Shown here one piece after another: positions 1 through 64,000 of a stretch of 64,000 nt of DNA. Within the stretch, counting starts at the first letter, position 1. Every line of letters begins with the position of its first letter. The notes beneath the pieces were generated by a model, which saw only the letters and a program-made list of their open reading frames with translations, did not search any database and was not told the origin of the DNA. Location of the stretch: positions 868,001-932,000 of the forward strand of contig OZ287079.1 in the NCBI GenBank assembly GCA_965645245.1, written 5' to 3'. The DNA comes from Massalongia carnosa (Eukaryota). A program made the position numbers and the translations under genes.

Positions 1-2929
1 CCTCCTCAAATGCACCGGGATTTGGATCGGCCCTGCGGGAAACAGATAGCCCTATTCGGTCTGGACGAGGCGTGTTAGATGAATTGTTTGGGAACCTTGA
101 TGTACGAAATCGTAACACTTCATTCACCAGCACCTACTCCGTGAATGAGGCTGGTCAAGTCACCTCAACTCAGGCACCAACGTCTGTTCCTTCGCAATCT
201 TATTCTGCTGCCTCGACATTTGGTGGTACACCCGCAATGGCCACGCCTGCTAGTAATTCATACTTTGTTCGATCTCATGATCAAGACAACAGCGCCTCCA
301 TATCAAGCCAAATGCCTGCCTCACAACAACGCCAAATGGTGATGCCAGATCGTATGAGATGGATCTATCGAGACCCCCAAGGCCACACGCAAGGCCCATG
401 GTCTGGTCTTGAGATGCACGATTGGTATAAGGCAGGCTTTTTCTCACCCGAGCTTCAAGTCAAAAAGCTTGAAGACGCCGATTATGAGCCTTTGGCTCAA
501 TTGATTCGTCGTATCGGCAATTCTCGCGAACCATTCTTAGTCCCTCAGATCGGCATCCCCCATGGTTCTGCTGTTGCAATGTCAAGCAGCAATGCCTCCA
601 TTCCAGGGGCCATTCCCGCAACCACACCTTCTACCATGCAGACGAGCTCCGCGCAACCTCCATTCGCCAGTAGCTTTCCAAGTTTTGGTACCACCCTAAC
701 CGCCGAACAACAGAATGCTTTGGAAAGGCGCAAGCAGGAGGAACAGTACCTTATGGCGAGACAGAAGGAGCACCTCGCCCAACAACAGGTCATGATAAAG
801 CAGATGCAGCATCTACAAGGCGGAGCTCATGGACTCCACAGCCAGCAACTCCATCATCATTCTAGTGCTCACAGTTTGCAGAGCCAACCTAGCTACGGCA
901 GCATAACTTCTCCCACAGGCTATCAACCTTCTCCAGCGCAGGGTCCAATACAGCCACCTGCCGCTGTGGCGGGTTTCTTTGACACGATGCCAAGAAGTTC
1001 GGTTCCGAGCCTTGGCCCTTTAGGCGGCAGCTCTGATACTTTGAGCTCAGTGCGAGAGGATGAAGTAGCAGGTCTCACGGATCGAATGAACACTGGACGC
1101 GCAAGCCAAAAAAACTACGTTGGACCCTCGTTCAATGCAGGCCACCACGAGGGTATGAATCATTCGCAGCAAGTAGCGGCTATGCTACAGGAGAGGGCCC
1201 GAATACAGCGTGAGCAGGAGCATTATGACATGCTTCAGCGCAATTCCGATGACCACCGGGGTACAGCTGACCGGCGTGAACAGTTTCATCTTCTAAGATC
1301 TCAATTGGATGAGCCACAACATTTCCCGCAACCGCTTCCTGCAGGTGGTCACACCGGTCGGCCATTAGAATCGGATGTTCCCGAGCAGCCCCAAGCACAG
1401 GACCGGGGCACGGAGTATCGAGATCTAGCCCAGTCAACATCAACAGCGCAGAAGGGTTCGGAAACCCTTTCATTGTCAGAGCAGGTGCAGAAAGCCGCCG
1501 CAATGGCCAAGCATTCCTCAAGTGCACAGCCTCAATCGCCTTGGGCCAAAATGGAGGTAGGCCTACCCCAGCCATTCCCACCGCCGCAGTCTAGCTCGCC
1601 GCTGCCGGCACCTGCAGCCCAAAGGAATAGGCAGCATGTTGCGGAAGCGCTTACCGCAGAATCGCGATCTCGGTCCCAGACCCCTTTAGTCGAAACCTCA
1701 AGCGCCGCACTTGCTCCGTGGGCAAAGGATACTACAGATAATTCCAAAGGTCCCTCGCTCAAGGAGATTCAAGCTGTGGAAGCAAAGAAAGCAGCGCAAC
1801 AAGAGGAAGCTGCAGCCGCAGCAAGGCGAGCTCTAGCCGAGCAAGAGCGTCACAACCAGCCTCAGCCCATCGCACTAGCCCCCGGTCTACCATTGTCAGC
1901 CAATTGGGCAAGCGGTGTATCGCCAGCGATCCCCATGTCGAACGGTCTATCCGTCTGGATAAAGCCAGGCGTGGGTAAAACGCCTACCGCAACGGCTCCA
2001 ACTAATGCGAAGAAGACCTTGACGCAAATACAAAAGGAGGAGGAAGCACGAAAGTCCCGTGCTGCTTCAGCAGCCGCCAGTGGTGTTACCAACCTTGCCA
2101 ACGTCTCCGCTGTTGCGGGGGGTAAACGGTACGCTGATCTGGCGGGCAAAGCGGCTTTGGCTATTCCTCAGGTCTCGAGTACGGCATGGACTACTGTTGG
2201 AGCGGGAGGGAAGGTCAAAACTCCGACTGGGCTGGGGCCGGTGGCGAGCACCAAGCACGCAACCATTCCATCGACACAACCTTTAGCCTCGGCATCTAAG
2301 CCGAAAGGGCCTGCGTCCGCGCGGAACACTATTGCCAATTCTGTGTCCGGACAACAAGCTGCCAACGATGAGTTTCAAAGATGGACCAAGAACGCGCTCA
2401 GCAAAGGTCTTAATACCGGCATTCCAGGTGAGATCTCGCACTTCCTTTGCCCATGTTTAAATTCAAGCAAGAAACCTTCTCCCTCATTTTGCCGAGTGCA
2501 TGTCATGTTTCCGATCCTGACTCACGCCCTCCCCCCCCAAAACTAAAACCAAATTAACTAACACCATCCTCCCCTTAAACAGTCGATGACTTCGTCTCCC
2601 AACTCCTCCAGCTCCCTCCGGAACCCGATATCATCTCCGACTCTATTTATTCCTCCTCGCAAACGCTCGACGGCCGCCGCTTCGCCGAGGAATTCATCCG
2701 TCGCCGCAAGCTCGCCGACAAGGGTATCGTCACCGAGGCCGGTGCCGGCGGGGTGCCGGGGTTTTCGCCCGTAGGCGGCGGTAGCGCGGGGGTAGAGGGC
2801 AAGGGTGGGTGGAGCGAGGTTGTCAAGAAGGGACCTCCTTCTGGAGGAGGGGCGGGGAAGGAGGGTGCGGAAAGGGAGAGAGAAAACTTTCGGGTCGTAC
2901 CGGGGAAGAAGAAGGGGAAGAGGGGCTGA
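1..2929 (+). CDS. GYF-domain protein (Smy2/Syh1/GIGYF-like), 5'-partial; exons <1-2427 and 2583-2929
   Basis: GYF motif WIYRDPQGHTQGPWSGLEMHDWYKAGFF. The frame is open from the window start. The intron 2428-2582 (GTGAGA...ACTAAC...CAG) joins to the typical C-terminus VDDFVSQLLQLP...LDGRRFAEEFIRRRK...WSEVVKK...KKKGKRG*. Confidence 0.9.
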
Positions 2930-3527
2930 GAAGGCTCGCAAAGCGGATAATGATGGCAATAGTCATGGTATAGGGGAGGGGGGGGTCAAAAAAACGCATT
3001 GTGTACGACGGAAGGACTTGCCGTGCATTGTTGTAGTCGTATTTTTTCTCAGCGAAATAGGTTTTGCTGCTTTGGAAAGGCGAAGCCGTCCCGATGCTTG
3101 ATCATCATTCCCCTTTTCCCCCCGGGACTAATAAAATGAAATGGAAACACCCCCAACACCCCAACCCCCAATATTTCTACATAACCTCAAGCCCCCCCTC
3201 CCGCCTCCCAGTACTTTTTTCTTTTTGTATTTTTTCTCTCTTTTTCTTTTTTTTATGCTACATATATCTTTCCAGTTTGCCTTTTCAGGTTATACTACCC
3301 AGCTTAATTTTATTGTTATCATTAGGCATCATTTGGTTGGAGCTTGACATTGATGATGATGATGGGGATTTTCCTTTTGCAATTTCGTCGCATTTTTCGA
3401 TTTTAGATTAATCCTTTACTTTATGAATCAATCGACCAAATCAACTAGTTATTTATTTTTTTATCGTTTCTATTCTTCCTTCTCTTCAACCAACGAGGAG
3501 AGATTAACCTCCCCCTTCCCCATTCCC

Positions 3528-3555
3528 TGTTGTTGTTGTTGTTGTTGTTGTTGTT
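3528..3555. repeat. (TGT)n microsatellite, ~9 units
   Basis: Directly visible perfect trinucleotide run. Confidence 0.95.
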
Positions 3556-3650
3556 CACAAACTCCCCAAAGGGTCTTGCATCATCTTCATCATCTTCGTC
3601 GTCGTCGTTGGCGGGCTTAGAAAGAACCAGCATCTCATTTGACCGCTTTA

Positions 3651-3681
3651 TTCGTTCGTTCGTTCGTTCGTTCGTTCGTTC
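3651..3681. repeat. (TTCG)n microsatellite, ~8 units
   Basis: Directly visible perfect tetranucleotide run. Confidence 0.95.
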
Positions 3682-4545
3682 ATTCTATTAGTCAGTCGGT
3701 TAGACAGTCGTGCGGGTTTCTTAACGTTCATCATCGGTTACATGGATGAGTTGGAGATGTGAGATTTCCTGGGCTCATTCCCCGAGTTTGGAGGGGCGTG
3801 TATATAGGCATGTATAGAATATATAAGCAGTTTCTAGATCCGAGATGTCTAGTGATTGATTGGCCCTGTGTTTCCGTCACGGCATGTATCTGTCTTCTCT
3901 CCCCATTTCTCCGCTAGCCATCGTAACAGCACATCTCTTGTAGCTATAACACAGCGTCCCTTCTTCCAGGATGAAATCCTTCGTCGAACAGAGACCTTTA
4001 TCGAGTCGAGAACATCGGGGTGGAGGAGCAATAGATGCAGAGAATGAGGGGGTCTGGTAAGAAGTGTAAAGTGAAATGATAACGGGCATACGGGGAAAGA
4101 AGGAAGCAGGTACACCTAGTCAAGTTCGAGGAAACTTCCACTCGCTCCCATAGCGAAACGCTAGCCCCTTTGAGTCTTATTTTGTTCTTTCAGTTAAACC
4201 TTTGTCGTTACAGAAGCCGAATCCAGATGACAGTTTCACGGCAGATATCTAGATCTAGCGCATCGATTCTCATCATAGGAGCGTTGCCAGAACAATATAA
4301 TCAAAACAATGCACGGTCCATCTCCTGTCCTCGACGAACTCTCGAAGATCCCAAGGTCATCATTCGTGTCCATCGATTTCCCACGCTTGGCCGAAGTCCC
4401 GGATGAAACAAGTCGAGCCTAATTTTATTAGCAATCGCTCTACAAGTCACCATCAACCTTCCTATAGCGCGCTGATGGATCTCTCTATAACCCTGGGTCG
4501 CCTGTTTGTAGAAATGCTGGTTTCTTCACTCAGTCTTTGTCCATC

Positions 4546-4926
4546 ATGCGCGTTCTCTTTGCTGCAAGCGTTGCAGCGCTCGCTGTCACGCTTGCCAATT
4601 GCTTGTCGGAGTTGGAAGACTTCGTTTTGGACAACAGTCACGTCACCACTCCTGCCATCTCGGACGGTTGGTCCGTCACAGCACCAGACGGCTCAAATGA
4701 ATTTTCCTACGCAGACGTATTAACCAACCCAGATTCTGCAGAAACCGAGCCGTACTCGCTATTCAGCGACGAGGACCTATACGCGGTGCGAAAGCAGCCA
4801 TGCCCACCAGAAAGCGCAAGGAATAGACTGGGGAATATCGCCAAGACCGGTAACTATAATTCTAATCTAAATGCTGTCTGGCGCCTAGAATTGGTTGCAA
4901 GGCGCTGATTTCAACCCGCAGGCTAA
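4546..4926 (+). CDS. Small putative secreted protein (possibly truncated or pseudogenised)
   Basis: ATG 4546 begins the signal-peptide-like MRVLFAASVAALAVTLANC, followed by an acidic region. A plausible intron 4850-4921 (GTAACT...GCTGAT...CAG) leads to TAA at 4924-4926; unspliced, the ORF ends at 4908. Confidence 0.4.
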
Positions 4927-5928
4927 GCATATTGTGCAGACAGCACCGCAGAAGAAAACTTATCACTGCCTAGTTTGCAAGACCTCCTCCACAAAGCTGG
5001 CAGTGAAGAGCTGAAAAGCCGAAGTGTAACAAACAGGCCGCTTGCTCTAACGGCAAACTTAGTGTACATGAAGAGGTGTCGGCGTGCGTTTTTTGTGAAT
5101 TTATTCGCTTTTCCGCATCGGCTCCTGATGCAAGTACGATGATGACGATATGACAATACGACTTATATTTTGTGATAGGGTAGCATGGTTACTGTTACGT
5201 TAGCGTATTGGTAAGCAAATGTTTCGCTTCCTTCAGTGCTCCTCCTTCCCGTTCATGTTAGTTACGGCTGCATGCAGTTTGAAAAAATGATATGAATCAC
5301 TTGCGAAAAATGACGATCTGCCATCTCGATAGACTCCCAACGCCATAAACTGAAATCGCTTAGACTCTCGCATTGGGCTCTAGTTACATGAGATAGGCAT
5401 ACATCTAAAGGGAAACATCGATCGTTCTCAAACTCAGAAGACAGTAACTTTATGCCGTACAGTTTCTTGCACCGACGTTGCTTGTCTAACAATTGGAGTG
5501 CTGTTGGATAGGTATTACCAAGACTATGTATACGTAGTTACTGTTATTGAAAAAAAACAAACTCCCTAAGTGGGTATAAAAAGAAACTTGGTGTAATTTG
5601 TCGCCAAGCGCAGGGAAAAGGATCCTTAGATTTATTCAAGAATACTAAACAAAAGCACTCCCAAAGGCCCACCCGGTGCCTGATTAGTCAGGCATTTGTC
5701 CCGTCTCTCGGGTTTATGGACAGTATGACACCCTGAATCTTGCAGCGAACACGGGAGGAGCCTGACAACGCGAGAGGATATTGATGGACGTGCTTTATAG
5801 GCTAGGTCGTAACTCGTAACATGAGAGTTCCTGTTTGGAATTGTTCCTAGCAAATTTTCGAGTTTCGTGTTTGTATATAGATATGTTTGGTTTCATGTAT
5901 AGTATTACGGATTGGAATTTCGGTCACT

Positions 5929-7649
5929 ATGAGGTGGTTTCAATATGGGTGGAGATCTGTCGTGTCGACCTTTCGTGTGCTTGTGTTGCTCACATTAACG
6001 GTTCCCGCCGCTGCTCAGGGCGACGACTGTGCCCTATGCCCGTTGGGCGAGTCTATCTGGAACGGACTGGTCGACGGCTTTAAGGGACTATTTGATGAGG
6101 GGACAGTCGCACCAGCTACGGAGCCAGTCGCGCCGGTCGTACTGCCTCCAATTCCAGAAGGGACACCAGACCCAACCGTCCCAGAAGACACAACGCCCAT
6201 AGGAACCAACCTGATACATTCTGTCAGCAACAGCGCTGAGTCCGATCAAATACCTAAGATAGATGATAAATGCGATCCCGCAAACCTTAATGTAAGTCTC
6301 TAGGGCCTACCGTTGACGACTCTAGATGACTCGAGGCAACGTTGACACCTTTCTCACAGAACCTGAATCTCAACGCTTGTGGGGTTGCCACCGCTTCCAT
6401 TATCTGGCCGGAGGACTGTGGAAATGCGGTGCAAAACGAAAGGATCCTAGCAGCGCTGACTACCAGAGTAACTGCCGACCGGGTCTTTACCTCAACCAAC
6501 AAATGCGGCACATTTTTCTTCACCGCGCCGCTAACGCAAGACGACATCGACAATCTCCTGAAAGAAAATATTGGTATCAAGACCATCGAGCCCGACAGTG
6601 GCGGTTCTTTGGCCAGTTTCTCGACAATCCACAAAATGCGCAACCAGAAGCGGGACACGGTGGAGGTGATGCTGCAATCAGAAGATGATTTGGCATACAT
6701 CTCTACCCCTCCCAACTCGAAAAACCTAGAACGCAAATACGCACGTTTTGCGCGTTCAGGCGCAGGGATCACCATATACATTGTAGATACCGGTGCGGTA
6801 GCAAATCTTCCCGACTTTACCAGTCGCAACCTTATCGAAGGGTGGATATACGGTCTTTGTGTGATAAATTCGGAAACCGATCTCGATCCCGGTGGCCACG
6901 GAACGTGCATGTTGGCTAAAGTCGCTGTCGCCTGGTGCGGAGTAGCGGTTAACCCAAAAATAATCGTTGTTAAAATCGATGTCGAGCTTCGAAGCACTAC
7001 TCTCGATGGGCTGGAAAAAATCAACCGACACATGGAAGAGCGGCACGCGGCTGGGAAAAACGTGAAGGGTTTTTCCGTTGTCCTGATAGCGCTGTGCTAC
7101 CCGAAACAGATACTGCATCAGGAGAGCGAACTCCGAGCAAAAAACTTGATGAGGCAGATGGTGACCGATTGGCAAGTCGTGTTCGTCGTTGCCAGCTGTA
7201 ACGCGGAATACCATAATGGGGACAAGCCGTACGATGCAGTCAACCGATGGCCGGCTAGCTTCGCCCAGACGCCCGATCTCCCCATCATCGTCGTAGGAGC
7301 CGTAGACACAGATACTACCGAGGTGTTTGAATGGTCCATGGGATCGCGGGGGGGTGGCGCAACCGTCCACGCCCCGGGCAGGGGGCGTTGTCTTAGCGCT
7401 TCCGGCGCGCCAACCACGGCGTTTGGAACTTCTGTTGCGGCCGCTATCACCTGCGGATACATCGGAGATCTTTTATCTCGCGATGTGACGGGGCCTATGC
7501 TGCGACGGGATGAGAACTCCATTGCACGCAATGTTCGAGACTACGTAGTGAGCAAGGCGTATATACGAGACCCGGCCGGGGGGGAGAAGGTTATTTGGAA
7601 TGGACTCTATCCTGACGAGCCGGGAAGAGAGTCCATTCTCCGACGGTGA
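5929..7649 (+). CDS. Secreted subtilisin-like serine protease (peptidase S8), ~550 aa; exons 5929-6291 and 6360-7649
   Basis: Hydrophobic leader VLVLLTLTVPAAA. Phase-0 intron 6292-6359 (GTAAGT...TTGAC...CAG). Catalytic triad motifs IYIVDTG (Asp), GGHGTCM (His) and FGTSVAAA (Ser); oxyanion Asn in VVASCN; also WPA and IVVGAVD motifs. Confidence 0.88.
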
Positions 7650-8260
7650 TGATATTGCTCGTATTCATCCCCTTTTGCAATATCGCCAAGCCTCAAAATA
7701 GAGAGAAAACCCTAACTCTCTATGTAATAAATCGTCTGAAACTTTAAGCATCATCAATTCTTATTATGGAAAGCTTTACATAAGTTGAAAAAAAAAGCAA
7801 TTCCCCACTGGCGGCATTATGTCGCAATCGATCTTGCTTGTGTGCTGAACACCTAGCCATGCACGCTTCGAACGTAATGGACTCTAGGATGACACCTAAC
7901 AAACATACATCGCTCCGAACAGTTAATCTCTTGCTGAGTTCTTGCATCGAAGAATTAAATCGTAAATCGAGTTTCGGAGTTGTGGGTTCGTTAACCCCGG
8001 ACTCGGATCGACGGCACGACGGCACGACAGCACGCCGCCACCAAGGGAAGGCCTGTTGGGTTATGTAAGCCCTCCGTTGAAAAGAAGCCCTAATCCGTCC
8101 CTAACGTGGGAGTGACTCATCAGGCATTGATACCTACACCCTCAAGGTTTTTCTTTACTCTTCTTCATTCAATCAGCGCCTTCCTTAAATACAACTCCAT
8201 CGAAGAGCATCGCTTCATCCATTACCTCCTTCTCCCTAATTGGGTTGTAATCGTAACGTC

Positions 8261-9653
8261 ATGGCCCATCAAATCCCCTTTGGCCGGGCTATGCGCACTG
8301 CCCACTTCGCCTTTGACCCCAGTTATACGCCTTTGAACCATGGCTCCTTCGGCACCTATCCCACGGCTATCCTCCAGCAGCTGCATGCCTGCCAGCATGC
8401 CGCGGAATCGCGACCAGACACCTGGATCCGCTACGAGGTCCCCGTGCAGCTCGACGCTTCCCGTATTGCAGTCGCAAAATTCCTGAACATCTTGCCTGAG
8501 GAAGTGGTGTTGGTCCCCAACGCCACAACTGCTGTGAATGTGGTGCTGAGATCGCTGAAGTATGAACAAGGAGATGTGATAATTTATTTCTCGACGTTGT
8601 ATGGGGCTTGCGAGAAGACTATTGAGTATTTATCTGAGTCGACGGGAGTGGCGGGGGAGAGGGTGGAGATTAGGTACCCCCTCGCCGACGATGAAGTGAT
8701 GAGAAAGTTTGAGGAGAGAGTGCAACGGGTAAAGGACGACGGGAAGAGGCCGAGGGTGGCGGTTTTCGATACGATTTCCAGCTTTCCTGGCGTTCGAGTG
8801 CCGTGGGAGCGACTAGTTCAGTCATGCAAAGCACATGGCGTGATGAGTCTTGTGGACGGCGCACATGGAATTGGCCATATTGACTTGCAGCATTTGGGTA
8901 CGGTTGGGCCGGATTTCTTTACAAGCAACTGCCATAAGTAGGTTCTGTCTCGTTTTTCCAATCATGCGATCTCAAACAGCCATCCTCAATGGGAACAGAT
9001 AACTCATTATGGGCGGAAACCGTAGGTGGCTCTTTGTACCAAGAGGCTGCGCCATCTTTCATGTTCCGATTCGAAACCAGTACTTGATTCGAAGTTCACT
9101 CCCTACGTCTCACAGCTTCGTACCATTGCCTAAACCAGGTCAGCCGGAGATTTTCAATCCTTTACCATCAGGCAGTCAGAACAGTTTTGTAGGGTTATTT
9201 GAATTCACCGCCACCATTGACGTCAGCCCGTATCTTTGCATTAACGAAGCCATCAATTTTAGACGCAACGCCTGCGGTGGGGAGGAAGAAATTATGAGAT
9301 ATAACTCGAACTTAGCGCAAGAAGGCGGAAAACAGGTTGCGGCGTTACTACACACAAAGGTAATGGGGAACGAGGAAGGGACATGTTTTACCAACATAAA
9401 ACTACCACTAACGATCGGATACAAAGAAGGGGAAGTCAAAAAATCAGACATGATTGTAGCAGCAGCGTGGATGGCAAATAGATTTGTCCATGATTATAAT
9501 ACCTATATGGGGGTTTATCTTCATGGAGATAGTTTCTGGGTCCGGATTAGCGGACAGATTTATTTGGAGATGGCTGATTTTCTGCGGGGCGCGGAAATTC
9601 TGAGGGAACTTTGTCAACGAGTTCAACATGGCGAATATCTTGAATCCAAATAA
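8261..9653 (+). CDS. PLP-dependent class V aminotransferase / C-S lyase (hercynylcysteine sulfoxide lyase Egt2 / LolT-like); exons 8261-8937 and 9026-9653
   Basis: Motifs LNHGSFG, VPNATTAVN and LVDGAHG. The PLP-lysine motif SNCHK|WLFVPRG is split by intron 8938-9025 (GTAGGT...TAG). C-terminal WVRISGQIYLE. Confidence 0.88.
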
Positions 9654-10854
9654 GACGTTGGATATGTTCGGATGTAGCTCCGAATTTGGTCAGCAGCTTC
9701 ACATAACACCGTTAGGAAATGAAACACAAATGAAAAGCGATTTTCTGGCTCTCATGAATGTGTAACGTCGTTTGAACAACGCTTCAATATTGTGCGAGGA
9801 GCCAAGTTTCGTTACGGAGACCCCTTCACAACGACCTAATCGCAAGCATGATAAAAGAGAAGGCCTAATAGCAGCAGATGTCATACCAGTCAACGGATCG
9901 CATTTCGATCGGAGTATCAAGTCTAGTACCGGGTACCGGTTGATTCCCTTCCTGCGAGACAGATCGACATCCTCGATGGCTGTTCCACTACATATCAGGG
10001 AAATTCAATATGTGGTGCCGCCATTCCTATGTCCGGTGGTGATTGAAAGCCTGAGGCTTGCATTCGCCTCCGTTCCCTGTGTCCATTTTTCAGGGCGACG
10101 TTGTGATTTGCTTGTATCCTGTTCACGTGGGAACTGGTGACTTGTTCATGCAGGAAGTCTGCAGTGGGATCTGATAATTCTCCGGCCTCCACAAACGAGA
10201 AGCTTGTTAAGATAAAGGCAAAAGACACATTTGAAGAAGAGATTTCCTTGTTGGGTTTTTTGGGGTGGATTTCGGCGAGTCAGATGGTTAAGAGCAAGGT
10301 CCCATCAAGAGGAACTGGAAGAATCTATCGCTTTATTATTGATCCGTACTCCGTGCTCTTCGGATCGACTTTGTTCCTTATTCGCTCAGCTCGACAGGTT
10401 CACCTCCACACCTCTCACCTCCAACTCCGGTAACGCTCCTTAACTCTCTGGACAGGGTAGATAAGTACCGGAATAGTCTTTCTACCGGCTTCTTAGGCAA
10501 GAAGATTTCTTTACGGAGTAATCAGCTTTGTTGCTCACCTCGTGCCTCCAAATAGAGCTAGATCCTATCATAGAGTCATACTCATCCAGTCATCCCTTAT
10601 CCGCATCGGCGTCAGCATCGGCGTCATACCACAATACCCTCCTCCCTCCGTTCCTTGTTACCTTCATCGTACTTTGCTGCAACACAAAGCTTGGAGTGCG
10701 ACGAGTGGCATTTCTCCCTCATCATCAGCTTTTCGCTTCTACCGCCAATCAACCTTCGGTCCGTGATTGCTACACAACATCGGATCCTTCTGTTGTCAAA
10801 CACACCTAAGCCGATTGTCGTCAATATATCATTCGCTATCGGTGTCGTCTCTCG

Positions 10855-13800
10855 ATGAACCCATTAGTCAGAGTTCGTCCAACAAAACACTCCACGTCTT
10901 TGTCTGCTGGCTCAAAAACAGCATCGGAAAGCTCCAGTCATCCGGATCCTGAAAACACGTCAACCTCCAACTTCACTCCCTCGGAAACCCCACCTCAAAT
11001 ACCAAGCTCGGGCCCCCCAGAACTCCAAGACCTAGATAACGTCCAATTGTCTAAGATGGAAGAAGCCACGGGACACGGCTCCACAGCGAAGGAGGGAGTA
11101 CTCCCAGCTGCAACAGATAACGCCGCATCTCAGTCGGAGACGAAGACGCAAGACGTACCGGATGCGAAGGGAAAGAAGGTCGTCTGCCTGAAACATCCCA
11201 AGGCGCAGAAAAAAGTAAAGAAACGACAAAAGGCAAAAGCGGAGGTATTGAGCAGCAGCGAGGATTCGTCATCGTCGGATGAAACATCCAGCTCTAACGA
11301 CTCAGAAGACTCTACAGATTCAGATTCATCGGAGGACGACGATGTTGAGGCAGCAAAGAAGCGAAAAACCAAGTCAAAGAAAGCCAAAAAGTTGAAGGAA
11401 AAGAAGAAGGCGAAGTCGCGGAAGCACAAGGAGGCGAGCGAGGAAGACTCGGACTCGGGGTCCAGCGAGGAGTCCAGCTCAGAAGAGGAGGAAAAGAGGA
11501 AAAAGTCCAAATCGAAGAAGAAGCGACGCTCGAAGAAAAATCGTAAAGATGTGGAGGATTCGGAAAGTGAGGAGGACGAAACGGATCCGTTGGCGATTGC
11601 AAAAGCCCAGCTGAACGCTCTCAACCTTCGACGGTCGCTAGGAAGAAGGGGTAGAGGAGGCCGGCTCTCGCTTGACGAACGGTTGTTGAAAAAGTCCCTG
11701 AATTCCAAGGCAAAGGGAAAGAAGAAGAAGAGGTAGCTCGATCGATCTTGAAGATGGTCTTGGCTGACACGCTTTCGCAGGGGCTCAAAGGTTGACTTTG
11801 TACGGGTGGATCAGCTTTGGGACAGTTCAATACACAACTACAAACTTACGGAGACTGCTGAAGATGCTGATGCGGACGAGTACGATCAATATGTTTTCAC
11901 CGTGCGCCGCAAGTTTGATTGGGAAAACAAATACACCGAAACGGTGGTGGATATTAAGAGCAAACCCTTGAAAGAAGCTTTGACTCATGTTATGGGAGCC
12001 GTCAAAGGTATGTCTGATTGGTAAATGCATTGTCTGTGCACTGCTGATGAAGCAAACAAGGTGTAAGCTTTGCAGAAGAGACGCCCACGATCGATCCAAA
12101 CATGCTTTTTCTTTATCTAGAGGAGATGCGATTGCACATGAAGGAGCTCAAGGCGACAGTCAAAACGGAAAAGAAAAAGAAGACAAAGAAGCTCACTGCG
12201 CTCAAAGCAGGTCATATTAAGGTGCTGATCAAGTACCTTGACAAAGACTATGCCGAGACTAAGAAGACCCTTTACCCGTTATTGGAATCGAATACCATTA
12301 CTTTCGATTTACTTTGGGCTCTGTTTAAAAGCAATGAGATTGCATACTGTCCTACTTACTCTAATCCAGATGAGCCTCGAGCTTTTAAAATCGAGTATGC
12401 TACTAAGGTATGATCTAAACGGTCTCACCACTACACATGCCTATTAACAATCCTACTAGGAATCCTCATTCATGAAAGGGACATGGTACAATGTCGAAGG
12501 ACGTTATCTTGAATATGACGGCAAAACATTTGGTATGGGAACCATGGAAGTTGAAGTGGAACAGTTCAAAGGACCTCGAAAAATCTCCAGCTTGGCTTGT
12601 TACCCTCTGAAATATCACAAAGACTCTGATCTGCTCAAACAACAATTGATTGAGCGTGGCAAGAAATTTGTCGCTCTCAAAGGCATGAATTACCGCTTTC
12701 ACAAAGGTATGGGATTCTATAAGAAGAAACGCCAGATTATCAAGGTCAACATTAACGGAAGAGTCATGGTGGATCCCGCAATACATCGACGTATCAACCC
12801 AAATTACCCGATATCCACCGTCAAGCCAAAAGACCCTGACATTCTTGACGAGGAGGAAGGCAGCGATGGCGAGAGCTGCGGGTGTTGCGAGAGTTCTGAC
12901 GATGGCGACCGAAAGCCTCCAGATCAGCTTGACGACGCTGACAAGCCCAAAACTAAAATGAAGCTTGTCATTGATGAGAATGAAAGGCCACACATCGTCG
13001 AGGTAGAGATGGACGAGAATGGTAACGAGATCCAAAAGGAGGACATTGACCGCCTACCAGGTGAGGATGACGCTGTGGAGAGGGAGTTTACCGCCGAGGA
13101 GCTCTTAATCGCCAGTCCGGTTGTTCTGGGCTTTGCTTTTAGCGAGAAGCTCTGGCTTGAATTCACAGTGTCTGGTATTAATGACATTGATTGGAACGAG
13201 GGTGCATTTGACTCGCTGGTGTTGCCGGACAATCAGAAATCGATTGTTAAGGCCTTGGTAGAATCCCATACCTTCCAAGCGAGCCGTAACATCGATGATG
13301 TCATTCAAGGTTGGTATATTCTTTTCCGCTTTAGATAGACTCACTAATACGTATACAGGCAAGGGTCGCGGTCTTGTAGCCGTCCTTCACGGACCCCCTG
13401 GAACCGGCAAAACCCTAACCGCCGAAGGAATTGCCGAACTGCTTAAATGTCCTCTCTACATGGTCAGTGCCGGCGAGCTTGGCACAAATCCGCGCGAACT
13501 TGAAGCCGAACTCAACAAGATCCTCGACATTGCACACTCCTGGGGAGCAGTCCTACTGCTTGACGAAGCCGATGTTTTCCTGGAGAAACGCACTATCCAG
13601 GATATTCATCGTAACGCTCTAGTCAGCATTTTCCTTCGGCTATTGGAGTATTTTCAAGGTATCCTCTTCCTGACAACCAATCGCGTTGAGACCTTTGATG
13701 ATGCCTTTCAATCCCGTATCCACGTTGCCCTCAGGTACGGCGAGTTGGCTTCGAAGGCGAAGAGGACGGTGTGGAAAATGTTTCTTGATAAGGTAAAAGC

Positions 13801-14209
13801 TAAGGATGGGGTTGAGACTGAGCACTTCCGGGAATCGGATTACGACAAACTCGCGAGGCATAACTTGAACGGTCGACAGGTAAATTCAGATTCTTGCTAT
13901 CCGCTAACGGAAGATGAGGAGTAGACCTTGCTGACGTGAATTTACCCGTATAGATTAAAAATGCCGTGCGTACGGCCCAAGCGCTTGCCGTCAATGAGAA
14001 AACGCCTCTGAGCATGATTCACATCGCAAAAGTGCTTGAGGTAGCAGAAACGTTTGAAAAGGACCTGAAGGGCGGAACTGGATACGAAGGTATGCCGCTA
14101 TATGCTACGTCTTCAGTCCATTTCCTTGGCCCTTTTCTTCCAGATCGTAATCAGCATCTCAAAGCGCTAACCATGTGGGCTCACAGATGCGATGCGAAGT
14201 TATACGTAA
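10855..14209 (+). CDS. Fungal AAA+ ATPase with long Lys/Ser/Glu-rich N-terminus; 7 exons (10855-11732, 11781-12007, 12061-12407, 12460-13309, 13359-13879, 13954-14089, 14187-14209)
   Basis: Walker A HGPPGTGKT, Walker B LLLDEAD, sensor LTTNR, FDDAFQSRIH and LNGRQ|IKN. All six introns are GT-AG and frame-compatible. The protein ends ...GYEDAMRSYT*. Confidence 0.92.
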
Positions 14210-16572
14210 TATCTACACCACTACAACACAGATTTTTCGCATGCAAAGTTGGTAAAATCACGAAATACTTTGCCTTCAGTCGTTACGGATATAAATTTGA
14301 TCTTTCTCATATACCAGCTGGAAGGCAGGATCACAAGAAAACTAGGGTGTTGATAATAGGAGAATCTATTGTGCAAAGCAGTGGATCGAATCTCGATGGC
14401 TGAGAGAACTGCGGTCGGAATACCTAAGGTGAGGAAACTGAAGGTTTCGTTTCCTGGGTCGTTTTGATACAACTAGGGTCAAATAAAGATTTCTTATCTC
14501 TTGAATTGATATTAACTATGTTTCGAGGTGTGATGGGTTCCCCCCCCCCCACAACTCCTTTCCTTCCTTTCCCCTTCCTTTTTCCCTCGCCACTTTCTTC
14601 CTTCCTTAACCCTTTTTAAAAAGCCCCCCCTAAACTACCGCCCTTTCCCCCTCAAAAGGCATTTCGAAAAACAAGATCAGAAACCCATTTGAAAAAAGGA
14701 AACCAAGGCTTTCCTGCCTTCGGACAAGAAAATAGAGATGTTTCTATGAAGTAGTTTGAAACACGCATAACATCGAAATGGATTATATTAAACATTTCCT
14801 CATTAGAAAAAAGGGTTTTTGTTTTTCGATGCTTGCTGATGGATTCTCTTTGGGATCTAATACCGGGACACCCCTTTTCACTATCTTGACACCCTTATTC
14901 TTTACATTAACACCCTTATTTTTCTCGCGTCTTCTACTTCCGCTTTCGCGACACTCTGTCTCGTTACCTTCTCTCTTTTCCACATTTCCAATCTCATATT
15001 ACCAACAACAAAACATCATTATTTTCTTCAATCATCGCTCATCCATCATTAACATCGTCTTTATTTTCATTATTTTTATCTCATCTTTCCACAATCCCCA
15101 TAAGTAAGCATTAGAGAAGGAGAGGCGGAAGGGGTGAAGATGACGAAAATAAGAAATTCTTATCCCTAAATTTTAAGAACGTTCTTTCAACTCGCTTTTG
15201 TTTTTGTTAGAGTCGAGAGCGGGGGATATCCGGGATGATAGTGATAATGATGCTTAAGACAGGAACAACGAAACATTCATCCATGCGTCTATGGAGGTAT
15301 CCTAGCTTATCTACCCAACTATCTGTCTGTCTGTCTGTCTGCCCATCTTATCCCACATCAACTATCACCACTCAACACCCACACAAATATATGTTCACCA
15401 TGAAAACCTAGATATTACCAGCATCCAGCATCATCATGATGGCCAGCATCAACACCGACGTACCAACTATCACACTTACCAACCACATACCAAACCACCA
15501 CCACCACCACCATCCACACCCCTAACCCCTAACTCCAACCCCACCTTCCACATCTCTCGCTCTCCAGATTAATTTGATGGTAATAGAGGCAGATCAGCCA
15601 GCCAGCCAGCCAGACAGCCAGACCAGAAATAAATACCTAGATATAGAGATGGAGCGGGGAAAAAAACGGAAACTGTATGTCTAGTTTAGGTATCGACCTA
15701 AGTCCTAAATTCCACCGTTCGTCCCGCACGGCTAACACTCAGAACCCCGCTCCCTTTTTTGAAGGGGTTCCCTACTCCTCACAAACTCCTCACACAACCC
15801 CCGCTTTTGGGGTTTTCTTGCGTATGTACATATCATCCTTCATCCCTTCCTCCTTGCCTATCCAATCCTCTGTTTTCCCCCTCTCTGCCTCTCCTTTATC
15901 CCCAACCCTCTCCCTCTCCTCCCTTCTACAGTAGAGAAGGCCCTTTTACTCATTATCTTTCATGGACGCCCTTCCTCCTGTCCTGGCTTTTCGGATCGGC
16001 CGCTGAACTTTTGTGGGCCTGAGGATCTTTGAGGGAGGGACCCTAATCGATGAATAATGAGATGGAGTTTACGGTGGGTTTTCGGGAAGGGAGGGTGGGG
16101 AGAGAAAGTTGAGGGATGGAGGAAAGGGGAGAAGTGGCAAGGATTAAAGTCGCGTGTATGCGGAAAGTCGAAAAGAGTATAAATATTCACTCCAGAAATA
16201 AGACGGCATGCGCGTTACTCTAGGTTATGCTTGAAGGATCGCCAGCGCTGTCATGTGTGGTGATCGTCGTTTCTCATAACTATCCCTGCTTATGGAAGAT
16301 ACCCACCGAGACAGAGGATAGAAAAGTAGACATTGCTTCATGATCTCATAAACCCTCTGCTTCCCTGTCTAGATATCCTTGAGCTAGATATTGGAAAGGT
16401 AAAACGACACCGCTAGAAAAGCCCTGTTGGTTGAACAGTCCCCCTCTTTGCCAGATCCACCCCATACGTCCTGATGGCTGAAAAGGACCACTCGGGCGAC
16501 AAGCCAAGCGCGCTCTTCTGGTACCGCCAGACGAGAAATGAGATTCTGATTGCCGGGAGGGTGTAGAGACAA

Positions 16573-18118
16573 CTAATCTTCTTCGGCAGCTGTCTTGACC
16601 GCCTTGCCCTTTGCTTTGATGTCCCCAACGTCTTCCCCGGTTTCCAAACCCTTGAGCGCCTTTTGCACGAATCTGACTGAGTAACTGTAGCCGCCGGCCT
16701 TTACTACAGCATCCAATATTTTTTTATATTTCTCAGCATGAAACTCTGCCTCAATGGCGTCTTTAGCGGCTAGAAGGCGCTCCTCCTAGAAAATGAGAAC
16801 AGATTAAACTGATTAGCCGACCGAAAAGTGCGCCAAAACCTCCTTGCAATCAAAGGAAAATGAATCACGTACATCACCTTCGCGCAGATACTCCAAGTTA
16901 TCTTTGATACGAGAATAGCGATTTGGCAGCGTACTACCTCCAACAGAGTGACCGGTAAGCGCCTCCCAGGCTTTACGAATCTCATCCCAGGGCTTTGCTT
17001 CGTCCCTCATAGTCACAAGCGTCCGATCTACCTCATCGGCCATGGCCCATGATGTTGGAATGCTACGGGCTGGAGTAATGGCTTGCTTGGGGGCATTGCG
17101 CTTGCGCTTGGGGCTCTCTCCATCGTTTAGGATGTTCTCATCATCATTCGTAACAACGTCTGCAGATATATTCTGCGAGGCACCGGGCCCAACATCTTCG
17201 GTATCAGTTTCTTCAACCCGATTTGATTTTGCCTTGGGCTTGGCCCGAGCAGATTTTTTAGCTGTTGAGGTTCTCACTCCTTCCATGGCTTCGGTCTTGA
17301 TGTCTTTACCCTCCACTAGAGTAGAAACATTCTTTTTGTTTCCAGAATCATCCCCATTTTTTGTATCGTTCATGGCCGGCTTCTCTTCGGTAGGTGCAAG
17401 CTTCCGATTAAGCTTTGGAATTCCACCGCCTTCCATATTTTCGGCTACATTGTCCTTGGCCTTAGCTCGGGATTGCTTCTTGTTAACTTTCGGAGAGTTG
17501 TTACTATCGACGGATTCAATCGGACCGTTCTTGGCTTTGGATGGAGAACGTTTTTTCTTAGGTTGTTCGGAGTCTTCGTCGTTGTCCACTGCACCACGTT
17601 TCTTTAGGGTGACCTTCGTATCATTTGCGTTTGGCTCATCTTTCTTCTATAAAAATCACCATCAGCTTCTTATGATAGACTTATGTCACACTAGATGGGG
17701 GTGTCTTGAAATATCCCAAGTGATAAATGCATCACAAGTCTTCGATGTAATTTGGATATCTTCAACTCCAAGTCCCCGCTAATCATCAATTCCACATGAT
17801 GATTGAAAGGATCTTCATGCTAACTAACAATGTGATAGCTTATTGTAGCAGAGAACAAAGTAATAGACCACAAGAGAAGGTAGAACGCAGTATTCTTCCA
17901 CATACCTCTTCATATGGTTCCATATACAGAGCTGCAACCGCTAGAGCGTTGAGAGGAGTGAAATAGGCATCTTCAGAGCTCTTATAACTTATGTCCTCGT
18001 TGACAGCTTCGGTCTTGATGATCTGACTGGATTTTGTATTTCCACCACTTCCATCGGTGACCTTGTCAGCTACATCATCAAGAAGCTTGTCCATGAATTT
18101 AGGAGAGTCGGACATCAT
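16573..18118 (-). CDS. Hypothetical multi-exon nuclear protein with C-terminal Myb/SANT-like helical domain
   Basis: A Lys-rich low-complexity exon ends ...DEVDRTLVTMRDEAKPWDEIRKAWEALTGHSVGGSTLPNRYSRIK...EGD and splices to EERLLAAKDAIEAEF...AAEED* (stop 16573-16575). The 5' exon MMSDSPKF...PYEE ends at a GTATGT donor. The internal small exon near 17690-17778 is uncertain. Confidence 0.65.
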
Positions 18119-20268
18119 GAACGTATGAACGCTGAAGGATTGCTTTTTCAATGGTGATAGACCAGGGATATGATGATATGGGAGAAGTTTATGGTTTTAG
18201 TAAGAAAACGGGAATTGAATGTATAGTTCGGGAGGGTTGATCGTAACAACTTAAGACGGTTGATCTTACCGTGAAATCACGATCTCGAGAAGCCCAGAAT
18301 GAAGCAGTCAAGAACAATAACGCGCCGCGCCGCGGTATAAAGAGAACCAGCGGGACGACAATGACAATAGGGGCGAGGGCATTGACAAAAGTGGATTATT
18401 CACCCATCAAAGAAATCGCTTCAACATTCATCGGCACTTATTCATGATTCTTAAAGACAGCATATGGCATTCTTGCTCTTGTGGTGGTATTGATTATGAT
18501 TTCCATTGTACTCGTACGTGTGGCCATTCTCAAACATAATGCTAGGCCGTTCACAGTACCGAACTCTTCTCCCCCCCAATCATTCATCGGGACCGCTTCT
18601 TTCGGAAAACATATTTCCATTATTTGTTGCCGATGAGTTTAATTATCAGATGTTTTGCACCAGTATCATAAAGGGGGAAGTAGCATCCATAGAGTGAGCT
18701 CCGTGGTGGAAAAACGGGGAGGCAGGCTTTCTTGGAGGTTAAAAGGAAGCACGGCATGTGCCAACTAGCAATCACCCAGACAGACACAGCGATGCTTCAG
18801 CATGATATAGCTGACTAGATTTAGAAACAAGGCCACAGAGGTGCTCGAGTTTGCGCCGTGGAAGGTTTGGGGAATGTAATGCTTGGATAGAGGGATACTC
18901 ACGTGACTGCAGTGCGCTTTTGGGGGTTGCCGCGGATGACTCTCTCATCTTCCCACTCCATCTAAAACCGAGGAGAGCGAGGAAGTTTCTGGATCTATAT
19001 CTGGGTCTACGTCTAGATTGGTGTTGGAATTATACTTGTTGCTACTACATTGGATTAATCTGCCGGATTGGAACCTTTAAATCCTAGACTTACTCAAAAA
19101 TTTACCGTACCTTGACTTGGGCTTCTCTTTCCATGGATTCTATCTATCCTAGACTATGCAAACCTAGACTATTTAGGCTCCCTTGATCTGGACTCCTAGC
19201 CCATTTTCTCTTCGTTTTAAATGGATTTTTTGAAGTTCCTAGAAAAAATATATTACATTATACTAACAATCGAAGAATCCCTCAGTCTCAATATGTAATT
19301 AAAGTCATCAAAGAGGATTTCACGAGCCGGAAGGCTGCCACCATCCGAAGAGTTCGGCTTTCCATCTTTCATTTCACCTGGTAACAACCACATCCCATAG
19401 CCTCTCTCGAGGACTCTACCGCCTAGCAAATGCGACAAGTCATATGCATTGGCTCATGGTGAACAATCAAGTCCAAAGCAATTCTTCTAAACTTTAAGCA
19501 GGAATCATGTTTGCTGTCGCTCACCCCGGAAGATCCGCCGCACGGAAGGAACTGTAAAACTTTCCCGTGCTTTGACTCATCTTTTGCTATTTGCTGCCCA
19601 ACCGAGGAATGCATCGAGCTTTCCAACCTTCGAAATAACATACAAGCAAACCTGGAGTTGTCCGGATGGTCTCATAAACGTACAGATCTATCATTTAGGT
19701 ACTGAGTGTCTGTGCGTCTTTCTTCTTCAGTCCTCCGAGTTTCCATCGATTTGATAGTTGTTGTTTCCGTCTACCGTATTTTTGCATTTTATGTAGGGCG
19801 GCAGCGGGCAGGTGCTTTTCTAGGCCCAGATCCTCGCCTACAGCACTGTTTCGTCTCCGAAGTCTAATTGTATACCAGTATATATTTTCTTTCCGTCGAG
19901 CAACAATAGCTTGGGAAATACTGAATGTATATTCTTCATGGCCTGTTGTGTAAATGATATTTACCATATAGCTCAGAGATATTTTATGTTTGTCATTTTT
20001 GCGGAGCCTTGGGTGTTACGCATTCCTTAATAATAAGACGAGCAAACAATGCATAGCCTGATGTATCTCTATTTCGCCCCTCACCGTCAAACATCGCTCG
20101 CTCGAGCAGTTGTTTGCCTCTCAACTTAAAAGAAACACTTCTCCTGTTCTTCGCCCTGGATTTGCTGGTTCACAGTCATTACCTTTCGATTTTATTTCCA
20201 AGCTTTGCCTTTGCCTACGCCAACATCAATCACATCAGCAACTCTTTCCCGGTACTTAACTTAGAGAC

Positions 20269-21348
20269 ATGGTACCTCTGCACTATCGCAATTTGACCAA
20301 CATCATCGTCAGCGGCAAAATTAGGCACATTAGCATAATCACACTTTCTAGATACCTACCTGAATTATGGCGTTTGATGCATGATTACCCTTATCAGCGC
20401 CTCGACCTTGACGATTCACTCAACCTCCATCATGACAAGTACGGACGCCAAGCCTTGCGCTTCCTCTTCGAGTATCTCGACGATGTCAACAAACTACATG
20501 GAGAATCAACAGCGCTTACGGATAGGTTGGAGTCGTCTTGGAAGAACACCCGTCGCGGGAGCGATCAAACCATCAAGTTATTCGACGGGTTCGGGCGCAT
20601 TCTGGGCGTGTTGGGATGCAACACGAAGATCGTGTCAGCCATGACGGGGTTTCTCATTCATCGTTGCGCAGAAATCGTTCACGGCTCGCCAACCAATTGG
20701 ATCAGCTACATTAACGCGCTAGAAGACATGGGAGCTGACAAATCGAACATGGCTACGATCCTCGGCTTCATCCTAAAAGAACGAACAATCAGTCACGTGG
20801 AGCTTCAACGCTTGGCCTACAACGACGACCTATACCCGGACACAATTCATCTATTGGCACGATTAATGCATAGCCGAGGTGAGCGCCAACGTCGATCTCT
20901 CGAGCATGTAGCGTGCTGCCCACGAAAACGCAATCTCGGCCTTTCCGAGCACAACCTGAGCCATCGCAGAGGCTTCCTAGGCAACGGCATCCATCATGGA
21001 GGTATCCTAATCGACGAGCCGGAATTCCGCCATGAGAGATACTGCCAATGTCGTGATGATGACGACAACGGATTTCGACGCGGAAGGCGCGCCCAGTGCC
21101 CTGATTGCGGCAGGGCCATCACTAACCCTCGCAGCGCGTTGTTCCACCGCAACCACAACAGTCGCCACCAGCCACGACTGTTCGGAGGTCGGCACATCTG
21201 CGGAGGACCACAATGGCTCAGTGTGGGCTCCGCCACGGGTTCCGATCTCGAGGATTACTATAGCGACGATGATGATCAGGTGTGGGAGAATCGCCAGACG
21301 CACTCCATCCATCCAGGATTCGTGCAGGAGGAATTCGTGTTACGATGA
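20269..21348 (+). CDS. Hypothetical protein, 359 aa
   Basis: Uninterrupted 1080-bp ATG-initiated ORF with a helical-looking N-terminal half and a His/Arg/Cys-rich tail (QCPDCG). No family recognised. Confidence 0.6.
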   Translation: MVPLHYRNLTNIIVSGKIRHISIITLSRYLPELWRLMHDYPYQRLDLDDSLNLHHDKYGRQALRFLFEYLDDVNKLHGESTALTDRLESSWKNTRRGSDQTIKLFDGFGRILGVLGCNTKIVSAMTGFLIHRCAEIVHGSPTNWISYINALEDMGADKSNMATILGFILKERTISHVELQRLAYNDDLYPDTIHLLARLMHSRGERQRRSLEHVACCPRKRNLGLSEHNLSHRRGFLGNGIHHGGILIDEPEFRHERYCQCRDDDDNGFRRGRRAQCPDCGRAITNPRSALFHRNHNSRHQPRLFGGRHICGGPQWLSVGSATGSDLEDYYSDDDDQVWENRQTHSIHPGFVQEEFVLR

Positions 21349-23690
21349 GCTATCGGGGAAAAGCGGTGGAAGCGCTGGGCAATCATCTCACTCTGCAGAC
21401 CATTGAAGACGTAGCAGAGCAGTGTGGTGTACGGAGGTATTTTTTTTTTGCAAAGATTTAAGGACCGCGTTGGGAGTTGAAAAGGGAATTGATCGACTCT
21501 GCATGTTTTTTCCAACAAATGTCCCCCCCCCCCCCTTCACAAACCGAATCAGAGTTTTCTTCTTCTCCCAACCCTGCCCCGACCCTCTCGTCAATATTGT
21601 CTTTAGACCACAAATACCATAATTACCCCAAACAACGATAAAATCAGTCCGATTTTCTTCCCTCCGCAAGCCCCTTTTCCAAAGCACGCACCTACATATG
21701 TACCCTCTTAAAGACCAGTCTCCCCCAATCCGCCTCCTCTCAGAGCTCCAGAAATGGGGACATATGGAAATTCACGATGTCGGGACAAACCGTTTCCAGA
21801 ACTGTTGACTAGTAGCGTTAGGATCATTTTTTCGGGGAGGGGGGGTTGGATTCGCCCCTGTCCCTTCCCCCTTCCTGCCTTGGGATTCAAATCTAGTTCC
21901 GTGTCGTATCCTGCCCTCACTCCCTCAAGCCACTTATAATGCACTACCCTGTCAATAACCCCCCCCCCCCCCCCCCCTATATCAAGACATAGAACAACAA
22001 CCAGTATCCAACAGGCACTTGATAGCTAGAGAGATACAGATCGAGATGAGGTTCAGAACCAAATTCGTTGAGGGGGGAGGTAGCAGTAAATAAATGAAAT
22101 ATAATTAGTTAAATATAGAGAGAGTTACCTATATGTATATTCAACCAAGCTAGCTGGCTGAGGGTTTATTTGGGTAAGACTCGGGGGTAACGTTAGGTGA
22201 GCTTTATCGTCGTTGACTAACTAACCAGTTTACCAGATAAGGGAATGAAGGAAGGAATGAATGCCGCAGTGTTAGCTGACGGTGATTTGTTTTATCTTTT
22301 GAAGATAAGGAGAAAAGGGGAAAGGGGTTAGGGGGGTTGGAGAGAGGGAAAGCAAGGATGAATTGGAAAGGGAAATCCTGTAGAGATGTTGGGTGCGGGT
22401 CGGAGATTTGGGTAGAAGGCAGAGTCTTCAAATCGAATTGAAGAAGCTCCGAAGAGGGGGTTGGGAAACTACGTGACAGTATATGTTGTTGCAGGTGAAG
22501 CTCAAGTTTCAGACTGACCAGCGTATGGACGGCTGTTGTTCTCCATTTGACTTACTACGTATGGTATCAAGTAGCTCGCACCTAAGTCTTGGGCGGCGTA
22601 CAGGGAGCCTGGTCCGGAACGAAGCCCTTCCATGCCTATTTTAAAAGGTGAGGGCGCTCAGGATATATTTGAAGCCCAATGATGAAGTGAACAACCTTCA
22701 TAATAGCCTTGGGTGAAAGGAGAAATTCTCACCACTGAGAGCTTGAGGCAGCTTTCATGGCTACCGCAAATTACCCGCACAGGTCCTAACGTCTCCCGTA
22801 TGGCTCGAAACGATCGCCCACTCACACGTATCCATCCGTGTACGCGCCGGTGAATGCACCCTAACGGTGAATGGCAATTTCCATACCTGACGAAACGCAA
22901 AGCGGTAGTCTTGCGCGACGGGTCATTGGGGGGTTTTTTTTGGCAAGCGGGTGAAGGGGAAAGAAAAGTCGGCTTGGATGGAAATTTTCCTCTTGCCGGC
23001 AGGAAGAGCGCTGTTCGCGAGTCCACCGGTTCAAGGGGCGATGGGAGAATCGTAGCATGGTTCGAGGATATCCTCCATGACGCTTCGAAGCACGGCGTCA
23101 TAGGTATGGGCCTTCTTTGTGAAACCAATCATGATTGTGCAATCACTTGGTAAGGTACATTTAGTATTCGTAATATCCGTTGTTTGTGTGGACCGAAGAC
23201 GCTTACCGCTGTGTTGATATAAGGGGGGATCGACCCCAGGCGTCAATACAAGCACTTCGTTTTCTGGGAACTGAAACTAATAGCCTAACGTTGCGACAGT
23301 CTGCCAGACTAAGACTTCCCAAGGTTAGATCACACGTGATTTGGAAGGAGGAAACTCCAACACCGTATCTCCAAGCGCACGCAGTAACGCCGAGGGTGAT
23401 CCTACGACCGGGCAGTTTTCCTACGAGTTGCAAAATCTCCATGCCAGACTAAAACATGGCAATACATGAAGAAAGCTGCTCTTTTTTCACGTTTGGGCTT
23501 TTTTCTCTTTCCATCAGCTGCTCTTGTAACAGCGTAATATGCTCGCCATCCCAGGAGCCTTGTTCCATAAAATTTTGTCCAAGGATGGAAATTTCGAAAG
23601 AGCCATAGACAGCAGCTATTGATGATTTCAAAGTCAACGATTGCATGATTCCCGTACTGATGCCGACAACGTAGAGTTGTCAACGAGTCT

Positions 23691-24152
23691 CTACTTACTT
23701 TGGGGATTTCCAGAGGACGCTTCAAAACTCACACACATGTCAATGGTCTGGAACCCCCCCACGTCTTTGCGTGATACACAGGTGAGAATCAAAGCGCTTG
23801 CCTTATCTTGCATTCCCGTCTCGGTATATTTGGAATCCAGAATCAATTCGCTTTCACCAGGAGATGCTAAGATAACCATTTTGGACCTTAAATCTCCTAG
23901 GGCTTGGTAGATAAGCGGCAGCTTGTGTTTTGTGTCTGCGATGCCCGGTAAATTCGTGGTGTAGTATGTAGTCCAGACATCGTTAGAGGGCCTTTCACGG
24001 ACCGCACCATAGCATGGCAGTCCCGACACCCGTCCGTACATAATATCACATTTGATAAGATCATACCCTGAAATAGCTAAATAGCCATATCGAGCGTCTC
24101 GTAAGACTTGACAACACACCAATGGTAGCAAAAGGAGATGCCAATGTGGAAA
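23691..24152 (-). CDS. Hypothetical small secreted protein (3' part uncertain)
   Basis: MFPHWHLLLLPLVCCQ resembles a signal peptide, followed by a Cys-containing region (CDIMYG...PCYGAV). The ORF may be spliced downstream. Confidence 0.35.
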   Translation of the reverse strand, partial: FPHWHLLLLPLVCCQVLRDARYGYLAISGYDLIKCDIMYGRVSGLPCYGAVRERPSNDVWTTYYTTNLPGIADTKHKLPLIYQALGDLRSKMVILASPGESELILDSKYTETGMQDKASALILTCVSRKDVGGFQTIDMCVSFEASSGNPQSK

Positions 24153-24350
24153 CATGGGCAACATTTTCAAAGTTCTCTAAGAAACAATACTTGTACAAGT
24201 CCATAGAGTTTGAGCGACTTTAAAGACGATATCGGGGAAAACTGGCATATGATGTTGGCTTTGGATGAAGGACAGAGAATGACAGTAGTGCCAACAGACA
24301 TAAATCTCCCTAATTTATTCATCATTTTGACCTGCCCACCAACGAATGAT

Positions 24351-24398
24351 AGGTTTCGACGACAGGTTTCGACGACAGGTTTCGACGACAGGTTTCGA
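24351..24398. repeat. 13-bp tandem repeat (AGGTTTCGACGAC) x ~3.7
   Basis: Three perfect units plus a partial unit, directly visible. Confidence 0.9.
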
Positions 24399-24932
24399 GA
24401 ATATTGCCCGTGAAAAGCGAGTCAGGGTATGAAACTAATACAACCATAATTTAGAAGCTTATCGAGATCTTTCGAAGGATGAATAATGAAGCCCGAAAGG
24501 CCGCACATCAACTCTGCGCCTGAGTGGTTTGGGCTCGATCTCGTAAAGGTCCTTGATCACCCGAACTGCCAACTCCCAACTATCAACTATCAGGCTTGTC
24601 AGCTAAGACTTTCTGATGACTGCGCATACTCGTTACGAGCGATCTCGATATAGAAGCTGATACCTATAAAGTCGGGTAGAAATGAAAGTGAAGAGATGGA
24701 ATGAACGATGATGCTTAATAAGGAAGAAATATACGTGGTTCTAAGGTCATGTGACCCGGCTCGCCGTGACGGGATAAGTGATTCGTCGCCCTCCATCTCC
24801 ATCACCCATAGGTTTCCCTGTCTTTCGGTCTTGTTGCATGGCGTACATTGAAACTTCTTACTGTTAAAGACGAATAACTACATCATGTTACTCGGGGGGG
24901 TTTTTTTTAAAAGGTTTTCAGAGTACAGAGTA

Positions 24933-26456
24933 CGAGAAAGTGCCATCTCAGACCTGAGATGTTTCGAATGAAAAAATCTAATTTACTACTACTTTTCATT
25001 TACTTACTATTTGGCTTGCTATTTTTTCATGCGAATCTCAAAATATCTCTGATTTCTGCTCCGGACATGCTTCGCTTCGCTCCGCAACGGCCCTACGCTA
25101 TCTCCTCCTTGGCACCCGCCAAAGCATCTGTCAAAGCATCTTCCAAATAGTCTCCCAGATAGCCTCCGCTGATTTTTATAAGGCCCCACATCTAGCCCTT
25201 AAATAGCCTTTCAAATAGTCTCCGCTGCTTTTCAAATAGACTCCCAGATAGCCTCCCAAAAGCCTCCCAAAAGCCTCCCAAAAAGCCTTTCAAATAGCCT
25301 CTCAAATAGCCTTTCAATTATCTTCCAAGTATCTCTCAAATATCTCCCAAATAGTCTCCCAAATATTCCCCCAAATAGCTATCAAATAGCCTCCCAAATA
25401 GTCTCCGCTGCTTTTCAGATAGTATCTCAAATAGCCTTGCATAAAGCCTCGCATAAAGCCTCCCAAATAGCCTCCCAGATAATCTTCACCGCTTTCAAAT
25501 AGTCTTCCAAATAGCCTCCCAAATAGCCTTCCAGATATTCTGCTTAGCTATCAAATAATATCCCAAATAGCCTCCCAAATAGCTTTCCAATTAGCCTCCC
25601 AAATAGTCTCCCAGATAATCTCCGCTGCTTTTCAAATAGCCTTTCAAATAGTCTCCCAAATAGTTTCCCAAATAGCTATCAGATAGCCTCTTGAATAGCC
25701 TCAATATCTATCTCCCTCGTTATCAATTTTCTTTTTTCGCCGCTTTTCGCATAGCTTCTTTAGCTTTTTGGTCTCGTGCATCTTGAATTCGTCTATATTC
25801 TCGAAGCTGTCGATAATGAGACACTCTAGAAGCGTAAAATTAATCGACTCCGTTTCTCCCTTCCAACCCGATTTTCTATTATATGTCGTTTGACGTGATT
25901 ATAAGCTCGTCCGTCTCGAGTCTTATCTATATCATCGTCAATTTTTTTCGTCAAAGTATCTTCCGTTAATATTCCTGTATCGAGTTCACGTTGATATTCA
26001 GCGGGTGAAAGGAGCTGCGATGAAAAGGCTAGGATGAAAAGAGCTGCGATGATAGGTAAATAACACGAAAAGCACCGTAAACCCAATCGAGATCGAGTCC
26101 GCGCTAAATCTCTTATGGACGATTTCAAAGAAAATCTGATGCTTCGCAAAGAGACCTCCTCCCCCCACCGCAAACGGGCGAAAAAGCACGCAAGTTTCGA
26201 GATATCGACTATGGTTGATGTGATTAGTAGGTCTGCAAAGTTTTACGATATCATATGATGAAATGCATGCTCGCAATGAGGTGCTTCTTTTTGGTCCTTT
26301 CCGTACGGCGTCCTCTCCGCATTATTTGATAACTCAGTACTGTTCCGCAAGCCGCGTTCCCTTTTTCGGGTTAAATCTAACCGCATGAGGTTTGATCTAA
26401 CCGAATGAGGTAGTGTTGCCCAAAGTAGCAGGGGACCTCTTTCAGTACTATATAGA
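24933..26456 (-). mobile_element. Non-autonomous Helitron (element B, 1524 bp)
   Basis: On the minus strand it begins TCTATATAGTACTG at 26456 and shares ~150 bp of 5' end with element A. It ends with the hairpin ATCTCAG-GT-CTGAGAT (24945-24960) 12 nt before terminal CTCG, followed by host T. Confidence 0.8.
25141..25702. repeat. Degenerate 12-bp minisatellite (CCAAATAGCCTC)n inside Helitron B
   Basis: Dozens of 11-12-bp variant units over ~560 bp, with a recurring TCTCCGCTGCTTTTC spacer near 25220, 25403 and 25620. Confidence 0.9.
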
Positions 26457-26757
26457 CGAGACCGTGCCATCTCAGAACTGAGATTTTGGAACCGGTTTCA
26501 AGTTTTTACGATCGATACAATTCGTAAAAGGTTGTAAATTTAAAACCACGTATGCAATACAAAATTATCTATTTAATTTCAGGATTGAAATGGAAAAATT
26601 GAAAACTTTTCTTAAATTTTCTAAAACTTACGACTTGCGAAATTAGCGGAAAATGTCACACTTGATGACCCGGACGATAAATTTTTGATAACACAATAAA
26701 CTTGCTGTCTATTTTGCAATTGAATACATTTTCTAAGTGACATGATACCCTATATCA

Positions 26758-29589
26758 TCATAAACTTACAGCAGGATTCGGAGGAACATGAGTTATCATG
26801 TCATGTTGCGATCGCAGAATTACTTCCGGATATACAATGTTATCCGTTTTCCAGTCATTTCGTTCCGGAAACAACATACACAATCGAGACACATCCATAA
26901 CTCGAGATAATGCCACATATAACTGACCATGAGTAAAAGGAGGAGCTCGCAAATCGACTCCTATCGTGTCCAATGATTGACCTTGCGACTTGTTGACAGT
27001 CATAGCAAAGCACAATCGTATCGGAAATTGTTTGCGACTTATGATCCAGGGCAACTCGCCTTCCGTGGTATTAAGAAGAATCCGGGGAATTAATCGCGTT
27101 TCACCGTTGAATTCTTATCCCAAAATCTTTCCCTCTAGACAGGTCCGCGAAATGTGAGTAAGACGTAATCGGGTGCCGTTACAGAGACCAAGTTTGGGAT
27201 ACAAATTCCGCAAAAAAATGATTCGGGCTCCAAGTTTCAGTTGCAATTGTGAAGGTTGTATAGACGATGTTTGCAAGGGTTGTAAAAACTCGGGAGGAAG
27301 AAAGTCTCCTCGTTCCTGCGCCGTATCGTTCTCTATTTGAGCAACGGAGTTCAAGGTGTGCGAACCGCCCTGCAATTTATTCAGTACTGCACCGTTTAAC
27401 TCTGCGACGATATTGTTCCACAAAGTCAAAATTGCTCGACTTGCGAAAGAATCCGCATCCAGATGAACTTGCCGCATGCGATCGGAAGGAAAAACGGTGT
27501 CCACGAAACTGTCTAAGTTGTTCAGTTGATTGACTTGTTCCGGTAGCTGAACACGACCGGAAAAAGCAGGATCATAAGACATTTTCCCGATCCAGTCCGC
27601 AAACGCCTCATTGGCGACTTCGTTACGAATTCGCATGATTTGACGCAAAAACAGTTTTTGAAATCGCGGCCACAGAAGGTGTTTTGAATGTTCGCCGCAA
27701 CGATGGCTTCCCGATTTCCACGGGGAACAACGGGCAAGATTTGAGCGAAATCTCCGCCTAACACCATCGGAATAACTCCGAAAGGTCGTCATTACCTAAA
27801 AGGTCCGTAAAAGTGCGATGTACGGCCATGAAGCATTGTTTGTGTTGCATCGGCACCTCATCCCCAATGATTAAGGCTGTGCGTTGCAAAAGACAGTGTA
27901 AATGCGTGTTGCGGGTGATATTACACATGCTGTCCTCATTTAAAATCAAAGGAATTTTCAACCGGGAATGTGAAGTCTGTCCGCTAGGAAGAAGTAAAGC
28001 CGCAATGCCGGGAGACGCAACGCAAAGAATGATTTTATTCTCCGCCCGAATATCATTGCAAAGAGTCTAATATAAAAAAGTCTTACCTGTTCCTGCAGGT
28101 CCGTGAACAAAAAAATGCGCCATTCTAGGATAATCTCTAACTCCCGCAACAATGGTATCAAAACAGTATTTCTGATCCGCATTCAATTGAGTATATCGTT
28201 CATTTCGTAACGTCGTTTCTTCGTTGAAATCGTAAGTCATTTCTGTAACGGTTCGACCATGCGTGGTGCGGACGGCAGGACCTACAGCGAACAAAGCAGG
28301 AGTCCCAGTTATAGTAGAATAGAGCTTGGTCTGCGGACTAAGTATTGTGCCTTTTGGTCGGGAGGACAGATGGCGCAATGGTAGAAATCTATTTACTTCT
28401 CGCTTCGTCACAATTTCATTTGCGATCAACGGATTTCCAGTACTCCGACCCCAATCGTATGTAAACAGCGGCATATTCTAATCCTCTAATCGTTTTCCTA
28501 AATCCGAAAGACCTCCGTTTAACAAATAAAGGCCGTAATCTAAATGCGGACTCATTAAATCGTCAGGAACATCAGTCATTGATCGTAATCGATGCGGTAA
28601 ATCGTCATATATATCATTTGCGTATCGATTCCATAAGGCCGTAGGATCCGTAACACGACGATCATCGGTTGTGGCCGCATTCTCCTGCAAAGCCTCGCTG
28701 GCGGATTTGTAAAGCATGATAAAGGGATTCATATTGTGCAACATCTCTGTTAAACGTCGTACAATATCGGGATCCAATTCTGTATGTTGTCGAGTACGAA
28801 TCGCGGTTGCTTCGTCGGGATCGTAAAAAACAGTTGAGCAAAGCGAGGAGAATCGTCAACGGGATCCAAAGGACCTTGCAGGTGATACAGTTCTCCGTGA
28901 TTTTGAAAACATACCGGTCCACGACCGTTGCGAGGAAGTCGGCGATCGGGTTTGTAGTTTACGGAGGTGAACGTCAACGTGGAATTATATTTTCGGAGGT
29001 TTTTGCGAAATGTGCGGGTTCTAATATCGTCACCAATTAACAGTTGCCGTAAATAAGCAGGAGGAGGCTGAAACGGTGGCAACACGACACCACCTCGCTT
29101 GCAACAGGATTTGTATACTCGATCTCGTCTTCTGTCACTCTGAACAGCTTCCGTTTCCCAATGCCACGCACCGCAGTTTCTGCAATGATCTGTCATGTGT
29201 TGAATTCGTTGTATCGCGGATTCTAAAGTGTACTGACTTTTAAATGCGGCAGGAAAGTTACGATTTGCAGCCGCATGGTCACGGGCTTCAACAGTACGGT
29301 CGCGACGACGTGTTCGACGATTTCCTCGTGACTCACGATGATTAACAGGTGGAGAAACAGGTCTGGAACTCGCAATGGATGGAGAAATATGTCCGAAACT
29401 CGACCTTACGAAACCGCGAGCTCGGTTGTGATTGTACTGACCCGCTTCTGCTTCGTTGAGCAGCATTTCTTCCCAAATGTTCGGATTTTCCAACTGCAAA
29501 TCATTTCGATTTGGCGGGCTTGGCGAGTGGAAAGCCGACGATACGGGAGAAACGGAATTCGTTATTGAACTGTTAGGCGAACTCTGCAA
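26758..29589 (-). pseudogene. Helitron Rep/helicase (PIF1-like SF1) pseudogene with internal deletion, stops and frameshifts
   Basis: N-terminal CxxC...CC module (CRNCGAWHW...SCCKRGGV...FRKNLRKYNSTLTFTS). Walker A HGPAGTGKT, DEVPMQHK, LGGDFAQILPVV, LRNLYPKLGLCNGTRL, QFPIRLCFAMTVNKSQGQSL and HGQLYVALSRV. In-frame stops at 28478, 28067 and 27115, plus frameshifts. Confidence 0.92.
28244..28412. mobile_element. Solo LTR, 169 bp, nested in the Helitron RepHel
   Basis: TGTAACG...CGTCACA termini (TG...CA, imperfect inverted ends) flanked by a perfect 5-bp TSD ATTTC (28239-28243 and 28413-28417). Removing it restores NPLIANE-MTYD. Confidence 0.82.
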
Positions 29590-31334
29590 AGATGGAAGAG
29601 TGACAGGAGATACAATCGAACTTCTTGGAGGAGCAGGCGGACGCAGGAAAAGACTAACAGAACGTTTTCGGTGGTCGTAAGCTTAGACGAACGCGTTTTG
29701 CGGGAGGATTTTCCGGAGAATTCACTTTATTATGCGGTCTACGGAGAGAACACCATTGTCGTAACGGAATGGGAAGTCGTGAAACGATTTCTCGAGGAGA
29801 AGAGCTAGGCTGCAAAGATATAGCGGTAGTCGTTGCTGTTGTTGCGAAGAGATCAGATAATTGTTAATGCTAAACCCAATTAAGACTACGTTAAACCGAA
29901 TCGAGGGTTTTCGCAGGTTCATTGAACGGACGGATTTAGCGCAGTTTTCGGGAACATCAAAACATGAAAAACGCGAACAACGACCACCTCTCGCGGCCCA
30001 CAACGAACGTAAAAGAACGTAGTTTTCGCGATACGGACTGATATCAACAGGATCAGTTGATCTCCGAAGTTTGACGAAGTGAAACGGTCCGGTACGGTCG
30101 AGGCAACAGGGGAATTTTTGGTCCTGTCCGCAGGGAGGTCCTCCCCGCATTATTTGATAATTCAGTACTGTTCCGCAAGCCGCGTTCCCTTTTTCGGGTT
30201 CAATCTAACCGAATAAGGTAGTGTTGCCCAAAGTAGCAGGGGAACTCTTTCAGTACTATATAGATTGTACCAACTCGTTGTTTCCCTAACTAGAACAACC
30301 TTTATCCTAGTTTTTTCTTCCTATTTTTACTAATCCACGGTTAATATATCGCTATTTTTCTTGAAATATCTTTGCAGCTAGAAAACGCAGGGTACAATCG
30401 CCTTGCTAATGTATTGAATCCATACACCCTGAACAAGAAGATGAGTTGCTCTCAACATTTTTTAGTAGTGTATATTTCATACTATCAAGAGCCGCTTCTC
30501 TAAATGGCGAATGTCAAAAATTCTCAAAGCCATTTCTGGATATATAAATTTCATCCCAAGACAAGAAGGGCGTTCGTTCGTGTGGGTTCCACGTTTTTGC
30601 TGCTTGGGCTTTAGGAAAAAATTGTTCCTAGGAGGCGTTTTTTCCTCTGTTTTGGTTTTCACATGCTAGAGTTTCCAAGCCTGTTTTGCTTACTTTCATC
30701 TCATCAAGGGCCGCTCCTTCCGTTATATCTCGTTAGACCTCCCAAGTTAACTTTCTGTTTCTGAATCATCTTATCAGAAGTAGCTCCTTCCCCCGCGTCG
30801 CTTTTCACATGTGAGAAGTTCCACCAAAACCGTTCTACAGAATCTCTTCCCGTCTTACGGTCATTGGGAAGCGATTTCCTTCATTTTCACATGCGGTGCA
30901 AGCCACACCATGGATCACATCTTTCTTCAATATGGAGTTCTATATTATATAGCCCAGTTCCTTCGTCTCGTCTTCTCCTTTCTTTCTTAGTTCGTCTTGT
31001 CTTCTTCTCTTTCCCTCCCATATATACAACCAATTAAAAGGCTTGCGCCTTTCACCACGAGTTTCGAATTACTTCATATTCCTTCTATCCACTCAACTCC
31101 ATAATCCCAGCGTCGAAGGCATTAGCCTTACTACACCGCTTCCTCCCCATATTTCATGTTTCACTGCCAGAACGAACCTCCCAAACAACGCATTCTCTGC
31201 TGTCATCTCTTCCTGCGAATTCATCGGACCAAATATTTAGGGTCAATCATCCCTTCCTACGAATCAGTCAATCGAACCGGAGCAGGGCATTCAGCAACAG
31301 CTGTTAGCCTGGAATATAAAGACAACTGGACGAG

Positions 31335-32093
31335 ATGTCGAGTTTTTTGGGATGGTCCGGCCTTGGGTCCTCGAGCGGACCCGACAATTTGCGTCCCGGC
31401 TTGATGTGCTGGCTGCCTCGAAGAAGCGATATCCCCAACTATCTACTTCGGGGGTGCAGCATCAACGAAGGCTGTTTCCATCATCCATTCCTCGTCGTGG
31501 ATGTTGATGACGCAACACAAAGTGTGGATGGATTCATTGTGACTATTTCCTTATCCTAGCTTCATACATCTAGCCTTACTTACAGTTAATAGGTAACGTC
31601 GTTCGGAGGCAAGCAAATTATGCAAAAGCATCCAACCAACGCTTACATCCGATTTCACCACTTGCCCATCTCTCCTTCTCCGATCCATCCGGATCTTGGC
31701 GTCCAGCTTTCTCTCGAGGGTGGTCTGCAGCTGCGAAAAAACTCCTACATCAACCTGGGAAGTCGGATTCGCGTCAACTTCGGGGTCCTCGCTGGGTACG
31801 CTTACGATGGCCAGATCTTTCGCCTCCAAGCGGATTCTCTCACCTGCTTGCGTCTTCACGAGGATACCTGCCGTCCAGGAAGTCTTCTGGCTTCGATCCA
31901 GAAGAGTGGCCATGTTCGTGATTGCCTATACCAAGCCCAGCTATGCAACATGGTTCTGAACCCTCAAGCACCTGACTTTTGCAAGGCTGAGGTCCCGGGC
32001 ACACTCTTGAATCCTCGAGCATCGGATTTTGTTTGCAAAGCCGAAATGCCGGCAGCATTTTGGAACCCGCTAGCTTCGGCATTTGTGTTCTGA
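31335..32093 (+). CDS. Uncharacterised 234-aa protein: PemK/MazF-like domain plus three C-terminal PAM2-like motifs; exons 31335-31538 and 31593-32093
   Basis: A 54-nt phase-0 intron 31539-31592 (GTGACT...CTTAC...TAG) joins two ORFs into RPGLMCWL...HHPFLVVD...GFI|VTSFGG...LRKNSYINLGSRIRV...FRLQADSL. The tail contains LNPQAPDF, LNPRASDF and WNPLASAF. Confidence 0.7.
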
Positions 32094-35000
32094 ATCCAAA
32101 GCTCCTCGATGCCTTTATAAAGTCTTCGGCACCACCGTTCCTTCTCAGGTTCTTCTGATGTCTCCTTCGCCACAGTCCCAGCTTGATTCCGGCCACCTAG
32201 AGCTGGGCCGAATTAACTGGAGCAGCGCAGACTGAACTTTAAAGACGCTTTGAGGAAGACCTTAGGATTGCTGAGAACGCTCGGATGGATGAGTTGGGAC
32301 TTCGGAAAAGCTCGGACGCACCGTTAAGGGACGGAACGAACGAAACGACGATGATGCCGCGTTTTTACAATGGCGATGAAGTGGGAAACGACTTCTACAT
32401 GGGCAAGATACTACAGACTGGACTTGGGAATGGAGTTGTGGTAGTTGTGGTAGTTGTGATTTTTCTTTTCGCGATATGTCTCTACTTGTTCTGTTTGTTT
32501 CCTTGCTAGCGAGTGCATGTTCTGTCTCTGTTGATTCTCTTCTATTGTTGTTTTTGTTGTAATGTCACATATTTCCGAAAAGGTTGGACAGGAAACTCGT
32601 ATAAGTTTATACAAGTCCATTGATAATACTTTATCGTCGAACGAATGGGGGTTTTGGATATCATGTCCCCTTTTTTTTTCAAAGAATCCAACCCGAGACA
32701 CTTGATCGCTATCTTGTTCTTTCTCTATCCATCATGGCAATATCTGCAAGACTCCTTTTCGTCCCCCGTATCCCCCACCCCATTCCTAAATGCATAATGA
32801 GATGAGCTAGATAGGATCTTTTGGGCGCTGCCATTCGCTGGGGCTCAGCTTTTGGTTGAGGATGTATGTATGCGCGCGAGACTTTAACTATGCTAAGCTA
32901 TCATGGTATGAATGGCCAGTTCTCCTTGCAAGAACGAAGGGTTTGAAAGAGCTTGAGGGGATTAAAAAAGCATGCGCTTTAGCTTGCGGCTTGTTTTTAG
33001 GCTACAATTATCTATGTGTGGTACTCAACTTACTTGCTCTACTTTAACCCAGCCTATCTACTTACCACGCAAGGGGAGGGGGTGCGATCGATTCTGTCTG
33101 TCTGCCCGTCTCAAAGTCAAAGGAGGAATTTAGTTTTAGTATTTGGGGAGGAAAAAAAAGGCGGTGGGGGAAAGGGAGAAGTTCATTGACTGAAGGGATA
33201 GCAATTCTATATTCCCCATCACATAACTATGCAGCTCAGTTCCGGTTCTCCTCTACTGTGTTTGCAGCGTCGCTGTTATCTATATCCATATCCGTGTTGC
33301 TACATACCTACCTACTTATCTACTTATTCCTTGCTTGCTCGTGCGGGAAAGGAGGACTAGATATTGAAGAATGTCTGTCTAGCTGTTTTCGAGTAGAGCA
33401 GAGAAGGGGGGTGAGGGGTTGGTAGGAAAGAGGGAAGGGGAAGGGAGAGGCATTTGGGCAAGTTAGGTAGGTTGGGTATATATATGTTGGGCGAAGTTCG
33501 TAGGTTTTCAGGAGGGGAAAATAAATGAATGAATGATAGTTATCTATTTTATTCCCTTCCTTCTAGCTCCCTCACTAGGTTTCACATATATGCTAACCTA
33601 GACCACAAAAGTGAAAACAAAAGGAATTCTGGGCGGTAAGGGTCAGTAGGGAATTTGGTGAGAACGGGACGGGAGAGGAGAAAGAGAGAAAAATGGTGAG
33701 GAAAAACTCAATAAAGGCCAAAGGAACGGTATCTCCCCTTCTTATAACTTCAAGATCAGAATAAAACAAATGAAAACAAACTCAGGGGAGAAGAACCGGG
33801 GGAAAGGTGCAAGAACTGCCGAAAGATTACCAGCAATGTGGTTCCTGCGGGCAAACTTCTCTAACGGAGTTCAAGGATGCGTAAAGTCCATATACGAAGT
33901 TGACGATAGGAAAAAGAAGTCGGAGAGAGGGGGTTTGAGGAGGAAGGAGATTGACGGTTGTACGGAATGATGGCTGTGTCGTTTGTTGCACATGCTCTTG
34001 TCATCCTGGTGGATTTCTTCTGATTTGATATTTCCTATCACCATACTCAGCCGTTTCGTACTTGTCTAGCTATGTTCCTTCTCAAGATATTTTTTCTGCC
34101 ACTTCTATGGAGCCCAGTTTGCCGCCAAGGAAAACCCGCGCGGGGGGGCTAGACACAGCTATGGATCTTTGCCGTTAACAGAGATCACCTTGGGGAGACG
34201 GTGCCTAGCAACGCCGCGTGCGCTCAAGATGGAAATAGGGCGGAAGGGTGGAGGATTGGAAGTTTTGGAGGATGGGGTGAAAGGGCGAGATTTGGTGTGG
34301 CGAGAATGGGTTTGATTGGGAAGATGGAGAATGAGGATGGGATAGGAACTGGAACGGAAATGATGAGAAAGGGGGGTGGTGAGTATCGCAATGGCGTGAT
34401 GGTGGTGACAATGTGCGATTCTTTCTGATTTGATATGTCCTGCCTTGCACATGGGTGCTTGTGTGCGTCTGAGATACTCGGAGTTTCGAATTGTGAAACT
34501 GTCAAAAGGCCCACATGATGGCTTCGTCGGCGGTCAGCGCATCACACATTGCTCTCAGCATCGCCCTAGTGACTATCTTGGTCCACCCGAAGACCTCTTC
34601 GCTAACCGGCTGCTCGTTTGCGACGTTGGAACGGCGGCAATGTGGGCGTGGAACCAACTGGTCGAAAAAAGCAATGTTACAGCCGCACCACGCATTTGCT
34701 CATCTTGCTTCCACGTTCTTTATCGCTATTATCATCACAAATTAAATCGCCGATCTCTGGAAATGAAGAGAGATATGAGTCTGGTTAAACCTCGAACCAA
34801 TCTCCCCATGGCTACACCCCATGGATATTTCACACTTCCTTTAGCCTTCCAATTCCCAATATCTCCGAAACAAAACGCACCATATATTTGCCAGCTCCAA
34901 CAGATCCATCCAATAGATCCAATCTGCATGCCAGAAAAAAACGTCACAATCTCTTTGTACCTAGTGTTTAAAGCGGTGTCTGAATTATTTTAAAGCAATT

Positions 35001-38000
35001 ACTTCATGATTTTGCCTAAAATCGAGCGATCATACACCCTTGATACCAATAAAATACTGGAAGTGGGACCACCTGAATAGGGTATTGGAACCTCTCCAAT
35101 GTTTTCGCACGTTGTTGTCTGACATAAAGTGATGCGCTTCAGTGCTGAGTCTCGTGGGCCTCGGGAGGAATTGTGATCGCATCATGTCCATGTGCCCTAT
35201 ATCAGTAGCTATCTTTAACCCTCGTCAAGTTTCATAGCGAGATTTTTGGCTAGATAAATTGCTTCGCTCGGCCGACAAAGAGTTACTGGGTCTAAGATCG
35301 ACGATAGAGAAGTCGTGCAGCTTAGAGGGGAATATGTTATTGACACGGAAGGCGAAGATACAGGGGATCGTCTTCTATGACTTACCAAAACGTGTAACAA
35401 GGAAGTAAGTCTAAAATCCCAATGTTTTTTTTGATGATCTGAGGAGCAGCGGCATGTGTTGAAACCTGCTGGTAGAGAGTTGGGATTCCCAAACATATTC
35501 CGGTCGTTAGATAAGGACCTTTTTAGGCGTGAATGTAAATAACTCGCTACATGCACTAGTGATGTACGTTAGGCTTCGTAGGACGAAGCTGAAATAGTCA
35601 TATTTTGTCGATATAGCAACTGGTCAAACATACGAAGTGCCAAGAACACTTTTACACTCGTATCGAGCAGCCTAACTGATTGAATCAGTGCAAAGATATA
35701 TCACGTAGGGAACGATGAAATCGAGCGGTTCATAGACATTTGCCAGTGTAACGGCTAACGGCAACGAAACAGATATCAGCATTCGAAGGGCGGAATTGGC
35801 CCGAACATGATTGCAGCGCGTACCAGCGAATACTTCTCAGCCAGGGCTTAAATATTTTCTTCCCTTTCTGTGACATCTGCACTCCAGAATGCTATCATAA
35901 GGAGTACGATGAGTGGATCGCTTTGAAGTTGTCCAACTCCATTGACAGATAAGCCACAATAGAGCATCAGCTATCGTTGCATACAAAGGTGTTTGACAAA
36001 AGAGTAGGGGTCGTAAATTATACTAGCTATCAGGTTAGCGAGATCAAGATACATGAAAATCATAATTGCCTACGACGAGATTGAGCCCTCACATTTCGAC
36101 CTGGTTCAGGTTGATCAGTATCTTTCATGCAGCCATGCGTTGCTAACTCTATATGCAAGAATCCTGATGACGGCCAAACACGTTCGCATATAAGAACGAA
36201 CTAAATGAACGACGGAGCGACGCATGAATGAGAAGCGTCATGCAGGTTGTATTTGCAATCCGAAGGTTTATCAAACAAAGATATCGGGAAAGCAGAAGAA
36301 GCACGATGCTTGGTGTGAGAGTTCAGCATAACAGCAAAAAGAATTGTCCATGGGAATGGTGGAGGTGGAAACAAGACCGAGTGCCGTATGATATGGTGAA
36401 AGTCTTCTGAATACCATACGGTCTCTGATCCGATGCGGCAACATGTATCCCTGCCGGGGATGTTTGTTCAGTTATTTCAAACTCTTGAAGATACCCATGA
36501 AATACTTATCCGTGAAAAGCTACCGGACGCAAGGATGCATTCACGGAGATGATTCCGGCCCAGCGGTACGTTTGTCCTGAGATATGAAACCATGGCAGTC
36601 ACTGACGGGAATGCATTAGCAGTATCCTTGATGTAGAAACGCAGAATTGACTTTACAGAAATTTCTGATATGTGTGTGTGTGTGTTTTTGTTATAATCTG
36701 TGATGAAGGAACAAATGTCGTAAACATATTGGTGGTGAAACATCTGAAATATCGAACCGAAAGAGATTGGAAGATTGACGGAACGAACAAATAAGTGCAA
36801 GTAATTGCTGCATAATCTCGCCCTCCCGATACAGGAGTCCAGAAGCAGGTAACCATGGATGATCGATCTTAACCTTACCCCAATCGATCATATATCCCCA
36901 CAATCTCGCCATTTCGGGATAGACGGATATCTCAACATCCTAGTCAACCTCATGGCGGGGCCCACGGGAGGAAATCCGGAAGCGAGAAAGAAAGGAGGCG
37001 AAGACCGGGAGATCGCCACCCTAGTCTCAATACAGACAAAAATATTCGATTACGTGTGGCGGAGTTCCGAGCGCAGGCATTCCAGACTCCCCTATTCGAG
37101 TAGGTATTCCATTACCGATAGAGACGTTGTTCGTGCAAAGAAGCTATGAATGGCCCAGGGACGAACTCCCTATCTCAGCTGAAAGTTCTCGTCGTGTGTG
37201 TACTCAATGCTACATTTTCAGCTAGGCATGATGCGATAATTGTCAAGCTGCCGCAACATGTTGCCCACAAGGTCGCCTCTATCGTCTCTGCCATGGCTGG
37301 AATCTCGCCTTCCTTGGTGCATCTTTCAGCCACGAGACTGACGACGACCAACAATTGACCCTAGGAGAGCTGATTGCTTCGATGAATGATTCATGTACAC
37401 AGTTACCGAGTCGCATCGCATCCTACCTACAAACCTGCTTTCGACTCGGTCTGCTTTAATGCGCCGACCGTACAGAGTGCTCTCTATGCCTTGCTGGATT
37501 CTTTGTACAGTATCGAAGTTCCCTCGGTCATGAGTCGTTTCCCCCCCAATCCGGCGAATACAGCCATTTTCGTTTCAAAACGAGTCGTGAATCGTTTCCT
37601 CCAAAACAGAGTGGATGATTCCTATAGGTGCGTAATGAGATGTATTTAAGTAATGATCGGACATGAAAAATAATATCAATCTGGGCAAAATTGTTTTTAT
37701 TTTCAGATCGGGGTTTAAGGTTCAATCATCGCATACAACATGCAATTAAAAATAGATTCTTTGCACAGCACCAACAATCCTTTCCAGCATACAACATTAT
37801 ATTCCACAATAGTCTGGCCCTTGCCTTAGCCAAACACAACATTTCTTACTCTTGCCAATCTTGGAACACAACACCTTGTCCCCATCTCCTCCCCCAAATC
37901 CCAGCAATTCGGGAGTCTAACCCACCATGTATATTTTCGGTAATCAAGGGTGTCATGCAACCAGTTGATTTTATGGCGTTGCTAGACTTTTGTGAAGGCC

Positions 38001-39826
38001 CCCATGGTATTGCTAATAGTCTTGCTCCTCGGTTTCCTCGGTTTGTCATGTGGCAAGCTGAAAAGGGAAGCAAGAAATATGTTGAATGCTGCCACGCGTA
38101 CTGACTAGTAGTCATGGCTTTCTCGGAAGCTTTCCATCTTGAGAAGTGATTCGGGACCCAATGCTTCGAGAACTCTAATGTCTGGTAGTGCTTCCACGTT
38201 TATGAGTTGATTCAATGACCGGTGTATGATGCTACTAAAGCAGACGATGCTCGCTGTCTGTACTCAAGTATATTACACTTGAAACGTATACTATTCATCA
38301 GATCTACTCGACAGCACCGCCTCGGTCACAAAGTCGGTTGTACGCCTTGAATATATTGGTTCCCTTCCCGCATCATGTTGGAAGTGGGTATCGACTACAA
38401 TAATCTCAGCGTTTAGGATCCGTCACAGGTCGACAAACTCCCAAGGCTTCTGGCATCTAAGCAGCTGTAGTCTTTCCCTACCTAGTGTGCCATGTGCCAG
38501 CCAAGGAGTTAATATGTGGCAAGGACATGGGAGAGGACCCCTACAGCTATCTAAAGTTCCAATAAGCGCATATCCTTCAATCCCGTACGGTGCGCGTAAA
38601 CCAGCCGCGCCATTCGTGGTAAACTTCTATTCTCCGAATACATCAAACCGATATACAGTCAGGGTACGCTTCAAGGCAAATTCCCCACCCGTTTCAGTTA
38701 TAACAAACTATGATTAAGATTTCTGATCGATAGAGGTGCTCATCAAGGGATTGCTAGATTGAATCTCCAACGTGCGTCTCAAAGGCTTTTACTACCGCCT
38801 TCGCCCCCTTGCATCCTTCCAAGCCTCCTCCTTTGACGGTGATCAGAGTGACCCCTTAGGAGACCAGCCATCCGCGAACCAGCATTCAGCTTCATCATTT
38901 TCATCACCCGAAGTGCGCTGTGTGCGGACCAGAATCTTCCTCGGACGAATAGTTCATCGCTGAGGGCTTTGTGCTATACGGCAAGCTAATCACCGTCTCC
39001 TGCACCTAGGCGAGCATCACTAACGATTCAGATTTTCCGGCATCTTCTTCATTGTTGCCGTTTGAAGGCATACCCTTTCCCGAGACCTCGACTCAATTGG
39101 GAACAAAGTCCCCTTATGGAAAAATCTTGTGTGCAACATTAGCACGAATTCTTGATCTCTGGTGATGAACCATGAAAAACCGATGAAATACCCTTACCAG
39201 TGCCAGCTTTCCTGCAAATCCAGAAATTGATGGGCTGAGTAGAACGACGAAGAGATTGATCGATCAACTCGGATGCAACACTTGCTCTCCTTCTTTGGTT
39301 TAAAACGAACAGCCCCTTGCTGCAAGATTCGCTAGTCTATGATCCTTCACTACCTTGTCAGCACCACAAGTTTTAGGTCTCTGCTCATCTTGTAACTTAA
39401 CATATTTCATTACAAGATAGTCGATCTGGCTCTCCTCAAGCATTCAGAACTATTTGTGAGTAAATTCGTTTCAAGGCATTGGTTTCATGTTCACACAATG
39501 CGGGCTTCAAGGAATACAAAATGACTAGGCAGCGTCTCTGATAGATGCTTTCTTCGGGATTAAAATTGATCTTAGGCATTTATAACCAGTCCGATTGCTG
39601 CCTGCGATGACAAGTTGTCGATGATGAACGTTAAAGGCCCTGTTTTTTTTTTTTTACGAAGTAGAGTATCCAAGATTTCCTACTAACATGAGGGTCATAG
39701 CAAATTCAGTCTCCCATCATATTAGACGATACATACGATCTGGCAGAAACTGTGACTTTTGCTTTGGGTGGCGAATATTGCGAAGGCCTGCTGGCCACGG
39801 CCGACTTTAGGTCGGCTTTGCTGTCT

Positions 39827-42176
39827 ATGTCAGGCTACGAGAAACCTACAATCCCCAATCTCAATGGTATGTTGAGCTACTGTATAAAAAATTATGGCTT
39901 TATTTCTGGGGTAGCTGCCTGGCCTTACCAGGGCTGGTCCCACACATCCACAGTAGCTATTAGGCTAACACCAGCCTCATAGAGTATAACAGTAATCGGC
40001 CAGCGGCAAGCGGTGTTCAGCCTAACTACGCTGCTAGTCCATCCATACGCAATCCCATGTATCTTACATACCCAGAGGAAGGGTTTGGCGATCAGCATGT
40101 GCAACCATCGGCGTCGAGCTACGGCCGACGCGTAGATCAGATGGTCTTTCCGGCTAGCTCATACTATCAGCAGACTACAAGCTACGAGGCCTCACAACCG
40201 CAATTCACGGACCGTGAATCCCCAAAGGCTCCAGTGATTACATCTTACACTCCCCACCGCGGTCCGGAAGGATCTGAAGTCGTTGTCTACATAGAATCGG
40301 TATACGACCTTTTCATACAACCATCGACAATCTTCAGCTTGATGTTTGCTACAAGACGCTGTCAGTCGCTTTTGACGCAGCTCGAGCCTCAAGGCTCGTC
40401 GTATCAGTACGTCCTCACTGCGGACGCTCCACCATTTTCGTCTACGGGCTGGAATACAACGCAAGTTCCGCTTCGAGTTCAGTTTCAGGACGAATCTGGA
40501 CAAGATACGGGGTCTCTCGATGTCGGGCCCTTCTATTACACGGACGGCGTGGATCATCGATCTCGGGCTTCACCAGACGATTTTTCACGCAAACGGAAAG
40601 TCTCCGTCCACTCTTCTGAGCTTATAAGAGTCCCTGCAAAGCGAACATCTAATCAGCAGCTCTATTCTGGCAGTGCCGAGTCTTTCGCAACAGCACCATA
40701 TTCACTAAGTGGCGCCCAGCTATATTCGAAGCATTCTCAACCAAATCCGTTAGGTCCTATTGAGGATGATGTTGTATCTTATGGCAACAGAGCACCAAGT
40801 CAGCTGCGTTTTCATGCGAGTGATGCATCACAACAAAGCTTACAGACTCTTCCTATTACGCCCGTAAACATTCATCCTCTACCAAAGGTGCCCTCGTCAC
40901 AGCCTTCCTCATGGGGATCTTCATATGCGCCTCGCGGATATTCGGGAAGGAGCCCCGGCCTTGCAGCGGCCCCGACTTCAAGAATCTCATCCATGTCCTC
41001 CCCGTCACTGTCCGCAAATCCGCCTCTCATCCGGACATCGACGTTACAGCAGGCTCCCAGTCCTGCAGGGAGCCAAATCGCTCCCAGTTCTACTAGCCCA
41101 TTCAATCCTTATGCCATGTATCCTCACAAAGCAGTCCTCAAGATCAATGGAGATTTGGATTCCATGGTCGACCATTGGACTCCTGATGAATGGTCATTAA
41201 AGCGGCGAATCGTTCAGTTCCAGAGATCTCAGAGCGGCACTACTATTAACGCTGACTTTGAGCCCGTCCTACCAGATGACCGCCCTCCTAACAGCATCTG
41301 TATCAGCTGTATTCTATGGGAAGAACGGCAGGAGTGCTTCGTGACCAGCGTAGACACCATCTATCTGTTAGAATCTCTTGTGGGGGTACGCTTCACGGTA
41401 GAGGAGAAAAATCGGATCCGCCGCAATCTAGAGGGTTTCCGACCGATGACGGTGTCGAAAGCCAAAGCGGATAGTGAGAATTTCTTCAAGATCATCATGG
41501 GATTCCCGAACCCCAAACCACGCAACATCGAAAAAGACGTCAAGGTGTTTCCCTGGAAGATTCTGGCCCATGCGCTTAAAAAAATCATCGGGAAATATGT
41601 AAGCCGGCCGTCCAGCACGGGCATTCCCTGACATGAAGCTCACTAAATTACCAATAGTCTGCCAGTTATTCTTCGACCGCGAGTGCGCTTCCCACACCGC
41701 GAAACATGAGCTATGGTTTCGGAGATCAGTCCGAGGCATCCACCGAACAATCCATTACCTCACCACGTTCATCCTCCGCCTCCACTATTTCCAGTGCCTA
41801 CGCCACCAGCCTAGCCTCTTCGACCACCATGTCACCCCGCCTCTCACATGACCAATCATCCACCCCAGCACAATATCCCGATGCGCCGTGTCTCCCCATC
41901 TCGATCCCTAGACGTTTGCATGAGTATGCCAACATTCCGCCAGCGCCGCCGCCCACCCAATACCCCCAGTACGCGTCACAAGAGCAGATGAATAACTCAT
42001 CACTCGGCCAGTTGGCTATCACCAGTCCACCTGGTCGACGGTCGCTGGAGTTCACTTCGTACGTTGCGACGAGCCCCAGCATGCAGTTGGCCAATCGTTC
42101 GGCCGAGCCCAATCTTCCCCCCACATCTCGGCGAGAGAGTCAGACCTCTCCCAAGACCAAACATGGAATCAGATGA
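39827..42176 (+). CDS. medA: Medusa/Acon-3 developmental regulator; exons 39827-39866, 39983-41598, 41658-42176 (possible longer 5' isoform)
   Basis: Conserved MedA core KAVLKINGDL...CISCILW...FVTSVDTIYLLESL...FTVEEKNRIRRNLEGFRPMTVSK...IMGFPNPKPRNIEKDVKVFPWKIL...IIGKY|SASYSSTAS. Both introns are GT-AG and frame-compatible. Confidence 0.9.
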
Positions 42177-45100
42177 TTCATCGCAATGACTCAATCCGAC
42201 GACGTTGCATTTTCGATATTACAACCTTATGACCCGGAGAAGAGGTGTGGTGTGGATGCCCACCAAAAAACTCGATACCTATGCCCTTTTAGTTTGACCG
42301 GATCAGATGATAGCTACTAGTCAGGCGCTCAAATCTCAATCGCGCGCTAAACCTCTTCCGAGCTAGCCAAGCCACCACTGGACCCCTTCTTTCGCGTCTT
42401 CTGCTTCTTCAGCCTCGAACACGAAGATGAGAACGGAACCGACCGCGATCCTTCCCCCCCCCGATTCCATCGTGCGTGCTGCAATGTTGTGCATTTCCCT
42501 TCCGAATCCAGAACAAATCGTAAGGCGAGCTGGCTAGGACGCAAGAGATGTTTTGTGTCTTGCATGTCGGCTCCATCGGCACTTTTGTGCTGAACTAGCT
42601 TTGGACCCTTGCATGAATGCATACGTTTTGTTGTTGTGCAGGCGAGTTTGATTGGACGGTGAGATTTCGTGCACCGAGATCTATCATCTTGGACCCCTGC
42701 ACGCTCATTACTATACTTGCCCATTCTGTTTTTCACACACGAGCTCCAATCTCCATTTTTTTGTTTTCTACTTGTGCATTTTCTTCGTCCATGGATTTTG
42801 TCATCCCTTTGCTGCATCACATCTCCCTATTATCCATTTGCAGAACACAACATGCCGGGCATTTAGCGGGTGGATTTTTAATTATTTTTCTCTAACCTTT
42901 TTTTATTCCAAGCGATGGATGGATTTCGGTATGGGGAAAGGGGGCGCAGGTCCGGTTGGGTCGGGTCAGTTCTTTAGCGAATGAAAGACTAGCCATTGCT
43001 TAGGAGTTAAGGGACCTCTGTAGCTGGAGCTGCTGGTGGTGGTGGCGGTGGTGGTGGCGACGGGTCAGCATTGGTGGTTTTTGCTCGATCGGTGCATTAA
43101 CTATAAAGAGCGGGCGGTTTGGGAAATTCTTAATTAGACCCTTGCATCATTTTATCGCTCAGCGAAGAGGGCAGAAAGTGGCGCTGCAAAGCCAAGCGAA
43201 GCGTTATTGTTTTTTTTCGTTCGTTTTATCTGATCCGATAACCTATTATTGTTTTTTACTTTTCGATTTTTCCGCTTTCGGATTCCGAAATTGATATTTG
43301 ATATTCCTGGCATTTTTATTGAATTTTATATTTTTTTGTTTTTTTGTTTTACTTTTTAAATCCCTAGGCCTCACCGCCACCCATAAATACCTAATAATTT
43401 TGCTCAATCGAGAAAAAGCCCAGGCGCGAAAAAACATAATTGTATCCCCGTCTAACTTACATAAACGAGCTCAAAATCCCCGATAAGTTTTCCCTGCTAG
43501 CTTCTAGGCATCTATTTACCTACTCTGTACTTACCATGTTTGTTTCCTTCCTTCCTTCTGCTCGGCCTTCTTTCCGTACGATCATCTAGTCGGTCTCAGT
43601 TTCCGACAAGAACAACCCGTAGGGAAGAACTTCGTTTTTCAATAAGAAGCACGTAAGCACGACGCTCCACGCTCCATCTACCCCCTTCAGAGTTATTTTT
43701 CGATTTTCTAGTTTAGCAATTTGCGTTGTTTTTTGGGGGGCGAGGAAGGAGGTGAAAGCCAGCCAGCGAAAAAGACAAAGGAGGTTTTGGCTGGGGGAGG
43801 TGAGTGTTGGAAACAGGGATCGGAACTTGGGAGTTTGATGCGATGGGGTGCTGGGGAGGGAAGGATGGTGGAGGCTTCGAGGGTTAAGGGCGGAGGTTGA
43901 TGAGCCAGGTATGAACGACTACCTATGTCAAAGAACCGAGTTATCCATCACGGAACGACATGGCACAGACCGAACAATCGATCGATTTCTCGAACCTTTT
44001 TTTTCTGATTGAGGTGCCAGGAGGAGAAGTCCCTTCCCTCCGTAACCGATCTTCAGTTAGCACATTTGTTTCCTCAAAACCGAGTTACATGGATAGAAGT
44101 GGTCGTTGTGTGTGAGAAGCAATGGCTTAGGGGGGCTTCGGGATGGAGATTTTTGATATGCTTCTACTGGGGGAAATATCCTGGAGATCAATCGATTTGG
44201 CAGTGTGGGCATTTTTTTATGGATTTGGTTTTCTTCTAAGAGACATAGAGTAAACTAGAAAATAAATTATCAAGAGGCGCGAGGTCTGTCAATAGCGGCG
44301 AAATAGGATGTTTCCGTTAGTGAAGGTACTAAGAGACATCATGCGCTATATGTTCAAAAGGGGTATTCAAAGACGTTTATTCCGTCTAATATTGGTAATT
44401 TCACGCTCCATCGTTCAAGGCACGATTGTTAGCCAGGGCTTTGCCACAAATGAAGGAGATGCTAAGATTAATCTTTTTTGGTGGGAGGTACTTCCGTAGG
44501 GGATGTTTCGAGCACTTGTGGAGGGTTAGTAGAACGGTCATGGAGCATATTCAGCTATTGAGCAACGAAGCAGGCATTTTTTCGCCAGAAAAACTATGGG
44601 AGATAACTGATTCAGTCAAATACGAAAACGAAAAAGGAGATTGTATGACCATTATGTCTGGTTTTTCCGACCGAGTCGCTGATGGACCGGGTCGAAACAG
44701 GTAGAGAATCGCTCATAACGCTCTTGACCTTGTATGCCTTACAGGTTTGCGGAGCTCGGGTTTTGGGGGGATTCGAAATGATAAGCTAATTGATGGGTTA
44801 TGACCCTGTATGTTCTTGTCCGCCCGGTTTTAGGAATGATGATTATGGGTCTCGAGTTTGAAGGTTCAGAACGGCAATGATCAAAAGCGGTAATCAAGAA
44901 CACAAAATTGGCTCGTTAGATTGGTTCTATAATCATGGTATGTGAGGTTGCTGATGGATCGATGCCAAGTGTTGAAAGATCGTTTGAGCGGTCAGATTAT
45001 CAGGCCGTTATGGGGCGCTGACGAATTGTAACGGCAGTATTAATGGAAGCTATGTATGTGAAAAGGCTGCTGACGTGTTGTTTGGGGCTTATTTGGTAAT

Positions 45101-45912
45101 GCTATAAAGATTCAGCTTTAACGGCAATAAAATGGCAATAATTCTAGGCTGAACCGAAGAAACCCAAGGCTACATCCTAATCTCAACATTTCCTTTGCCG
45201 TAAGACGAGAGATTTTATTTATATCTTATATTGCATTTAATGGCTCTCCAATCAAATGGAACCCCTTGCAGGAGCAGCAGACAACAAAAGGCAGAATCAG
45301 CAGCTTTGGATGATGAAGCCATTGCAATATGCACGGTACTTCGTCATCAAAAGCACGAGGTTCTTGTGCCAGGGTTAGAGCGCGTATGTCAGCCGTAGAA
45401 AGGGTAAGAATCAATACTCTGTGCACTAAACATTTTTCTCGATAGTCTCCCACTAAATCTTCGCTATTGAGCCTCCATTAGGATGATCCTGTCATGTTAC
45501 ATGCATATGCGTAATGAGCGTTAATGTCGCGCTAAATGCATTCAAAATTGGAGGTAGTCTAGTGGGGAAAGGATAGACGAGGAATATGGAATATTCTCAT
45601 AGAAAATGGGGGCTTTTGAGTTCTAACAGATAGGAACTCGCATGCGGAGGTTTTGATGAGATTTTAGGATACAAAATAAATAAGAAATATCAAGGAAGAG
45701 GGAATGGTTTGAGATGGGTGTGTTTCCGCAACTTTTATTATTAGAAGATCCGATGCGTTTATCCTGAAGCATTCCTACCAAAACTTATACTGTAGCGTCT
45801 CTACAAATCAGCCAATTGACCTATACCTACTCTCCAACCCTCAACCCCTGGCCATTGAAGCTATAATTGGTCTCAGCGCCTAGCCTAGCCATCCCTCCGT
45901 TACCAAAATATC

Positions 45913-47919
45913 ATGCAAGCTGTTGAGGAAGACCCATTAGAAGAAGAATCAGATACAGAGGTCATCCCAAGGCGTGAGCGCATGGAGCTTGCTCTGATCT
46001 CCTTTGCCAAAGCTATCAAGCGGTGAGATGAATATGAACTCCAGCCTGAAATAAAGCCTAAGCAAGAGAAGCCTTCATTCCGCCAATATGCCAACAAATA
46101 CAATGTTTGCCATACAACAATATATCGACGATACAAAGGAGAAACATTACCTCATCACAAAGCTCATCAGGCCCAACAACGTCTCACTTTCATTGAGGAG
46201 GAATGCTTAGTAAACTGGATCGAATTATTAGCCAAATGGGGCTTCCCTCCAATGATTTATCGAATCAAGTTACAAGCAGAAGAGATTCTCAAAAATAGAA
46301 GAGATTCTCAAAATAGAGGAAATCATACCCCATTGGGATGTCACTGGGTGGAGAAGTTCTTGAATCGACATCATTCGTTAAAATCTCGCCTTTGCACTCC
46401 GTTAGATAAAGAGCGCATCAATGCAGTCAATTACGAAACAATCAATCATTGGTTTAAGCTCTTTTTGGACACAATGAAGCAATACAACATTGAAAAGAGA
46501 GACATATACAATATGAACGAAAAGGGCTTTGCAATAGGCCAAGCAGGCAAGCAGAAAGTAGTGATTTCAAAGGCAAACCTCAATGCATACATGTGTCAGA
46601 ATGAGAGCCAGGAATAGGTGTCTCTTCTTGAATGTATCTCTGCAGATGAAGCACTTCTTCCTGCTTTCGTCATCTTTAAAGCAAAGACTCAAAGGAAGGC
46701 CTGAATGAATGAATTGAAGCGAGGTAATAACATCGCTATCAGTGACAAGGACTGGACCAATAATACACTCGCTTTCGAATGATTTAAACGTGTATTTGAT
46801 CCATTTTCGAAGAAGGGACAACAAGGCGAATATCGCTTGCTTATCCTCGACGAGCATGCTTCTCATATTACGTCGGAAGTTATCCAATTCTGTATCAATG
46901 AGAAGATTATTCTTGCTTGCCTTCCAGCTCACACGACTCACGTCCTCCAGCCGTTAGATCTGGGTTTCTTTCAGCCACTGGGGAGTCTCTATCGAACCAA
47001 GCTACTGCGTCTGATAAAGTGGGATAGCAGTGCTGACGTGGATAAGGTCGATTTCATTGATTTATTTCAATGAGCTCGGAGTGAGACAGCCAAACTCACT
47101 ACTATTCTCAGTGCTTGGCAGAAAGCACTTCTATTTCCTCTGGATCCAGAGAGTCTTTTGAAGACATTGCCACAGCCGAAAGATTTGATAAACACTGTTA
47201 CTCTAAGGCCGTATACGCTACCAGAAGTATTCTTCCGATCGTCGGATGGCGTCACTATATCCGCTCCTATCAAGACTCCAAGAAATGCAGCTGAATTCGA
47301 TGAAATCGTCCACAAAGCTATTGATGAGAAGGCTACTCAGCAAAAGATTATGAAGCTAGGCAAGGCTGCATCAAAAGAGTACGTCGAGAAGGTGTTACTA
47401 GAGACTACAAATACTGAATTGTTGGAGAATCAACAGTGTTAAAAGGAGAAGGCCAAACGTTCAAATCAACAGCTCGGTAAAGGACGTATAATGAATCATG
47501 ACGTCCTCGAAGAACGGGAGATGAAGAAGCACACAGAGCAGCAGAAGAAGCGTGCAGATAAACAAGAGAAGGGGTTCTGAAAGGCCTGGAAATCTGTGTG
47601 GAGCCTCATTGCAGAGCCCAAACCTCAAAGTCTGAAAAACAAGACAAATAAGAAGGCACAGGCTATCCAGCCAATTTCCATCGATTTAGGCCCTTCAACA
47701 CTTGCTCCGCCAGAGCCTTGCTTAGAGAATGAGGATCCGGAGTTCGCTATACAGACTGAGGTACAGGATGTTAGGGATAAAGGGATGAGAAGTAAAAGAG
47801 GCAGGAAGTCAGTCAAGGCCCGAAGTGAGGGAATACATAAAATCACGGACGCTGTGACGGTATTGCCTGTATGTACGGCTTCTGGGAGGATAGTGAGACC
47901 TCCTAGAAAGCGCGATTGA
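45913..47919 (+). mobile_element. Fot1/pogo-family (Tc1/mariner) DDE transposase, inactivated
   Basis: HTH region (SFRQYANKYNVCHTTIYRRY), CENP-B-like HTH (LTFIEEECLVNWI...GFPP...WVEKFLNRH) and DDE region YNM(N)EKGF, LLILD(E)HASH, HTTHVLQPLDLGFF. One frame over 669 codons with 7 internal stops (46024, 46615, 46702, 46780, 47071, 47440, 47578). TIRs not identified. Confidence 0.92.
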
Positions 47920-50808
47920 CTGCTTTATATACTACAGCATGTATAATATAGCACTGAGCCGGCCTAGCGGGCGGGGCCTAGGCACCAAAGCTTTCTATAG
48001 CTTCAATTGTTTAAACCATTAATTCGGCCGTTGCTTGCAATTATTAGTGCTCTGAAGATACTGCAGCCAAATTCGATAAGGAAAACTGGCAATGCTAATC
48101 AGAAGATTATCGGTCAAACTTCGGGTAAACCCCTACTAGTGCTGTTGCATATCTACACGTTGCATATCCCAGTCATCTCGAGTAGCTAGGCTGTTGGCGG
48201 CCGCGCTTGTGATGTGGCGCTGTGGCGACTAGTAATGGCTCAAAAGATAGAAGAGATGTATTTGTACGTATGTAATACCTTTTTCAGGCCAAAAGCCACG
48301 ATTGTCAGAACCTCTCCATGATTCGGCAAGCCAAAGGCCTTCTCGGCTCTTGGTAAGGTCAGCAGATAACGCCACCGTCTCCTAGAAAGCTATTTCGGGA
48401 AGGAGAGAACATGGAAATCGAGGAAGGTCTGCCTAGTTCTACATTCATTGACGCCCGGTGCGATACTCCCTTACTATGATTCATGCACATACCAGTCAGG
48501 TCAGTTTATCAAAGGGATTGTACCTCCTTCAATAATTAGTGTCTTCTGCCTGTTTGAGGAGGTGGAGGCAGCGGTTGGCGCCATGCAAATGGATGTACGG
48601 ATTCGTGACACTGGGGAGCAGCCTTCCCATTTGTAGGCCGATGCGTCTACCGTCTCTACATTTTCGTCCATCCGTTTAGTCGTCTTAGGCAAGTGGCAAT
48701 TTTAGAGGCAACGGGGCCCAACATATGATATATTTCTGTCAAGGTTGAACATGATACTCAAGAGCCAACAAGGGTAGCCTAGTATAATGGTATTGATGTG
48801 CAGATACGATCGAAGTAGACGTCATTAGATGAGTGCAGCGAATGATGACGTATTGCATAGAATCATGATCCTTCTGTTCTTTCAGTTTTTAAAAATCCTC
48901 TGAGTTTATCTACTTAAATCTACATTTTCTCTTCCTTTCATCATCGGTCTCTCTCTCTTCCAAGCTACCTTTGAACACGGATCTCCTACGGAATCCGGCA
49001 CCCGAGCTTTTTAATGTTAACGTATCACTTAGGTCATCCAGACTGCCAGGTAAAAACAATTCAAATGAGTACATCGATGTCATCAATACAATCCTTGCCT
49101 TCGGGATCGATATAAAGCGGATGCCCTAGCTATGAAATCTTTTAACGGGACTATCTTCGATATAGCTACTATCAATGCAGATGCATCAACCTCTTTCACA
49201 ATTATCGTTTGGCACAGGGCACGCACGTTTATGAAGATGAAATTGGGCCGTCTCCCGTTGATACACCTTTTGTGGCTGTAGTGGTGTCGTTGAGTCCACA
49301 ATCCACAGAGCCAGAGAGTAAGCTGCTAGTGCGCCTTTCCGAGGACGGCTTATTTGATGTTCCTAAATAGAGGAGCCGTTCTTCAAAGCCCCATGCTACA
49401 TGGTTTAGCTGTAGCGAGATAATTATCCACTTAAAGAACAAGACTCGAAACCAAGTAAGCTACCGAAGCCCATGTTTAAAACTAAAGAGGGTCCGGAGGC
49501 CTCGAGAACCCAACGTATGCCTAGCCTCTTGAGTCCTCACAGTGTCAGAATCTGATGTGTGAGGTCGTTTGCCCGGATAGGGATTATACAAGATGTGTTA
49601 AAACCGGTAGTCGATGCCAGATGCCGAATCCAGCCGACAGAGCAATTTGTATGTACTTCAGCAAGAGGGTTCTGTACCGGTGACAAATTTATATAAATCA
49701 GAAAATAGCATCAGAAGGGCCGACCGACGATATGGAAATGGAGGTTTCTGGAACAACTGGTGGATAAGCATAAAGAGGAGCAGTTTTACCCTACATAGTG
49801 GTAGATAGTCAATCGTTTCTCCTAGTCTATCTTGCATGTGCCAAAACTCGTTTGTCGAACTAGCTATATCAAGCGCCCAGTCCTACCATTCCGCCTGTTA
49901 CAGTCACAGTTCCAACAAGAAGATCTTGCCAAAAACATTCTAATCTGAACAAAGACGGCTCTACAATCGAACGGGCAAGCAACAGCGTGAAGGTAAGAGG
50001 GGGGTCAGAACTGGGATAAGGTTCTTCTATTTGGCTTCAAGACCTCAAAGGTGCTGCAGATTTATCTAGCCAGCTAAGAGAAATAACCAGCCCTTTTGAC
50101 GGCGTTGCTTTCAGTTGTCTTTCCCATCTATGCTCATCCAGTTTCTGCCTTTGACGAGATGATACAAAATCTTGATTCCAAATATGCATCTCGGAAGGCC
50201 TGAAAGATTTTCGCTCTTGGCTTGACCCTATCTACCAATTTCCCACGCAACCTATCAATCCCTTCATCTTAGCAACTTTCGGTTTTTTTTTCCCTATGCA
50301 GCCTATTTTTTCTTTTCCCTTCTAAGATAAATCCTAACTCCTTCCCTTTTTGGGAAGGTCTTTTATATGGGATGTTCGGCTTCTACGGAGTACTTTCAAT
50401 TTCCTCGGAAGTTCTTCCCTCCTCCTTGCTTCCTTGTTTGCTTGCTTAGATATTTATTTATGTCTTTCTCGGTCTTCGTTTCAACTCAGCAAACTCGGAG
50501 TATCCCCTGACTGGCGTCACACATTATCGAGTAATCATCATCGTCTCACACTTCACCTAAGGAAATACTGTATTCTGTTCCTTGTACCTAGCTTCCGAGG
50601 TTCGTTGAAGACACATTAACCAACGGGTTAATTTGAATGAGTACCAAAGCGGTTATACCTCGTCGTTTTCGTTGTCCAAAAAAAGACTCAATGACTTCAA
50701 ATGTTCCCTTTTATACCGTCTTTCTTTCAGACTAAAACCGTCTCCGCACTTCCGTTCTTCCTGGCGCCCCCGTGGGCTCCGAACTTACCCTCTTCCTACC
50801 ATGAAATT

Positions 50809-50830
50809 CCTAACCCTAACCCTAACCCTA
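50809..50830. repeat. Short interstitial telomere-like repeat (CCCTAA)~3.7
   Basis: CCTAACCCTAACCCTAACCCTA is directly visible. Confidence 0.8.
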
Positions 50831-52830
50831 GGTTATCTTAAAATTTATGATCTCCTGCTATAGGTGGGGATCTGTCAGTCAAACTTCCGCTCCAGGCGTT
50901 TCAGGTAGTGCAAAATTCCCTTCTAGACAGCGAATGGAGTTAACGAGCGAAAGTCCAACTTCATAATTTTATGTCGATGATTGACTTGTCAGTACTTAGG
51001 AATGCCTCGATGATATTGAAAGACGGTTTACCGATATCCAAGTATATTTTTCAAGAACATTGCATGATGTGACGACACTTGCAGCGACATCTAAAGGCCA
51101 CTCTTTATGATTAAGCCGAGATTAGTACTGTATCGATCACGTCTATTATCCCTTCAGGGCCCCTGGCTAGTCTTTCGGTTTCATTGAAAGCTTCATTAGC
51201 TTCAAGGGTTTACTCATGGACATTATATCCTGAGAATGGTGACATAACTGAGTCTAGTCTCTTCCGTTTGGGTTGATTAGTCTAATAATCCAAGAATAAC
51301 CACTGGTAGCAGGGACTGGCGCACTGAACCCCCAGCGGCGAGTAACCCAGCCCGGAGAAAAAGCTATTCGTATTGCAGAAGTTTAAGAAGAGGTTTCAAT
51401 TCAATATATAAAAACCTATGCTCCAAAGTCAGAATAAGCTCTAAAGTGATTGGAGCCCGTTGAAATATAGCAGCGAATACTTATCTACATATGATGGGAT
51501 TGTATAGCCTTTGTATTCATTCTTTATTGCATCCACTCCACTCTGTGTTTTTATCTGAACGAGTGCAGGCTGAGGGAAATCAGGCATGACATGAAACCTT
51601 CTCGTCATCAAAATTTCACGGGTTTACAGACTGCACTGTCGGGCCTGAATATTGGCACATTTCACTTTTTCCAATAATCTTCTTCTCATGATAGGCAGCG
51701 TATAGACTTCTCCATCCTATCCGAAAGCAGACAGTAAGTCCACTTGATCTGATCCATCAATAAGGAAAGCTGAGCTCTGACGCCATGATTGGAGAGTTCA
51801 GGTAAGGGATGTGAACATATATCCGCATGAAATCAAAACATCGAGGTATTTGAGAAAGCTTGCAGGTGACACTTTATCTCTTCTAACAGTCTCGTTCCTT
51901 TCTCAATCTCAGCTAGATTCACGTACGAGTTTTGCATGTTCGGGGTTGATCGACCTGCAACTGAAATTTCTCGTCTTCACCCTTTTTTGGTATCACGCCT
52001 CTTTTCTAATGTCGCTAAAATAAATAAAAAAACACGTCTTGGGATCGTGACTTGTTGGTCAAATTCAAACGATGAACAGCATCAGCCTGTTATCGAGCCC
52101 TTGTGACAGTTTGAAGGGCTAGTGATCTGATTAGCTAATAACAGGCTTTGATTCTCTTCTTTACCAAAAGAATAGACATGACTGCCTTATTGTATTAGTG
52201 TCCTGTACGAAAGACCGAAATCATGCCACGGATATGGTCGGGCAACGAGATAACTTGGAACAGTTCCGTCTACCTCCAAAACATCAATAATGCAAGCCAC
52301 CGAAAACACCAAGCTAAAAACATCCTTAGTGGCGCTTTTTTCAGGTCTTCTATGATGAATAAGTTATCAACCCTAGAAGTTTAATATCCTTCAACGTCAA
52401 AATAAAAACCTTGTAAGGAATGATTAGACGGAAAGTATTGTTGTATATTACTGTCTAGTCTTTTCTTTACAAACGTGCTTGGTGCAATTTTGTAGCCTTC
52501 CCCAAGTCACTCTTAGGACACCGCGAAAGGTAGTGGGGTGTGAGCTAATGCTATCAGGTGGTTGGAATGGGACATAGAGGCGTATGCAGCCTACAAGTTT
52601 AAATAACAGAGCATCTGCTGAGACTTCGATCTAGAACAGCGAATATAGGAAGAAGCAGATGATAAGTTATATAAAAGTATAGTGAGCTAAAATATAGCTA
52701 GTCGCTTTAAGATAAAGAAATCTCCATGACTAGACTTAGGCGGGCCTCTCTGCTGGTAATTATATTTTGGAGCCCATACTTCAAATATGGGAGCTTCCAT
52801 ACTCACTGCTCTATCGTCAAGCCAAAAATC

Positions 52831-53852
52831 CTATTCTGCCTCCCATAGGCGAGCGAAATCATAGATGCTTTCCTTCGGTTTAGAGCTTTCATCATCACTA
52901 AAATTATCGAATTCGGCAGTAAACGATGCTTTTCGTAAGTCACGCAGAGCATCTCTCTCAGTCGACGCAAGTTGCTCTTCGAAAACAGGATCTTCACCCA
53001 TAAGACCTTGAGATTGACGTCGAGCGCGAATCCGTCGAGCTTGCCTTCGGACGTCTTAGGCCTTTGTTGTATACGAGTACATTATTTCGGCAGCACCGTC
53101 CAAATTAGAGCTCTCCATCAGTTGTGGTTGTCCGAGCGTGCCGTGCTATTGTCCGGCCCGCTAAGCATGGAGACTCAACTACGTCAACCAGCCTAGGGGA
53201 TCTGATAACTCACCCACTCCTGCATGAGCTTATCATAGGCCTTCTCCTCGGCGAAAAATAGCGAAAAGAGATTGATCCAGTTGAATGAGATTTCGCTTGA
53301 CGCCATATCTACTTTCAAGTCCGGGATATAAATGTCATGAAGATGATTTCGAATTTGTACTATCTGTTTCGCATCGTTGAGCACATCGGGTGAGAAATCA
53401 TTGATGAGCGCAAAGATTTGTTCTCTATAGCTTTCAATAGACCAATTAGAGCGGAAGATTGCAATTTGGCTGTTGGTTGTGAGTCGGTCAAAATAGAACG
53501 CTACATCAACTCCCAAATCTATGGCTCCATCAGTAAAACATTAGCGATTATTTACCGCCATCAATCTTATAATGTTGAATGAATCATTGAAGCTTGAAGG
53601 TATTAACAGACCTTTCAGTCAATTAGCAATCGCTTCTCTTGAAGCGAATCACAAGCTTGCCTAGACTAAACTGCACGGCCGTCTTGGGCAAATGCTGTGC
53701 AATAAAGATTCGCTCAACTTCTTCCCGGAACAGCTTGGATACACAACGAAAGTCGGTCCATAGATACACCAGATCCTGAAACCGCACCACTGGTCGGAAA
53801 GAGGCCACTTTTCGCTCCACAGCTCTGGAGGAAGCCGAGGGAATTGGCCCAT
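52831..53852 (-). pseudogene. F-box-like fungal protein pseudogene (3 exons)
   Basis: The start MGQFPRLPPELW (F-box-like LPxELW) needs a frameshift near 53805 to continue into FQDLVYLWTDFRCVSKLFREEVERIFIAQHLPKT. GTAAGC-like (GCAAGC) and GTGAGT donors. The last exon has a premature TAA at 53056-53058 before RRQARRIRARRQ...WEAE*. Confidence 0.55.
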
Positions 53853-55859
53853 GATCTTACTCTAGAATGAACGATTCATAGATTGATTCTGTCTGACGAG
53901 CCCTGTATTGCGACCGAGGTTCTTTTGCCTTCCTGCTTACTAATTTCCAGATTAGGCAATCATATGCTATATGCGAAAAGCTTCAGATATCAGCACGACT
54001 TCGACAACTACGAGGAGGCAAAGGTATGCAGCAAAAATGCTACATTTCGGAGGCAATTCAGCTGTTCATGATCACTGAGTGTCTCGGTGTCTCCGGTCGG
54101 CAATAAGATGTATTTTGCCCAGCTGAAAAGGTTCAAAGGAAGCAGGTTCATGCATTTGACATAGGCCGAGATGGAGGCCTTCAAGCAGTTAAGCGGTGAT
54201 TTCTCATGTACCTTAGCTATTCAGTCGTTCAGAATTCAGTTCAGCAGATAGCTAAATTTGGAGTATCTTCACTGGAAATACGGAGTACCTGTATCACGTT
54301 TGTCAAGCACTTCTCTTTGCCTATCCTTGATAGCCCTAGACCCTCTTCTCCACCCTGAACCCGTAGCCAGCTAACTAACTACTTTTAACCTAGCTAGATA
54401 CTCTGTAACTAACGCTAACCCAGAAAGGTAACCTTTATCCTTCAATCTTTTGATATCTCTCACACTCTGCGTTCCTCTCATCCAGGTATAGCTGGATGGA
54501 AGCTGTGTTCATTTCTCAACACTATATCGCCTGAACACAAGCTACCTTCACTGATTCACAGATGGGGGTATCGATAGCACCCGTTCTTGAATCGCCGAAG
54601 TATTCGCAATGACTTCACAACCTTCTGGGATTGATTGCGCCACTTCTAGGCGCTTGAATTTACAGGAGTGGGGATATTATATCTGGATCGCATCTTTATT
54701 TATGCTATCAAGCATCGTTTTAGTCTTTAGTCTTCGTGTTCGATACTTCCTAAAGATTATTGATCTATCGAAGATTGAGACACCAAATCCTTAGCTTTTG
54801 CAGTCGAGCGTTTGCTGTCTTCAACATCCGTTCTTTCTGGCTTGATTCGGACGTATCTTATCATCTTTTCGGTATCACTTGTGAACTCGAGGCAATTTGA
54901 AACTTCTCAAACAGTCATTGGCATTGACCTGTTTTGAAAAAATTGAACAATCAAGACTCATTGTAGTATATGCTCTACTACAGTTCGATCTCTACAGGTT
55001 TTGCATTGAATTATATTTCAAAATTCTGGGATCTGGGCGAACGATAAGAAATCCCTAGTGTTCGCCTCAGGCGTAGAAACAAGAGAAACTTATGAATACT
55101 CACTAGTGCTAGGGTCTTCCTGATTTTCATCTGTCAATCTTTCATTTAGCCGAACCGACCCCTCTCTACTGCGTTGTGGCTGGTTTTAACTGCAGCGGCT
55201 AGGATAGTTTGTCCCGTTCGTCCCCGCGGTGATTCCGTTTAACTGAGACATTGATGCTCCAACAACGCTCCCTCTTTTTGATATTCTTTTCTTTATTATT
55301 CCTTTGTTAATGTAAATATAAGGGCCCCGCATGTGTGAATCCCCACTGCCATATTCGCTTGTCATTTATTTGCACTTCATATTCACCAAAAAGATGCAGC
55401 GGCCGCTGTAATTAGCTTTCCCATACATGGCAGAAACTTGCAGTGGAGAACACGGGCGTTCTTTGACGAGGCCCGCCCGTAGGCGGCGCAACTGCACCTT
55501 TGAGCCTACCGATCATCTCGCGCGTAGGACATGTCCTAATATTATGTGATCTTGTTGTAGAGCCACTAAAGTAATTCGGCTGGGGCGAAAGGTAATGCCA
55601 GGACCGAGTGGAGGCAGGCCGTGAACAGCCGATGAAGGCCGAGGGCAAGGGGATGACATCCAAATAGTTGGACAAGAAGGGGAGAAAGAGGGCATAAAGT
55701 AGGTGGCCTTCTGGCACTCTTCTCCTCATTATCACTATTGATTCGGAGTCCAGCACCAAAAGGCCCTTTTCCCACCCGCCCACTCCTTGACTCAGCTGCA
55801 TAGGTAGGGGGAGTTTTCCCCTCGCTACTACCAAAACAAAACCATTATAGGAGGGGCCC

Positions 55860-57599
55860 TCAGCAAAACTGAGCGCTAGCCGGGCAGCAGCGAGAGGAGA
55901 GTTGCCAAACCATAGATAGAAATTATATATATACACAGCCGACATAATGGAGCCCGCGGATCACCCTGCTAGTTCAAGATTATGGATGTATGGCCACGAC
56001 TAAGGGTGGAACTCGGTATATTGTGTTCTTGATCGATACCGGAAGCAGCAAAAACCTGAGCCGGTGAAGGGAATCCAATATGTACCAGTACAATAGCGAC
56101 AACTGTGCGGAGTTCGGCGCGATTGAACCTACGCAAAAGACTTCGGCCCTGATCCAAAAAGATGCATTTAAGATCGAATACGGTAATGGGGAGCACGCAA
56201 GTGGAGACTAGGTCTCGGACAGTTTCGTCATTGCCGGCCACATCATGCTTGAGGTCGTGTACGGTCTGGCAATCGATCTCGCGCAACGGATGAACATCAT
56301 CGGCCTCGTTTTTCCGGCTCTTCAGAAAACGAAGACTCCCTATCTGAAAAATCATGGTCTGGTCAAATCTGCTGAGTACAGTCTGGCGCTTAGTCATGCC
56401 GCCGGCGTCCCGGGCTCCCTGCTCTTCAGCGACATTGCTCTGACCGAATTCAGGGGGTCGCTAGCCACGATTCCGATATTGCCAGACCCGAACACCGGTT
56501 TATTCAAAGAAATCGGCGTTCAGGTGGACGAGATAATTTTTGAAGGCGAAAAATATGGTCCCTTCGACAACTTCATCATAGACTCGGGCTCTTAGTACAC
56601 CACTGTTCCCCTTGAAACTGCGTCGAAAATCTATGAGCGAATCGGCGCCCATGATTCCCAACTTAAAGAATACCCGGTGGTGCCTTGCAATCTCCCCGCC
56701 GCGGTGAAGAACCTAGTGATTGAGTTTCGACGCCACGATCCGCATTCCTGCGTTAGAACTAGTCATCCCGAGCTCCGTTAACGACAAACAGTTACGCAAA
56801 GAAGCTCTAAAAATTATTTCGACATCCTTGGAGCTTAGACCACCTCCGGCGATCCAGTTGTGCTTGGCCAAGCCTTCCTCGAGAGCGCATACGCCCGTCT
56901 CTTCAATCGTCCCAACGGACAGGTCCCTCTGGCGCAAGCCGCTCACACTTCTAACAGTCACATCATTGAAGTTAACGAGGGGGGCGTGAAAGCCGTCGGC
57001 GGCTTGGTAGGATTGGGTGCTGCGCCTTTATTGACCGAAAGCCCAGAAAGCCCAGTAGACCCTAGCCAAGAATCCTCCAACGCGCAGAGAACCGATGTAG
57101 CGAACTCCAAGCTAAAATTAGCAAGCACGTAAGCTGCCGAAACGCCCAACGTGCAAGACTCCCAAACGCCACCCGACTGGACGGCATTCAATCCCGAAGA
57201 CCCATCTCAATCCCCACCTACTACCGCACGCCTCGTAGTCTTCTTGGCGGTTTCACCAACATGGAGCCGGAGGAAACGATCACCACTACACACCCAGGGG
57301 TTAATCCCCAAACATGGGTTTCCAGATCCTCCACCACCAACAGCGAGAGTCCGTTCACATTCCTGTCCAGCACGGGCGGTGAGAACCAACCTGCCATTCA
57401 CGAAGTAGCAGCAGGAGGTACCGACGCTACGGCGAAAAGTTCTGGCACACTGGCTTTCGCACTAAATGATAGTGCCAATAAAAACCACAACAACGAAAGA
57501 GCAAGCGCATGGGGGACGACGGCGGCGCTTGATATGCTTGAACCGATGGTCCCGGACCGGGGAAGCGTCGCGAAGGTAGACGAGCCGGGAAGCGGGTAA
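55860..57599 (+). pseudogene. Pepsin-like (A1, yapsin/Bar1-like) aspartic protease pseudogene; boundaries approximate
   Basis: Both catalytic motifs are present: LIDTGSS (56035) and IIDSGS (56581). Also flap FKIEYGNG, YSLAL, GSLLF, VPC, CxLGxAFL...Y and a Ser/Thr/Pro-rich tail. In-frame TAG at 56209 and 56593, plus frameshifts. Confidence 0.8.
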
Positions 57600-59819
57600 G
57601 GAGCGCTTCTGAGTGCGGATCTCGGGGGCGGGACGTGGACGGGGAGGAGAAGACGGAGGAGGAATGGAGGAGGGTTGAATGGATAAAAATGATGACGATC
57701 GACAACAGCAACAAACAGAGATCGTCATTCTAGTTAGGCAACGTTAAAAAGACTGAAATGAACGGCTATACATACCCCAAAGGAACTTGAAAATAGGACC
57801 TTTCCCGTTTCACGGTCTCAACCCGTTTGTTCCGGCATTATTTAACTCAGCACCGTCCTAATAGCCCCTTTTAAATCGCATGCTAGGTTTCCCCGGGAAA
57901 AGCTAGTCAGAAGATCAACCTCGTCGAACGGACTCTAGTAAAGACTGAGATTACAGCACCCGCGAAGAACGGGGTGTACTTATTATATAACATGTATCGT
58001 CTTCTTCGTTCTAGTTGCGAGTACCTAAGTTGCTGGGGAAGCCAGGAAGGGTTTTCTCGCTAGGGTTTCTGGGGACCTGGCTGTCTGAAGATCCGGATAT
58101 ATATGGGGGGGCTGCTCTTGGTGTTAGGGGGTTGGAGAGTGGCGCCACGGCCATCTCCAAGCCTTACCTATGTTATGTACCCTTGACAATTCCCCAGCAA
58201 TTCCGGGCGACACGGAACCGCGGCTGGAAAAACAGTGCAGGGAGGCAGGCCAGCGAAGAAGGCGATCTCCCAAACTATTCAAGGAAAAGGATTTGTTTCT
58301 CCACTGCGCATCTCCGCGCCCCTCACTCCAACACCCTTAATTCCCGGCAGAATCGTGCCCGAGCGACTGAACGAACGAACGGATAAGGCGAAGGGTATTA
58401 AAGGAATATGTAGACTGCCAGGGAATAAATAAACAATGTGTACGTTCAAGAAAATTAGAAATAGGATAGGAAATAGAGAAAGCGGGATCCAAAAAAAAAA
58501 AAACCAAGGAGGCTGCAGGTGAGTGGGTAAGTATGTAAGCTATCTTATGTTAAGCTGAGCTAAGCAGCAAGGATTTGGTCGGTAGAGAAGTACTCTATAC
58601 ATGTGTCTATGTATATCAATGGAAGAGCAGAGAGATGTATCTACCTAGGTATCTACATACACTCTCGTGTTTAGTTAACCCAAGTAGGTAAGTTCCTTTC
58701 GCTGGCTAATCACCTTGATTCCTGCTTGCATGGCAAAAACCTTGATGGAGCATACAGTGACCTCCCACGAAAATCCTACTTCTGTCTCGTTCCGCCAAGA
58801 CTTGAGGTTGCGGTCCTTGTATGCTAGCGTTTGTTGGGGGCGGAGGATGGAAGTGGAGAGAGACAGACGGAAGGGAAGGAAGGGAAGAGGGGGGATTATA
58901 GGAAATGGGAAATGGGAAGGGAAACGTATGTTCTTGATAAGTAAATGGAATAATTGCAATTGCCATTTCAATCCCCCTTGATAGGTATATCCAGCTTAGG
59001 TTTCCAATATTTCAATGTTCCTAAGATAGGAAACAACGACATGTAAAAACAAAGAAGGTAGATCGCACTGATTGGGTAGAGAGAGTCGGGCACCTTATTC
59101 GTTGGTGGAAGAGTGGGAAAGGGGGTTGAGAAATAGATCGGGGAGAGGTGCTGGGGAGAGGTAGAGAGAAGAGGGGGTGGCAGAGCGAGAATGGCTCGTA
59201 TGGAATCTTACTAAACATTCTAGAGGTATGGGGGAGGATCATCTGAGAAGAGTAGATGATGCCGTAACGAAATTGCCTAAGGATGAAAGGTAAAAAAGGC
59301 GAGGCGGGATATGGATGGTTTGCTGCTGTGACCGTTGACTTTTATTGCATGCTCGTTTTGTTAGGAAGAGGCCCTTGGAATGTGTTGCATGAGAGCTGCA
59401 AGTCGTTGTAACATCTAGTGTTTCGTACGTCAAATGTATAGGAATAAGGAGGTCTTGGTTCTCATGATTCACACATTTCTGAATTTCTTGACACATGATC
59501 TAACTCATCAAAGACAGCTGTCGAAATGATGACACTGACAGGCTCTCCGAGGAGGCCACGTAATCAACATTAACCAGGTTGAAAAGGGGAGGAAAGAGGG
59601 TATCTATCGTGTTCTGCTGAGTCAGGCCTGTGTAACCCAAGTTTGTACGACAACGCCAACCTTCCCATACGATGCTAAATCGGAGTCTATGAAATGTCAA
59701 AACCCGTAGAACGCCAATATACCCAGCCATACCTCGCTCGTTTAGGACGGAAGCGAAGCGAACAAAAACACAGCCTTGATCAAATCGGACCGAACGAGGA
59801 TCTCATACCCTCGAAAGCC

Positions 59820-60320
59820 TTAATCGAAATACGACTCTTCTCGTATGGCAGACAACTTCCGCAACCCCGGGCCGCCGTTCAGGTGTTTTACAAGCCCATT
59901 CAGCGGCTCTCTCCCTCCGTTCACGTGACTAGACGGTCCGTTTGGTAGATCCTTGGCCTCTCTAACCGGCTTTGCGTATCCGTTTAATCCTGTTTTACCA
60001 TTGGCGAGTGCAAGTTCTTCCTTGATTCTTGTCCGCTCTCGGCCCTCTTCCCTGCATTGACTGACTCTTCCAAACGCCATTAGCTGGGCGCACACCATGA
60101 CAATGGTGTAACTCCAGCAAAAGCTTTCCGAGCTGTGCATATTCAGGTGAGGGTGGCAGGCCGAGGGGCCAAGAGTGGAGTATGGCGGAGGCTGTGTGGT
60201 GGCCGAAGCGACGATGGGGGGTAATATTCGCGAAAGGATGGTGTTGAGACTGTGAAGGAATAGGACGGGGTTCAAGAAGATGGCGGGAAGAAGATAGGAT
60301 GTTTTGATTAAGTTGTGCAT
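59820..60320 (-). CDS. Hypothetical small membrane protein (~166 aa)
   Basis: ATG-initiated ORF with two hydrophobic segments (YLLPAIFLNPVLFLHSLNTIL; CWSYTIVMVCAQLMAF) and a charged tail. Divergent from BOS1. Confidence 0.6.
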   Translation of the reverse strand: MHNLIKTSYLLPAIFLNPVLFLHSLNTILSRILPPIVASATTQPPPYSTLGPSACHPHLNMHSSESFCWSYTIVMVCAQLMAFGRVSQCREEGRERTRIKEELALANGKTGLNGYAKPVREAKDLPNGPSSHVNGGREPLNGLVKHLNGGPGLRKLSAIREESYFD

Positions 60321-61405
60321 GCTGACAAGATCCGGTAGGAAGGTAGGTTGGCACACAAGGCCTTGTCTAGTAGGATGTTGGATCTTATTGTGTCATAGCA
60401 CTTGGCACACACTGAGGGTACATAGGTAATGGCAAATGTAAACGGTTGATATAATCTCAACATGCAGCGGACGATTTCGAGTGGTTGGTAGGTATGGATT
60501 GGGGAGTGGTTTGCGGATCGAGCCAATTCTCCATGTAGGAGATGAATGCCGAGTGAGGTTGAGGAACACAGTATGGGTGAGCGAGGATCGTAGCTGTGAA
60601 GTAGTGGGAATGTTGAGAAATGTTGAGAAGTTGATTCTCTCGACTTTCCAAGTTGGTGGAGTACCACGCTAAGTTGGTTTTCGATACGAGTACAGAGTAC
60701 GGGAGTACGTGGACTTGGACTAGTTAGCAGGTTACAAGGTATATTTCGGATAATGCGTAAAATCCGAATACTCCGAATACCGCATGACGTCCTACCGGTG
60801 ATTATCCTATGGCAACGGTACTCTTTCATACGGCGAATCATCCACTGTTCGAGTCACGGAGAACATGGCGAGCTTCGAGAGTCAAGGGAGGGCTTCAGCC
60901 TCCTTTATTACATCCCATTAAATGTACTCCGTACTTCGACAGAGTATTTAGGTACGGAGGTGGTCTCCGTACTGTGTGGAAAGTACATGGTATCAAAGTT
61001 TCAGCTACTCTGTACGTTTGTCAGAACTTGATGCCTGATATGAGGCTGGATTGGCATGAATAGGAATAGTTGACGGATATTGAAACAATTATATCCTCGG
61101 GTCATTTCGGATTGAACGATCCGAAGATTTCTCTCAAACCGTTTTCTATCACCACCCAATCGTGTATCGTTGACAGAAAATCTAGTCTTCTCTCCATTTA
61201 GGTTCTTACCAGTAAAACGACGGGGTTTAACCACATGCAGGGCACAATCCGAAGCTCCGATATTCCGCCACTAAGCGAGCGGATCTAGCCACGTATGGTA
61301 ATACCGCCTTTTTTTATTTTTTGGGTTGGTAGGGCTTAATTAAGCCTGTATGTGATCTTTTGCATATCCAAGGCGTTGACAGTCCCATCTCTCGGTTTCT
61401 TTGCA

Positions 61406-62397
61406 ATGGTCAGTACTATCCCATCCACCCCATAGAGCCCTTCTCCCCGCAATTCCTCCCTAAACTATATTTGAACAGAATTCCCTCTTCAATTCCGCTC
61501 TCAAACAATCATCCTCCGTCCGCCGCGACCTTGATGCCTTCGCCGAAGCTCCAACCACCTCCTCGCCCGCCCTGCAAGGTCAGCCCCTCCCCACCGCTAT
61601 GGTTGAGTACTCTAGCCACAGTAGAGGATACTGAGCTTGACCCAGGGCAAATCGCGGCTTCCCTCACCTCCTTTTCCCGGACGATAGACGAATACTCGGA
61701 AACAGCCAAGCGGGAGCTCATCCCCGCCAAGCAAGAAAAAGCCTGGGAACGCATCAAAACCTTCCGCGTCGAACTAGCCGATTACCGCCAATACTTCGAT
61801 CGGCTGAAACAAGATCGTGAAGATAGCGTAAGCAGCTCGCTCCTCCTTACCAGCCTCGTTCATCTTTGCCCCCCCCCTCATCCTTACTCCTTCTACAAAG
61901 TACACCCAGAAAGATAACCCCGCTAAACCTCCCCACTCCGTTTCCAGCAAACCCATCACAACCGCACTGAGCTCTTAGGCCGCCGCCCCCACCACACCTC
62001 TACCCCCGAGAACCCCTATTCGCAACCCCCCATCCACTCCTCCCCCTTCGCCCCTCCCCCCTCCTCATCCAGCACAACCCTCTCGTTTGGCGCCGCCCCT
62101 TCCGCCCTCCCGCGCGAAGCGCATGCCCTCCGTGAACAAACCTTCATGGCGAGCACCAACGTGCAACTAGACGAGTACCTCGAACGTGGCCGCGCTGTGC
62201 TGGGCGACCTGGGCCAGCAGCGCGAAATGCTCAAGGGCACGCAACGGAAGCTGTATAGTGTGGCGAACACGTTGGGGGTGAGTGGGGAGACGATCCGCAT
62301 GGTGGAACGCCGGGCGAAGCAGGATCGGTGGGTGTTTTGGGTGGGGGTACTGGTGTTTTTCGGGTTTTGTGGGGTTGTGCTGCATTTTTTAAGGTAA
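61406..62397 (+). CDS. BOS1: ER-Golgi Qb-SNARE Bos1/membrin; exons 61406-61408, 61479-61578, 61646-61827, 61948-62397
   Basis: The spliced product is MNSLFNSALKQSSSVRRDL...QIAASLTSFSRTIDEY...RTELLGRRPHHTSTPENPY...LDEYLERGRAVLGDLGQQREMLKGTQRKLYSVANTLGVSGETIRMVERRAKQD, followed by a C-terminal TM anchor. All introns are GT-AG and in frame. Confidence 0.93.
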
Positions 62398-64000
62398 GAT
62401 GAGATCGGGGGCAAGGCAAACGAGGATTGATGTAAGATGAGGATCTTTGCTTTATTTGTAAAGCTTTTTTGGGGGGGCGTTTTCATCTTCGAAAACCCTC
62501 TTTTGTGTTTCTTGATCCAGACCCCATCTCTTCCAGAAACGCATCAGCTATCCAACATCACCTCCCCACCGATTTGTTCCCCCCCCACAATTCTTCCTCC
62601 ATCATCACACGCCAAGTCTTCCCTCATATCCCTACCGACCAACCGTAAAGGCGCCCCTTCTCCTACTCGCCAACAACCCCCACCGAAAGCTCTTCCACCC
62701 CCGCCTCACGAGAAGGAACTTAAAAAAAGGTTAACAAAAAGAGCAAGAACTCAAACCCCCACCGTAAAACTCGCAAGTCTCGGACTCACAAGCAGCCCTT
62801 CATCAAGTAGACAGGAGGTAGTGCTCGCGCGTACCGAGGCTTCAGCTGGGGAAATCCGTTTTTCTGCTGGGGCGTGCGACGCGCCACTGTTGCGTTGGTT
62901 GAATTTAAGGGGGGGGGGCGACAAAGGAAGTCGAGTGCGGGGGTGGATAGAGGGATGTTAGTTTTTTGTGGGGGGGGCGTGGAGATAATGGAGGCGGGGG
63001 GATGGTTTGAGGATAGTCTAAGCAGGATTTTCGCGAGGAGAACACCGGTGATATGGCGGGGGTACTGATGGAGTAGTCAAAGCTTTGGACTTTGAGGGGA
63101 GGGGAGGGGTTCGGTACGCAGAATGTTCAAGACGTTGACTTGGTTGTATGTTGCCACAATGGGTGGTGTAGCTTGGTGGTTGGACAGTTGGTCGCGTGCT
63201 CTGGTTGGATCTGGGAATTGTACCGGGCGGCGTGCTCGAGGGTGATGGCGAGCAGGGCAGGTGTTTTCTTCAAATCTCGGCTGTGAGGTTCTGGCTATGG
63301 ACGATGTAAATACCTAGGGCTAGCCATTCTAGCTTGGTTATGTCAAAGGGATCGGGATTAGTCAGAGGAACAGCTATGGGAAAAAACCTAGCACGTGTTT
63401 GGTGTTGTGTTCGCAGCTTGTTGTGACTTTGGGGCAAGTTTGACTGTTGCGTAGTGGATGGCAAATATCAACGGATGTAGTTTAGACAATATATACAAAA
63501 ACGACAATGCCGAGCCAGCCTTACAACAGAAAGCTATGATGAGGGAGGTTTGAAGAGAGAATTGATGATCAGAAATGTGTTCTGATTCCCAGGAAATGTG
63601 TATACGGTTAATAATGTTTAATCATACAACAGCTGATATCGAGGATGAAATCATTAGTCCTCAGCCATTACCTTCCAGGCTTCTAGCATAAAGGATTACC
63701 CAATATCATGATGTCATTTAGAAAACGGAATGCTAAGCAGCTGGTTTTTGGACCCTTGTTGTTGATTCAGCATTCGCAAGCCCAATGACGGTCAGTTATC
63801 CATTATTTATCAGTTTGCATGAGCAATGAGCGACAAGGCTTTCCATAGGGTGTTGAGGGATATGAAAACCAACATCCTAGTGGGCAAAACCAGTTCCCAA
63901 TCGGCCTGACCTAGCGGCCCCATTGCTATCGGATCGCCCAAGGATAGCATTATCTCCGGCGCTCGCACGGTGGGGAAAGCGGCTGGAAAAGCCCAGTTGT

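Follow-up and report, generated by a model that had tools for sequence, protein, structure and literature searches.

Helitrons are generally described as inserting between the A and the T of an AT dinucleotide with little further preference, and head-to-tail Helitron junctions have been taken for rolling-circle concatemers or have gone without an explanation. A cryo-EM structure of Helraiser was reportedly obtained by Kosek et al. in 2021. Helraiser/Helibat1 of Myotis (Grabundzija et al. 2016, PMC4778049; Grabundzija et al. 2018, PMC5876387) resembles the family described here in its homologous RepHel transposase, its 5' TC and its 3' hairpin, as well as in an A|T target without target site duplication (TSD) and a preference that is strongest on the 3' flank. 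Helraiser ends in CTAG, and the accessible parts of these papers describe its 3'-flank preference as AT-richness, whereas the present family ends in CTCG and has a discrete spaced target box. In the model proposed for Helraiser, tyrosines of the transposase cut both the element circle and the target strand and become linked to the 5' ends, and Helitron neighbours with a 5' end abutting a 3' end, in tandems of different elements with a G|T junction, have been noted in bats (PMC4778049). For wheat, the target is given as AT in the available text (PMC13286980).

A maize pair (Du et al. 2008, PMC2267711) also consists of two different Helitrons with the 3' end of one joined to the TC of the other in a G/T junction without a host A, and its authors propose consecutive insertion at the A|T of the 5' end or the G|T of the 3' end. 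It is a single case whose order was not resolved and for which the accessible part of the paper describes no target motif, whereas we find 28 junctions in 19 arrays together with an extended target motif. The fungal FoHeli elements of Fusarium oxysporum (Chellapan et al. 2016, PMC5148889) likewise have several short 5' termini, insert into themselves and use a target that extends beyond AT (TNAT|A), but they are of the Helitron2 type with inverted repeats, prefer sequence 5' of the cut and, in the account available, provide one near-tandem only. The IS91 family (PMC13181058) likewise uses HUH rolling-circle transposition with a one-sided target and no TSD, and its target CTTG/GTTC resembles its own terIS cleavage tetranucleotide CTCG. 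IS91 elements are, however, bacterial, lack a helicase domain (PMC5876387) and use a contiguous 4-nt target, whereas the family here mimics its 5' end with a bipartite site and a flexible spacer. A Helitron target box mimicking the 5' end was not found in the accessible parts of the papers searched. What is new is the genome-wide rate of tandems and a target rule that explains it; the tandem arrangement itself was already known.

Structure of the tandem locus

The window, that is, the whole stretch of 64,000 nucleotides analysed, is part of contig C13 of a eukaryotic genome of 52 Mb in 25 contigs, and its flanking DNA is also present in a lichen metagenome run, which might point to a lichen-associated fungus as the source. 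On the minus strand, host sequence ending in GGTACAA is followed by unit A, which runs from TCTATATAG (30264) to a hairpin and GGCACGGTCTCG (26457), and directly by unit B, from TCTATATAG (26456) to a hairpin and GGCACTTTCTCG (24933), after which the host continues with TACTCTG. A host A at 30265 precedes unit A, a host T follows unit B, and the junction at 26456/26457 reads CTCG|TC, or CTCG|TCTATATAG, with neither spacer nor TSD, confirming the head-to-tail tandem of the original prediction. The approximately 150-bp 5' end and the 3' hairpin said to be common to both units are indeed similar: positions 1–150 of A and 1–169 of B agree at 82% over 170 columns, B being about 19 nt longer, and the final 36 nt agree at 86%, with no likeness outside these ends. 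The two units were also called different Helitrons, which holds for their unrelated interiors, but they are two subfamilies of one family.

Unit A (26457–30264, minus strand, 3808 bp) is a non-autonomous RepHel deletion derivative; the comparison of its copies comprised 21, partial ones among them, that diverge by at most 3% from the family majority. Its 5' terminal sequence (30115–30264, minus strand) starts with TCTATATAGTACTGAA. A 310-aa open remnant of the RepHel N-terminus (28753–29682, minus strand) is colinear with the start of a longer D unit and has no Pfam match. The Rep (HUH/Y2) deletion point lies at approximately 28657–28662 (minus strand) by comparison with the D unit, which has about 1.15 kb extra there, and no match was obtained when Rep residues 1–560 of a relative were searched against unit A. 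The RepHel frame is interrupted by a solo-LTR-like insert of 169 bp (28244–28412, minus strand), very short for its kind, which has the form TG...CA and a 5-bp duplication, GAAAT. In the runs it is covered at several hundred to several thousand times the single-copy depth, which marks it as a high-copy repeat. There follows a PIF1-type helicase remnant (26820–28243, minus strand, lower boundary approximate; Pif1_2B, E=6.5e-14) broken by stops and frameshifts. The 3' end (26457–26484, minus strand) consists of the hairpin ATCTCAG-TT-CTGAGAT (26484–26469) and 12 nt ending in CTCG. Unit A thus retains only the N-terminal and helicase parts of RepHel and is a dead derivative. Among A-subfamily copies genome-wide, shared substitutions define conflicting sets of copies, which suggests that recombination or conversion might have occurred among them.

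Unit B (24933–26456, minus strand, 1524 bp) is non-coding; 18 of its copies, departing by no more than 2% from the family majority and in part incomplete, entered the comparison. The first bases of its 5' terminal sequence (26288–26456, minus strand) form a target-like site directly after the CTCG of unit A. A degenerate 12-bp tandem repeat of 44.6 copies occupies 25193–25702, and the 3' end (24933–24960, minus strand) carries the hairpin ATCTCAG-GT-CTGAGAT (24960–24945) followed by 12 nt ending in CTCG. The adjoining host target site, T-ACTCT-GTACT (24922–24932, minus strand), mimics the 5' end of the family and is an instance of the motif T-N7-9-AC described below.

The flanks of the tandem differ from each other, as in precise insertion without TSD. 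The original prediction had proposed a search for the empty locus, and one 2949-bp contig of run X1, a lichen metagenome from a different study, joins window position 24930 directly to 30268 and contains neither A nor B. This empty site is 5 nt shorter than the predicted join 24932|30265, which places the join within 5 nt of the predicted A|T point. Runs X2 and X4 show no differences from the window at both outer junctions and were not counted as support, as they may be its source; run X5 covers the locus too thinly to be given weight. Neither a solo-A nor a solo-B allele of the locus occurs among the matches listed in four runs. Nearby, a perfect 13-bp tandem repeat of 3.7 copies lies at 24351–24398, about 530 bp from the insertion. 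At 30740–31669, a low-copy repeat is hinted at by contigs of several runs that break off at either end of the stretch and by a somewhat raised depth; a terminal inverted repeat of this segment was looked for and not found.

Family census, arrays and classification

Ends were located by pattern and the surrounding stretches were then fetched, a procedure that degenerate ends will have escaped. The whole genome yielded 104 5' ends and 99 3' ends, with 85 occurrences of the 3' hairpin pattern against none for the reversed control. The junction pattern gave 26 exact and two one-mismatch junctions (control, 0), three further one-mismatch matches being host flanks. This confirms the census, in which 28 of the 99 3' ends directly adjoin the 5' end of another family member, and no junction with one extra base between units was found. 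The junctions fall into 19 arrays, 13 of two units, three of three and three of four, with mixed orders such as B+B'+A+A', D+A+C+B, A'+B+A and B'+C+D (the subfamily labels A, B, C, D and their primes were coined in this analysis). Both orders of the window pair exist, A|B at four loci and B|A at three, along with A|C, C|B, B|C, D|A and others.

Head-to-tail arrays in plants and bats have been cited for rolling-circle transposition (PMC5876387), and the original prediction had listed a rolling-circle concatemer among its routes. Such an array would consist of copies of one donor, possibly diverged or internally rearranged later. None of the 28 adjacent pairs is identical, however, the closest reaching 95.7% over 3260 nt. 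Many solo copies of A and of B exist at 97–99%, so both pre-exist as subfamilies. The lack of identical neighbours and the mixed orders argue against concatemers, which the unrelated interiors of A and B refute at the window locus, and we consider this origin scarcely credible.

A family member at C2:838965, 96% identical in DNA to an in-family unit over 2.5 kb, encodes a RepHel protein with Helitron_like_N (E=1.4e-57) and PIF1 (E=2.2e-64) matches, HMH at residue 197 and YIHKY at 343, and it matches Helraiser (PDB 7LCC) at E=1.1e-160. This combination of an HUH, two-tyrosine Rep with a PIF1 helicase defines the Helitron superfamily and bears out the earlier identification as Helitrons. No intact autonomous copy was seen, the longest Rep-containing open frame among 21 scored matches being 862 aa. 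Weaker Helitron_like_N matches at C21:890805, C12:1095826, C16:1609977 and C16:1296540 probably represent a second Helitron family; the two of these loci that were fetched have no long DNA match to the present one. Adjoining the C2 RepHel remnant, a 566-aa open frame (L185:4739-6439) looks, by eye, like a Tc1/mariner-type transposase.

As in HLE1, T is the first base of 96 and C the second base of 98 of the 104 5' ends, although the search pattern favours both, and 12 nt separate a 16-nt palindrome from the 3' end (folding of 61-nt windows, z=-2.85 for B and -1.51 for A, the latter not significant alone). Where the ends are flanked by host DNA, A precedes 51 of 63 5' ends and T follows 65 of 67 3' ends, in agreement with the A|T insertion claimed at the outset. 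Other copies ending elsewhere would have spoken against the predicted boundaries, but 88 of 95 3' ends are CTCG in the same register. None is CTRR, the canonical HLE1 end, and the family therefore appears HLE1-like rather than canonical HLE1; the variants CTTG and CTRY have been published (accessible parts of PMC4289320 and PMC6544945). HLE2 (Helitron2/Helentron) was considered and rejected, as no inverted repeat of at least 25 nt links the ends and none shorter is evident in the termini, the target is A|T rather than T|T, and DUF6570 has no match in the scanned 862-aa part.

Target motif and insertion gradient

After 28 junctions, one degenerate end and five near-duplicate flanks were dropped, 65 host flanks remained. 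The motif T-N7-9-AC lies just 3' of the insertion in 54 of them against a background of 14.6%, and in 37 of 42 held-out flanks that had not been seen when the motif was proposed. The longer form T-N6-8-TAC occurs in 38 of the 65 (background 3.5%), and 11 lack the motif. Within the first set, 51 of 61 flanks have the AC start at positions 9–11, where about three would be expected per position. Upstream, bias is confined to position -1, where the A noted above prevails and G occurs in 4 of 63. A fitted model gives the box (G/A)TACT(A/G) with the AC starting at position 9, 10 or 11 (26, 48 and 25%). This box equals positions 9–14 of the 5' end of the element, TCTATATAGTACTG, which has the pattern T-CTATATA-GTACTG with the box GTACTG and AC at 11, and the 5' end ranks in the top 0.01% of sites. 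The rule rests on one genome; a metagenome scan for the 3' hairpin returned 18 matches, none reaching CTCG in register, which are therefore chance matches and provide no second genome for the motif.

IS608-like base-pairing of the 5' end with the target was also considered, but AGTACT is palindromic and sequence alone cannot decide. Read-out by a protein fits the conservation of the 5' ends better, because positions 8 and 10 vary (20 and 8 of 104), in contrast to the nearly fixed A11-C12-T13.

Insertions per available site rise over successively closer motif tiers from 3.8e-7 (no motif) through 5.2e-6 and 2.3e-5 to 1.4e-4 (69 flanks; site counts of the lower tiers extrapolated from 117 kb of window flank). 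Sites of the form TCT-N3-5-GTACTGA reach about 0.009 per site (5 insertions; 613 sites, from which about 76 real 5' ends are subtracted), so that chromosomal look-alikes are about 60-fold hotter than the next lower tier, the top tiers having been defined after seeing the data and resting on these five insertions. Real 5' ends receive 0.27 insertions per site (28/104). A position model trained on host flanks predicts 0.07% of insertions at 5' ends against the 28% seen, a 400-fold gap.

Four insertions with four different 3'-end variants share one site, which resembles the Helitron 5' end, in the terminal repeat of an unrelated terminal inverted repeat (TIR) element; chromosomal look-alikes are thus hot without a Helitron intermediate. 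Similarly, two copies of another repeat carry insertions at the same base, one an A copy and the other a B-type copy. Recurrence of independent insertions at the same repeat sites supports sequence specificity. The TIR element, which is presumably hAT-like, has 263 matches genome-wide (e.g. L001:1886-2101) and an 18-bp terminal repeat. It occurs in forms of 0.2–0.7 kb and about 6 kb; a single copy was checked and has an 8-bp duplication.

These observations are probably best explained by a transposase that reads targets as its own 5' end, new copies having been inserted in front of the 5' ends of family members. A and B, as non-autonomous members of one Helitron family, would be moved in trans by the RepHel transposase. 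The target would be chosen through the strand 3' of the nick, that is, A|T, five to seven free bases and then (G/A)TACT(A/G), and a single binding site of the protein might hold the 5' end of the element and also read the target. A site shared in this way predicts that targets resemble the 5' end downstream of the cut only and that 5' ends are the best targets, both of which are observed. The 5' end of a family member would then be the best target in the genome, and strand transfer exactly before it would yield host-A, A, B and host-T joined by CTCG|TC with no spacer or TSD. The acceptor would be a copy residing in the chromosome, in many cases since only recently, and not a free intermediate, and B might have been first at the window locus. 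The 400-fold shortfall of the model means that a longer recognition surface or a pre-bound transposase must be assumed. Self-targeting was one of the routes of the original prediction and gains support from the match of the motif to the 5' end and from the 28 mixed junctions. The AT dinucleotide that it named as the site cannot by itself explain 28 joined ends out of 99, the motif on the 3' side having been missed.

Age and descent of joined units, and wider readings

Age was measured as private substitutions, which depend on the number of relatives per unit (4 of 28 junctions had too few); nearest-neighbour divergence was dropped as a measure since it is inflated by tandem repeats. At the window locus, A carries 4/3759 and B 2/1050 (p=0.62). 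Five of 24 joined pairs differ in rate at p<0.05 (three after Bonferroni), the downstream unit being older in all five, and in none of the 24 is the upstream unit significantly older. The ages of joined neighbours correlate (rho 0.86 across 24 of the 28 junctions; 0.87 when each of 17 arrays contributes a single junction), above a null in which the resident is older (p=0.003), whereas a closeness test against the same null is not significant (p=0.23). Neighbours within 45 kb that are not joined correlate as well (rho 0.61, n=11, not independent).

Similar ages of neighbours are what would be expected if hetero-multimers had formed off the chromosome in one burst and then integrated once at a motif site, a fourth route beyond the three originally listed. 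The 3'-OH of a peeled strand might attack another element at its 5' end, to which transposase is linked, or, as a variant, one circle might insert at the junction of another. In the C18 array, for example, all four units have 0–0.11% private substitutions. Joining in a burst would also explain why the host-trained model falls short 400-fold and why 9 of 100 5' ends are directly preceded by a short 5' fragment, mostly of another subtype; precise 3'-to-5' junctions and circles are reported for Helraiser in the accessible parts of PMC4778049 and PMC5876387. We nevertheless regard this route, in either form, as unlikely. The correlation among unjoined neighbours means that the match in age may stem from regional mutation rate or survival, the five pairs of unequal age always have the older unit downstream, and the gradient, with its hot look-alike sites, nears the rate of real 5' ends without any intermediate.

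The ages bear also on the re-use of host sites, in which the motif, lying wholly 3' of the nick, would survive a first insertion so that a later element enters at G|T, A being first and B second. A G at -1 is tolerated, and maize lines with only the left element of such a pair are described by Du et al. 2008 (PMC2267711, as far as accessible). With no pair in which the upstream unit is significantly older, and with used host sites being ordinary motif sites to which the model assigns a share of 0.003%, this order of events seems quite improbable.

The descent of the partners bears on whether A+B moved as one composite through terminator read-through, the A|B loci descending from one another. 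Bypass of the end has been demonstrated for Helraiser (accessible part of PMC4778049), A|B occurs at four loci, and the B unit of the window is nearest to that of the C9 locus (0.66%), with two exclusive and two nearly exclusive substitutions in common. Their A partners, however, share no derived sites and conflict at 15 informative sites, and the A units of the four A|B loci are not a clade, although later conversion among mosaic A copies could blur this evidence. Partners that are not co-inherited argue against read-through, many other unit orders occur, and read-through could not create the first junction. This originally listed route is accordingly very improbable.

Returning to insertion before family 5' ends, it would replace a weak AT preference by a strong and quantifiable target code equal to the element's own 5' end, and mixed tandems would become a predicted outcome. 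The motif gives exact oligonucleotide substrates for target recognition by RepHel, and it suggests re-reading the flanks of other families with a variable spacer, including the 1,751 mapped Helraiser sites. Junction PCR for circles, which had been proposed as a check, is unreliable where 28% of ends are chromosomally joined.

A more far-reaching reading, which we consider possible rather than probable, is that one RepHel site reads T-N-RTACT 3' of every cut, at the origin, the donor end and the target alike. If so, the host motif would become part of the terminator of the next round after insertion, like the target tetranucleotide of IS91, and 5' ends would be safe havens in which about 30% of insertions land. 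The weak 3'-flank bias of Helraiser might then be the same rule masked by an AT-rich 5' end, and the target preference of each family would be predictable from its own 5' end.

The short 5' fragments, found at C4:1545797, C6:1688728, C6:1486178, C9:2171409, C15:1774143, C19:652843, C21:451467, C2:3060262 and C13:1476460, measure 13–132 nt and mostly differ by 2–8 substitutions from the adjoining complete 5' end, sometimes with two or three extra bases. They look like truncated incoming copies; nested insertion was rejected as their origin, as in the fragments examined the next bases of the parent start no target motif and the downstream unit is not followed by any remainder. Mini-elements of 43, 43, 43 and 166 nt occur at C7:1660264, C12:177466, C15:1481813 and C13:1224439. 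They end at an internal (C/T)TCG without a hairpin, where the parent sequence reads TCG|T-N9-AC, as at a junction, and in all four a host T-N-AC site follows.
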